From the NCBI GenBank assembly GCA_965113315.1, contig OZ220363.1: a DNA stretch of 64,000 nt; one strand, 5' to 3'. The position numbers were made by a program, and so were the translations under genes. Below, piece after piece: positions 1-64,000 of the stretch. The notes under the pieces are model-generated. The model was not told where the DNA came from. It made no database searches and worked only from the letters and a program-made list of their open reading frames with translations. Within the stretch, counting starts at the first letter, position 1, and every line of letters starts with the position of its first letter. This stretch comes from Podarcis vaucheri (lineage: Eukaryota).

Positions 1-3000
1 ACAGCAAGAAGAGAAGTTGCCACAGGGGCAAATACCTCTCAAATTCCTGTATTCTGCTTCAGAGGAAATGGAAGCCTTTCAAAGGCAGCAGCTGAAATCC
101 ACTGAAAGCAATGTCCTCTACAAGAGCAGCGACCACAAAGAATGCACCCTGTCCCCAGGGAAAGAACTACAAACGCAAGAGCAAATGTTTGATCTGAAAG
201 CACACGCTGCATCTTTATCACAAGGCTTTTCATTGAAGGAAGCTGAAACATTACCAGAGAAAGAAGTGGGTTCCTTTAATTTGAGGTCGACTTTTGAGAC
301 AATGGGTACAGAGACAGAGAGTTTCATAAAACAGCTACAGAAGGCAAGCATACCAGAGGAAGGAGTTTCTCTAAGTGAGGAACTTCGTCAGAGCTATAAG
401 GCGCGGCTGGAGGGAGATAATTCCCTAGAACAAAAATTACAAGCGGAAGCAGAGCTGACAGTGACACAAATACTGAAGAAGGCCTTAGAAACGATTAGCC
501 TTTCTACTGAACAGGAGCCTGCTACAAAACGGCATTGCGATCAGGAGGGGAACATTTCTGAGGAGGCAGTGCTTAGGATGCCAGATGAAGCCTTTCTGTG
601 GGGCCAGCCAGAACCCATTCCTCTCAGTCAGTATTTTCAAAACCAAGTGAAAGAAACTGGTGTCCTCGAAGGGGATAGTTTCATATCTGATTTGAAAAAA
701 GCTGCACATGGAAAGAAGCCTGAAAGTGTTCATGAAACAGGGGGAGAAAAGGCACGTGTTACTGAGCAAACCATTATCAAAGCGAGGAGCTTTTCCACTG
801 AGGGGGCTACTGATATCGAGAAGCCTTTTGATAGCCAAATAATGCCTGACAAACAACCATCATCACACAGCTCAGCCGAGGAACCCTCGTTGGCCCAGTT
901 CCTTCTTTCTTTAAAAGATGAATCACTTATAAGCCAGGGAGGTGTGACAGGAGAATGTGAAACTACTGAATTCATGAATCCTCCTCTAGGAAATCTAACT
1001 GAAGGGGCTACCAAAGAAACTACTCTTCACGCTCAAGAACTTCCTCCTCCTCCTCATGAAGGAGCAGATTTCTCTCTTACAAAATATTTGCTTTCTGCCA
1101 GAGAACAGGAGATCCCGGTTGTCAGAGAGAGCTCATCCAGGACTCTGACCCGGGAGGGATCTATCACATCCTTGGAGGTTGAAGATGTTACATTTAGCAC
1201 CGTTTATGATTATTACAAACAACAGCAAGAACTGACCCGCCCTTTCTCTCCCGAGTCAGAAATGTCTATTGATATTGACAGCATGAGCGGAGATGAAATG
1301 GTAGAGGCTGAGGGATTCTACACACCACCGTCATCAGTGGATAATTTTGAATCTCCCATGTCTTTTGAGTCTTATCACACACCAATTGGCAGCCCGGAAC
1401 GATATTCTACGCCTTCAGAGGAGCGATACTCTACACCATCAGAGGAGCGATATTCTACACCGTCAGAGGAGCGATATTCTACACCATCAGAGGAGCGATA
1501 TTCTACACCATCAGCAGAGTCAAACAGAACTTCAGTGAGGTCTCCTGCAAGTCTAGTAAGGGGAAGTACCCCACCAGAACGTTATCAAACACCCCGTGGC
1601 TCTCGTTTGCAACACAGGAGCTCTTCTCTTGAAGAGCTACGTGCTGAAATGTTCGGTACACCTTGTGAAGCATTGGAACCAAAGGGAAACGAAATTCCCC
1701 CTGCATTTATTAAGCCATTGACTAAAAGAAAAATCTATGAGAACACCACATTGCGTTTTATTGCCGAGGTCATAGGGATTCCCATACCTGATGTGAAATG
1801 GTATAGAAATAAGTCATTGCTTGAGCAAGATGAAAGGGTCAAAATACAAAAAGAAGGTGATGTTTGTATCTTAGAAATCCGCAACATTCAAAAAACAGAC
1901 GGAGGGGAATATATGTGCCATGCAATAAATATCATAGGCGAATCCAAGAATATCGCACAAGTACAAGTGTTACCCCATGATGGAAGAGCTTTGGCTCTTC
2001 CTCCTCCAGTAACTCATCAACACGTCATAGAGTTTGATATAGAACAAGGGTCAGCGTCACGGACACCTTCGCCTCAGGAAATTCTCCTGGAAGTGGAGCT
2101 GGATGAAACTGAGATTAAGGAATGTGAGAAGCAAGTGAAAATAGCCACTATTCCTGAACTCACTTCTGATAATCAAAGTATGATTGTGTCTCTTGATGTG
2201 CTCCCTTTATCTCTGGTGGAACACACAACGGCTTCTTTTGGGAAAGAGAACGAAGATGTTACAATTGACTTTGAAGTCACCGAGATGCCTCCACGCTTTA
2301 CCACCCCTGTCTTTGATGTAGAGGTTCCAGAAAAATCTGAGGCATTGTTTCATTGTACAGTCTCAGGCTGTCCTACCCCAGTAGTACAGTGGTTTAAGGG
2401 AAATCAGTGCATTTCTTCAGACGCTTTGAAGTACGCTGTTAGAAGTGAGAATGGAAGTCATAGTCTTAAAATTCAGAACGTACAGCATTCTGATAGTGGC
2501 ATGTATTTGTGTAAGGCTGTTAATGCTGTTGGAGAAGCTATATGCAGGTGCTTGTTAGCTGTAACTGAGGGCCAAGGGGCTCTTGCAGTGACCAATGATG
2601 GAAGTCAGACAGATTTAAGTTTGGATAGCAGTAGTGGTAGGCCTCAAAAGATTGATTTGCTTGTTGATAATACTATCCAAAATGGCAACCAGACGGAAAT
2701 AGAGCTGGAGTTTGAGTTTGAAGGTGACACTGATGATTCTCAGAAAGCTGTTAAATTGGTAGCTGTTACAGAACAGGAGCAGGGAGAGGAAGAGGAAGGA
2801 GAAGCATGTGTAAATATTAACTTTGATGTATTTGCTGAACCATCCAAAGAAGAGCAGATTGAATTTAAAGGTGAGAGCACAGACAGCTGCAGCTTTGAAT
2901 TTCAAGTTACAGAAGCACCTCCAAAGTTTATGAAACATATTTCCGATTGTGCTTCTTTCAAGGGTACCTCTGCAAGTTTCCAGTGTTTAGTAGTGGGTTC

Positions 3001-3196
3001 TCCAAAACCGGCAATAAGCTGGTTTAAAAATGGGGCATTGATTCATGAAGAGAGATACTGTGTGGAGGAAAGTCAGGAAGGTTGTCACAGTCTGACTATA
3101 AGAAGCTTAGTCCAAACTGATGAAGGCGAGTATAAGTGTGTAGCAACAAACAAAGCAGGGACTGCCTACAGCTGTGCTTCGTTAACAATCTGCTGA
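1..3196 (+). CDS. TTN: Titin novex-3 alternative terminal exon, 3' part (5' end outside window): unique sequence, ERYSTP repeats, three Ig domains, stop
   Basis: Frame open from base 2 to TGA 3194-3196; three I-set domains (PPAF..WYRN..DGGEYMC, PPRF..WFKG..DSGMYLC, PPKF..WFKN..DEGEYKC); lies directly upstream of N2B. Confidence 0.95.
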   Translation, partial: QQEEKLPQGQIPLKFLYSASEEMEAFQRQQLKSTESNVLYKSSDHKECTLSPGKELQTQEQMFDLKAHAASLSQGFSLKEAETLPEKEVGSFNLRSTFETMGTETESFIKQLQKASIPEEGVSLSEELRQSYKARLEGDNSLEQKLQAEAELTVTQILKKALETISLSTEQEPATKRHCDQEGNISEEAVLRMPDEAFLWGQPEPIPLSQYFQNQVKETGVLEGDSFISDLKKAAHGKKPESVHETGGEKARVTEQTIIKARSFSTEGATDIEKPFDSQIMPDKQPSSHSSAEEPSLAQFLLSLKDESLISQGGVTGECETTEFMNPPLGNLTEGATKETTLHAQELPPPPHEGADFSLTKYLLSAREQEIPVVRESSSRTLTREGSITSLEVEDVTFSTVYDYYKQQQELTRPFSPESEMSIDIDSMSGDEMVEAEGFYTPPSSVDNFESPMSFESYHTPIGSPERYSTPSEERYSTPSEERYSTPSEERYSTPSEERYSTPSAESNRTSVRSPASLVRGSTPPERYQTPRGSRLQHRSSSLEELRAEMFGTPCEALEPKGNEIPPAFIKPLTKRKIYENTTLRFIAEVIGIPIPDVKWYRNKSLLEQDERVKIQKEGDVCILEIRNIQKTDGGEYMCHAINIIGESKNIAQVQVLPHDGRALALPPPVTHQHVIEFDIEQGSASRTPSPQEILLEVELDETEIKECEKQVKIATIPELTSDNQSMIVSLDVLPLSLVEHTTASFGKENEDVTIDFEVTEMPPRFTTPVFDVEVPEKSEALFHCTVSGCPTPVVQWFKGNQCISSDALKYAVRSENGSHSLKIQNVQHSDSGMYLCKAVNAVGEAICRCLLAVTEGQGALAVTNDGSQTDLSLDSSSGRPQKIDLLVDNTIQNGNQTEIELEFEFEGDTDDSQKAVKLVAVTEQEQGEEEEGEACVNINFDVFAEPSKEEQIEFKGESTDSCSFEFQVTEAPPKFMKHISDCASFKGTSASFQCLVVGSPKPAISWFKNGALIHEERYCVEESQEGCHSLTIRSLVQTDEGEYKCVATNKAGTAYSCASLTIC
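1397..1516 (+). repeat. Coding minisatellite, 5 x 24 bp (ERYSTPSE)
   Basis: Unit gagcgatattctacaccatcagag at 1397, 1421, 1445, 1469, 1493. Confidence 0.97.
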
Positions 3197-6100
3197 ACTT
3201 TCAAAATGTATTTATTCTTAAAGAGGCAGCACATTTGCACCGCGTTTAGAGATCCATCCTGGTAGACTATGTAGCAGTAATTTTGATGCTTCTTGTTATT
3301 TGAAGCAACCTTATGAGTGGGATTCACTGGTTCCTCCCCAAGACTCTCCCTACCGGGAACTACTGTGGAGATGAAGTGATGCTTAGCTCTTATTATACGC
3401 TAAGCTTCACTCAAAGCAAGTTCCATTGATCCCGACACCGTATGCATCCTTGTAATGATATCATTGTAATTGTCACCCACATGTGTACACCATCTTTGTC
3501 TGATACATGTAAATATGATTGTTTTATTTAAAAGGTGCATTCACATTTTTGTTAAGAGGGTCTTGAAATATTTGATACCCCCTTTTTTCTTATAACTGAC
3601 TTTTTTGGAATTGTACTTTATATGCACACTGAATTTTAAATGCAGTACCAGAAGAGAAATGAGGATTTCCCTCTCGCAATGTTGTATCAGAAAATAACAT
3701 TCTCTCTTGAACAGATCCTGAAATCTTATGTTCTTTCTCTCCCACTGAAGTAACTGAGACTTATATTGATCTCATTCCAATTCAAATGATGAGTATTAAC
3801 ATGACACCAGTTGAAATAGCCTGATTCAAAGAGAATCAGAGACCAAATTGGCCCATTTGGGTTTTCTGTCACAGTGGAGATTGCAGAAAAAACTTTCAGA
3901 TTTATTTTTCTTTTACCAAGTTAAAACTAACTGTTAGCTAGAGAAAAAGCAATGTAAAACAGGCAAATATGCTAATGTGAAGCTAGCATAAATAAAATAT
4001 ATTGAAATTAAACTTCTTAAAAATGGTTACACTTTAGGTGGTCAATTAATCTCTAGCAATGGATGAAATGAAACAGAACCCTGAAATCCATCTCAAGCCA
4101 AGACCTTGATATCCAACATTATTTTTTAAAATACAATTCTTTATCAAGGGACATTCATATTATTCTGTTGCAGCAAAATAGTGAACCTTCAAAGCCTAGC
4201 AAATTTATTATGGCACACTCACACAAAAATTATACCATAATAAATTTGATAGTCTTTCAAGTATCATAAAACTCTTTGCTATTTTTAAACCTCTGTCATC
4301 ATAGACTAGAAGAAGTATGAATTTAAAACCATGTTTTTCAGTATATGAACGGACATGAATATTGTCCACTGTACAAATTTCATTCAGTAAAATGTTTTGT
4401 GCTGTGGTTGCATGCAAGCTTAGCTGGGACCAAATCCCATTGGAGACAATGGGATTTTACTCCTGAGTAAACATGCCTAGGTTTGGGACTCTAAGGCTGC
4501 AGTTCCAGACCCTATATGCCTGAGAGTAAACCTAAATCAACGCAATGGGGCTTAACTCCATGTTGATATGTATCATGGGAGCCAACTCCTAGGGGCTGAG
4601 CTCCTTTCGCCCTCCCATATTTTATTTGAGGGGGTTGGTGGCTCTCCAAAGCTGATGGGCATTGCCATTCAAATGGTGTGTGTGTGTGCCATGTCTTGTG
4701 ATCAATTATGTGGGGTGAGGCTTACATACCCCCCTCAATATTTTATTCATGATGGCACCCCTGATCCGTATAGGACTTCACTCCCTGTGTATATGAAAAA
4801 AAGAAAAAGAAAATACATAGGTAATCTAGTCACTATTGTGATCAGCACCAAAAGCACATTCTCTAACTCAGACATATTGATAAACGAAAATAGCCTTTTA
4901 ACACTAGAAAAGAATACACCACTCTGAGACAGCTACCTTTAAATATGAAACTGTACTTTTGAGAGTTCCTGCTTTATATTATTTTCAACACTGATATTTA
5001 AAAGAAGCATGATAATTTATACTTAAATAAATTGGTGCATTTATATACTCAGTTGTGCACATGCATGCTCTTATTTCTATATTTATGTGCTCAGTCTTTC
5101 ATCAAAAATCTGTGGCTTTAGGCACCACATAATCCCAAAGCTGATGCTATATTACTAGGAATTGCTGAAGTTCCCAAACATGTTAGAATTACTCTTCAAA
5201 ATATAGAGCAGGTCATGTAAAAAACCACACCCTGTAAATATGCCTGCCCCCATACCATCAACTTTTATCAGCGGTTCTCATCACAGAATCTTACGTAGGG
5301 CAAAGACAGAAGCTTTGCTTCGAAACGCAGAGCTACTTGCCCGAGACATGCATAACATGTTTTGTCAAATAGCTTGGGTGATCTGTGGAAAGCAGCCTGT
5401 ATGGCTCCTTTATCACAGGATCCTCAGAACGGAAATCTCGCCGCCACTGATTTCAAAATTACAAGTTTGATTCTATTTCCAGCCAAGCCATTTTCAGTCT
5501 CAGTTGACTAGAAATTTCAAACAGTTTAGACACCTGGTAACATACTAGGCATTTATATGTAAAACCTAAGGAAAGAAGTAAAAGGGGGGGGAGGGTGTTT
5601 CCTTTTGGAAACACTAAACTGACACAATGGATATCACAAGGTATTTCAGCACTCTCAACGTGCTGACAGTAGGCATTAAAATAATTTGCATGGCAGTTAA
5701 AATGTTTCAATAGTGTAAGAGTATAAGAGAAATGAAATTTCTGATCCAACATTGAGCTGGGTAGAAATTGCTCATAGCATTGTGTCCATTGTCATTCCCA
5801 ATATAGCTGACTAGCAGTTTTGGAGCAAATGAAGTGCAGCTATCCCAGCATATTAGGGAAAATGCATTGAATGTATTATATGGTCTGATGCTATCAGAAA
5901 GCCCACGGTGTTTCACTCTGAATAAGTTCAGCCACCATATCTGACCTCTCACACTCACTTCCAGCTTGTAGTATCTTTGCATCCACTTTATCTGCGGCCT
6001 GATCCTGTAAATCCAAACCATTGGTTACAGTCAAAATCATGGCCAAGTAGCTGTGATGAAAGCAAAGACTGGCAGCTACACCTGTAGCATTGCATGCAAC

Positions 6101-6347
6101 TAAGCCCTACTCAGAGTTGACCCATTTAAATTAATGGATGTAATTTAGTCATACCCATTAATTTCAGTTGACTCTAAGTAGGACTAATATTGGCTACAAT
6201 TCCCATCTTCCAAAGCTAGCATTTAAGCTATACACTTTTCCAGTGTCAACTCAGATGTCTTTTTTCATAGTTACAGGGTATTCTTAAAAGAAAAAGGAAC
6301 GAAAGAGCTTTATTTGTTCATATTTGATGTTACATTTTAAATGTCAA

Positions 6348-6408
6348 TGTATATATTGTTTTAATAAAAGTTTAAAATACAGTACTCGACTTTGGTTTTG
6401 TATTCTTC
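6348..6408 (+). terminator. Candidate poly(A) site for the novex-3 3'UTR
   Basis: TGTA 6348-6351, AATAAA 6363-6368, GU/U-rich tttggttttgtattcttc 6391-6408; other AATAAA at 3991, 4239, 5026. Confidence 0.5.
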
Positions 6409-6696
6409 ATTGAGCATACATTGAAGAATTAATTATCGACCTTTAAACAATGGTGGTATGTATGTGAAGGTCATAACCTTTATGCCCATCCTTCTAGACA
6501 TATGAAACTAGAAACACATCATTTTTTTCTAGAGTTGAACAGAGGGTGGGATGTTGGGAAAGTTCTCTTTGTAACTGTCAAACAAAGAACAGTTAACTTA
6601 CTCTGGCATTTAAATTTAAAAACATGTACCAGTCATTTGCACACATGCTCAATTAATCATTAGTAGAGAACTGCAGTGTTCCAACAGAGTACTTTA

Positions 6697-6803
6697 AATG
6701 TTTGTAGGGGAAATGTAATGTCTGTAGGGGAAATATAATGTTTGTAGGGGAAATGTAATGTTTGTAGGGGAAATGTAATGTTTGTAGGGGAAATGTAATG
6801 TTT
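6697..6803. repeat. Minisatellite, ~5.3 x 20 bp (aatgtttgtaggggaaatgt)
   Basis: Direct tandem copies visible. Confidence 0.95.
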
Positions 6804-6939
6804 AGAGCCCCAAAGGTATAGAGGCCTCCCTAGAACCTTGAAGGTACACAAGACTCCCATGGTTCTCTGTGACAGAGACAAAGAAAATTCTGTGCTGCCA
6901 GGGATTCTTCCCCCCATAGATTTTAGGTAGAGCTATATC

Positions 6940-7080
6940 GTTTGTTTGTTTGTTTGTTTGTTTGTTTGATTGATTTAAATTTGTATACCGCCCTATGCCT
7001 GCAGGTCTCAGGGCAGTTACAACATAATATCACAATAATATAAAAACACAAAATACATAATAAAAAAAGAAACAGAAAAT
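6940..7080 (-). mobile_element. 3' end of an L2-type LINE/SINE with (AAAC)n tail
   Basis: (GTTT)n followed by ttgtataccgccct...ctcagggcagttac, the reverse complement of the squamate L2-like 3' stem-loop. Confidence 0.5.
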
Positions 7081-7819
7081 ATCTTTATTGTACCACTTGA
7101 CCTGGAAGTAATAGCTGTATAGTCCTCCTCATATCATAGTTTAACCATTTGTGGATCTTAATTGCCATTTTAGAAAAAGGGAGGAATTTGTAGTATTTAG
7201 TGCGGCAAAACTGAGTGGTTTTGTAAATGTCCCGAAAACATGTCCGCCTTCATACCATCAACTTTATCTGTGGTTATCATTGCAGAATCTTACATAGGGC
7301 AAAGACGAAAGCTTTGCTTCGAAACACTGAGCTGCTTTGTTTTGTAGTTTTGTAGAATTTGTAGTATTAAGTGTGGCAAAAGTGAGGGCATGGATTAGGA
7401 AGTCAATATCTAACTGATCCATGCCCCCATTGGAGGACTTACAGAAGCTCATGCACATAAGAAAGGATGGCAACCAATTGGTGGGGAAAGCCAAATTGTT
7501 TCCTGACTGCTTGTCTGCCTGGCACAGTGTATGTGGACCATTTGTGGACCACAGAGCAGCCCTAGGTCTTCTGATCAAGAGCTGAGAACCACGTGGCCTC
7601 TGAGTATTAAGAAGATGAATGTTTTCCTTCCAGAGGAAGGCTATACTGCCTAGGATACCTTATATGATCAAATACCTCTGGGTAGAGAAAGAAACACTGG
7701 CACTATCAATACTGAACCATATGGTTGATGGTCCGACTTGGCATAAAATAGTTGTCTGTGTCTTTGACTTGGAACTAATTTTTGCTGGCTGAGCTCTAGA
7801 ACTTTCTGCCTTAGGGCTA

Positions 7820-7908
7820 ATATTGTATTTTAATATTCTGTTGGAAGCCGCCCAGAATGGCTGGGGAAACCCAGCCAGATGGGCGGGGTATAAATAAATT
7901 ATTATTAT
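7820..7908 (+). mobile_element. L2-type LINE 3' end fragment
   Basis: gaagccgcccag..tggctggggaaacccagcca..gggcggggtataaataaattattatt hairpin and tail. Confidence 0.55.
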
Positions 7909-9072
7909 TTCCAACACCATAATTCTATGTTTCTACTGAATGGCATGAAGTGGAGTGCATTAGTTGTGCTTGACTGTTTAATTCAGTTGAAATGAATGGG
8001 ATTTATGGTTCATTGATTTCAATGGGACTTAAGCATCTCCCCCCCTGGATTGGTGCTGTATAATCAGTAGCACCATTTCAGTGAATACCTTTTATTTCAC
8101 TTACCATCCTACACCTCAGACCACATTCCTTTTTCAGATATAAAACAGCCCCATAAAGCAAATCCAATAAGAATAATTGCTGAATCTACCTCCAGGTGTT
8201 AAGTGCACTTTAAGTCACACACAAAATACGTAGAAGATTATATACCAGTGTAAAAAATTATTACGAGTTTAAATATTTATTATTGTGTGATATGTTACTG
8301 AATCCCTATCCCAATTAATATTCTCTTTATGACTTTATGACTTGGAGTGAGATTTCCTTTTCCATTAATAGAAGGGTTCCTTTCTTCTGCAGAAGTTTCT
8401 CTGTTCCAATAGAGGATCCTGCTGACCGAAAATGTGAGAGATAATTTTTGTGGATTCCTCCTTCCCCTTGCATTCTCATGCCACAGGAGGGTTCCCCAAA
8501 TTTGCCAGAGCAAATTTTCAGGGGGATGCAGGGTGAAGCAGCAAAATTTTCCTTTTCTTCCTTCTGTCAGCAGGAACACCCCATAATGAGCATTCAGCTC
8601 ATGGATCTGCAGTACCATATTTTTTTTAAAGGGAGTATTTAAATCATCAAACATTTATTGCAGACTCTTGTATCTCCTAGATCAACTTTCCTCAGCCTGG
8701 TATCCTCCATACATCTGAGGCTCTCAGCTCCCATCATCCCTGACCGACAGCCATACTGGTTGGAGCAGATGGAAATTGTAGTCCAAAAAATCTGCAGAAT
8801 AGCAGGAGAGGGAAGACTGCCCTTGATGGGGAACTTGTGGCCCTCCAGACTTTGCTAGAATTCAATTCCCATCAGTCCCAGCCACAATGGCTAATGTTCT
8901 AGAATGATGGGAGCTGTGATTTTGCTTTTTTAGTACTAATGGAAAAGTGAACATCTGAGTCTGTCTATACATATTAAACACCAACCCATATATCTGAGAT
9001 GTATTATGCCTTCAGTTTATATGCAGATATTCCCCAATATTCATGTACTAATTAAATGAGAAATTGTCAATA

Positions 9073-9320
9073 CGGTGGTACCTTGGTACTTGAATGGCTT
9101 AGTTCCCCAAAAAATGAACTCCAGAACGCCGCAAACCCGAAAAGTGTTCTAGGTTGTGAACGTTTTTCGAACGCCTAATGTCCAACGTGACAGACAAGTG
9201 GCTTCCGATTGGCTCTTCTGATTGCAAGAGCCAATCAGAAGCCGTGCCTTGGAAATCGAACGTTTCGGAAGTTGAACATCCTTCTGGAACAGATTACGTT
9301 CAGCTTCCGAGGTACCACTG
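9073..9320. mobile_element. Tc1/mariner (Tigger/pogo-like) MITE
   Basis: TIRs cggtggtacctt / gaggtaccactg, TA and TG flanks, internal 18-bp hairpin 9200-9243. Confidence 0.75.
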
Positions 9321-9515
9321 TGTAAACTACATCCTAAAATAATGTCCACCCTTTGATTCAAGGTATATTTTAAAATATATGAATGTTTTAATCATCTTGC
9401 AGCATTACAAAGTGTTGTCCTAACATGATAATTGATTGATAGTATCTGGTAGATACAAGATGAATTTTTCAAGAAAGCATTTTAGTAAAATGTAAATAAT
9501 TTTTTCCCCATACAG

Positions 9516-12500
9516 AGATTTCTAGCTCTATTATTGTGTCTTCTGAGGAAGAAAGAACTGAGAGTTACACCAGCGGCCTACAATTATCTGATAGAGATAA
9601 AACACTTGAACTCATGCCTGAAGATCCAGTCTATTCTAGCAGTTTAGAGGTGAAAAGGGAGAAGAGCAATGTCCCAACCTTCCTCAAGCATGTGTCAAAT
9701 GTTGAAATAAGTTTAGGAGATTTAGCTAGACTTTCTGTTGTAGTTACTGGGGATCCAAAACCACAGATACAATGGTATTTCAATAGTGTTAAGCTGACAT
9801 CATCTGCAGACTATAAGTTTGTGTTTGATGATGAAAACTATAGCCTCATTATTCTCTCCACAAAATTTGACCATGAAGGGGAATATACTTGCATTGCTAG
9901 TAATATCCATGGAGAGACAGCCTGCTCTGCTTATCTGAAGGTCAATCCTAAGGGAGATGAAAGGGAACTGGAGGCAGAATTCACTGCAGAGAAGACAGGA
10001 AGTCCTCGACCTCCATATTTTGTTAGGAAGCTAGACCCTGTTCAGTGTGCACAAGGTGCTCCTGCTGTGTTTGAGTACAAAGTGGCTGGGTACCCACCTC
10101 CAGAGATTCAGTGGTTTAGGGGAAGCAACCAGATTTTCTCCTGTGCACAATACACTATCATTCATAATCGAGATGGTTCTGGGTCGCTAATGGTGAATAA
10201 TTGCCAGGGGCCCGATGGTGGCTTATACATCTGTAAGGGAATCAACCTCATAGGTGAAGCCTCTAGCAGTGCAGAACTTCATGTTCTCTTAGACGTGCCT
10301 GGGGAGGCTCCATATAAGGAACAGAAGAGTAAACAGAAAACACGCACCAAGTCATATAAAGAAACTGTAAGTGACGAGGCTACCATCTCACGGATATATG
10401 CCGTTAAACTGCCTGGTGATGATAGGCATGATGGGCAGCATGTGATGTATACAATTGGAACTGAAGATAGGCATTCACTACATAGTGAAGAGGTAGATGT
10501 TTTGCAGGTGGCTTCCTACTCAACAGCTACTGTACAGCAGGAAGCCCTTCTGACCCAACAAGTAGCCTTGCTTGAGTCTCACAAAGTTGGAGAAATTGCA
10601 GATCCATCTTCTCAGGCCAGTGAAAAGGTGGCTTCTTCAGCTTTTACCACAGGTGAGGTAAAGGAGCATCCCGGTTTCCTAGAGCAACACTCTGAACCAA
10701 TTCAAAGCCCACCAATAGTCGAATTGCCGGGTTCCTGGTGCCACCAAGTTTCTGACATCTGTTTACCTGTTGTGGAGGAAATAAACCAAGAAGACAAAGA
10801 AAAGGGGCTGCAAACCAAGCTTCCAGAAATGGTCAGGCCAACGTCAGCTATCGAGCAAACATCTCAGTTTGCCTCCATTCTGTCTGAGGAGAAATATGTG
10901 GTAAGCCCCGGTGAGTCTGCTGTATTCTCAGTCCCAGGAGCTGAGGAAGTTATTGAAACCAGTGAGCCTAAACATACAGTGTGTGTTCCTAGAGTTGAGG
11001 GCATCCAAGAATTGTCCAAGGAAAGTTCTTTGGCAGACCACACACACAAGTGGGAGAATGTCGCACCAGCTAAAGAACGAGGCAGCTTTTTTCAGTCTGT
11101 TGTAGCAGCAGAACAATGCAAGATAAGTGAAGCTCATGCTGAGGCAATTGGTTATGCTGATTCACCTGTAGAAGTTCGTCCAACCCAAGAATCATCCAAT
11201 GTATTACATGTGGCTACGATTGCCTCTGAACAGATGTTCCCCAAAGAGTCCGCCTTTGATGCAACCATTGCAGATCAGCAGAAGGGCTCGCTGGAACAGG
11301 ACAGGCTTGTCCAAACAGCTCTGGTTGCTGAAGAAAAGCAGCAGCTCTTTGATGAACACACTGAGGACCTTCCCAGGTTAGACTGCACGGTGGTAGCGGA
11401 AATCCAAAGAGAGGGTGAAAAGCCACTGCATTTGCCTGTTGTACATGGACAAGGCTCACTTCCTAGAGAAGAGCATTTTAGTTCTGAGGTCCCCCTGGAA
11501 GATGAGGCACTGTCTAGGAAAAGCCCGTGTTTGCTACACTGCTTAGTAACAGAAGAACAAGTCTCCACGTCTTGTGAAGATGCTAAGCAGTTTCCTCCTC
11601 TGGCAGAGGCAGTTAACATTCAGGTCACCCAGGAGCCCATTTCTGTGTTGCATCTCCAAACGAGCCAAACTGAGCAAGTGTTGCCTAAGGAAGGCATCTT
11701 GGCTGTACAAGAACCCGAACCCCAAAATGCTTTGCAGAAAGCTGAAATAATGCTCAAACGTGCTGTGGCGTCTGAGGAAAAAAACCAGATAGCTGCCGAG
11801 GCCCTAGAGGCCTTTCAGAGTGGCATTGCTGGAGAATACCCTGTGGCTATAGCAGAGCCTCAGCTTCGTAAGTGTCTGACCACTGTGGCTGAGGAGATGC
11901 TTCTGCCCAAAGAGGAAATCCTCCCCGAAGCAGGAAAAGAGCAGAAAGCTACCCTGAGGAAGGAAGACTTTCAAACAGTGATGCAGGTATCTGATGTGAC
12001 TGAAGAGAGGGTCTTGGATGTAGGACATGCTGAGCCATTTGAGGCTGTTCAGGCCATGAGTTGTGAGGTGATGTCTGAGCCCAGGTTGCCTTCAGAATCC
12101 ACCTGCGTTGAGGAGCAAGGTGTTCCGATAGAGAGCATCGATCTCTTGGAAGCCACAGAGCAAGAATTTGCAGCCCGCATCCAAGAAGGTCAGTCAGTCA
12201 GGCTCCCATTGTCATTGGAGGAAAAACAGCCATTAAAGGAAGAACACTTGGACAAGATCGCAAGGCCAGATGCTGAGAACGTAAAGGCCGAGAAGCAACT
12301 GGGGCTGCTTATGGATGTGCCTGAAACATGGGAAAACAAAGTGCTTCGGAAAGAAGAAGAACTTGCAGCTGAGACTCCAGTATGTTGTAGCTTAGATACG
12401 AAGGCTCAGATCAGAAGGGCCCTGAAAGTAGCTCTGACAAATGAACAGCACTTATTTCCATTGGATGCTTTCGATGATATTGAGAGCGTTCAATTAAAAA

Positions 12501-13376
12501 CTGTAACAGTGATCAAAGAACCTAAACATGCAACATGCACTTGCCTTATAATCTTGGAAAGTTCCAATACTGCAGAAATAACTCTCTCTCTAGATGGAAT
12601 ATATTCTCAGACAGCTGATTTCAAAAGCGAATTGCAAGCTGCTGTTCATTCCATTATTTTTGACGAGAAACATGTTCTGACAGCAGAGGAACCCAGTGCC
12701 ATAGCAGAACCTAAACACCACCAGTTGCTTGCTTCTTCACCTTCCAAACTAATGCAGTCTGCTACTGTAACTGATACACCTGTTCAGGAACAATCTGTCA
12801 GTAATATTATTGGCTCACCTGAGCTACATCATGCTTACCTGAGTACTGAATCAGAAATACAGGAGGAGCAACTTGTGTCTATTCAAGAAGTCCAAACTAT
12901 TGCTCTCAGTGAGCACATTAAAGATGTAGGTACAACCACACTCACCCTTGATATTCCTGTAGCAGCAGCCCCAGTTGAGAGGTTAATAGATGCTCTAAAA
13001 GTGAAAGAGAGAAAGGAAGAACTTTTTGAGGAAAATGAAGAGGAGGCACATGTAGTTAAGGGTAGCAAACGAGAAGACAGTCTGGTGAGCAGGGATTGTC
13101 CCATCATGCGCCAAAGTTTTATAGACACTGTTGTTGAAGAAGGTGACAGCGTAAGTCTTACTTCCATTATAGAAAATGTTAAAGTGGTGAATTGGTATTT
13201 TGGGGATAAGCTGGTATCTTCAGGAAATGAGTTCAAGTGCTTGCAAGACCATGACACATATACACTAGTAATCAACCAAGCATTCAAGGAAGTGCATCAA
13301 GGAGAATACATCTGTGAGGCTCTGAATGAAGGTGGAAAAACAACAGCAGCCGCGAAACTCACAGTTGTAAAAAGAG
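9516..13376 (+). CDS. TTN: Titin N2B exon (human exon 49 equivalent): I24, I25, N2B unique sequence, I26
   Basis: tacag acceptor 9511-9515, donor GTTG at 13377, 3861 nt phase 1-1; two N-terminal Igs, long E-rich insert, C-terminal Ig ending KLTVVKR. Confidence 0.93.
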
Positions 13377-14275
13377 GTTGGAATATGGGGATAAAATATT
13401 GCTTTCCTATTTTCACTCATTTGCTAACTGAATAGAACACACATATACATATTTGTATCTCTAGTAGCATTTTGGATACAGATATAAAATGTATATAAAC
13501 TTCAGCTGTGCATCACCAAACTAATCACAGATCCTCCACTTTTTGTTTCCTCTTTAGAACTTTTATTTCTTTAAATATATTTCTTATTCACATCTTTTAT
13601 TTGCATTTTGCACTTTTTGGTACTGAAACAAAATTAACTTTTGTTTCATGAATGATGATTGTTAAATAAAACTATTTGTAATTTCAGTGTTTTTTTAAAG
13701 GGTGCATGTCTTAGGAGCACTTTCATCCCCATATCCACAGAGCAACTTGGTTCACTTTTCCTTTTCATTGCTACAATAAAGATGCAATCCTAAACACGCT
13801 TACTAGGGAGGAAGCCCCACTGAGCACAATGAGACTTGCTTCTGAGTAGACGTGCCAAGAGATTGCACAGCACGTTGTAGAAGTCATTGCACCATTCTAG
13901 CATAATGTCACACATTTCATGTTGAAAATGTTCTGCTACAACCTGATATAATTTCATATATCATGTTGTTTGCATGCCTTTAAAAGTAAGTAGCACATCA
14001 GGGTATCTTCAGAGTTCCATTATGCACTGCAATGTATGTAGCCCTCTGGTAGACTGAGCACTGCTTTTGGTTTGCTTTCACCTCTGACAACCATTTTTCT
14101 TTACAGCCACTTTCCTTGGATAGCTCATGAAACCACACATCTCATTTCTGTGGGTCACTTTATTAACAGTGCTTTGGAATGTACACTTATAAGCACCATA
14201 CATGCTATTAGTATTACCATATCCACATGAACGTGGATGGTTGTAACCACATTATTCTTTCACTTTTAACTTCAG

Positions 14276-14554
14276 TTGGACCCATACTGAGGAGAAGGCT
14301 GGAATCCCAAGAAGTCGCTGTGAACCACCTTGCCAAGTTCACCTGCGAGATTGAGATGGCGCCAGACGTACGGTTTCAATGGTACAGAGCCGGTCGGGAA
14401 ATCTATGATGGCGACAAGTATACCATACACACCGCTAATTATACATCCACTCTTCAAATCCCGAGACCGCAAGTAGTTGACTGTGGCGAATACAGCTGCA
14501 AAGCTTCCAATAAGTATGGCAGCGTAAGCAGCAAAGCAACCTTAACGGTAACTG
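14276..14554 (+). CDS. TTN: Titin Ig exon (I27, exon 50 eq.)
   Basis: AG/GT, 279 nt, I-set motifs. Confidence 0.93.
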
Positions 14555-15412
14555 GTAAGTGCGAAACATGAACCCTGTGCTGCTTCCTTGTTAGGTAACT
14601 GAATGTGTTCACCATTAGTATGTGGTAAAATGCATCTAGGGCCAATAACAGACTAAGGATTTCCATTTTTGTGCATATAGATATAGAAGAAAATACCAGG
14701 TATTTGGCCCCCAGGTTCAACGTACATATCCAGGAGCAAAAAATATATTTCCATCGGAAACTGAGTCAAAGAACAGAACTTAGGATATGGTCAAATTACC
14801 CATTTGTAATTATTGTATATTATTTCGGAACTCTTTTAAGCATGGAGGAAAACTTACGAATAATAAAGGGAATACTCTAGTTCATTTCAGATGTGCACCA
14901 TTTGGTACAAGCACACACACCACAGGCACCTCTCTCTAGTGATGGAAGAACTGCAGTTGGCGAAGGAGATTGTAGGCAAGAACTTCCACACTTAAAGCAT
15001 TTCCCACTGGGGTCGGGAGGAGAGAAGAATTCAGCAAGGGCATGGATTGTGCCCAGAGGCATTTGAAATGTTTTTTGGTTCCGTCATATTCACCCATAAT
15101 CATTCTCTCTTAAATGTCTTAAGCTTCTCAAAAAGACTATAGTACTAACTGAGTCATCTGATCATGATTTTGCTGGGATGCAGTTCATTTTATTTACTCT
15201 TTGAGACCCATGCTTACAGAAGTAGTGGGTGATGGGAGCCATCCTGAAGTGAATAAAGGATACATAATGCCATCGCTCGTTTAAAAAGTTCTCCCTAGGC
15301 CTTTTTATTACTATAATAATTGCCTATACCTTTCATCTTACTGGAATCTGTATTGCTGGTTAATTCATGACATGCACTTCATATCGTCACATGTAAACCT
15401 AATTTCATGACT

Positions 15413-15492
15413 AAATAACTCTTGCTAGATGGCTTTTAAAACTGCTCTTTTAGATAACAAATAACTCTTGCTAGATGGCTTTTAAAACTGCT
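15413..15492. repeat. 34-bp direct duplication (period 46)
   Basis: aaataactcttgctagatggcttttaaaactgct at 15413-15446 and 15459-15492. Confidence 0.95.
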
Positions 15493-15677
15493 AGATCATC
15501 CTAATGATTTACTGGATATATTGAGTCTTGGGAATCTTTACTGCACATTATTTCTAGGCAATTTAATGCGTGTATATGGAGACAGCGCTTCTGTCTCCTT
15601 TCTTTGGTGCTGGGGTGTGGGGGAAAGGTTGCTGTATTGGCCAAGTCCATGTCAACTTTCCCCCCTTTCTTTTGCAG

Positions 15678-16241
15678 AAGCATTTCCTCCAACCTTTCTA
15701 ACCAGACCCGAATCTATTACTACTTTTGTGGGTAAGAGTGCCAGGTTCCTCTGCACAGTGGCAGGCACCCCTGTAATCGACACAGTGTGGCAGAAGGATG
15801 GTGCCGCCATTTCTTCCACAGAACATTGCAAGATTTCAGCTTCTGAGAATAAACACAGTTTAGAGATTCCACGCCTCACAGTAAATGACAGGGGGGTTTA
15901 TACCTGCAAAGCCTCAAACAAATTTGGAGCAGACATCTGCCAGGCAGAAATAGCTGTCATTGATAAACCACGATTCGTCAAGGAACTGCAGTCTGTTCAG
16001 TCCGCAGTCAATAAGAAGATACATCTTGAATGCCAAGTGGATGAAGACAGGAAAGTCACAGTATCCTGGAGCAAGGATGGAACCCGAATACCTCCAGGCA
16101 AAGATTACAAGATTTGCTTTGAAGACAAGATAGCATCACTTGATATCCCTCTGTCTAAACTTAAAGATTCAGGAACATATGCATGCACTGCTGCAAATGA
16201 GGCTGGAAGTAGCTCTTCTTCAGCCACTGTAACAATCAGAG
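15678..16241 (+). CDS. TTN: Titin double-Ig exon (I28-I29, exon 51 eq.)
   Basis: AG/GT, 564 nt, two I-set domains. Confidence 0.93.
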
Positions 16242-16287
16242 GTAAGGAAATTGTCGGCCTGCTAAACTTGGTGCCATTTATGTCTTC

Positions 16288-16500
16288 TTATTTATAGTAG
16301 TTGTGCTTCAAAGAGGAGCTGCCAGAGTTGTGCCGCAGGTTGAAGTGGGCCCCAGCCACACCCCCACAGCGCCCTGATTGGCCGCCTGGCAAATGGCGTG
16401 GCCGGGTCACCCTCAACATGACGCAGGACGCTATCCTGCACCACGCTGAGGCAGGGGTGGGGCCTGGTGGCCTGAGCGTAACCCGGTCCCACGCGGAACC
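16288..16500. promoter_or_regulatory. GC/CpG-rich intronic enhancer/promoter-like cluster
   Basis: MEF2 consensus TTATTTATAG 16288, CCACACCC 16356, CCAAT box ctgattggcc 16374, E-box caaatg 16390, TGACGCA 16419, GC/GT box 16454. Confidence 0.4.
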
Positions 16501-16925
16501 GATTTGTTAGTTCCAAATAATGAAGAAGTGAGAGGTAACATTAATTGAGAAGGAAAAAGCTAATCATAGCACATTTCTCCAAGTGTGGTGTGGTGTTTCT
16601 TTGTAAAAAGAAAAGCTACAATCTTTTTCACTCGTCTTTGTGTCTTTACTAAAGCTTATTGTCTGATTTCCTTAAATGTGCAAACTTTATTCCAGTGTTG
16701 ACTAAAACTGTCGTTTATTTATTTTTCCGTCCTAGGTGATTCTTTAGAGAAGTTCTGGTTTACCATGATAAAAGGCAGAATTAAGAACATTGGCGGGAAT
16801 TGGAGTTTTGTCCTGGATAGATATCTGCATGCTTCTCAAAAGCTTATCTTTGTAATCGTCCTATCAAATCGATCTTCTTAAGGTGTTATATTTCAGGCTT
16901 CTTTCTTTCTGAACTTTTCTTCTAG

Positions 16926-17207
16926 AGCCACCATCATTCCTGAAGAAAGTGGACCCCTCTTACTTGTTGACTCCTGGAGAGTCAGCACACCTTCAGTGCA
17001 AAATCAAAGGGTCTCCTGAGATCCAGGTGACATGGTACAAAAATAACAAAGAAATTAGAGAGAGCGACACACAGAGGATGTCTTTTGCCAATAACGTGGC
17101 TGTGCTAGATATTACCAATGTGAAAGTTGATGACAGTGGAAGTTACTCGTGCGAAGCAGCTAATGATGCTGGCAGTGACAGCTGTAGTACTGAGATTGTT
17201 GTCAAAG
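16926..17207 (+). CDS. TTN: Titin Ig exon (I30)
   Basis: AG/GT, 282 nt. Confidence 0.93.
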
Positions 17208-17311
17208 GTTTGTTCTTAAACCCAGGGGTGCTTTCTTTTCAAGGTGCTCTGTTCTGCTGCAAGTGTACTATCGGTCACTAACTCTTTATTCATGCTTTGA
17301 TGATTTTATAG

Positions 17312-17590
17312 AGCCTCCTACTTTCATCAAAACTCTTGAGCCGGGCGACATAGTGAGAGGAATGAATGCCACTCTTCACTGTGAGGTTTCTGGTACTGGA
17401 CCATTTGAAATCAGTTGGTTTAAAGACAGGAAACAAATTCGCAGTAGTAAAAAATACAGATTGACTTCCCAAAAGTCTCTTATCTCTCTGGAGATTTCTT
17501 CATTTAATAGTGCAGATGTTGGTGAATACGAATGTTCCATAGCGAATGAAGTTGGAAAATGTGTTTGCAGTGCAACATATATACTGAAAG
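17312..17590 (+). CDS. TTN: Titin Ig exon (I31)
   Basis: AG/GT, 279 nt. Confidence 0.93.
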
Positions 17591-19068
17591 GTTAGTGAGC
17601 AAGTGAACAAACAAAACCTATTTTTAACATGTGCAAAAGGAGAAAATAACTCTTTCGTGGAAACCAATTTTTCTTTTTTAGTTGTCTCCTTTCCTTTCCT
17701 TCTCTTTCTGTTGCATCTTGGAATCTTTTCTTATATTCTTGAACGCAGGAATAAAGGCAGAGAACAGATTTCATTGAGCTTAATTCCCAAGCAACAGGCT
17801 GTTTTACACATGTTTAGGTGTGGGAGAGAAAGTCAATTCAGTTCTCTTTTAAAGGTGACCTTACCTTTCAAAAGAATATGCGGACCAGAACACCGCCATC
17901 CTTTAAAATTCACAATTCTTTGAATTTTGCAATGCGGTGTTCCAGCTGGGAAATGAAAAATAGTTTTGGGAAATAGTGAATATTGGGCAAAACAGCATTA
18001 AAAATGTGTGTGGTAGAAGAAATTCACACTAAAATGCTGATAAACTTTCACGAGGACTTTTAAAAACTGCAATCTGATGTGGAAATGTGAAGACTCAATT
18101 TAAGACTTTTAAAAAAGAGGAACTGATAGGTTTCCCATCCCTACACATGATATGTAAAGAATTTATTGCTTTTGTCAGCTTGTGAAACAAATGTAGAACC
18201 TACCCAAGTCAGAATTCTAATTTGCAATGCTAATGCATCTTTTCATCTCCCATCTCCCACATTATCAGTACTCAAAGTTCCACCAAGTAATGAAAGAGGA
18301 GCCCAAAGGCAATGTAAAAAAAATGCTCTTAGCATTCCCACACACTTACTTAAGAGTAAGCCTTGCTGAACTCAATGTGACTTACCACTGAGTAGGCACG
18401 CCTATGATTGGTCTGTTAGCCTTTCCTTTGATAAGTATAATGTCATGTAAATCAGAGGGATTCCAACATAAAGCATAGCCAAAAGGCAAAATCTCTACTC
18501 CAGACATCCTTCTGAGAAGCAAGCTTTGGTACACAGTAAAAGAATTCCTCTTTTACTCTTCCTAGTCCTCTCATTTACACCAGTAGTGGGGAACCTGTGG
18601 TCCTTCAAGTGTTGCTGAACTACAATTCCCATCAGCCCTAGTCAGCATGGCCAATTTGTAGTTCATCAACATCTGGAGGACCAAAGGTTCTCCACTCCTG
18701 GTTTACAACAATGATGGAGAACCTGTAGCCCTCCAGATGTTGTTGGACCCCATAATTCCTGACCATTGGCTAATGGGGTGGGAGTTGGAGTACAATACCT
18801 AGAGTGCCACAGGTTCCTCACCTCTACTTCACCTGGATTAATTTTCCTGCTGTCAAATGGAAGACATTTACTTATAATGGTCCCTCTGTCTCCAGATTGA
18901 AATGGTAAATTTCCCCCTAACATTCAGACGTAGAAATCCATAAAAGACGTTGCCATTGTATCCAGAAGGCAATTTATTTTCTTTAAAAAGCCTTAAATGC
19001 AGCACCAAGCACCATATGATGCAATGATAGATAAGGGTTTTTCTTCCTTTCTTTCTTTTTCAAATTAG

Positions 19069-19347
19069 AACCTCCCTCTTTCATTAAGAAAATTGAAGAT
19101 GTTACTGCACTCGCTGGGGATGAAGTTTTCTTACAGGCAGCTGTGAGAGGCTCAGCTCCTATTTCTGTCACTTGGATGAAGGGGAAAGATATTATTAAAG
19201 AAGATAACAAAGTCAAAGTGACCTTTGAAAATGGCATTGCAACTTTGCAAATCACAGATGTCCAGATTAGTTCTGGTGGTAAATATACATGTCTGGCTGA
19301 GAATGATGCAGGAAGCCAAACATGTTTTGGAGAATTAGCAGTTAAAG
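19069..19347 (+). CDS. TTN: Titin Ig exon (I32)
   Basis: AG/GT, 279 nt. Confidence 0.93.
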
Positions 19348-19442
19348 GTCAGTGTAGGAGCACTTTAAGATCACACAATTCTTATACACAGGCATATTGT
19401 TTGCATTAGGTCTATAATGACCACTGTTTAATTCTGTTATAG

Positions 19443-19721
19443 AGCCTGCTACCATTGTTGAGAGAGCTGAATTCATTCAGGTGACGGCAGGGGACCCAGC
19501 AACTCTGGAATACACTGTTGCAGGCACTCCAGAGCTCAAAACGAAATGGTTCAAAGACGGAAAGCCTCTGGCTTCTAACAAAAAGTATAGAATCAGTTTT
19601 AAGAACAATGTTGCTCAGTTGAAATTCTACACCGCCGAATTGCACGATACTGGCGAAATCACCTTTGAAGTTTCAAACGATGTTGGACGCAGTTCGTGCA
19701 CCACCTCATTTACTGTGTTAG
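19443..19721 (+). CDS. TTN: Titin Ig exon (I33)
   Basis: AG/GT, 279 nt. Confidence 0.93.
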
Positions 19722-19853
19722 GTTGGTAATCCAGTAGCGCTTATGCGATTTAGATGGTAGAACAATTAGAAGGCGGGAGGTGGGAGGGGACACTCCTAAA
19801 ACACTCTTTTTGATATATATTGGTTTTCTTTTCTTTGCTGTGCCTTGGAACAG

Positions 19854-20141
19854 ATCGCACCCTTCCTCCGTTCTTTACCAAACCTCTGCGGAACGTCGAT
19901 AGCGCGGTTGGTGGCTCCTGCCACTTTGACTGCAAAGTATCAGGTTCTCTTCCAATAAAAGTGTCTTGGTTTAAGCATGACAAAGAGATCACTGCCAGCG
20001 CCAAGTATGCAATACGCTACGAAGAAGGTTCAGCGTCTTTGGACATCAAACACCTGGATACCAATGACGCAGGAGTGTATTCCTGCAGAGCTACTAACTC
20101 TGCAGGGGGCAAGGAAAGCCATGGAACTTTAACGATAAAAG
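19854..20141 (+). CDS. TTN: Titin Ig exon (I34)
   Basis: AG/GT, 288 nt. Confidence 0.93.
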
Positions 20142-20274
20142 GTTTGACATCTTCTTTTGCATTCTCTTCTCAGTATCTCTTTTAACCGTTCTTTCCCCAC
20201 CTCCTTTTTAACTCCTCACTACATTAAGTTGCACTACTGATTCTTTCCAACTCTTTCTTTCAAACAATGTGTAG

Positions 20275-20553
20275 AGCCACCTAGCTTCATGACAGAGCCA
20301 GAGTCTCAAGAAATATCTCCCGGGTCAACAGTGCGTTTGAAGAGTACATTTAAGGGAACAGCGCCACTCTCTGTGCAATGGTTTAAGGGTGATGCTGAGC
20401 TAACAACTGGCGGAGCTTGTTACATCATGACAGAAGCTTTGTCGAGTTACTTGGAGCTTTACGCTGTGAAACCTGCTGATTCAGGCGCCTATTCTTGCAA
20501 AGTCAGCAACGCGGCTGGTTCAGCCTCATGCAGTGCAAACTTGTTTGTCCAAG
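20275..20553 (+). CDS. TTN: Titin Ig exon (I35)
   Basis: AG/GT, 279 nt. Confidence 0.93.
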
Positions 20554-20668
20554 GTTTGCACAACTCTTTCTCTTATGATGATATGCTTGGGTGGCGATTT
20601 GAGGTGCCTCTTATTTTTCCTTAACCTCTTTCTACAACTCTTCTTAATAACATTCTTTAATTCCACAG

Positions 20669-20950
20669 AACCTGCTACTTTCGTGGAAAGACTTGAGCCG
20701 TCACAGTTGATTAAGAAAGGAGAATACGCCCAATTAGAATGTAAAGTTACAGGCACGCCTGAAATTAAAATCTCTTGGTTCAAGGATGACAGGGAAATTA
20801 AAGACAGTGCCAAACACAAGATGACTTTGGTGGGCTCCACAGCAGTCCTCAGACTCCTGGATGTCACTCTTGAAGACTGTGGTGAATATACATGTGAGGC
20901 AAAAAATAATGCTGGGAAAGATACCTGCAGTAGTGTCGTGGTTGTAAAAG
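20669..20950 (+). CDS. TTN: Titin Ig exon (I36)
   Basis: AG/GT, 282 nt. Confidence 0.93.
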
Positions 20951-21062
20951 GTGTGTGCAAAAGTACCCCTCCACTCAATTTTCTCAGCAAGTCTTTCAAG
21001 CCTTTTAAAGGTCCCAGAACCAATTAACAACCCTCACTCTTTCTTTCTGTCTTGTGCTATAG

Positions 21063-21341
21063 AGTCCCCTTACTTTGTCAAGGAATTTGAACCAAGGGAA
21101 GTGTTAAAAGACTCAGATGTGATACTGGAATGTGAGGTCTTAGGTACCCCTCCATTTGAGGTCTATTGGTTAAAGGACAACAAACCTGTGAGGAGCAGTA
21201 GAAAGCACAGAATAAGCATTGAGAATTCCTTGATTAGCCTCCAGGTTTTCAAGTTTGACTCTTCAGATGCAGGAGAATACCAGTGCAGGGTAACAAACGA
21301 TGTAGGAAGCTGTGTCTGTAGCTCTGAGTTGGCTCTGAAAG
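21063..21341 (+). CDS. TTN: Titin Ig exon (I37)
   Basis: AG/GT, 279 nt. Confidence 0.93.
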
Positions 21342-21426
21342 GTCAGTACCGCCTGGAAAATATAATAATTTAATTCTGATGTTTAGTTGAGGCTAATACT
21401 CACCAAGGCATTTATTCTTTCAATAG

Positions 21427-21705
21427 AACCCCCACAATTTGTGAAGAGGATTGAGAACATTAGCTCACTTAGAGGAGGCACAATAGTATTTCAAGCAACT
21501 ATTAAAGGTTCCATGCCTATAACAGTCTCTTGGCTGAAAGATAATGATGACATTGTTGAAGACGATAACACCAAAATGACCTTTGTGAACAATGTGGCCA
21601 CTCTTATGATCAGGGCCATAGAAGTGAAGCACGATGGGAAATATTTTTGCCAGGCTAAAAATGATGCTGGAATTCAAAGATGTTCTGCTTTACTAACAGT
21701 AAAAG
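21427..21705 (+). CDS. TTN: Titin Ig exon (I38)
   Basis: AG/GT, 279 nt. Confidence 0.93.
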
Positions 21706-21809
21706 GTTTGTAGAGCTTCCTCCCGCCTCCTTAATTTATAGCATCGTGTTTTGCTAACGTCTACACTTCAAGTCACCCAGACTCATATTTGCTCCTGTAT
21801 TTATCACAG

Positions 21810-22088
21810 AGGCAGCCACCATCACTGATAAAGCTGTTTCAATTGATGTCACGGAAGGCGACCCAGCCACACTGCAGTGTAGATTTTCAGGAACAAAAGA
21901 TATTACTGCCAAGTGGTTCAGAGATGGAAAGGAGTTGACATTGGGACACAAATATAAAATCAGTGTTACCGATACAGTCTCTATGCTAAAGATTGTTTCT
22001 ACCGAAAAGAAAGATAGCGGCGAATACACATTTGAGGTTTCAAATGATGTCGGAAGCAGCAGCTGTAAAGCTAGCATTAATGTCTTAG
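21810..22088 (+). CDS. TTN: Titin Ig exon (I39)
   Basis: AG/GT, 279 nt. Confidence 0.93.
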
Positions 22089-22234
22089 GTTCGTATTGTG
22101 TATCCCTCTTCTCTTGGAGGTGGGTCGGTTGGTGGGTGCTGGCCACAACTGCAATTCTTATTTTCTTTTTATGCCAAAGGCCAGCAAAGTGGCAGCCTAA
22201 TCTAATATCTATCTTTTTGGTTTGTCTTGGGTAG

Positions 22235-22522
22235 ATCTGATCATACCGCCTAAATTCACCAAAAAGCTAAAGAAAATGGATAGCATTAAGGGCTCTTTTG
22301 TTCACCTTGAGTGTATAGTGTCTGGTTCACACCCAATAAGTATCCAGTGGTACAAGGATGGCCAAGAGATAACTGCTAGTGAAAAGCACAAGTATTCTTT
22401 CCATGATAACATGGCATTCTTGGAGATCAACCAGCTTGAAGGTGCAGATAGTGGATCTTATACCTGCGAGGCAACAAATAAAGCTGGAAGCAACCAATGC
22501 AGTGCTCATTTAACCGTCAAAG
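22235..22522 (+). CDS. TTN: Titin Ig exon (I40)
   Basis: AG/GT, 288 nt. Confidence 0.93.
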
Positions 22523-22654
22523 GTTTGGACATCTTGCACTTTTTCTCCTAGGCGGCAGGCTTATTTGCCACGTTGCTTTGATTCTGGTTTTTGTTTATCG
22601 TTCCAAAATGAATGACCTCCTTCTTTTCCTGGTCTTTCTTCCCACTCTTTGTAG

Positions 22655-22933
22655 AACCCCCATGCTTTGTTGAAAAGCCACAGTCACAAGATGTGGTACC
22701 AGCTGCCAGAGTCCAACTCAAAGCTCTTGTGAGCGGCACGCCTCCCATACAAATAAAGTGGTTCAAAGATAGCAAAGAACTCCTTTCAGGAGCTTCTCGC
22801 TCGGTTTACAAAGATGACACTTCAAGCGTGCTGGAACTCTTTTCGGCCAAGACGTCTGATTCAGGGAACTATATCTGCCAATTAAGCAATGACGTCGGGA
22901 CAACAACCTGCAAGACAACTCTTTTTGTGAAAG
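22655..22933 (+). CDS. TTN: Titin Ig exon (I41)
   Basis: AG/GT, 279 nt. Confidence 0.93.
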
Positions 22934-22979
22934 GTCTGCACTTTTACATCCTGGGTTATCAGCTGCGATTTGTGCAGCT

Positions 22980-23056
22980 CAATCCTATGCATGTCTACTT
23001 GAGTGTAAGTCCCACTGTGTTAGATGGGGATTACAGTAAGTATGTGCATAGGATTG
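22980..23056. mobile_element. Short palindromic MITE-like repeat
   Basis: Perfect 12-bp TIR caatcctatgca / tgcataggattg; related copies near 13784, 18330, 49285, 54665. Confidence 0.6.
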
Positions 23057-23140
23057 CAATCTACCTTAGTTTTTTAGTTGGTTTCTGTTTTTTAAAGCCA
23101 ATTACTATTTTCTAAATAATTATTTTTAATTTTATTTTAG

Positions 23141-23422
23141 AGCCCCCTAGGTTTCTTCAGAAGCCTAGCCCTGTAGTAGCTTTGAGAAAAGGACAGTCTA
23201 CCACTTTTGAATGCCAGGTAGCAGGTACACCGGAAATCCGTGTCCTTTGGTACCTTGATGGGAACGAAGTGCTGGACCATGCTAAATATGGAGTCTCGTT
23301 TGTAGACAACATGGCGACTTTTAAAGTTTCCAATGCTAAAGTGGAGGATAGCGGGACTTACATCTGCGAGGCCCGCAATGACGCAGGTAGTGAGAGTTGC
23401 AGCATTGAACTGAGAGTGAAAG
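23141..23422 (+). CDS. TTN: Titin Ig exon (I42)
   Basis: AG/GT, 282 nt. Confidence 0.93.
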
Positions 23423-23519
23423 GTTAGTTGCTAAGAATTCCTTTTCCAGTTCCTTCAGCCATGCAGTTGGGTTCCTCCCCTTATTTCTGAGGTTGCTTTG
23501 TTTTCTTCTACTACTTTAG

Positions 23520-23798
23520 AACCTCCCACATTTGTGAGGGAGCTAAAACCTGTGGAAGTAGTAAGAACCTACGATGCTGTGTTAGAATGTGAAGTCACAG
23601 GGACTCCTCCGTTTGAAGTGACCTGGCTGAAGAACAACAACGAGATCCGAAGTAGCAAGAAATACACCATGACTGATCAGCAATCTGTTTTTGCCCTTCA
23701 TATCATGAACTGTGATGTTCAGGATGCTGGCGAATACCAGTGCATTATTTCAAATGAAGGGGGCAGCTGTTCCTGTAGCACAAAAGTCAGTCTGAAAG
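23520..23798 (+). CDS. TTN: Titin Ig exon (I43)
   Basis: AG/GT, 279 nt. Confidence 0.93.
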
Positions 23799-23925
23799 GT
23801 CAGTTCAGTAATCATAGTAGGGAAAAAGCCTAAGAAACATTCCGTTTGTTCTCTCACCTCCTTTAGTAGATTTTAAACCTTACCCAGGTTTCATTCCGGC
23901 TTTTTTATATTTTTAATAAACACAG

Positions 23926-24204
23926 AACCCCCATCCTTCATCAAGAAGTTAGAAAACGTCCACGCTGTTTTGAAGAGCTCTGCTGTATTTCAATGCACTG
24001 TGGCTGGTTCTCAGCCTTTAACAGTGTCTTGGATAAAAGACGAAAGAATAATCGAAAACGATGACAGCTTCCACATTACATTTGAAAACAATGTGGCGAG
24101 ACTGAAGATCAGGCATGTTGACCTCGGTCACAGTGGGAGATACACCTGTCAGGCAAAGAATGAGTCAGGAGTTGAGAAGTGTTTTGCTTTACTTTTAGTA
24201 CAAG
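23926..24204 (+). CDS. TTN: Titin Ig exon (I44)
   Basis: AG/GT, 279 nt. Confidence 0.93.
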
Positions 24205-24309
24205 GTTTGTGAGTTTTGATTCCTATTTTGATTCCTCAGTAAGCACCAGTCTTCTGCCGGTTACTCATCGGAAGACTTCAATATATTTGTGTTTTTATTC
24301 TTACTCCAG

Positions 24310-24588
24310 AACCTGCTCAGATCATAGAAAAAGCTAAATCAATTAAAGTTACGGAGAAAGACCCAGTCACTCTAGAATGCACTGTGGCTGGAACACCGGA
24401 ACTTCAAGTAAAATGGTCCAAAGATGGCAAACAACTCATGCCCAGTAGATATTACACCATGAGCTTTGACAATAATGTGGCTAGGTTCAGGATTGAGTCC
24501 ATTATGAAGGAGGACAGCGGCACATACACCTTTAAGGTTGAAAATGAGTTTGGAAGCAGCACCTGTGAGGCTACTTTGTCTGTACTAG
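24310..24588 (+). CDS. TTN: Titin Ig exon (I45)
   Basis: AG/GT, 279 nt. Confidence 0.93.
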
Positions 24589-24725
24589 GTTTGTATTTTG
24601 TTTGGTCAAAATGGAGCATGTTCTTTTTCAATCAACATTTTAATTGCCTGTGTATTTTTCATGAAGAAGAATGACTAAAGCAAGGAATCTGATGCTACTT
24701 ACCTTCTTCCCTCCTTTCTGGGCAG

Positions 24726-25013
24726 ATCAAGCAATCCCTCCTTCGTTTACCAAAAAATTGCCAAAAATGGATAAAATTCTGGGATCATCTATTCATATGG
24801 AGTGCAAAGTCTCTGGCTCACTCCCAATTACTGCAAAATGGTTTAAAGATGGAAAAGAGATACCCGAGAGTGCAAAATACAGGCATCTGTGCCATGAGAA
24901 CACTGTATCGCTCGAGGTTAATTACCTAGAGTTGACAGATTCTGGAAATTATACTTGCAGCGTAACAAATGTTGCAGGAAGTGACTCATGTAGCGCCATC
25001 TTAACTGTGAAAG
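24726..25013 (+). CDS. TTN: Titin Ig exon (I46)
   Basis: AG/GT, 288 nt. Confidence 0.93.
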
Positions 25014-25253
25014 GTTTGGATTTCTATCTTCTTTGTATACACTGTATTAAAATATAAATCTTCTTCAACTTCACATCATTATCTTAATATCTTTGAATGT
25101 AGATCCCATTTAATGTTATCTATATTGAGCCTTTCTTTTCTTATTAACTTTGACACATGTTTTATTTCTCTTTATTGGTTTGCTGTGGCTTGCCAGGCCA
25201 TATTTCTTGCGCCGGAACCTAATTAGTTTTCTTTTGTTTCTTAAAACCTTTAG

Positions 25254-25532
25254 AGCCACCAAGCTTCTTGGTAAAACCAGAAAGTCAATCAGCTATACCT
25301 GATTCAACAGTGGAATTTAAGGCATCTTTAAAGGGAACACCGCCTTTTAAAATAAAGTGGTTTAAAGAAGATTTAGAACTTGTGTCTGGACCTAACTGTT
25401 TATTTGGGATTGAAGGGTCAACTGGTTTCTTAAATCTTTATTCTGTGGATGTATCAAAAAGTGGAAACTATACTTGCCAAGTTTCCAACGATGTTGGCAG
25501 CGATTCTTGTACAACCACACTGAGCATAACAG
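25254..25532 (+). CDS. TTN: Titin Ig exon (I47)
   Basis: AG/GT, 279 nt. Confidence 0.93.
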
Positions 25533-25737
25533 GTGTGCTAATGTGTTCTGTGTTGCTCTTAATTGTCTTCTGCAGTCTTTTGTGTAAATGTTTCTGGGCT
25601 ACTTTTCTTCCTGCATTGCTAAAACTAGAAGTTAAGCGCCCTTTTAGATTTCTCTCCCCTCTTATTCTATATACCTTTCAACACAGTCCCTCTTTTCTTC
25701 CGATTTACCTTGCTTTCATTTTTCTTCCGTTTCCCAG

Positions 25738-26019
25738 AACCTCCAAAGTTCATTAAGAAGCTAGACCCGTCTAAAGTGATTAAACAGGGCGACTCCACAC
25801 GACTTGAATGTAAAATCAGTGGCTCTCCGGAAATCAAAGTGGTATGGTACAGAAATGACACTGAAGTCCATGCCAGCGAAAAATTCCAGATGTCATTCAC
25901 AGATTCTGTGGCAGTCATTGAAATGAGGCATCTTGGTGCAGACGATAGTGGAGATTACATATGTGAAGCACAGAACCCTGCTGGCAGGGCAAGCTGCAGT
26001 ACTAAACTCCTAGTCAAAG
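25738..26019 (+). CDS. TTN: Titin Ig exon (I48)
   Basis: AG/GT, 282 nt. Confidence 0.93.
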
Positions 26020-26195
26020 GTTAGCAAACATGCCTTGGCGGACTTCCTTCTTTTTGACTAACTATCCCTAAAAAGATTGAGATTAGCTCATTCTGATTCT
26101 TGTATGGCTAAGCTAACTGTTAGATTGCTATAGCTGCCCATTGTGGACAGGGTCCTATTTCTCATCTAATTAACCTCCAGGTTAATTTTAAACAA

Positions 26196-26549
26196 GGGAC
26201 GCGGGTGGCGCTGTGGGTAAAACCACAGAGCCTAGGACTTGCCGATCGCATGGTCGGCGGTTCGAATCCCCGCGGCGGGGTGCACTCCCACTGCTCGGTC
26301 CCAGCACCTGCCAACCTAGCAGTTCAAAAGCACCCCCGGGTGCAAGTAGATAGATAGAGACCGCTTACTAGCGGGAAGGTAAACGGTGTTTCCGTGTGCG
26401 GCTCTGGCTTGCCAGATGCAGCTTGTCATGCTGGCCACGTGATCCGGAAGTGTCTGCGGACAGCGCTGGCCCCTGGCCTCTAGAGTGAGATGAGCGCACA
26501 ACCCTAGAGTCTGGCAAGACTGGCCCACACGGGCAGGGGTACCTTTACC
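26196..26549 (+). mobile_element. Sauria SINE (Squam1), full length
   Basis: tRNA-derived head with A box and B box ggttcgaatcc, acctttacct tail, TSD taattttaaacaa at 26183-26195 and 26550-26562. Confidence 0.92.
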
Positions 26550-27557
26550 TAATTTTAAACAAGTATTCTCTAACCTGTGGCTTTCACTCTTTCCCTCAAG
26601 AATGTTCAAAGGGATGTGGTGTATTTACTATTATTTATTTAGGTTATTTAATTATTATAATATTTGTATGCCACTATTAAACCAAAAAACCAAAGTGGTC
26701 TACAACAACCACATAGTAAAAATGACATTTTTTTAAAAAAAAACAACAACCCAGAGATCATCAATTACCTATTACAGAAAGATGTTTTCTTAATTACCTG
26801 CATAAACTTGGTGGCAATTATAACCCACTCTTCATTAACGTCAATGAGTGGGGTACTTAAATCAAGGCTGCAACCATAAGTCATTCAAATTTGCACCACA
26901 ACACTGAGAGGGTGACAAAATATCCCCTCCAGCCAACTAATCAAATGCTTGAGTAGATGTCAGGGTTGGCGTCCACTGAATCTGCAAGAGGCGGCAGTGA
27001 CCATCACACTTCTCTGCCTGTTACAGAAAGGATAAGTAATTAGTCAGTAGGACTACATTCCATGTGAAAGGAGGAGAAAATGGGCGTTAAATGCATTCCT
27101 GCACTCACCCTTTTGGCTCAGCATTCTAGGATGGTCATTGCTTTTATTACTAAAATGGCAAATTACCCTATTCTGGGTGGGCAACAGTTGTGGCCTCTTG
27201 CGGGCTGGCTGCCAGCCATTCCCAAGTGCTGGGACTCGCGTGCACATTGAAGATCATCCAGCCCACCGCATTGCAGGGTGGGATGGCCCACCAAATACAC
27301 TAAACTGCCCAATCATGGGCATCTTAGTGGGTGGAGCTTTGCTGGAGGACTGGGGCATGCATGCTTCCATTCCAGTCAGTTGGCTACCCTTAAAAACCAG
27401 CTGTGAAAAGAAAAGGTGCTTCTTCTGCTACATGCATGCCTTGGCACTGGAACAGATACATATATGGCAATTCTCACATTATATTCATATTAAACTAGCA
27501 ACATATATATTGAGGTAACTTTCTTTAAATGATGCCTGATTCTTTCTCTCATCCTAG

Positions 27558-27836
27558 AACCACCCATCTTTAGCAGGAAGCCGTCTCCAGTAGATACACT
27601 CAAGGGTACTGAGGTTAGCCTTGAATGTGAGATTTCTGGGACGCCACCTTTTGATATTACGTGGTATAAGGATAAGAGGCAAATCCGTAGCAGTAAAAAG
27701 TACAAAGTCGCATCCAAAAACTACCATGCAAGTGTTCACATTCTGAATATCGAAGTATCTGACATTGGTGAATACCAGTGCAAAGCTCAGAACGATGTCG
27801 GAAGCGACACTTGCGTTTGTATGGTAAAACTTAAAG
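27558..27836 (+). CDS. TTN: Titin Ig exon (I49)
   Basis: AG/GT, 279 nt, EPPIFSRKPSPVDTLKG; missing from the + ORF track. Confidence 0.93.
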
Positions 27837-27940
27837 GTAGGTATTATTTGAGGAAATACGGTGTGCAATCATCGTTGTCTTTATAGAAATGCACAATTCT
27901 TGTTGGAACTCTTGATGCCCATTGGCTCTTTCCTCTTCAG

Positions 27941-28222
27941 AACCACCAAAATTCGTGACCAAAATTAACAACCTCACTGTTGTGGTGGGTGAACCAGTAG
28001 AGTTGCAGGCCACCTTGGAAGGCTCTCAGCCGATTTCGGTGACGTGGCTCAAGGACAAAGAAGAGGTCATCAGAGAAAGTGCTAACAGGACAATAACATA
28101 CGTGGAAAATGTTGCCACTTTGCAGCTTGCCAAAGCAGAACCAGCAAGCGCTGGGAAGTATATCTGTCAAATCAGTAATGATGCTGGAACCCGAGAGTGC
28201 ATAGCTACTTTAACCGTTCTAG
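27941..28222 (+). CDS. TTN: Titin Ig exon (I50)
   Basis: AG/GT, 282 nt. Confidence 0.93.
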
Positions 28223-28667
28223 GTTGGTAATGACACAAACTTGGCTTTTTATTTTCTTTAAAAAAGAGAGAGTTACTTTTAAAAGTTGGGAAGGCTAAAT
28301 AACTTTCAGAGCCTTGAGGATGAGAGAGGGAGGGGCATGCCATCAGTGTACATGGTGCATTACAGAGTATTGGAGAATGGGTTCTGAAGCAAATAGTTCA
28401 GGTAACTATTTGGGGGTTTCATGCTGGTCTGCTCCTATTGGTTGGGCAGTCAGCTCCTCTTCTCTGGGAGACAGATAAGTGGCACGGTGGTGTTTACTGT
28501 GTTTCTCAATTCTAGAAAAGAAGAGCCATTAATAGCATTGTAGTGGCTCCTTTCCAAAGCAGAAAACTGTGGCTTTAGAGAAGTGATTTCTTTAATTGCA
28601 TTATTAAGCCATGTGGCTAAGGAGACAATGATATTCACAGGCAGATATTGCTTGAATCTTTTTCCAG

Positions 28668-28946
28668 AGCCAGCTGTCATTACTGAAAAGGCAGAACCAA
28701 TGAAAGTCACCGTCGGAGACATTTGTACCCTAGAGTGCAAAGTGGGTGGAACACCAGAACTTTCAATAGGCTGGTTTAAGGATGGAAAAGAATTAACAAC
28801 TAGCAACAAATACAAAATTACCTTCTACAACAAAGTGTCCACACTTAAAATTATTGATTCAGAAATGGAAGACAGTGGCTTATACACTTTTGAGGTGCAG
28901 AACAATGTTGGCAAAAGCAGCTGCACAGCTTCCGTTGATGTTCTGG
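28668..28946 (+). CDS. TTN: Titin Ig exon (I51)
   Basis: AG/GT, 279 nt. Confidence 0.93.
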
Positions 28947-29041
28947 GTCAGTTCTGTTGCTTCTCTTCATTGTATTCCCACCAGGAAATGGTTCTCCTTT
29001 GTGAGGTCCTCATTTTCTTTTGTTTACCTCCTCTTACACAG

Positions 29042-29329
29042 ATCGGATTATCCCACCTTCTTTCACAAGAAAACTTAAAGAAACTCATGGTGTACTGGCT
29101 TCTTCAGTGATTCTTGAGTGCAAAGTGGCTGGATCCCTTCCCATTACAGTTGCTTGGTTCCATAATGGACATAAAATCACTAGTGGGGAAAAACATCAAA
29201 TCTCATTTTCAGACAATGTCTGCAGTTTGCAGATTGGTTCACTGAACTCATCTGATACAGGAACTTATGCATGTAAAGCTGCTAATGTGGCAGGCTCTGA
29301 TGAAACCAAGGCTGCTTTGATTGTACAAG
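29042..29329 (+). CDS. TTN: Titin Ig exon (I52)
   Basis: AG/GT, 288 nt. Confidence 0.93.
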
Positions 29330-29489
29330 GTCAGTATTCAATAAGTGGCTAACACTTTGCAGAAATCTTCCATAATCTTTATTCTTGCAAAGTTGCATTC
29401 TCTTGGTGCTGTGATTTGAGGAAAGTTTTATTTTAACTTTGATTCCTTCATTATCGACTGATCTGTTGTCACTTTCGATGCTTCTTTAG

Positions 29490-29768
29490 AACCACCCTCT
29501 TTTGAGAAGGTACCTGAATCTGTGGATATTTTACCAGGCAAAAGTGTTACATTTTCTGCTGTTATTAGAGGAACACCACCATTTAAGGTGAGGTGGTTTA
29601 GAGGCGTCAATGAACTCGTACCAAGTGATAAATGTAACATCTACTTGGAAGATTCGGTCACAGACCTGGAGCTGTTTGATGTAGAGCCACAACAGAGTGG
29701 AGAGTATACTTGTGTTGTGACTAATGAGGCTGGCAAAGTGTCTTGTACGGCACATCTTTCTGTAAAAG
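29490..29768 (+). CDS. TTN: Titin Ig exon (I53)
   Basis: AG/GT, 279 nt. Confidence 0.93.
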
Positions 29769-29856
29769 GTTGGTACAGATTGCACTTTTTCGCTTTGGAA
29801 TGTTTAGGTGTTTGTGCAGCGTTGATGCCAATACTTGACTTCTTATTGCTCACTAG

Positions 29857-30135
29857 AACCAGCCGTTTTTGTGAAGAAGCTCAGCGACCATTGTGTGGAG
29901 CCAGGCAAATCCATAATTCTAGAGAGCAGGTACACTGGTAGCCTTCCGATTTCAGTCACATGGAAGAAGAACGGCGTAACTTTAGGCCAGTCTGAAAAGT
30001 GCAGCATCACCACCACAGAGAAGTCATGCATTCTGGAAATTCTCAACAGTACAAAGGATGATCAAGGAGAATACACATGTATGGTTGAGAATGAGGCTGG
30101 AGAAGATATCTGTGAAGCACTGGTATCCACTTTAG
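29857..30135 (+). CDS. TTN: Titin Ig exon (I54)
   Basis: AG/GT, 279 nt. Confidence 0.93.
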
Positions 30136-30245
30136 GTCTGTCTTTAGCGCCTTCTTAATAATATTTTTTTATTTGAAAACCTCATTGTTTCTTCATTGTA
30201 GCGTTCAGGTGCCATTATCCTAATGCTGACTCTTTGTGTCCTCAG

Positions 30246-30524
30246 AACCTCCTTCTTTCGTCACTCACTTGGGACCTCTTGAGGTGTCAGTTGGAGACTA
30301 TACCACTTTGCAATGCCAAGTTGCTGGGACCCCAGAAATTACAATATCTTGGTTCAAAGGAGATACAAAATTAAGATCTACTCCTGAGTATAAGATGTAC
30401 TTCAAAGATAATGTTGCTACACTTATTTTTAACAAAGTGGATGCCAGTGACAGTGGGGAATATATTTGCAAAGCAGAAAACAGTGTCGGAACGGCCTCTT
30501 CAAAAGCTGTCTTAGCAGTTCAAG
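30246..30524 (+). CDS. TTN: Titin Ig exon (I55)
   Basis: AG/GT, 279 nt. Confidence 0.93.
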
Positions 30525-30650
30525 GTGATTATTTTATTTGGGATTGGTTAAAAACTCATACTGGCAGATCTTTCACTCTTTAAAAAACGTTTTCACCTGT
30601 CCAGATGCCTGCATAAGCCGTATGTTTATTGCATGCTTCTTTTCTTGCAG

Positions 30651-30938
30651 AGCGAAAACGCCCACCTTCTTTTGCAAGGAAATTAAAGGATACAGAGCAA
30701 ACTGTTGGCTTCCCCATCAAATTAGTTTGCCGTCTAAATGGGTCAGAGCCTATTAGTGTTACATGGTATAAGGATGGTGTGCCTTTAAGAGATGACTTTA
30801 ATGTACAGGCCTCTTACATAGATAACGTGGCAACTCTTCAGCTGTTGCAAACTGAGATGAGTCACACTGGGCAATATTCTTGCACAGCGACCAATCCTGT
30901 AGGAACTGCTACATCTAGTGCTAGGCTCACAGTCTCAG
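30651..30938 (+). CDS. TTN: Titin Ig exon (I56)
   Basis: AG/GT, 288 nt. Confidence 0.93.
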
Positions 30939-31074
30939 GTTAGTTTCATACCGACTCTCTTGTTTTCATCTGTTACGTTCAACCACTCTTCCTAACCTCT
31001 AAAAAGATTTTACAGTATTTAGCTTTACCGCGTCCAAAAGAAATCCAATCGTTCCTCTTCATTTTATTCCCCAG

Positions 31075-31362
31075 AACGCAAGCAAGCTCCCTCCTTTGAT
31101 ATCACACCCGAGTCCAAAGATCTTCCTGTTGGAGAAAGTGCTGACTTTGAGTGTCATGTTACTGGAGCCCAACCTATACATGTAACATGGGCTAAAGATG
31201 GCCGCGAGATCCGTACAGGAGGAAACTATGCCATTACCTTTGTAGCAAATACAGCCCATTTGAGAATTCTGAGAGTAGGCAAAGGAGACAGCGGACAGTA
31301 TACTTGCCAAGCTAGCAATGATGTTGGGAAAGACTTTTGCTCGGCTCAGCTTAATGTGAAAG
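31075..31362 (+). CDS. TTN: Titin Ig exon (I57)
   Basis: AG/GT, 288 nt, ERKQAPSFDITPE; missing from the + ORF track. Confidence 0.93.
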
Positions 31363-32462
31363 GTATTTGAATTTAAGTTGGCTGATCTTTTATGCAGAAA
31401 AGGGACTTTCTTGGGATTTCTTTTCCACAGAATTCTTTGTTTCTAACTGTTAGAAGTTAAAAAGAAAAAGGCAGACCTCTTTCAAATTAACAAAAATTCA
31501 TAGGAAGCTATCTGTGAGTATTTAAGTTCTGAACTATTTTCTTCTCCTTACTGTGTCTTGAATCCCCAGTAGAGCAAAAGAATAATGTTTTGTGCTCATA
31601 GAAATGTGATGGATTCTTATGACAAATTACATGCGCCGGTTGGGATTTACAGATGCCCATGTTAAATGTAGCTTTTATAGCATTCTTTGATTTTTGCTGT
31701 TGTAAAAGTCGAGGTGGATTTGATTCATTTACAGTTTGTGTATAATTTACATTCTAAAAAAAATAGTTGCTTGGGAAAATATACATAGATAGCTTGATCC
31801 ATTAGCAGGGATTTACCAGGAATTTTGCACACCTCTCCAGTAGATGTCAACAAGTTGAAAGGGGAGTGGGGAAATAGCAATTGGCCTCTGCACTCGTGCA
31901 CCTGTCAGGGATGTCATCTTAGCATCCCACCCACAGGCTGAAATTTTGAGAGGGCTTTGAGTGCCAGTCAACAAACAGATGAGATGGAAGCAGATGGAAC
32001 GCCTGGGCACAGATAGGCTCCTTCCTCCCCTCCTCCAGATTATTGTACCTGGGAGAGGCTTATCTCATAAGTATTGCTTCTCAAAATATCCATCTGTTTT
32101 GGGGAGCACAGGTGCAGGAGAAGAGTTCTCCTATGTTGAGTCTGGGTGCTAATTTCCCGCCAATCTCCCTTCTTTGTAGTGGACTGGCATTAAGGGAGGC
32201 ATGAGGAAACAAAGGCTGTATTTTGCTGTGTTTGCTGCTCAGTGAATCAGTGCCATGGCTTATTTCAGCAGAAATGTCAGAATTTTTGCAGTTGTTGCTT
32301 TTTTATGGAGGTTTCTCATACACTTACTATTTTTTGTTGTTATCCTCATTAATAATACCATATTATGATTTCCACCACAATTTTTTTTTTTGTTTTTTGG
32401 CGTGTTCTTAATTGTTCTTATTCCTCTCCATATTGAATGCTACTTTCCTTCCGGCTTCTCAG

Positions 32463-32744
32463 AACCTCCTAAATTTGTGAAGAAACTGGAACCATCAAGA
32501 ATGCTGAAACAGGGCGATTCATGTCAACTTGAATGCAAGATCAGTGGTTCCCCAGAAATCAGAGTTGTGTGGTACAAGAATGACCACGAAATCCATGCTA
32601 GCGACAAGCACCGTATGGCATTCAGTGACGGCACAGCAGTGCTGATCATTGTTGATGCTACCCATGAGGACAGTGGAGATTACATTTGTGAAGCTCTTAA
32701 TTCTGCTGGCACCGCAAGCTGCAGTACAACGGTCACAGTGAAAG
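32463..32744 (+). CDS. TTN: Titin Ig exon (I58)
   Basis: AG/GT, 282 nt. Confidence 0.93.
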
Positions 32745-32819
32745 GTTAGAAGCCAATGTCTACTCTGACTTCCTCCACTCTACCCAACCCTTAGGAGCAC
32801 TGGAAGGTGTTTTGTTTTT

Positions 32820-33001
32820 TTCCCATACAAAGTCAGACCATTGGTCCATCTACCTCAGTGTTATCTTCACTGACTGACAGTGGCTCTCCAGGATTTCGGT
32901 CAGGACTCTCTCCCAGCCCTACCTGCAGATGCTGGGGAGTTGAACCTGAGGTCCTCTTCATTCAGAGCAGATGCTCTACCAGTGAGCTGCAGGCATTCCC
33001 C
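32820..33001 (-). mobile_element. tRNA-derived SINE (Squam2-like)
   Basis: Minus strand reads gcagctcactggtagagcatctgc...ggttcaactccccagcatc followed by a CR1-like tagatggaccaatggtctgac tail. Confidence 0.7.
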
Positions 33002-33304
33002 TACTTTACCCTTAAATGGTTGGATGATAATGCTAGAATGCTGGGGACGCATAGTCAAAAGTACTGACAAAGGACTGAGATGTCTGAAATCCAAAGACTC
33101 CTCGACTGTAGTGAAAATGGTGGCAGGGCTGATGAGGAGGTCAGGCACACTATGCAAATAGATATAGTAAAGCAGTCTTGAAAATTTTAAGAGCTGGAGA
33201 AGCAGTCTTAGAGAATCAGTGGCCCCTCTAGCCTTTACCTATCACTGGCCTATGTCAGAAATTACAGAACTGTGAAGTAGCACAGGAAGGAAAAGAGTAA
33301 AATC

Positions 33305-33348
<44 letters not shown>

Positions 33349-33835
33349 GTATCAGTGCTTTTTTCTGGGGAGATGCAGGGGTACACATACCCCTAAACAT
33401 TTTGTAAATCTAAGTTTGGCCTCATTGAGGGGCAGTATTTCAATATGAGTAGGAAAATGAGAGTACCCCTAAGCATTTTTTTTAAGGAAAAAAGGCACTT
33501 GTTATTATCAGTATTCCCTGCCTGTTTCCTTGACTGGACTTAAGGTGGCTTACAGATAAAAATAAGAACCACTACCAACACAGAAAAACAATTATTAAAA
33601 AACAATTAAACATTGACATATCTAAACATCTGTTAAACCCATACCAATAATTACCATAAAAACAACACAGCACCAGCCCTTTCACTAAAAGCAGTCAGTT
33701 CCCAAAATCCTGTTGGAACAAGAAAGTCTTCACCTGCTGGCTGAAAGACAAGAAGCAGGAAGCCAGCCTAGCTTCTCTAGGGAGGGAGTTCCAAAAAAAA
33801 GTCTGGGAGCAGCCACCGAGAAGGCCCTCTATTCC
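33305..33835 (-). mobile_element. L2-like LINE 3' fragment with (TAA)n tail, interrupted by a MITE at 33353-33501
   Basis: (TAT)n 33305-33348; MITE TIR cagtgctttttt / aaaaaaggcact; L2-like ggagggagttcca..gggagcagccaccgagaaggccct. Confidence 0.55.
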
Positions 33836-34597
33836 CTGAAAATTCAGTTTACAGGCAGTGAAAGGTTTAAAGATAACCTATGCCTCAGTTAGGATATACT
33901 CCTTGAGCATCTGATTAATAGCTAGGAAGTTGACAAGAAGAGGCAACAGGTGAACGCATCAAAGAAGTGGGTGATAATGCAAGATATAAGGTTATAGGAG
34001 TAGGAGGACCAGATTTCTCTTGTGTGTGCCAGCTACACAATCTGCCAGGTGATCGTCTGTTACTTCCTAGCAATACTCTATAGTTAGATAAGACATAAGA
34101 TGTGAATTGCAGTTGCAGGAGACAGTGGGGAAAGAGTTAGAGGATTTCTTCTATTTAAAAATAAAATAAAATACAGTACTTATAGGGATAAGGAGGAGGA
34201 ACGTAAGAAAATAAACCTTTGGCCATGGAAGGTTTAGAGCATGTGTTTGAGGGTGTCAGTTTGAGAATAGCAGATGTGGGAGTGGAAAACGTTATGCGGA
34301 GGTACACACCCATGCTTATTAACTGCATTTATTTGGAAAACTCAGTGCCACATGCAACAGGAATTTGTGGGGGGGATGACAAAGTTCCCAACAAAGACTT
34401 TGCAGCTTTAGAAATAGAAATGACCTAAAATTGACCTGCTATGCACTTGGGAGAACTAGAGAAAGAATCTTCTTAGGCACCTAAATGGGGATTTACAAGC
34501 ATACCTTCTGCCTTCTGTTTCTGGATGTCTTGCCCCTGTTAGCAAGAAACCCCTCCCAGGAGTCCCGTTACATGTCCTCGTCTCCTCTCTTTTATAG

Positions 34598-34876
34598 AAC
34601 CTCCCGTTTTTAGCAAGAAACCCAGCCCCATAGACACACTCAAGGGCTCCGATGTCACCCTTCAGTGTGAAATAGCAGGCACACCGCCATTCGAAGTCGT
34701 CTGGTTCAAGGACAGAAAGCAAGTCAGGAGCAGCAAGAAGTTCAAAGTGACAACCAAGAACTTCAGTGCCAGCGTCCACATTCTCAACCTCGAAGCGGCA
34801 GACCTTGGGGAATATCAGTGCAAAGCCACAAATGAGGTCGGAAGCGACACTTGCTCTTGTGCTGTGAAGTTCAAAG
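34598..34876 (+). CDS. TTN: Titin Ig exon (I59)
   Basis: AG/GT, 279 nt, EPPVFSKKPSPIDTLKG; missing from the + ORF track. Confidence 0.93.
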
Positions 34877-34990
34877 GTTAGTAATGAGCGCGACTGCGGT
34901 GCAAAGTCTGCGGGCACGCTTTCCTTTGCCTTTCTTTTGCGGCTTCCTTGCCACCTTCCTCTTACCGTAAGGAATTCTCTTCCCTGCCAG

Positions 34991-35272
34991 AACCTCCTCG
35001 GTTTGTTAAGAAGCTGAGCGAAACCTCCACCTATGCCGGGGAACCCACAGCACTGCGGGCCGTAGTAGAAGGCTCCCAACCCATTTCCGTCGTTTGGCTT
35101 AAGGACAAAGGCGAAATAATACGGGAAAGCGAAAACCTCAAGATTTCCTTTTCGGATAACATCGCAACTCTTCAGATTGCAAGTGCTGAAGCCACCAACA
35201 GTGGGAAGTACATCTGCCAGATTAAAAATGATGCTGGAATGAGAGAATGCGCAGGGCATTTACAAGTTCTAG
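34991..35272 (+). CDS. TTN: Titin Ig exon (I60)
   Basis: AG/GT, 282 nt. Confidence 0.93.
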
Positions 35273-35399
35273 GTTGGTACAGGCACCCATCCCCTTATAA
35301 AGAATTGAATCTTGGCTGCCTTGGCCATTGCAGCTAATTTGCTTCTTAAGTCTTGGTTTTCTCGAAACTCAAGTTTCTGGATTGTCTCCCTCATTCCAG

Positions 35400-35678
35400 A
35401 GCCGGCTGTGATTTTAGAGAAGCCCGAGCCCATGACGGTGACCTCTGGCAATGCTTTTACTCTGGAGTGCACGGTGGGTGGCACTCCAGAGCTAATTGCC
35501 AAGTGGTTTAAGGACGGAAGAGAGCTCACCAACAGCCGCAAGCACCAAATCAGCTTTTCCAACAAGGTGGCGACACTTAAAGTTCTCTCTGCAGACATGA
35601 ACGACAGGGGATTATACACTTTTGAAGTGCACAACGAAGTGGGGAAAAGCAGCTGCTCTTCCTCCGTCGACATTTCAG
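35400..35678 (+). CDS. TTN: Titin Ig exon (I61)
   Basis: AG/GT, 279 nt. Confidence 0.93.
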
Positions 35679-35776
35679 GTTAGCTTGGGATCTTTTTTGT
35701 TTCCCATTTGCCCTTCTCTTCTCTTCTGTCGTTTCTCCTCTTAAAAGTTGGCTCTTTGTTGCCTTTTCCTACCCAG

Positions 35777-36064
35777 ACCACGTCGTCCCTCCTTCTTTTA
35801 TAAGAAGATTGAAAGAAACCTTTGGCGTGCAGGGCTCCTCGGTTGTTTTGGAGTGCAAAGTTGCCGGCTCCCTTCCTATTTCAGTCACTTGGTTTTATGG
35901 AGGAAATGAAATTTTCCCAGGGGACAAATACGAAACCGGCTTTTCAGATAATGTCTGTGCTTTGAAGGTGAATGCTCTGGACTCGTCTGATACAGGTCCC
36001 TACACCTGTGCTGCCCAGAATGTAGCTGGTTCTGACGAATGCAGTGCCTTTTTGACAGCGCAAG
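35777..36064 (+). CDS. TTN: Titin Ig exon (I62)
   Basis: AG/GT, 288 nt. Confidence 0.93.
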
Positions 36065-36194
36065 GTCAGTAAAGGATAGACAAGGCATCCGTTGCAAATC
36101 TTTCCTGTGCGTGTTTATCTTGCTTTCTTGACAACCAGATGTTAGCTACCTGGCACATTTGCGTTAACTTTTTAAATGTTGTGTGTAATTCTAG

Positions 36195-36473
36195 AACCAC
36201 CCTCTTTTGCAAAGACGCCAGACCCGCTGGAGGTTTTACCTGGAATGAGTGTAACGTTCAGGAGTCTGATTAGGGGAACTCCTCCATTCAAAGTGAACTG
36301 GTTTAAGGGGAGTAGAGAACTGGTGCCAGGGAAAACGTGCAACATCACCTTGGCAGATTCATCTGCGGAGCTGGAATTGTTCGAAGTGGGACCACTCCAG
36401 ACTGGAGATTACACCTGCCTTGCCACGAACGATGCTGGCAGTGCTTCTTGCACCACACATCTTTTTGTAAAAG
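36195..36473 (+). CDS. TTN: Titin Ig exon (I63)
   Basis: AG/GT, 279 nt. Confidence 0.93.
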
Positions 36474-36535
36474 GTTTGTCCAGATGCTATTATTATGGCA
36501 TGTACACGTGTTAAGTGTGTGTGCATGTCTGTGTG

Positions 36536-36538
<3 letters not shown>

Positions 36539-36568
<30 letters not shown>
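36539..36568. repeat. (CA)n microsatellite
   Basis: Perfect CA run inside a 159-nt intron. Confidence 0.95.
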
Positions 36569-36571
<3 letters not shown>

Positions 36572-36632
36572 AGAGAGACACCCATATTGCAGTTCTTGGT
36601 TTAACCACTTCTTTCATATGACTTTATCTTAG

Positions 36633-36911
36633 AGCCTGCTGTGTTTGTGAAGAAGCTGAGCGATTTCAGCGTAGAACATGGGAAATCCATAATTCTAGAA
36701 AGCACATTCAGCGGAACTCCTCCACTCGCAGTAACGTGGAAGAAGAACGGCTTAAACATCACACAGTCTCCAAAATGCAATATAACCACCACGGAAAAAT
36801 CAGGCATTCTGGAAATTCTTAATAGTTCTACAGAAGATGAAGGAGAATATATCTGTGAAGTTGCAAATGACGCTGGGGAGGATGTATGTCACGCCCTGGT
36901 ATCAATCATAG
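36633..36911 (+). CDS. TTN: Titin Ig exon (I64)
   Basis: AG/GT, 279 nt. Confidence 0.93.
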
Positions 36912-37016
36912 GTGTGTTGCTGTCTTAATAGTTGGTTAACTATTCTTGTACTAGTTGCCATCTTCTGATGTGCTTAGATTGACTGTGGGTATTGATTATG
37001 ATTATTTCTGCTGCAG

Positions 37017-37295
37017 AACCACCTCATTTTGTTAAGCACTTGGATCACTTGGAGGTGACCATCGGAGAGCCTGCAACTTTACAGTGCCAAGTGGCTGGAA
37101 CACCGGAAATTAAAGTGTCATGGTACAAAGGAGATACCAAACTAAGATCTACACAGGCTTATAAAATGCACTTCAAGAACAATGTGGCTTCACTCGCTTT
37201 CAGCCGGGTAGAGAATGCTGACATTGGCGAATACACCTGCAAAGCAGAAAACAGCGCTGGGTTTGCTACTTCAATGACAACAATCACCATCAAAG
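37017..37295 (+). CDS. TTN: Titin Ig exon (I65)
   Basis: AG/GT, 279 nt; [23 protein letters not shown] resembles mammalian I65 as recalled, which supports the numbering. Confidence 0.93.
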
Positions 37296-37754
37296 GTGAT
37301 GGCTCTTTTTAAAATAATTGACCCTTGTCATATTACACACAATGTTTGTGTGTAATATGCTGAAGTGTGTGACCCACTTGAATCACAGGCATGGGGACGG
37401 GGCTCTCAGCATGTCTACAAGCTGCTTGGCTGAGCTGTAAGGAGACTGAGATAGCTCTGAGTTCTTCCTGTGTCTCCGTGCAGCCTTCCTTCCTTTCCCC
37501 AAACCCTGCAAATTACTGAACTTGCATGAGTTTGAAAGGGATGACTGGATAAGGGTATGGGAGGCACACACAGACCTCCTACTCCCTGTGTGTGCCCATA
37601 TAGGTGTGGGGGGCATGAGGGGTTAGGAACAGAGAACATGGCTCTGTTTATTTTTATTGGAATTCTCCACATGTGCAGGGCATACTGGCCCAGGTATTCT
37701 TTTTAGTCTTCTTGCATGGCCAGTTATCATACCCTGCAATTTATTTTTTTGCAG

Positions 37755-38042
37755 ATGTTAAACTTCCTCCTTCATTCACGAGAAAACTGAAAGACGTGCA
37801 GGAGACTCTTGGTTCTCCTATAGCCTTTGACTGCCGCATTGTTGGCTCTGAGCCGCTTGAAGTGTCTTGGTCGAAGGATGGGGTGCAGCTGAGAGATGAC
37901 GACAACATTCAAACCACCTTCTTAAGCAATATAGCAACGCTTCAGATCTTGCAAACCTCCATGGCTCACGCTGGCCAGTACACTTGCACAGCTCACAATG
38001 CTCTTGGGACTGCTTCTTCCAGTGCCAAGCTCCTACTCACAG
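37755..38042 (+). CDS. TTN: Titin Ig exon (I66)
   Basis: AG/GT, 288 nt. Confidence 0.93.
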
Positions 38043-38205
38043 GTTTGTAAACAACTAAGTCCGAAGTTGTTGCATGCTGGTTCAGTTTTAAAGAACGTGA
38101 ACAAGTCACAGGGCCGTAACAACAGACTAAGAGTTTGCTGTTTGAAGGGAAGGCAATACGTCCTGCCATGCCTTTTCACTTTTTGATTTTCTTTCTTTTC
38201 CTTAG

Positions 38206-38493
38206 AACACCTGAAACCACCATTCTTTGATGTGAAGCCTTTGCCCCTTGACGTTGCTCTTGGGGAAAGCGGTTCTTTCAAGTGTCATGTCACAGGTTCA
38301 GTGCCAATGAAAGTCAGCTGGGCAAAAGATAACCGTGAGATCCGCCCTGGTGGCAATTACAAGATTACACTGGTAGAAAACACTGCCACACTGACCATTC
38401 TTAAAGTAGGCAAAGGTGATGGTGGACTGTATACTTGTTATGCAAGCAACAGTGCTGGGAAGGATTCTTGTGGCGCTCAGCTGAGTTTCAAAG
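38206..38493 (+). CDS. TTN: Titin Ig exon (I67)
   Basis: AG/GT, 288 nt. Confidence 0.93.
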
Positions 38494-38518
38494 GTAATTT
38501 GATGGAAAGTGCTGTCAG

Positions 38519-38563
38519 TTCTTCTTCTTCTTCTTCTTCTTCTTCTTCTTCTCCCCCCCCCCC
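38519..38563. repeat. (TCT)n microsatellite followed by a C run
   Basis: Visible 25 nt downstream of a splice donor. Confidence 0.9.
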
Positions 38564-39844
38564 ATTTTGTAAACATAAAGACATGTTTGAATCTTCCAGC
38601 TAAAATGGGCACAAGTGGGTGGCATTCTGTATCTAGAGTAGCAGCTGATAAAAATCTTCTTGAAGTTATTTTCTTGAGCATATTAATACCACACCGGGGT
38701 TTTCGTTTATTGCTTACAAGCCTGTTTAAAATTAGCAGCCTGTGGAAATTTATTAGGCCGTTAACAGGCTGAACATAGACTCTCCTTTTAATATGTGACA
38801 CTTGAGTTGTGGTATCATGTTTTCCACTGAAGTGCGATTAAGCTGGGATCCAGAATAAGAAAAAAGACTTGGTGTTTATTTGTGCGATAAGAAAATACAG
38901 TGTTGTATCCAGTCTTCTCTCTCCATTGATAGAAGGCTCTTGGATCCACTGGAGGCTTCCATCAGTGGAACAGGGAGGGAGGTGACGTCAAGCAATTCTC
39001 CCTCCCCGCAGTCCACAACCTCTCATACCACCTTTCACTGTGTTTCAAAGGATCCCCCAACCCTCTGGAACACTTTTGATGGGTGCCTGGGGCTGCTGAT
39101 GGGAGGGGAAATTGCAAACATTTCCTTCTCATTCTTCCAATGGAATCTTCCACTCAATCAGTCCAGTGGAGGGACACCACTGGATTGCAACCCATGCAGC
39201 CATTATTTAAATGGGCAAGAGTGTTATGAGCTTCCATAATTTTAACTGGACATAGACAAGCTTTAGGGAAAACTTCAGGCCGGATCTGAAATCATATTAC
39301 ATAGAGAAATCAGCCTTCAGGTATTGCACGTTTAGAAGGAATCTGAGTGGCTATTGATGTAAACAGGCCTGCTGAGTTGTTTCTATCAAGGCCCTTGGCA
39401 TTGTATGAATAGCAGAGATTCAATACATGGAGCTTTCCCCAGCATGATAATGCAACAATAGGGGAAGCTTTACCTGCTGAATATCCTTCTAATGCACAGC
39501 TGTCAAAGGCACAAATTCACTGCTCCCCTGCCTAATCTCAGAATACTAGGCTAGATTTAGAAGCAAGCCAAGCCCCATTCCACAGAGAATGCATATGGAA
39601 GGCACGTTCAGCCAGGTCCACTGCATTTCCCTAGCCTGGTACAGTGCAGTAGTGATGGTAGATGTCAATTCCTGGCTGTCTCCATGCATTCTAGGAGGAA
39701 CGCAAGGATGGAAGAGGAGCAAAATGTTGCTGGGGTAGTGAGCAATATTGACAGCCTCCTTCTTAAAGTTGGAAGGGAGGCTCAAGCAAATAAATCACAG
39801 TGTGGGTTACTAACTCTGGATAAAGTATTTGCAACGGTATGTGC

Positions 39845-40045
39845 ACAAGAGTTCTGCTGGATCAGATCAAAAGGTTCTCTAGTCCAGCATCGTCTTTCCC
39901 ACAGTGGTCAATCAGATGTCTCTGGGAATTCCATAAACAGGAGATGAGGGCAATAGCTCTCTCCCACTGTTTCCCTCCAGCCATTTCTATTTGGAGGCTT
40001 GCTGCCTCTGATCTGATCCTGGAGGTAGTCTACAGCCATCATGAC
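39845..40045 (-). mobile_element. CR1 LINE 3' fragment
   Basis: ctgctggatcag..ctagtccagcatc..cacagtggtcaatcagatg is the reverse of the CR1-type 3' end also seen at 55448. Confidence 0.6.
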
Positions 40046-40427
40046 TTCCTTCCATTGAGGGCCTAATCCTCTGTGGCTATATTTATCAGTTGTATTTCTC
40101 CTTTTTTGTCTTAGTGTAGTGTTGCATATAATGGAGATAATTTAAATTTTACAAGGAGGGGCTGATAGAATCCCCTGTGCTTCTCCAGTCTTTTTATCAT
40201 ACCACCACCATGAAATATACTTCTGAGGCAGATGTGGTTTGAACTGTTCTTGAGTGCTCTATGGCTTGACTTGTAAGGGATCAGTTTGCTGCTGTAGATT
40301 GACCGTAAACTCTTTGCCAGTACACTTTGACAGCTAATATAGATGACACACATTCCTGAGATCTTGCAAAATTAACGCAAGCAATTTTATGTATTCATTT
40401 TCTTTCCTTGTTGTTGTTTTTCAATAG

Positions 40428-40709
40428 AGCCACCGAGGTTTATTAAGAAGTTAGACTCCTCCAGGGTTGTGAAAGAGCACGATTCGACTAGATTTGAATG
40501 CAGAATAGGTGGCTCTCCAGAAATTAACATTGTGTGGTACAAGGGTGAAACTCAAATTCATCCCAGTGACAAATTCAGCATGTCATTCATCGATTCTGTG
40601 GCAGTCATTGAAATGCACGGTCTGAGTGTTGAAGACAGTGGAGACTACACTTGCGAAGCCCAAAACGCAGCGGGTAGTGCGAACAGCAGTACTTCACTGA
40701 AAGTGAAAG
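40428..40709 (+). CDS. TTN: Titin Ig exon (I68)
   Basis: AG/GT, 282 nt. Confidence 0.93.
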
Positions 40710-40970
40710 GTCAGAACCTGATCTTCCTTTGCTTTCTCTACCCTTCCTGTTGTAGAAGGTTGCAAGGGCTTGCCGTCTCCTACTAAGCAAGCCAATATCG
40801 ATTTCCATTAAAGGCCACTAGTAGGCCCCTTTATTTGGAATGGGAAATTTCCTTTGCATGTCTCTTCTCTCCCATTTCATTGCAATCCTTCATTCTTCAT
40901 GGTGTGCTCTCTGTTCTTTCAAACGTTGCTCCTTTGCATTTAACAGAAATCCAAACCTCCTCTTTTGTAG

Positions 40971-41249
40971 CTCCTCCTGTTTTCCGCAAGAAACCGCGGC
41001 CAGTAGAGACTCTGAAAGGTTTCGATGTTCACCTTGAATGTGAGCTTCAGGGCACTCCTCCCTTCCATGTTTCATGGTACAAAGAGAAAAGAGAAATAAG
41101 AAGCAGCAAAAAGTACAAGATCTTGTCTGAGAATTACCTTGCTAGCATTCACATTCTCAACGTTGACACGGCAGACATTGGTGAATATCACTGTAAAGCT
41201 GTCAATGATGTAGGAAGTGACACTTGCATCTGCTCTGTGATGCTGAAAG
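40971..41249 (+). CDS. TTN: Titin Ig exon (I69)
   Basis: AG/GT, 279 nt. Confidence 0.93.
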
Positions 41250-41352
41250 GTTGGTAAAAGACTTTCCATTGCCATGTTTCCCCCAGCCACTCCAGGTTTT
41301 TAAAATCTTACTCTCTTTTCCATCACTTACATATTTTCCACCTCTTGATCAG

Positions 41353-41634
41353 GACCCCCAAGGTTTGTGAAGAAACTTAATGATACCACCGCTGTTGTTG
41401 GGGATCCAGCAGAACTGCAAGCTACGGTAGAAGGTTCTGAGCCGATTTCTGTTGTTTGGATGAAAGACAAAGGTGAAATCATCAGAGAAAGTGAAAATGT
41501 CTGGATGTCATATTCCGATAAAGTTGCCATCCTTCAGGTTGTAAATGCAGAACCAAGCAACACTGGGAAATATACCTGCCAAATTAAAAACGATGCCGGA
41601 AGTCAGGAGTGTTTTGCTACTTTATCAGTTCTAG
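41353..41634 (+). CDS. TTN: Titin Ig exon (I70)
   Basis: AG/GT, 282 nt. Confidence 0.93.
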
Positions 41635-41743
41635 GTTGGTATAGAGTAAAAACAACAACAACACAAAAGCATACGGAAGAATAAATATTTTAGCGTATTA
41701 ACATCTTATTTACAAATGTGACTCGTTTTGCATCTTATTCCAG

Positions 41744-42022
41744 AGCCAGCATCTATAGTGGAGAAACCAGGACCAATGAAAGTCACAACTGGGGATTCTT
41801 GTACTTTGGAGTGTACGGTAGCTGGGACACCAGAGCTGACTGCTCGGTGGTTCAAGAACGGACACGAGCTCTCTTCCGACCACAAATACAAAATCACTTT
41901 CTTCAACAAAGTAGCTGGGCTTAAGATTCTGAATACAGGAGTAGAGGACAGTGGAGAATATACGTTTGAGGTGAAAAACAATGTAGGCCAAAGCAGCTGC
42001 AAAGCATCAGTCCAAGTTTCAG
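41744..42022 (+). CDS. TTN: Titin Ig exon (I71)
   Basis: AG/GT, 279 nt. Confidence 0.93.
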
Positions 42023-42499
42023 GTTAGTTGAATGACTTGAGAATATCCCATCTGCATCTTGATATATGGACTTATCTAATTCAGTGATTTCCTATACTGC
42101 TTAACCACTAAAATTTCCAAGTGCTGGACGATCAAACTAGACAGTGGATAAAATAAATTTGAGTGAATGATTAAAGATGGAAAGCTTCCTTAAAATGCCT
42201 ACTGAAATAAGAAGGTCTTCAAAAAGCGCCTGATGTTGAACAGAGAGCGGGCTGCTCTAATGTTGGCTACGAGAGAGTTCCACACAATTGGACCCACAAT
42301 ACTGGATGTGGAGACACAAGGAGGAGCCATGGACATGCCTCTAAAATGAAGAGAGTGCATATGCCTGCTTTCAAAATCCATCTCAAACTTCTTATGCCAA
42401 TAAATAGTTTAATTATTGTTAAGCCCTTGGGAATCTATTACTTTTTTAAACTAAACTTAACATGCCATAATGTTTCTATCTTTGCTTTGTGTTCCACAG

Positions 42500-42787
42500 A
42501 TCGCATTATACCACCTTCATTCACAAAGAAGCTGAAGGAAACACATGGGCTCTTGGGTTCATCTGCCGTACTTGAGTGCAAAGTAATTGGGTCACCTCCC
42601 ATTTCTGTTTTTTGGTTCCATGACGGAGAAGAGATCACTAGTGGAGAAAAGTATCAAGCAACTCTTACCGATAACACTTGCTCTTTAAGAGTGAATGCTG
42701 TTCAAGAGTCAGATGCTGGAAATTACATTTGCACGGCAACTAATGTAGCTGGATCTGATGAATGTGATGCATATTTCATTGTCAGAG
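42500..42787 (+). CDS. TTN: Titin Ig exon (I72)
   Basis: AG/GT, 288 nt. Confidence 0.93.
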
Positions 42788-42951
42788 GTAAATACTGAAA
42801 CTTAGGTAGATAATAAGAACAGGATATCAGGGGTTGGTTTTTTAAAAAACAACAACACATGTTCCTTATATTCTTTATATCTTTTGTAAATGCAGCCGCT
42901 TGCCTTCCAACCATAACTATGTTTCATTAACCTCTTGTTACGTATGTCTAG

Positions 42952-43230
42952 AACCTCCATCTTTTGTGAAGAAACCAGAACCTCTGCAAGTGTTATCTGG
43001 GGCAAATATAACTTTCACAAGTATCATTAAAGGAAGCCTTCCCCTTAATGTGAAATGGTTTAGGGGTAGCGTTGAACTATCCCCAGGACATAGATGTAAC
43101 ATCTCTCTGGAAGAATCAGTGGCTGAACTGGAGCTTTTTGATGTACTCCCAGCCCAAAGTGGAGACTATACTTGCATTGTTAGTAACGAAGCTGGCAAAA
43201 TTTCTTGCACAACCCAACTCTTTGTAAAAG
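42952..43230 (+). CDS. TTN: Titin Ig exon (I73)
   Basis: AG/GT, 279 nt. Confidence 0.93.
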
Positions 43231-43328
43231 GTTTGTTCTTTGTTTCGGCTTCCTTTGTTTACACTGGAACAAAATCCCAAATCTCAGGCAATTATCTTAA
43301 ACTTTTGCTCTCATGTTGTTTCTGATAG

Positions 43329-43607
43329 AACCAGCGAAATTTGTGAAGAAACTGAATGACTTCAATGTTGAGAAAGGAAAGCAGTTAATCCTGGAATGTA
43401 CATACACTGGGACACCTCCTATTGCAGTGTCCTGGAGGAAAAATGCTATAAACATATCACAGTCAGAAAAATACAGCATCACCACTACTGAAACATCTGC
43501 CATACTTGAGATCTCTAGTAGCAAACTGGACGATGCTGGGCTGTATTCTTGCCATATAGAAAATGACTCGGGACAAGATAATTCACAGTCTACGGTCTCA
43601 ATACTAG
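43329..43607 (+). CDS. TTN: Titin Ig exon (I74)
   Basis: AG/GT, 279 nt. Confidence 0.93.
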
Positions 43608-43719
43608 GTTTGTAGATTGTTTTAAAAGTGACCGCCCTTTTTCATTAACTTTATGGTTGTTGTGACATGTGGAAGGGTCTGGTTGGTTTTGTAACTGAGT
43701 CTGTGTGCTTATTCTCTAG

Positions 43720-43998
43720 AACCACCTTATTTTGTCAGAAGCCTGGAACCTACTCGGGTGACAGTAGGGGATTCTGCATCACTGCAGTGCCAAATTGCAG
43801 GCACACCAGAAATCACTGTGTCGTGGTACAAAGGAGACACCAAACTGAGAGCAACTGCTACCTCTAAAATGCACTTTAAGAACCAAGTTGCCACGCTGGT
43901 GTTCACTCAGCTGGGTAGCAACGATGGTGGAGAGTATATTTGCAAAGCAGAAAATAGTATTGGAGAAGCTTCCTGTTCAGCACTACTGACTGTTCAAG
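43720..43998 (+). CDS. TTN: Titin Ig exon (I75)
   Basis: AG/GT, 279 nt. Confidence 0.93.
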
Positions 43999-44950
43999 GT
44001 GAATATGGCAATATGCTTTTGAAAGCCCCGGAGACAATGATTTGTTGCTCTTTGAAAATGTGCCCGTGCGTCAGAACAGGAAATGCATTCTATGCCATGA
44101 CCCCAGACTTCCTTATTCTTGTGCCTTCATGGTGGTGTTGCAGCAGTGATCTGGCTTTCAAAACTGCTTGTGCCCACAAAGTTTTGACAGTGGACATGCT
44201 GCTTCTTTCCAATCCATGCACATCCCATGGGTCCTGCTAAAATCCTGTAACTTTTCATGCCACACGTTTCATGTAGCGTAGGGGGTTTTGTCCCACTTTT
44301 GCTGTGCTGTGGTGCAAGAGTGTCTCTCTGGGTTATCAGTGAGGGGGTAACACACTGGAGAAGCATGGCATGGCAGGTAATAATATGGAATAATGTGTGG
44401 ACAGTTTAAATCCATCACTATTACACTATTATTGCCTCGATGGCATGGTACAGAATATATCTGCAAAAGATCCCCATGTTTCTACCTGTTCTTTATTCCT
44501 TAACAGCAAATTTCCATAGATTTAATATAAACAAGTTATGGTGCTTCACTATAGAACCATCTGTGTCATGGACCTGGCTAGAACTTCTCTATGATGTAAC
44601 TTCGTTCCTGCCCACAGGATTCAATCTTTCTGTTCTTGCTAATAGTAAATAATCAAACATCAGCTAACCTTTAAAAATGAATTCCATCTTCTATGCCATT
44701 CACTATTTATCAGTAATGTTTGAAAAAAAGACAATGACTCCCATTCAAGTTTAGCAGCCAATTAAGCTAATTCTCACTTATTTCAATTGGATTTAGTCAT
44801 CACTGCCTTTAGCTAGATTGGGGACATATGTTGCTACAAATGTGCATACTATTTAGCTCTATGAAAAAATCTTAAGCAGTGGAAATATAGTACAACAACT
44901 GAAACATTCAGTCAACAACACTACAATGTACAATATTTGTTCCCTTGCAG

Positions 44951-45238
44951 AGCTTAAACTTCCTCCTTCATTTCCCCGGAAATTAAGAGATATTCACGAA
45001 ACTGTTGGATTACCAATTACATTTGATTGTGGCATTACTGGTTCCGAACCCATTGAAGTAACCTGGTATAAAGATGGCGCACAAATAAGAGATGGCTATA
45101 ATGTGCAAACGTCATACTTAAACAACGTTGCAACTCTGCAGATCTCACAAACTGACATGAGTCTTGCCGGACAATATACTTGCACAGCTTCCAATGCTAT
45201 TGGAACTGCTTCTTCTAGTGCCAAACTCATCCTTACAG
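44951..45238 (+). CDS. TTN: Titin Ig exon (I76)
   Basis: AG/GT, 288 nt. Confidence 0.93.
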
Positions 45239-45437
45239 GTTTGTCAAGTGTCAAATGTACTTTTCTTTGATGTCATCAATGGGATGTTTCCCCACTTACG
45301 GGCCTATCCTAAATGATGAATATGCTGTGACTTGGGCCTCTTCCTGCAATTACCATGTGTTTCTTTCTTAACAACGTAACTCATCTGGATTAACATGTGC
45401 AAAGTTACACCTTGTTTTTACTTCTTCCAATCTTTAG

Positions 45438-45725
45438 AAGGGAAGACTCCTCCGTTCTTTGACATCCCAATTGCACCTGTTGACGCCGTTGCTGGTGATG
45501 GTGCTGACTTTGAATGCCACATTTCTGGAACACGCCCAATAAAGGTTACTTGGTCAAAGGATAACCGAGAACTGCGAACTGGAGGGAACTACCAGATCAG
45601 CTATGTGGAAAATATAGCCCATTTGACAATTCTGAAAGTTGGCAAAGGGGATTCTGGAAAATATACGTGTCATGCTAGCAACGAAGTTGGAAAGGACACT
45701 TGCACAGCTCAACTTAATATTAAAG
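45438..45725 (+). CDS. TTN: Titin Ig exon (I77)
   Basis: AG/GT, 288 nt (tandem TAGAAG acceptor). Confidence 0.92.
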
Positions 45726-46393
45726 GTACCGGGTGCTTAATCTGTACCAGCTTCCATTATATCATATTGGCTTCTCTCTAAAGAACAGTGAGCAGATTTT
45801 CACATGTGGGAAGGGTTTTGTTTTTGTTTACTTCTCCCCGCATCTTCCAAAAAGTCACATTTGAATTTCAGAGGATGACCTGCAATAGTGTGTTATGCAG
45901 TGCAGGAGGTGGCTGTACCTGGCATTGGAATCAACAGACTCTGGAGACCCCTCGTATGAGTGCCTTCCACTCGCCTAGGAGGTCTCAGAGTTCAAGCTAC
46001 AATGACAAAGTGATGCTTTGGAAAACCTCACAACATCTGTATTTTGACAAGACATACTGGAGGAAACTGAAAATACACATTGAAGAGTGTTTGGGTGGTA
46101 GTCCATGGCATGTGAGCGGATTTCCATTTGTCCATTGGGACTTCCCCTTCCTCTCCTTCCCCATGCAGTCCTATGAACTCCCACAAATATGTTCTTGGGG
46201 GGCACTCAATCCTCTGGAGCAGATTTGTGGGAACACTTGGTCTTCGGGGGAAACCGAGAAGAATGGGAAGTCTCATCATGCAAGTGCAAGTTTGTTCTGC
46301 TGGATGTGAGCCACTGACAGTAAATGGGGAAATCCAGGAGAATAGAAGACAGTTGTTCGGAGGGTGACAAAGATTTTTCTTCCTTTCTGACAG

Positions 46394-46684
46394 AACGACA
46401 GACTCCACCTTCCTTCACCAAAAAGCTTTCAGAAACTGTAGAAGAGACAGAAGGGAACACATTTAAACTTGAGGGCCGTGTTTCTGGCTCCCAGCCTTTG
46501 ACTGTTGCCTGGTACAAGAATAACCAGGAGATTTATGAAAGCCCTAATTGCGAAATATCATTCAAGAACAACACTCTTCTCCTTGAAATTAAGAATTCAG
46601 GACAAGCTGATGCAGGTTTATATACCTGCAAAGTGTCTAATGAGGCTGGGAGTGCACTCTGTACTTCTTCTGTGGTTATTAAAG
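46394..46684 (+). CDS. TTN: Titin Ig exon (I78)
   Basis: AG/GT, 291 nt. Confidence 0.93.
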
Positions 46685-47741
46685 GTCAGTTGACAGCCTC
46701 TATGGTATTTATTTTTCTTCTTAAGCTCATAAGCTTTTGGTGTTTTCTGATTGTCTAATTGCGCTATAATACTCATTAATTGCAATTACTTTTCTACATT
46801 GGGTGATAAAATCCAGTCCCACCTTATTTATTCATAGGACTTGCAGGAGTTAAAGTGTAAGATTAGGAAAATAGTAGGCAATTCTTCTGAAGCTGTTCAT
46901 TACTTGACATTTCTCTTATTAAAAAATGTTCTGCTGTTTACTAAACTCTTTAATAATGCCACTTTATGCATGCTTGAAGAGGCAAAAATAGTTTGAAAAA
47001 GACATCTTCCAGATGTTTTTCTGTAAATGCTAAGCCTTCTGAAAAAGTTATCTTATCTTTTCATCACTTTTTAATATAAATAATTAGTTCTCATACTTAC
47101 TGTTAACAGTGCACAAAAATTTCATCCATTAAAAAAATGTTTTGCAAATAAATCCATTAAGGACTGCTTCAAAAGTTAGAAAGTGTTTAATGCTTCCCAA
47201 GACTTGAAGATATAGCTACATTTGTGAGAGTCTGATCAGATAAGCAATATATTGAGTGCCTGCTTTTCTTACATGGAACTGCTATCCATGTAAGGACTCT
47301 TTGAAATGTTTTTTCCCCTTAACAAAATCACATTAAAGGTATCAAAGGTGAAGGATTGCAACCAATTGTGTAATATATTGTTCCAACCTTTCTGGCTTGT
47401 ACATCTTTGGTAGCTTGGTGTGAAATCATCAAATTTTGGGCTGTTAACATAAAAGGCGATAATGCATATTTTGCAGCTAATTCAATGCTTTCATATTCCT
47501 TTCTCTTTGCGAAATAACAGCTTTATGTGCTACCTTAATGTATGCATACTTCACACCTCCGTTCTTTTTGTACTACTTCTACCATGTAAATACTGTACTG
47601 GGAAAATGGAATGGATTCATCAGCATCCGCTGCATAATCTTATTCAAACCCAGATCTGTATCTTGTTATGGAAGAGAAATTATTACTTAACATCTTTTCT
47701 TCTCTTGCTTCATTCTTTTGTCCCTTCGAATGGCATTGCAG

Positions 47742-48029
47742 AGCCCAAAAAACCACCAGTATTTGATCAACCTCTTAAACCGGCAACAATAGAAGAAGGT
47801 AAAATCTTGCAGCTCAATTGCCATGTCAAGGGATCGCAGCCCATCAGAATCCAGTGGCTAAAAGCTGGGAAAGAGCTAAGATCATCTGATAAATGCAGCT
47901 TGAGCTTTGCTAATGGATCCGCTGTTTTGGAAGTCCAGGCAGTTACCAAGACTGATTCTGGCGAGTATATATGCAAAGCTTCGAATGCAGCTGGAACTGA
48001 CTCTTGCAAGTCAAAAGTGACAATTAAAG
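47742..48029 (+). CDS. TTN: Titin Ig exon (I79)
   Basis: AG/GT, 288 nt. Confidence 0.93.
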
Positions 48030-48097
48030 GTACAGTGAAACTGAATGCTTAGGTGATGAAACAGTAACTCAAAATTCCGGTACCAGTCTATTCAGTA

Positions 48098-48328
48098 TAG
48101 TGGTACCTCAGGTTAAGTACTTAATTCGTTCCGGAGGTCCGTACTTAACCTAAAACTGTTCTTAACCTGAAGCACCACTTTAGCTAATGGGGCCTCCTGC
48201 TGCCACTGCACGATTTCTGTTCTCATCCTGAAGCAAAGTTCTTAACCTGAGGTACTATTTCTGGGTTAGCGGAGTCTGTAACCTGAAACGTATGTAACCT
48301 GAAGCATATGTAACTCGAGGTACCACTG
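48098..48328. mobile_element. Tc1/mariner (Tigger/pogo-like) MITE
   Basis: TIR tagtggtacctc / gaggtaccactg, TA on both sides, repeated taacctga subterminal motifs. Confidence 0.85.
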
Positions 48329-48704
48329 TATCTCCCTGTTACAGTAAACAGGAGCAGCTTCACCTATAAATTAGCAGGTCAAAACTGCTTATTTTTGCTG
48401 GGCAGGTGACTGCATATCACACTACGGCTTGCATATTCACATGCATTATTTCATAGTATTGCCACCCAAAATGCATTTGCTTCAATACCCTGAGCTAGTT
48501 GTTCCTTGGTATCCTGTGTTTTATACATGACTTGTGCGGGGGTATAAAATTAAATCAAACAAAAGGACCCCAATACATAAGCTGGGTAGTATTTTGTGCA
48601 TTTAGTCAATGGTCTCATCTATGGCATGGGTTGTTGTTGTTGTTTGGTTTTAGTGTAGTCCCTTTCTGCTCCACCACTTAATTCCCTAAATATTCTTTTT
48701 TCAG

Positions 48705-48800
48705 AAAAAGCAGCAGCTGCACCACCAGCAGCTAAGAAAGCACCAACTGATGGCAAGCTTTACTTCGTCTCGGAGCCTCAAAGCATCACTGTCATCGAAA
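48705..48800 (+). CDS. TTN: Titin N2A: linker and start of I80 (exon 102 eq.)
   Basis: 96 nt, EKAAAAPPAAKKAPTDGKLYFVSEPQSITVIE, AG/GT. Confidence 0.9.
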
Positions 48801-48930
48801 GTAAGCCAAGCTTTTTTAAAAATAGCCATCTTTCATAATACTTGAATTTGGCATATGTTGACTGCTGTTTCCCCCTGGCCAGGGACAGATATTTTCTTTA
48901 CCACATTTCGTTTCTTTTCTTCTTCATCAG

Positions 48931-49213
48931 AGAGCGTTGCAACATTTATTGCCAAAGTAGGTGGTGATCCCATCCCCAATGTTAAATGGATGAAGGGAAA
49001 ATGGAGGCAGCTCAACCAAGGAGGTCGCATCAGCATCCAGCAAAGAGGAGATGAAGCCAAGCTGGAAATAAAGGATACAACAAAAACTGATTCTGGGCAT
49101 TACAGATGTGTGGCTTTCAATCAACACGGTGAAATTGACAGCAACGTCAACCTACAGGTTGAGGAGAAGAAACAAGAAGTGATAGAAGGTGATCTTAGAG
49201 CAAAACTAAAGAA
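48931..49213 (+). CDS. TTN: Titin N2A: I80 remainder and start of UN2A
   Basis: ATFIAKVGGDPIPNVKW..GKWRQLNQGG; phase 1-2. Confidence 0.93.
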
Positions 49214-49899
49214 GTAAGTACCAGAATTGCTCTAAGTTTTAATCTGAAGGTGAGGCAGGATCTGAACCACAAATATAACTCAGGCTGCAACCCTAAACAC
49301 TCTTAATAGCAGTCGTGTTCCACTGGACTTAGCAGGACTTATTTCGGACTAAACATGCCTCTTGAAGTCTATCGGACTATACCTGATCATGACACTCAAA
49401 CTTCAGTCTGGTAAACATGTAGTAGATGTTATGCAGCCTTTTGCAGCCTTTTCAGCACTAGGGGCTAACAGAATGTTGTATTAATTAAAGTCTGAAACCA
49501 CAATTTGATCCACTCTCTAATGCTGAGGACAACAGCCATGAGTTTTAGAAAATCAAACATTATGGTTTAGGCTGTGCTTAATCATGACTAACAAGTCCCA
49601 CTGATTTCAGAGAGTCTACTCTAAGCATGATTCAATCCATATCCAATTGTACATGAATGAGATATCCCACAACGTGACAGCAGACCTACAGGGATATATC
49701 AGACATGCTGTTTTAAGGGCATGAATGAAAAGTTCTTTTTCCTGGTCAGAAAAACCATTAAGAGAAACTTGTCAAGAAGTAATTTATGATTCTCCATGGC
49801 ATGTTACATAAAGGAATGTAAATTATCTGAAAAGTTAACTAAGTGCAAACCTATGCATTGTGCAGACAGAGGTAAGCTTGGCTGAGTTAAAAAAGGATT

Positions 49900-50222
49900 C
49901 TAGATTCAGGTAGGTAGCTGTGTTGGTCTGATGCAGTCAAAATAAATTAAAAAATTAAAACATTGTCCAGTAGCACCTTAGAGACCAACTAAGTTTGTTC
50001 TGGGTATAAGCTTTCTTGTGCATGCACACTTCTTGAGATACACTGAAACAGAAGTCAGCAGACCCTAATATATAGTGGGAGGGTGCGGTGGGGATTTTCT
50101 CAGAAGGGTAGTAGGAGATGGGTGATTGACTCAATGGGTATGGTAAACCTGTTAACGACTGCAGTTAGTCTTACAGGAAAAAGCAAGGGATAGTCTGCAG
50201 ATGACCAAAAATAGCTTTAGCA
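49900..50222 (-). mobile_element. Penelope-like element fragment (pseudo-LTR) carrying a decayed hammerhead motif
   Basis: gtagcaccttagagaccaact..gtataagctttc..gtgcatgcacacttctt is the characteristic reptile PLE terminal sequence. Confidence 0.7.
50004..50041 (-). ncRNA. Degenerate minimal type I hammerhead ribozyme (probably inactive)
   Basis: Minus strand GUAU-CUCAAGA-AGUGUGCAUGCACAA-GAAA-GC-UUA-UAC; CUGAAGA core mutated to CUCAAGA. Confidence 0.55.
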
Positions 50223-50304
50223 ATTTAGCAATTCAGAACATTGAACCATTCAACACAGAGAGCATCTTTTATGAACAACACCAAAAATTCTGCCATTTCT
50301 ATAG

Positions 50305-50488
50305 GACCCCAACTAAAAGGAAGGAAGATGAGGAAGAAAAGGCCATTGATATAATGGAACTTCTGAAAAATGTAGATCCTAAAGAATATGAAAAATATGC
50401 ACGTATGTATGGAATTACTGATTTCCGAGGTCTCCTCCAAGCCTTTGAGCTGCTGAAACAAAGCCAGGAAGAAGAAACTCATAGACTG
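50305..50488 (+). CDS. TTN: Titin N2A unique sequence (UN2A) exon
   Basis: [38 protein letters not shown]; phase 2-0. Confidence 0.96.
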
Positions 50489-50999
50489 GTAAATACCAGC
50501 ATATACATTTGCTTCAGAGTAATTTTTTGAAATGTGTTGTGCTATTATTGCTTAAATAAGTGTGTTCAATATTCCAGATATGCAGTTAACCAATTACAGA
50601 GATTTATATTTTATTTTGGAACTTAGCTGTTGCTTCTGATGTCATGAAGGTTCACATTTGGGGATCGTTTATTCATGGCATCTTCACAGCAAACCCTACT
50701 CAGTGTTGTTCTCCAAAAGATGTCAATCATACCTCATCACATGAGGTGTATAGACTAAGAGGCATTGTTTAGGGACAGTAGAGAAGAAAAGAGGTGCTTC
50801 TGATAGTTTTTACTGGGTTCTCTTTGGGTAACCTTAAGCATTTTGGAAGGATTGGAGTTGAGCTGACCTGCATGTAAAGGAAGTTAGATCTGCAATGAAT
50901 ATACAGAACTGCTTCATTTTCGTAAAGTTTTGGCAAAAGGGAATAGCTAAAAGCATGAAGGTTTTCTACCATTTTAAACCATGGTTTTTGCTCCAACAG

Positions 51000-51089
51000 G
51001 AGATTGAAGTAACACAGAGATCTAGAAGGGAAGAACAAGAGTTTGATGAACTGGTATCATTTATTCAGCAAAGACTTACACAGACAGAG
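51000..51089 (+). CDS. TTN: Titin UN2A C-terminal exon
   Basis: EIEVTQRSRREEQEFDELVSFIQQRLTQTE, 90 nt, phase 0-0. Confidence 0.93.
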
Positions 51090-51200
51090 GTAGTTATTGC
51101 CATATATTACACCATTTAATTATGTGTGCTGACAACTGTAGCTAATACATAGCATAGGCTGTGCTCTGAAACAGTCAAACATATGAAAAATGTTTTTCAG

Positions 51201-51468
51201 CCCGTCACTCTGATCAGAGATATTGAAGATCTGACTGTAGTAACAGATGAAGATGCCGTGTTTGAGTGTGAGATTAAAATTAACTATCCAGAAATCAAAC
51301 TTTCCTGGTACAAAGGCACGGAAAAACTGGACTCTAACAACAAGTATGAAATAAGAATTGAAGGTGACCGACACATACTTAAAATCAGGAATTGTCAACT
51401 TGGAGATCAAGGAAATTACAGAGTGGTCTGTGGGCCACATATTGCCAGTGCTAAGCTTACTGTGATTG
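51201..51468 (+). CDS. TTN: Titin I81 exon
   Basis: PVTLIRDIE..CGPHIASAKLTVI, phase 0-1. Confidence 0.94.
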
Positions 51469-51554
51469 GTAAGTGCAACATTTCTGTTTAACACAAACTT
51501 AAGCTTTGATTTTACTTGGCATTTTCTAAAATATGTACTTGAACTTGCTAACAG

Positions 51555-51815
51555 AACCAGCAATTGAACGGCATCTGCGTGACACTTCACTCAAGGAAGG
51601 CTTTACGTGCTCTTTCGTCTGCCAGTTTTCTGTTCCAAATGCAAAATCCCAGTGGTTCAGAAATGGAAAGGCTCTTAAGATAGGAGGTAGATATTCAGCT
51701 GAAGTCTCAGAGAAGATGCACAGGCTCATTATTAAGGATGTGCGAACAGAAGACCAGGGGCGCTATACCTGCAGGTTTGACCATCTAGAAACAACTGCTG
51801 ACCTAACCATTGAAG
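51555..51815 (+). CDS. TTN: Titin I82 exon
   Basis: 261 nt, AG/GT. Confidence 0.93.
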
Positions 51816-52319
51816 GTTTGTATATGCACATCTTTATGTAAGCATAAGCAAGTTTGGGGGTAATCTTGACAAATAAGACAGAAAAGACAATGCTGGGAAA
51901 TCCTCTGTTTGAAGAAAATTCGGCTATACTTCTTCCCTCACCGCCCAAGATATCAGTCATGCTGTTATTGTACACATTCTTATCTCAGCTTATTTCTCTT
52001 TGAACATTCTTATAGCTTGACTTTACAATGGGAGGGGTTTTTCCACCCCATTTCATCTTTTGGCACTTTTATGCTGAGGTTTTTACGATGATCGCAGCCC
52101 TTTCCATTGTTACCTGGCTTCTATTGCTTCTGACACAGCGCTGTGCCAACTATCTTAAGTTTCGGATCTACTTCCAGTATACGAACTTGCTGTCATGGAA
52201 TGCCGAATGCTCAGTTCTTTGTATAACTTTCTTTGTTTTTTGGTGGAGTCGTGTATGTAGGCAAAGCTTCATGTAAAGGAATAATGGTTACATTTTCAAA
52301 AAATTGTTTCCAAAAACAG

Positions 52320-52529
52320 CTGAACCCATCCAGTTTACAAAGACCATTCAGAACATAGTGGTGAGCGAATACCAATCTGCAACCTTTGAGTGCGAGGTAT
52401 CCTTTGATGATGCAGTCGTCACATGGTATAAAGGCAAAGTTGAACTCAGGGAGAGTCAAAAGTACAGTTTCAGAAGTGAAGGCCGTTGCCATTATATGAC
52501 TATCCACAACGTTACTGCAGATGATGAAG
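52320..52529 (+). CDS. TTN: Titin I83 exon, part 1
   Basis: AEPIQFTKTIQNIVVSE..TADDE, 210 nt. Confidence 0.93.
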
Positions 52530-52642
52530 GTAATGTTACACTATTTGCTTCCTTCCCTTGCTGTCGCCCCCCGTCCCCGTCCCCCCGTCCCCCGTTGCTG
52601 ACAAAAATGATGTCACATAACAAATTGCCTTTGTGATTTCAG

Positions 52643-52720
52643 GGGTGTATTCTGTAATTGCTCGTCTGGAGCCAAGAGGTGAAGCAAGAAGCACTGCTGA
52701 ACTTTATCTGACTACTAAAG
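52643..52720 (+). CDS. TTN: Titin I83 exon, part 2
   Basis: GVYSVIARLEPRGEARSTAELYLTTK, 78 nt. Confidence 0.93.
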
Positions 52721-52840
52721 GTTAGTAAATGCTTTCTTCAACTTAAAAAACAACAACACAGGACGTAAGATGGAAGGGTGGAAATGATGTCCGCGAAGTG
52801 GAAATAATTTCAAATGCAAATCTACTTTCTTCTCTTGCAG

Positions 52841-52867
52841 AAATTAAACTGGAAGTGAAGCCCCCAG
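52841..52867 (+). CDS. TTN: Titin 27-nt microexon (EIKLEVKPP)
   Basis: Strong pyrimidine tract plus CAG, donor GTAAAG, phase 1-1. Confidence 0.88.
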
Positions 52868-53942
52868 GTAAAGAAAAAAAGCATGGATGTATTTGTCTTA
52901 AGTTTTATTTTTGTATTTGAAACACCAGAGTGCCCACACATGATGAGGTTCTCTGCCTGTACTTTTCCCCTTCCACCTGAAGCCCCTACCCCTCTGGGTT
53001 GGATGCCAGTGTGGAGCCTCCCCAGACTTTCAGCAATGGCCTCTGGATGTTTCTAGATGGGGGTTGGGGCTAAAAATCCCCTGGTACTTGCACAAAAGCC
53101 TGCAGCCTTCATACTAAAGTTAGTTTCAGTGAGCATAGGCTATTTGTTCTTGTGTGTTCCAAGTAGGACAATTGAAGGGTTGGAGCCAAACTTAGTTGCT
53201 TGCAAATGAAAGCCACCCTTCTATCCTGAAAATACCTCATCCTTTCTTCCATTTTTGAAGGCCTCCTAACCCCCTGGAACAGATTTTAAGAGGGTGCAAG
53301 GGACTGCAGAGGGAAGGCGGAATGGGCAAAAGTCATCCTCTTTCCTTCCGCCGGAGTTCTGCTCCCACTAGCAGGATGCTCCTGTCAGTGGGTGAAACAT
53401 CTGGATCTAAGCCAAATGGAATATTTAGAATGGCTTTTTCATAAGGGCAAATGACTTAAGAGTCATCTTCTAACTGAACCAGGACAGTCCATTCCATTCC
53501 AGGACACGCTATTCTTTTCCTCCTGGTTTTTAATTTCTTCCCCCCTCCACAAAAGTCAGCAAGCGTGCTGTGGCCCCTTTTCATTCCTTATTGTGCTGTG
53601 CTTGGTTCACGTGCTTTGGAAATAAGTTTTTGCACTTCTGCAAACTTCATGACAGATGGGAACCTTTGGCCCTCCAGAAGTTGCTCAACAAGCATGGCCA
53701 GTGGGAGTTGTTGTTCAGCAATATAAGGAGGGCCAAAGTTTCCCCATACCTGCCTTAAGAGATTTCCAAAGCTTTGGGTACCTCCTGTGTGTGTGTGGGT
53801 GTGTGGGTGTGTGTGTGGGTGTGGGTGTGGTGTCACTTAAGCTGCATAAGGATCCACACTTCAAGAATGAGTTTCTTATTCGTATACGGGATGCAGCCAG
53901 ATTAATCTGATGGTCCCTTTCCTTGCACATTTGGTTCTCCAG

Positions 53943-53990
53943 ATATCCCAGATGCTAGAGTTGCAGTTCCTGTTGAAGTTCCAGCTGAAG
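53943..53990 (+). CDS. TTN: Titin N2A-PEVK junction exon (DIPDARVAVPVEVPAE)
   Basis: 48 nt, AG/GTAAG. Confidence 0.88.
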
Positions 53991-54100
53991 GTAAGCCTTG
54001 TATACAAAAGATTCCGCTGTTAAGGGTGGGGGAGCAGGTGGTTTAGAATTTGTGTGCCATATGAATGTTCATTGATTGAGTTTTCCCTTGCGTTTATCAG

Positions 54101-54157
54101 AAACTCCTGCTCTTCCTCTCTTCCTTCTTATGCCAGAAGAGAAGAAAAAGGAAAAAG
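54101..54157 (+). CDS. TTN: Titin PEVK exon (ETPALPLFLLMPEEKKKEK)
   Basis: 57 nt, AG/GT. Confidence 0.82.
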
Positions 54158-54273
54158 GTATTACAGTTCTGTTGCATACATGCTCAGAAATGCAGATCTT
54201 TACATGCACTTTCACTTGCTGCTGGGTTCATTTTGGGTGGCTAATGGCTTTATCTATTTTGTACTTGTTTTAG

Positions 54274-54351
54274 TTGTTAAAAAGACAACCGTGCAGAAAG
54301 TCACCAAAAAGGTGGTTCCAAAAGCTCCAGAAGAAGTTGCCCCTCCTAAAG
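54274..54351 (+). CDS. TTN: Titin PEVK exon (VVKKTTVQKVTKKVVPKAPEEVAPPK)
   Basis: 78 nt, AG/GT. Confidence 0.88.
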
Positions 54352-54989
54352 GTACTATTATAGTAGAAGTGTTGATTCAAATACTATAAAATTGATTTAT
54401 AAGGGACATATGTTAACCAGTGTAGATTAAGGCATAATCACAGCAAAGGAAGGGGGGGAAACCATGTTACTCTCATTCTAAAAACTTTAGGAGTTTTCAC
54501 ATGTTACTACAAATGCATAAGTTCTATATCAGCAAGCATGTGTAGGCTCTGTTCATGCAATGGGATCCAGTACTATTTGGTTATTAAGACACAGCTCCAG
54601 CTTATGTCCCAGAGCAGCCATATGCATGTCTACTCAGATGACTTTTCAGCCAATTGGACTTACAGTCTACAATCTGCCCTCACTTATCTGGGAGTAAGAA
54701 TTCAATAGGGCTTATACTGGAGTGTACCTGGTTAGGACTGTATTGTAAGGGCAGGATTCCACTCATGAGTCCTGTCAGTGGAAGACCTGCATGGGGACTT
54801 CCACTTGCACAATGGGGCTTCCCCTCTCCCTGTGTGCCCCCCTTCCCCATGAAACTTGTTCGGGGGAGGGGGGAATCAAGACAACCCTCAGAACAGCACA
54901 CAGTGGGAAGAGAGGGTGGTCATTCTGTCTGGCAAGTCAAAATGTTTCCCCTGGTGGAACAGTTGTCCTAGCATGACATTGAATTCCTC

Positions 54990-55545
54990 CCTAGCTGTGG
55001 ATGGCTTTAAAAGAGTATTAGGCAAATTAATGGACTGCCAGTGGCTACTAGCCATGTGGAGAGCCAGTGTGGTGTAGTGGTTAAGAGCGGTAGTCTCGAA
55101 ATCTGGGGAACCGGGTTCGCGTCTCCGCTCCTCCACATGCAGCTGCTGGGTGACCTTGGGCTAGTCACACTTCTCTGAAGTCTCTCAGCCCCACTCACCT
55201 CACCGAGTGTTTGTTGTGGGAGAGGAAGGGAAAGGAGAATGTTAGCCGCTTTGAGACTCCTTAAAGGGAGTGAAAGGCGGGATATCAAATCCAAACTCCT
55301 CCTCCTCCTCCTCCTCTTCTTCTTCTTCTTCTTCTTCTTCTCTACTCCACTTCTACCACAGTTGGAGGAAGCAATTCTTCTGAAAACTAGTTGCTGGGAG
55401 CCACAAGAGAGGAGAATTGCTCTTGTGCTAATGTTCTGCTCCCTAGTTTCCCACAGGCATCTGGTTGGCCACTGTGAGAACAGGATTTTGGATTAGCTGG
55501 GCCATTGGTCTGATTCAGGAGGCTATTATTAGGTCTTGTGTGTGT
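54990..55545 (+). mobile_element. CR1 LINE 3' fragment interrupted by a Squam3-like SINE
   Basis: gatggctttaaaagag..ggccactgtgagaacagg..gggccattggtctgattcag CR1-type 3' end. Confidence 0.65.
55059..55341 (+). mobile_element. Squam3-like (MIR/Ther1-related CORE) SINE with (CTC/CTT)n tail
   Basis: tRNA head gccagtgtggtgtagtggttaagagc, core gctgggtgaccttgggctagtcac, L2-like end aaaggcgggatatcaaat, CTT microsatellite tail. Confidence 0.85.
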
Positions 55546-55975
55546 GTGTTGCGTGGCAAGTCCCCTCCCCCATGTGAAATGAAGACACAGGACACAGTAT
55601 TTAAGGTTAATGGGCATAAAAGGCCACAACTTTATTGATTACAGAATTGGAAGGTATTGGCCTTAGGCATTGGCTCCTATCGACTACCCGGCATGGAGAT
55701 CGGGAAGGGTTGTCCACAAGCCGTGGGAGTCCTGTTGAAGTACGCCAACTAGGATCCCAACGGGTGTCACCGCTCTGGGGCGTGCTGGAGGCCCTTACCT
55801 CCCTAGGTTTCGGACAAGGCAACGCCCCCCGGTGTCCTCTACCGGACTACCCTTTTCTTTTGGGGAAGGTGATGGCGTTTCCTTCCCCCTTTATTTGCAT
55901 AACAATTGACCCCTGCCAATGCCTAACCGCCACTCGAGCAAAGCTCGCCGCCAATACCTTCAAGCCTGTAACCAA
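55546..55975 (-). mobile_element. LTR-like insert flanked by a 98-bp direct repeat
   Basis: Starts TGTTGCG, minus-strand AATAAA (actttattg ~55629), CpG-rich; flanking repeats 55448-55545 and 55976-56073. Confidence 0.5.
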
Positions 55976-56333
55976 TTCCCACAGGCATCTGGTTGGCCAC
56001 TGTGAGAACAGGATTTTGGATTAGATGGGCCATTGGCCTGATTCAGGAGGCTATTATTAGGTCTTGTGTGTGTCTGTGATTGCAGCCTCAGTTGGGTTGT
56101 CGCTGCTGAATTTGACAGAAGACTCAATTAGCAGTATTTGTTCCCGAGATTTGTTTCTCTCCCCTTTGTCTTTAAATGTTAACGAGAATGCCGCGCGTCT
56201 TAACAATACAAACCGAAGATCTCAGTCCAGTTTCATCTGACTAATGTTAATGAGACCAGATGAAATTAAATCCAAAGGCTAGCTCATGGTGCTCAATCAA
56301 GCCGCTTAGCAGACATATCTGTAAATGTTTCAG

Positions 56334-56411
56334 AAGTGGCAAAGGAACCAGAACTCCCATCTTCGGCCCTAGTCCCAGTTCCAAAAGTACAGGAAATTAT
56401 TCCAACAGAAG
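56334..56411 (+). CDS. TTN: Titin PEVK exon (EVAKEPELPSSALVPVPKVQEIIPTE)
   Basis: 78 nt, tttcag / GTAAAG. Confidence 0.8.
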
Positions 56412-57627
56412 GTAAAGAATCAAATACTGAAATGCGCATACTAAGAAAATGATCTTTTATGGGGAGAATGGCACCCACTCCCCATCTTTTATTGCTTGGG
56501 CCATTTAAAATGTGGCGCTGTCATTCTTCATTTTCCCTTCAGTCATCCTAACATCATTATTCATGCAAAGGTCATCCCTTTACAGGATTTTCCAGATAAT
56601 ACTAATTTGAACTCTTTCTTCAACGTTTACTTCAGGAGCTTGCTGCAGATAAGCCGGGGGATTTAACTATCAGTTGACTAGAATACCCACTGAAATACTG
56701 ATAGTTTATTAAAAGGACTTTGAAAAGACAGTAGGTAGAATTAAAGCAGAATAGCTTTTGATCTAGTGGAGGTGTGTACTAGCACAAGAGATTAGGAGGC
56801 AGTTTTTTCATTAGTTTTTTTCCTTGCAGCCCCCTTTGCCACCTGCCACACTGTTCCAGAGTGAAACCTCTTGAACTGATTTTCTGGGGACACAAGGGGC
56901 TGCAGCAGAAAATGGAGGAGAGGGTTCAGCAAAAAAAATCTCCTCTCCTTCTCTTATATCAGTGGACACTTCCATGCAGAATTGTTTTTCATAGGGTTGG
57001 AGGAGACATTCAATTTTGTTTCCATTTTAATGACAGACTAACTAGTTCACACTTTTTGATCCAATAGCCAAACTGAAATGCAGCTCTCCTTTGAAATTCA
57101 CACTCCAACAAATTTTGTGATGTAGTTCTCCAAGCATAAATTTGTACACTAGGGGCAAGTGCGCATGAAAATCCATCAAATAGTCGAAACACTTCATTAT
57201 ATTAGGGGGAAATACTTGCAAAAATATGTATATTAGTCAAAACTGCATGGGGAAATGTTGGTGGATTTGCATGAGGAATTTTTAAAATAAATAAATAAAA
57301 TAAAGACAGAGAACTGAATTTAAGATTGGGGAAAACAAAAAGCTGAGAGAAACAGTCATTGACAGATTCATCTATCCCTAGATTTCACCCAGGAATTTCA
57401 AACTTTTCCACTGAGCAGAAAGCTTTCATTTAATTCATCTATCCATTCATAAGCTCTAATAAATCCATCTGCCTTAGGACAGCCATGCTGCTGTTGTTTT
57501 GAGAATGGCATGGCATTGAAACTACACGGCGAAAAACTTCATTTGTACAATTTCAAAGCACAATAACACATGTATGGAATGATTATTCTGAAAACTGCAA
57601 ATACCCATGTCAACCTTATTAGGCTTT

Positions 57628-57628
<1 letters not shown>

Positions 57629-57673
<45 letters not shown>
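57629..57673. repeat. (TAT)15 microsatellite abutting a splice acceptor
   Basis: Ends 5 nt before the acceptor AG at 57679-57680. Confidence 0.95.
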
Positions 57674-57674
<1 letters not shown>

Positions 57675-57680
57675 TATTAG

Positions 57681-57920
57681 CTCCTGCAAAGAAACCTCAG
57701 GAAGTCAAAGTAACCACTGTAGCTAAGAAGAAAGAAGCAGTTTATGAGAAGAAGGAAGAAGTATATGAGGTTCACAAAGAAGAATATGAAGAATGGGAAG
57801 AGGATTATGGAGAGGAGCATGAATACTATGAACGAGAAGAAGGATACGATGAAGGAGAAGAGGAATGGGCATATGGAGAAAGACAAGTAACTTATGAGGA
57901 AAAGCAAATTCGCAAAGAAG
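57681..57920 (+). CDS. TTN: Titin E/Y-rich PEVK exon
   Basis: 240 nt, APAKKPQEVKV..EEYEEWEEDYGEEHEYYEREEGYDEGEEEW, donor GTATG. Confidence 0.9.
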
Positions 57921-58222
57921 GTATGTTTTGTTTTTTAAAACTTTCTCCTTTCTGTTTTCTCTGTTGAGGAATCTGTGGTTCTCGAGATGTTGGTGTATTC
58001 CATATCCTATCAGCCCCAGTCAGCATAGCCATTTGGCAAGGATGATATCTGGAGAGTCACAGCTTCCCCACCACTGCACTATATGATTAATTTCCAATAC
58101 CTCTCATTTCACTGTTCTTTGGAGGGGGAAGAGAGCTCAAATGTGGTTGGAAAAGCTGCTGTTCCTTTTTTTCTATCAAATTTTGCTATCTTGCAGCAAT
58201 ATACTTGCAGAAAATATTTCAA

Positions 58223-58922
58223 TTTTTTTTAAAAAATAATTTTTATTTGATTTTACAAGTGTAAAGGTAAAGGGTAAAGGGACCCCTGACTGTTAAGTCC
58301 AGTCGCGAATGACTCTGGGGTTGCAGCGCTCATCTCGGTTTATTGGCCAAGGGAGCCGGCATACAGCTTCCGGGTCATGTGGCCAGCATGACTAAGCCGC
58401 TTCTGGCGGACCAGAGCAGCGCACAGAAACACTGTTTACCTTCCCACCTTCTACTTGCACTTTGACGTGCTTTCGAACTGCTAGGTTGGCAGGAGCAGGG
58501 ACTGAGCAACAGGAGCTCACCCCGTCGCGGGGATTCGAACCGCCAACCTTCTGATCAGCAAGCCCTAGGCTCTGTTTAACCCACAGCGCCACCCGCATCC
58601 CTTTACAAGTGTAGAATTATAACAATACAAAATACGTATGCATATTTAGAGATTTTTCCAAATCTTCCCACCTTCCCCTCCTTGGGTCCTGTTATCAGCC
58701 TTTTCAACTGCATATTATTTCATCGTCCAAATTTTATGTCTCTCCATTTTGTCCATAATATTTTCAACATTACAAGTGTTATTGCAATCCTGCTAAAGTT
58801 TTCATCTGCTTACAGTGGTCTCTCAAGTAAATTACATTTTTTTCCCTCATTCTTTATTAAAGTTTTGGTCCTCTTGGTCCTGAGCTTTCTGGTCAGTTTT
58901 GCCATTTTGGCATAATCCAACA
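58223..58922 (-). mobile_element. 5'-truncated L1-like LINE (ORF2 C-terminus, 3'UTR, poly-A) with a nested SINE
   Basis: T-rich tail at 58223; minus strand encodes LDYAKMAKLT..HCKQMKTLAGLQ*; 16-bp TSD gcagaaaatatttcaa at 58207-58222 and 58923-58938. Confidence 0.75.
58264..58601 (-). mobile_element. Sauria SINE (Squam1)
   Basis: Reverse tail aaggtaaagg, B box ggattcgaacc, TSD tttacaagtgta at 58252-58263 and 58602-58613. Confidence 0.92.
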
Positions 58923-59195
58923 GCAGAAAATATTTCAAATGGATGTTCATCCAATCTAAATCTGCCTGTACCTTGCCTTACAGGTCATATTAAAAAATAA
59001 GCATATTCTTTTGCAGATGGAACAATGCTGCACTGCTTAAGCAAATGGTGGCCAGTGTTGATTTCCATTTGGGCCAAGAATACACAACTGCTAACATTCC
59101 CTGCACTCTTTTTCTTTCTCAATTATACAATCCTTGATGTTTATGAAGCAGGTGTAAGGTAATGTTCTCTAATATAAATGTAATGTATGTTACAG

Positions 59196-59288
59196 TTGTC
59201 CAGGTCCCAGGAAAGCCAGAACCACCTGCACGGAAACCACCAGAGATTTCAGCAAAGAAAGTAGAGAAGAAAGTTGTGGTAGAAAAAG
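59196..59288 (+). CDS. TTN: Titin PEVK exon (VVQVPGKPEPPARKPPEISAKKVEKKVVVEK)
   Basis: 93 nt, AG/GTATG. Confidence 0.85.
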
Positions 59289-59479
59289 GTATGGCCTTTA
59301 GAATTTTAGTATCAAAACATTTCCCACTGCAGCAAGCCCTATTCAGATTCTCACAGTCCTATTTTCTTTCCTTTCCTTTCTTTTTAAAAGAGTGCATATT
59401 CCCATTATATTCTTAAGATAACTTCTGTGTAAAATGAACCAATTTCCAGCTAATGTGAAATTATTTAAATTCCCTGTAG

Positions 59480-59557
59480 TTACACGGAAACCTGTAACCG
59501 AAGAGGTGGAAAGAAAGGCTAAAGTGATGGAGGAAGAACATCTCAAACGGGCCAGAG
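59480..59557 (+). CDS. TTN: Titin PEVK exon (VTRKPVTEEVERKAKVMEEEHLKRAR)
   Basis: 78 nt, AG/GT. Confidence 0.8.
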
Positions 59558-60162
59558 GTATTACTGAAGATGATATAAATTGCATGTGCTATTAATACAT
59601 TTGCATCAATTTCATATCCATGAAATACATGAAAGTGCCTTAACAGGTCAGCCTGTTTTGTTCATCTGATCCAGTGTACTGTTTCCTCTGGCTGGCACTG
59701 GTCTCCATGGCAGATGCCTTTCGTGTTATCTGCACCCTGTCCCTTTTAACTGGAGAGGCCAGGGACTTCACCTTGGACCTCCTTCTGGCAAACTAGGTGC
59801 CCAGCTACTAGCAGAGGGAAGGAAGTAGTGATGGGGGAGCAAATGGAGATGAGTTGTCCATTAAAAGCAAGAGGTTATAGTTAAGAGTGCTGGGGTTTTC
59901 CCCAACCCCCTGGAGCAGATTTGGGGGAGGAACATGGGAAAGCATGATGAGACAAGGAGACTTCTGCTATGCATATTGAAGTCCTTGCACGAACAGAATG
60001 ACTTATTTGGATACAACCCTTTGCTATGTATTGATTAGGTCTTTTGTAAATTGTATCCCACGAGTGATGCAAAAATGCAAGCGCATATGCAGTGTGAGCC
60101 TACATTTTCTGCATGTAATCTTAGCCTAGAAGGCTTGGGACTAACTATTTATATCCTTTAAG

Positions 60163-60228
60163 CTCCAGAAGCTCCACCACCAAAACCTGCACGAAAGGTG
60201 GTCCATGAAGAAGTGGTAGAGAGAAAAG
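60163..60228 (+). CDS. TTN: Titin PEVK exon (APEAPPPKPARKVVHEEVVERK)
   Basis: 66 nt, branch point gactaac at 60139, AG/GT. Confidence 0.85.
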
Positions 60229-61146
60229 GTACAAAACACATTTTTATTTTTTCGGCATTTATATGTAATCCCTGATCCAAATATTTCCATAATGTATGCA
60301 TGCATTCCCACATGTTCACTCTGTGCTGACCTGCAGTGATTGCTGGTTTTTATTAACCCATTGTGTTGTTCCCACTTCACAGTCACACATGGCATTCTCT
60401 TTCTCTATGCAGGAATGGTGACCATGCCTTGAGAAATCCCCAGATCCCCATACGCTTACCACAATTCTGTTTTTCTGCTTCCCATATCACAACACTCCAA
60501 AACACACCAACTCCCAAAGCATGCTAGTGCCTCTTTTGTTTCTCCTTAAGGCTCCTTAAAGCCATCTGTTTTGACTCCGGTCCTGTTGTTGTCCTTGATC
60601 TGAGTTTGCTATTAGAGGAAGGAATGGCAGTTCTCATCACTATAGGGTGTGTGTGCTTTAAATGAACGTGGGGGAACAGGGTTCTCTTAAGTCCTGTGGG
60701 GTTTCCACAACACCTAGGCACCGAGTCTATATTGGTGCAGAATTCTTGCTTTTTGGTTTCTTTCTTTAATATCTTCTACATTCATCTAATCTACCATTTA
60801 ATACAACCTCTCCTATATACTCACCAAAGTATGTGTCCACTCTCTTGTTCTTCTTATGTCTGCTTTTCTTTGGAAACGGGGCTTTTGTACATTCTCTTTG
60901 CACACAAAAATGGTTTGGACTGCTTGAAAATGCTTTTTATGCTTTATGGTCTCAATTGTTACCTGTTTATGATTTTTGTTTCTCTTTATTGCTGTGGCAC
61001 CTCCACCCTAATGGTGTAATTTTGAGCTGTGGTGCTGAGTTCACTAAATGTAGTATGTGGTGTTATGCGACTTCCGTAAGGATAGATTCATTGTCTACCA
61101 AATCTTTAATTTAAAAAACACTAAAGTGAATTCTTGCTTTTTAAAG

Positions 61147-61230
61147 TACCAACAGAACAACAATGGACCATTTCAGAAGAAAAGGTGTCTGTTTCGTATC
61201 ACAGAGAAGAAGAATATACATACGGTTCAG
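61147..61230 (+). CDS. TTN: Titin PEVK exon (VPTEQQWTISEEKVSVSYHREEEYTYGS)
   Basis: 84 nt, tttaaag / GTAAC. Confidence 0.82.
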
Positions 61231-61624
61231 GTAACTATAAATATCTTTCCTCACTTCTTTTTTCTCCTTGCTGTCTTGTCTTGTGTGAAAATGGCGCCTT
61301 TTAAATTTGTCCCGATAAAATGGTATCTTTTGGATGTGGGACCTCTCTGCATTCTCCTACTCTCCTACTCAGAATTCTTACATTCTTTTTTACTTGATGA
61401 TAGAGTAACAAGTGAGGATCTGCTCCCTATACTGAACTGCATGGGGCAATACTCATGCCCAAGAGTTTTGTGAGCACATGGGAGTGCAAAGATTGCTTAG
61501 GATTGATGGAATAGACAATGTCTGTTTGCTGTTGCATTTCTTAGTTGTCATTTTGTGTACCAATCCAGTATTATCTAAAACAGAGTGAAAGTACAGTTTT
61601 TACATCTTACAATTTTCTTTAAAG

Positions 61625-61675
61625 AACCAGAAGAGTATGAAGAAGACAGCTTCTATGTGGAATATCCAGCTGAAG
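61625..61675 (+). CDS. TTN: Titin PEVK exon (EPEEYEEDSFYVEYPAE)
   Basis: 51 nt, tttaaag / GTAGA. Confidence 0.8.
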
Positions 61676-62101
61676 GTAGATTCACTCTTTTTCCAAATCA
61701 GTTTTATCTTGTTTTGTACTATGCGAGTTCATCTAAACTGTTAACTGTTGAAATGTGTAGCTGTCATTGTATACCGTCTTTGATACTTCCCTGGTTTGGG
61801 CATGTCTTTATCACTATTCAGATAACGGATACACATGTTGGGTGGTGGGACTTAAGATCATGCCCGGAATTGTTGCTCCCAGATTTGCAAGCACTGTGGA
61901 GAAAGAGCCTAAGCACATACAATTTCTACACACCTAGACGCCATACGAAAGATCAGATGGACACTTAGAGGTGTGGATAGCAGCAGCAATTTTTTCTTCC
62001 ACCAATTCATCCATCATCTTAATAGGTCTACATGTAGCATTTCAGTATTATCTAAATTGGAGGGTAAATGTAACTTTTTAATCTCGCAATTCTCTTTAAA
62101 G

Positions 62102-62164
62102 AACCAGATGAGTACGATGAGGAAAGGTTCTATGTGGAAGCACCTGAAGTTCCACCTCCCAAAG
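62102..62164 (+). CDS. TTN: Titin PEVK exon (EPDEYDEERFYVEAPEVPPPK)
   Basis: 63 nt, tttaaag / GTAGA. Confidence 0.83.
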
Positions 62165-62232
62165 GTAGATAATATTATTATTATTAATATTATTATTACT
62201 ACTACAATTTTAGTATGTGAGTTTATTTAAAC

Positions 62233-62352
62233 CAGGGTTTCCCAAACTTAGGTCTCCAGCTGTTTTTGGACTATAATTCCCATCAACCATGACCACTGGT
62301 CCTGCTAGCTAGGGATTATGACAGCTGGAGACCCAAGTTTTGGGAAACCCTG
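62233..62352. mobile_element. hAT-type MITE
   Basis: TIR cagggtttcccaaa / tttgggaaaccctg, imperfect 8-bp TSD atttaaac / gtttaatc. Confidence 0.8.
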
Positions 62353-62534
62353 GTTTAATCTCTTATCCATTAAGAACTTGATATCTGCAGTTATTTTATA
62401 TTTTGTTGATCAGATTTGGGTGCTTATGTATGTTTACATGTGTCACAAAAGCCCATAAGGTTTTAAAAATATAATGTGAGGGTGGCTCTGACGACCACTA
62501 TCATCTGATTAACCCAAAATCAATATCTTTAAAG

Positions 62535-62600
62535 TTCCTGAGGTGAGGAAGAGAGCAGAAGAAAAAGTTCCCAAGGAAGTGGAGGCCCCACCGGCTAAAG
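62535..62600 (+). CDS. TTN: Titin PEVK PPAK exon (VPEVRKRAEEKVPKEVEAPPAK)
   Basis: 66 nt, tttaaag / GTGAA. Confidence 0.88.
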
Positions 62601-62908
62601 GTGAATAATATATGTGCAATAATAACAAAATCTCAGACAGGTCTCTTGCCTGTGTATCTTCTAGATGATTGATAAACACACAGCCAAAAATGTGGCTCTG
62701 CTACTGCATCAGAAAGACACCTTTACAACTAAGATCCTACATGTTAAACGTTATATACTGAAGTTTAATCTTCAGCAGCCATAACTGTCTTTGTTAAATA
62801 GATACATGGTTTTAAATCCACGCTGGCATTTCAAGCATTTTCTTCACTGCTATGAACTGTAGGCCTGTAGCACTTCCCTAAACCTTTTATACCTGTGTGT
62901 CTTTAAAG

Positions 62909-62989
62909 TGCCTGAGGTGCCAAAGAAACCAGTCCCAGAAAAGAAAAAACCTGCTCCTCCTCCAAAAGTAGAGGCTCCGCCAGCTAAAG
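62909..62989 (+). CDS. TTN: Titin PEVK PPAK exon (VPEVPKKPVPEKKKPAPPPKVEAPPAK)
   Basis: 81 nt, canonical PPAK repeat. Confidence 0.92.
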
Positions 62990-63269
62990 GTACATCCATT
63001 GTCAGAGATGATCCCCACCATCTTGCTTATCTGAACTCTTCTCCACGCTCTAAAATGTGTCCATCCATGTGTTACTTAAGTGGCTTTGTGGACTTTTTCT
63101 GCAAGCAAAGTGTGTATAATATACCTGTACTTTAGTGATGGCCCAATATTCATTTGCTAAATTTTGCTTTGTAATGTAATGGATGCTTACTCCTTCCTGG
63201 GTGGGTGCCTGTTGTGGTCCCTCATGCTCAGTTGCCATCCCTGGGCAGTGAGAACAGAGCGCACACGGC

Positions 63270-63460
63270 CAGGCAGCCATTGGGGTAATCCCCCCCTAGC
63301 TGTCTGGGCATCTGGCTTGTGTTCCCGCCGGCTGCTGCATTTCAAATTGGCCAATCAGTGGCCTCTCCCGGCTGAGAGGGCATTGGCTGCACACATGCCC
63401 TTGCAACTGATGAGGTATAAAAGCCAGCAGTGTTTTCCAGCCCCAGCGCATTTGCCAGAT
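63270..63460 (+). promoter_or_regulatory. CCAAT/TATA core-promoter-like cluster in a PEVK intron
   Basis: ggccaatcag 63349-63358, additional ATTGG boxes, E-boxes, TATAAAA 63416-63422. Confidence 0.35.
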
Positions 63461-63625
63461 TTCGCTTTGTTAACGTAGTATCTTCTGCATGGCATGATAA
63501 CTGTTCGCTTTGCATGCCGCGTATAGAAGGCACTCATACAGACACACAATTTTGTGGATCAAAATGGGATGTATGCCCAGTGCGGCTTTTTTCATGACAG
63601 ATTACCCTTACCTGTTAACAGATTT

Positions 63626-63958
63626 GGGACGTGGGTGGCACTGTGGTCTAAACCACTGAGCCTAGGGCTTGCCGATCAGAAGGTCAGTGGTTCGAATCCT
63701 CGTAACGGGGTGAGCTCCCGCTGCTTGGTCCCAGCTCCTGCCAACCTAGCAGTTCTAAAGCACACCAGTGCAAGTAGATAAATAGGTACTGCTCCGGCGG
63801 GAAGGTAAATAGCATTTCCGTGCGCTGCCCTGGTTCGCCACATGACCCGGAAGCTGTCTGTGGACAAATGCCGGCTCCCCTCGGCCTACAGAGCGAGTTG
63901 AGCGCGCAACCCCAGAGTCGTCCACGACTGAACCTAACGGTCAGGGGTACATTTACCT
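63626..63958 (+). mobile_element. Sauria SINE (Squam1)
   Basis: Head gggacgtgggtggcactgtgg, B box ggttcgaatcc, acatttacct tail, degenerate TSD tgttaacagattt / tattaacagcttt. Confidence 0.9.
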
Positions 63959-64000
63959 CTTTATTAACAGCTTTTGCTTGACGCCTTGATATGCCATTTA

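Follow-up and report, generated by a model that had tools for sequence, protein, structure and literature searches.

Cardiac titin has three spring elements, among them the N2B unique sequence (N2B-us). This segment serves as a hub on which FHL1/2, alphaB-crystallin and kinase signalling converge, is in heart failure a target of phosphorylation that modulates stiffness, and has been modelled as a featureless worm-like chain. The published descriptions consulted regard it as unique or unstructured and leave an internal repeat unmentioned, and no prior account of such a repeat was found in the searchable literature. The initial annotation of the 64,000-nucleotide stretch of Podarcis vaucheri DNA analysed here (the window; contig OZ220363.1) proposed that this spring is an ancient array of 74-residue units, which raises the question of whether the repeat is real, how old it is and what its period might mean for the spring.

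The annotated segment is indeed the titin N2B unique sequence, as judged from its Ig-Ig-Us-Ig exon, the titin-like names of its orthologues and its exon neighbours. The exon (3861 nt, phase 1-1) lies at positions 9516-13376 on the plus strand, as do all features given below, and is carried by the open reading frame 9536-13435 (frame 0), with the acceptor ...tacag/AG at 9515/9516 and the donor G/gttgg at 13376/13377. Expression evidence came from a Logan contig of run X1, from a close relative and with no tissue recorded, which fits 9514-13376 and carries unlike sequence beyond both ends, i.e. at the predicted splice sites; the contig has no internal joints relative to the exon, which is thus spliced as one piece in this relative, and its sole indel against the window falls outside the array. 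Raw reads from three bulk RNA runs of the related species numbered 0, 0 and 2, too few to test expression. Searching ORF 9536-13432 with Pfam gave three I-set stretches, the best at aa 47-136, and no family for aa 263-1188. Together with the Ig signature columns of the alignments, these place two N-terminal I-set Ig domains at aa ~47-136 and ~158-256 (9674-10303; the bounds of the second are approximate) and a C-terminal one at aa ~1189-1280 (13100-13375), on either side of a unique sequence of 926 aa. Upstream, the ORF 17-3196 contains three Ig domains and is a novex-3-type exon, and the downstream ORFs of ~100 aa are I-set Ig domains.

The best matches included titin-like proteins of Mustelus asterias and Seriola, together with bird and teleost members of titin-like clusters. 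An exhaustive search by HMMER, with the entire unique sequence as query, yielded 34 proteins; the library contained no full-length titins and gave nothing longer than 1537 aa, so the absence of other relatives from this library is weak evidence. All of the matches aligned by BLASTP except P0103 and P0113 pair with the Ig parts of the window as well as with the unique sequence, and are thus N2B-exon orthologues or fragments. Four proteins of ~857-903 aa (P0029, P0031, P0032 and P0034), some with many ENA members, might be contaminants from human or another mammal; beyond the first batch screens they were kept out of every alignment, profile and fold. A unit HMM from which squamates had been omitted found no other match in the window, the novex-3-type ORF included.

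All 23 anchor motifs from which the repeat had been proposed (9/9 EEK-like, 7/7 E-P-like and 7/7 LPKE-like) are found in frame 0 of ORF 9536-13435, at the nucleotides where they had been placed. Self-comparison of aa 418-1071, scored along BLOSUM62 diagonals, gave a peak at offset 74 of z=9.86 relative to composition shuffles, above the maximum of 500 shuffles (z 4.5), and a second peak at offset 148 (z=7.14); the 592 positions compared at offset 74 include 87 identities, where 44.9 would be expected. When residues were shuffled only inside blocks of 5, 10 or 20 aa, z(74) stayed at 7.7-8.6, indicating that the signal is position-specific rather than one of coarse composition. Tandem Repeats Finder revealed no 222-nt array in the DNA, so the repeat is visible at the protein level only and its first description as hidden was apt. 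Autocorrelation of a 25-species profile gave z of 14.1, 9.0, 7.1 and 5.3-5.6 at offsets of 74, 148, 222 and 295-297, and also z of 6.1, 5.0 and 4.6 at 37, 111 and 185. These latter peaks point to a 74-aa unit that may be built of two 37-aa halves; hhalign of pooled first halves against pooled second halves gave no match, and the 37-aa signal comes from the autocorrelation alone.

Leave-one-out unit HMMs recovered the units starting at aa 449, 523, 597, 671, 745, 819 and 893 at 14-25 bits (0/300 shuffles), and with the unit starting at aa 967 eight units scored above all 300 shuffles (7.4-25 bits), which bears out the unit model of the initial annotation. When unit blocks of 25 species were compared profile against profile, six units matched one another at probabilities of mostly 75-97% (E 1e-6 to 1e-9), with three pairings among these core units lower in probability and the register always kept; the blocks starting at aa 819, 1041 and 375 gave weak matches, still in register. 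The rough module consensus reads (T/V)-S-E-E-K-x-x-L-x-x-E-x-x-x-x-L ... E-P ... L-x-V ... V-L-P-K-E-x-x-F ... A-A-x-x-K-E-x-x-x-L-x-S-A. With its units in register and above shuffles, and recurring in independent lineages, the array is a genuine tandem protein repeat.

The best count is eight in-phase units at aa 449-1040 (10880-12655) with a weak unit on either side, and the earlier estimate of about nine units between 10790 and 12750 was therefore essentially right. At its N-terminal end (aa 263-374, 10322-10657) the unique sequence is non-repetitive and indel-rich, with no unit-profile match and one AF2-predicted helix at aa 325-352. This stretch is followed by a doubtful unit 0 (aa 375-448, 10658-10879), which matches unit 2 by hhalign with a probability of 26-56% (E 1e-4, in register 3-58 against 2-57) and is a block of 36 aa, about half, in most non-squamate long orthologues. 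Unit 1 (aa 449-522, 10880-11101; 16.8 bits, 0/300 shuffles) matches units 2, 4, 5 and 7 at 75-92% and unit 3 weakly (9-12%), unit 2 (aa 523-596, 11102-11323; 22.7 bits) matches core units at 85-97%, and unit 3 (aa 597-670, 11324-11545; 16.7 bits) matches units 2, 4, 5 and 7 at 62-97%. Unit 4 (aa 671-744, 11546-11767; 25.0 bits, hhalign up to 97%), with LPKE at aa 716-719 and an invariant E719, is the most N-terminal unit retained by birds and by the mammal-like class described below, and unit 5 (aa 745-818, 11768-11989; 22.8 bits, 54-96% to other core units) carries LPKE at aa 790-793, where K792 and E793 are invariant. The most diverged is unit 6 (aa 819-892, 11990-12211; 14.0 bits, 0/300 shuffles), with hhalign probabilities of at most 32%, in register, and an anchor shifted by +2 aa, yet its block is 74 aa in all long orthologues. 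Unit 7 (aa 893-966, 12212-12433; 22.1 bits, 54-94% to core units) joins the core units to the folded unit 8 (aa 967-1040, 12434-12655; 7.4 bits, 0/300 shuffles), which has three AF2-predicted strands and is tied to the family only through this match (80-85%, register 4-73 against 4-73). A doubtful unit 9 (aa 1041-1114, 12656-12877) scored 5.2 bits, a value reached by 11/300 shuffles and thus not significant; it matches unit 8 at 20-43% (register 1-65 against 1-66) and its length varies among orthologues. The C-terminal tail (aa 1115-1188, 12878-13099) is non-repetitive and gives no unit match.

The proposal that the repeat is ancient and modular was borne out, since the units are one-to-one orthologous from shark to lizard. 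Nearly every long orthologue shows the 74-aa peak, with z of 3.3-8.0 and usually as its highest-scoring offset; a shark (Mustelus) and teleosts (Seriola and a cluster that contains Nelusetta) are among them. A given unit of the window shares 18-39% identity with the same unit of distant species versus 10-17% with other units, and this orthology by position indicates that the array is older than the jawed vertebrates. Block length is 74 aa in nearly all of 24 long orthologues from shark, teleost and squamate (~30-31% identity), and of the 19 distant ones, 15 have an array of 590-593 aa. Counting indel events, which are non-independent because the orthologues are phylogenetically related, gave 0.31 per 100 aa in the array, 2.55 in the N-terminal part of Us (aa 263-448), 5.09 in its C-terminal part (aa 1041-1188) and 0.23 in the third Ig domain, whose identity is similar to that of the array; array indels are thus 8-16 times rarer than those in the neighbouring stretches of Us, which belong to the same exon and have similar identity. 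Conservation between species is concentrated where the repeat has its signature (Spearman 0.46, p 3e-5), LPKE residues are among the columns that do not vary across gnathostomes, and mean conservation is 0.60-0.64 in units 3, 6 and 7 and 0.66 in unit 8. Since the most conserved positions are the repeat's own signature, selection appears to act on the repeated motif itself. Against the close relative we counted 11 nonsynonymous and 8 synonymous changes, a dN/dS near 0.5 from only 19 substitutions; substitutions are thus free but indels almost absent, which suggests that the spacing within and between modules is functionally read.

AF2 with 52 sequences predicted an alpha-beta3-alpha domain at aa 955-1050 (12398-12685; pLDDT 63-83), with a helix at 955-969, strands at 982-989, 998-1007 and 1012-1020 and a helix at 1029-1050, and a second run with 34 sequences gave the same elements. 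Helices were also predicted at five of the eight unit junctions. Outside aa 955-1050 the pLDDT was about 30-55 in both runs, and most of units 1-7 were below 50-55. In human N2B-us, a folded domain of 115 aa (354-468; N2B-us-S) has been shown experimentally, and the single unfolding step vanished once that one domain was deleted (Sun et al. 2024, PMC11530556). N2B-us-S is characterised by cooperative unfolding at forces of a few pN and by cryptic FHL2 sites. In the 572-aa-type class of orthologues the domain predicted here corresponds to Us ~363-461, matching 354-468, and its modelled layout is that of N2B-us-S, with three strands between helices in the C-terminal third; as modelled, the human folded domain has its lizard equivalent in unit 8 plus the junction helices on either side. 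A search of 48,161 PDB representatives with the folded module gave a best Z of 4.3, at noise level. The picture of a purely disordered spring is too simple, given that one unit is folded and that the array is as intolerant of indels as an Ig domain is.

The 572-aa-type class, which is probably mammalian judging from its length and the position of its domain, aligns with the C-terminal 500-570 residues of the unique sequence. Both birds and this mammal-like class keep units 4-8, five in total, and have lost the N-terminal units, but the deletion boundaries differ between the two; the alignments indicate that they shortened the array independently, from the N-terminal side. Profiles built from birds only or from the 572-aa-type class only gave unit-unit probabilities below 41%, so the repeat is undetectable from those sequences alone, which explains how it escaped notice in mammals. 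The initial annotation had also suggested that unit number tunes contour length, and this stands in part: the five-unit bird and mammal-like forms shorten the spring, consistent with an N2B element of 876 aa in rat versus 1302 aa in turtle (PMC11033294), the turtle element being close in total length to the long forms, whereas among the latter, from shark, teleost and squamate, the count is fixed and unit length frozen, so that module number is not freely adjustable.

Our preferred reading, to which we give a probability of roughly 60%, is that the bulk of N2B-us is a decayed 74-residue tandem array whose spacing is read and whose module count sets spring length. An internal duplication before the jawed vertebrates diverged would have produced an array of 74-residue modules, each of two 37-residue halves, of which the window retains eight in phase (aa 449-1040) and a decayed module on each side. 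A "junction" helix would run from the C-terminal third of one module into the start of the next; module 8 would contribute three strands from its middle, packed between two such helices, as the folded and force-sensitive domain known from human N2B-us, and the remaining modules would, by prediction, be largely unfolded apart from residual junction helices and make up an extensible chain. Assuming the textbook contour length of ~0.38 nm per residue, each module would add ~28 nm, and spring length would be set by module count, about 8-10 in the long forms of shark, teleost and squamate against 5 in the shortened ones of birds and the mammal-like class. We infer an ancestral alpha/beta fold of the modules as well as the cause of the indel intolerance; the reader of the spacing would most likely be a periodically binding multi-domain partner, e.g. 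FHL1/FHL2, transient folding of the modules being a less likely one.

The alternatives differ in what they make of the period. That an E-rich, low-complexity sequence produced a spurious periodicity could be entertained because Glu makes up 14.7% of the region and few identities are shared between units, but this has already been refuted by z of 7.7-9.9 against global and local shuffles, by the full harmonic series of the 25-species profile, by in-register profile matches with E down to 1e-9 and by the independent presence of the 74-aa period in lineages sharing only ~30% identity. A historical relic, i.e. an ancient duplication that is now a random-coil entropic spring with a period of no present function, is a serious alternative that we nonetheless regard as unlikely. 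It would attribute the scarcity of indels to general selection on total spring length or exon integrity, and it fits with the mostly disordered AF2 models of units 1-7, the inter-unit identity of only 10-17%, the fairly free substitutions (11 nonsynonymous to 8 synonymous), the dispensability of units 1-3 in birds and the mammal-like class and the current reviews that regard N2B-us as unstructured. An indel of 1-3 residues changes the contour by far less than 1%, however, and should be tolerated by a random coil, whereas the array has 8-16 times fewer indels per residue than the flanking Us of similar identity, and the highest cross-species conservation sits at the repeat signature positions.

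At the other extreme, each 74-residue unit with its junction helices might form a weak alpha/beta domain like module 8, making N2B-us a chain of domains that unfold at low force. The frozen unit length, as expected of a folded domain, the hydrophobic consensus positions 37, 39, 45-46 and 52, which sit at strands 2 and 3 of module 8, the conservation of units 3, 6 and 7 close to that of unit 8 and the recurring junction helices all speak for such folding, and a shallow alignment would lead AF2 to miss it. We nevertheless find it improbable, as AF2 with 34 or with 52 sequences gave low confidence outside aa 955-1050 and the single unfolding step of human N2B-us was gone with one domain deleted (PMC11530556). 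Human N2B-us has only decayed units 4-7 upstream of its folded domain, which limits this last argument.

Returning to an array whose spacing is read, units 4-6 map to Us ~85-304, matching the FHL2-binding fragment 79-308 published for human N2B-us (PMC11530556). This coincidence of coordinates, together with the ~13-14 sites that published AF2 modelling counted across some three units, suggests an FHL partner. A stricter version, in which each module would bind one FHL1/FHL2 through ~4-5 short strand-forming sites, the conserved V-L-P-K-E among them, is doubtful to our minds. If true, module number would determine how long the spring is and how many signalling scaffolds each titin carries, the unit length kept over perhaps ~450 My would match LIM-domain spacing, and the loss of three modules in endotherms would give a stiffer heart with lower docking capacity.

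The length-frozen 74-residue modules provide a coordinate system for N2B-us in which the human folded domain is module 8 and, by coordinate mapping, the classic FHL2-binding fragment would be modules 4-6. The array is predicted to be intolerant of indels, to bind partners periodically and to unfold or bind in steps of ~28 nm (at the assumed ~0.38 nm per residue). The independent truncation in birds and the mammal-like class may also give molecular access to how the stiffer ventricles of endotherms evolved, if truncation is linked to heart stiffness as we infer.

Compared with known systems by description, the array recalls crayfish I-connectin, with its repeats of 68 and 71 residues, in unit size, acidic character and location in an elastic connectin segment. 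Kinship with the ~70-aa repeats of invertebrate connectins, to which the initial annotation had likened the array, gained no support: the HMMER matches to the unique sequence were nearly all N2B-exon orthologues or fragments, and no relation in sequence to those repeats emerged among them. The PEVK region, like the N2B array, is repeat-built extensible I-band titin, and its module number varies spring length by lineage or isoform; its published repeats are PPAK motifs of 26-28 residues and poly-E segments with about 70% P+E+V+K. Unlike PEVK, the N2B array lies in one exon, without module-wise alternative splicing, and its unit length is frozen. A PEVK-type spring was rejected for the present sequence, where P+E+V+K amounts to 35% and no offset from 26 to 29 exceeds a z of 1.2. 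Human N2B-us (exon 49) has, as here, Ig-Ig-Us-Ig in a single exon, after a novex-3-type exon and before Ig exons, but is 572 aa as published versus 926 aa here, the surplus being the N-terminal linker and modules 1-3. Its N2B-us-S shares the order helix, three strands, helix predicted here at the equivalent position; in the human account this domain is an isolated island, whereas here it would be module 8 of an array with which it shares its junction helices.

The open reading frame at 9536-13435 (+) encodes 1299 aa, to which residue numbers refer here, and contains two I-set Ig domains, about 926 aa without a Pfam family (the unique sequence, Us, aa 263-1188) and a third I-set Ig domain. It lies in an exon at 9516-13376 (+), with an acceptor (...tacag/AG) after a polypyrimidine tract, a donor (G/gttgg) and phase 1 on both sides. 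Using this single exon, and no joined splice model, as query, the closest homolog was a protein of the lizard Phrynosoma (68% identity), and further homologs, from Mustelus (a shark) and Seriola (a teleost), carry the name titin-like. A close relative (organism A) provided a Logan contig, from run X1, that matched 9514-13376 with 48 substitutions; the contig has no internal joint and both its ends run on into dissimilar sequence at the exon borders, indicating that the exon is used whole in a spliced transcript. This squamate locus is the N2B exon of titin. Upstream, an open reading frame at 17-3196 (+) encodes three I-set Ig domains (Pfam), in keeping with a novex-3-type exon. The region 14000-64000 (+) contains dozens of open frames of ~100 aa, and since the two tested are I-set Ig domains, the window runs on into the titin tandem-Ig exon series.

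The initial annotation had proposed a tandem repeat of ~74 aa (222 nt) in about nine units, based on EEK, E-P and LPKE-like anchors, and all of these anchors were found at their coordinates and in frame. When aa 418-1071 were scored against themselves along BLOSUM62 diagonals, the top offset was 74 (z 9.86), followed by 148 (z 7.14), while the largest z among 500 shuffles was 4.5. The signal at 74 remained at z 7.7-8.6 when shuffling was confined to blocks of 5, 10 or 20 residues, which keeps the coarse composition, and 87 identities were observed at this offset against 44.9 expected. In a leave-one-out HMM analysis, the units that begin at aa 449, 523, 597, 671, 745, 819 and 893 scored 14-25 bits and the unit at 967 scored 7.4 bits, with none of 300 shuffles as high in either case; the flanking unit at 1041 (5.2 bits) was matched by 11 of 300 shuffles and is therefore not significant alone. 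At the DNA level no repeat was detected by Tandem Repeats Finder, and the unit HMM had no match in the upstream frame or elsewhere in the window. The 74-residue repeat is real, comprising eight units at aa 449-1040, and we consider it scarcely credible that the periodicity is an artefact.

A word-indexed search returned 40 orthologous exon products and an exhaustive HMMER search with Us alone returned 34 proteins, nearly all of which also pair with the Ig parts by BLASTP; four short-form proteins, possibly human-derived, were dropped after initial batch screens. Nearly every long ortholog (1170-1350 aa) shows a prominent 74-aa offset (z 3.3-8.0), which is usually the top self-score. The exceptions are P0001, a lizard model with additional Ig domains, and three fish-like sequences in which offset 73, 112 or 148 is marginally above 74. 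When the window was aligned with 24 long orthologs, nearly all of them kept each block of the array at 74 residues, at 26-35% identity to the window. Against the 19 non-squamate long orthologs, the array carries 0.31 indel events per 100 aa (mean identity 31%), compared with 2.55 in Us-N, aa 263-448 (33%), 5.09 in Us-C, aa 1041-1188 (25%), and 0.23 in the third Ig domain (50%). Profile-profile comparison of six units gave mostly 75-97% probability (three pairings lower) and E of 1e-6 to 1e-9, always with position 1-70 on 1-70; unit 967 is linked via unit 893 (80-85%, 4-73 on 4-73), and units 819, 1041 and 375 match weakly, yet in register. Each unit of the window is 18-39% identical to the same unit of distant species, versus 10-17% to any other unit. 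This positional orthology bears out the proposal that the repeat is ancient and modular, and indicates that the array is older than the split of sharks, bony fish and tetrapods, with no homogenisation afterwards.

Pooling eight units from 25 species gives the consensus T/V-S-E-E-K (1-5), L (8), E (11), L (16), E-E/P-P (29-31), L-Q-V (37-39), V-L-P-(K/E)-E (45-49), F (52), A-A (61-62), K-E (65-66), L (71) and S-A (73-74). Cross-species conservation tracks how well the units agree with one another (Spearman 0.46, p 3e-5) and is highest at signature positions 48 (0.92), 30 (0.89), 49 and 66-67; Us has seven invariant columns, of which three fall on LPKE residues in units 4 and 5, and another, E995, is position 29 (E-P) of unit 8. 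Autocorrelation of the 25-species profile gave z 14.1, 9.0, 7.1 and ~5.5 at offsets 74, 148, 222 and ~296, and z 6.1, 5.0 and 4.6 at 37, 111 and 185. This full harmonic series suggests that the unit is itself a doubled 37-residue half, a less secure conclusion since hhalign of the halves against each other found no match.

AlphaFold2 of the whole Us (34 sequences) gave a mean pLDDT of 41, with helices predicted to span five of the eight junctions between units, and unit 8 predicted to contain three strands. For aa 819-1114 (52 sequences) it predicted helices at 955-969 and 1029-1050 and strands at 982-989, 998-1007 and 1012-1020 (pLDDT 63-83), with units 6 and 7 near pLDDT 50; that all modules fold weakly is improbable in our judgement. 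Among 48,161 PDB representatives the folded module had no clear relative (best Z 4.3). A 28-residue helix was also predicted at 10508-10591 (aa 325-352, pLDDT about 61-73); it lies in the non-repetitive section of N-terminal Us that is absent from birds and from the shorter class with Us of ~572 aa.

Taken together these data show an ancient array of frozen-length modules, one of them folded. The other modules would form an extensible chain, with module count setting spring length at about 28 nm per module, assuming ~0.38 nm per residue. That the array is a functionless relic seems unlikely. Differences from the close relative are 11 nonsynonymous to 8 synonymous, and such free substitution with a near absence of indels is not expected of a pure random coil. 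The sole indel among the 49 exon differences from the X1 relative is an in-frame CTT insertion at 12731, in the indel-tolerant C-terminal tail of Us outside the array. We interpret the scarcity of indels alongside free substitution as a sign that spacing is read; multi-LIM FHL proteins are the most plausible readers.

Long forms, with Us of about 840-930 aa, occur in shark, teleosts and squamates, and a review gives an N2B element of 1302 aa in a turtle versus 876 aa in rat (PMC11033294). The bird class (the P0008 cluster, with Buceros and Columba titin-like proteins) lacks aa 263 to about 650 and retains units 4-8 and a shortened tail. The second short class retains ~80 residues of units 2-3, followed by units 4-8 and the tail; in 10 of its 12 members Us measures 566-577 aa, in agreement with the published human 572 aa, and from this length and the position of the folded domain we infer that it is mammalian. 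The differing deletion boundaries and the long turtle form indicate that the two shortenings were independent. P0122, a Logan-derived protein (560 aa, 94-97% identity to the window), extends through the second Ig domain and resumes, still in frame, at aa 320 (DVLQVASY...), missing ~69 residues of N-terminal Us (aa ~251-319, ~10286-10492). No GT..AG pair fitting this gap was seen in the window; candidate explanations are a relative's deletion, non-canonical splicing and an assembly joint.

The repeat was undetectable in profiles built from either short class only (probabilities <41%), which explains why it was missed in the species usually studied. An internal repeat in N2B-us is unmentioned in the searchable literature, including titin reviews of 2021 and 2026, a 2024 structural study and 2025 papers on shark connectin and connectin evolution; it may have been noticed in older subscription papers on cross-species N2B conservation.

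The predicted lizard domain has the fold described for human N2B-us by Sun et al. 2024, whose prediction was verified by magnetic tweezers: a 115-aa domain (Us residues 354-468) in which two helical regions flank three strands (PMC11530556). The lizard has the same elements, which map through the 572-aa-type class to Us ~363-461, and the agreement in layout and position indicates that the folded island is one array module plus its two junction helices. Sun et al. also report about 13-14 predicted FHL binding sites in roughly three modules, and units 4-6, at about Us 85-304 in 572-type numbering, nearly coincide with the published FHL2-binding fragment, 79-308.
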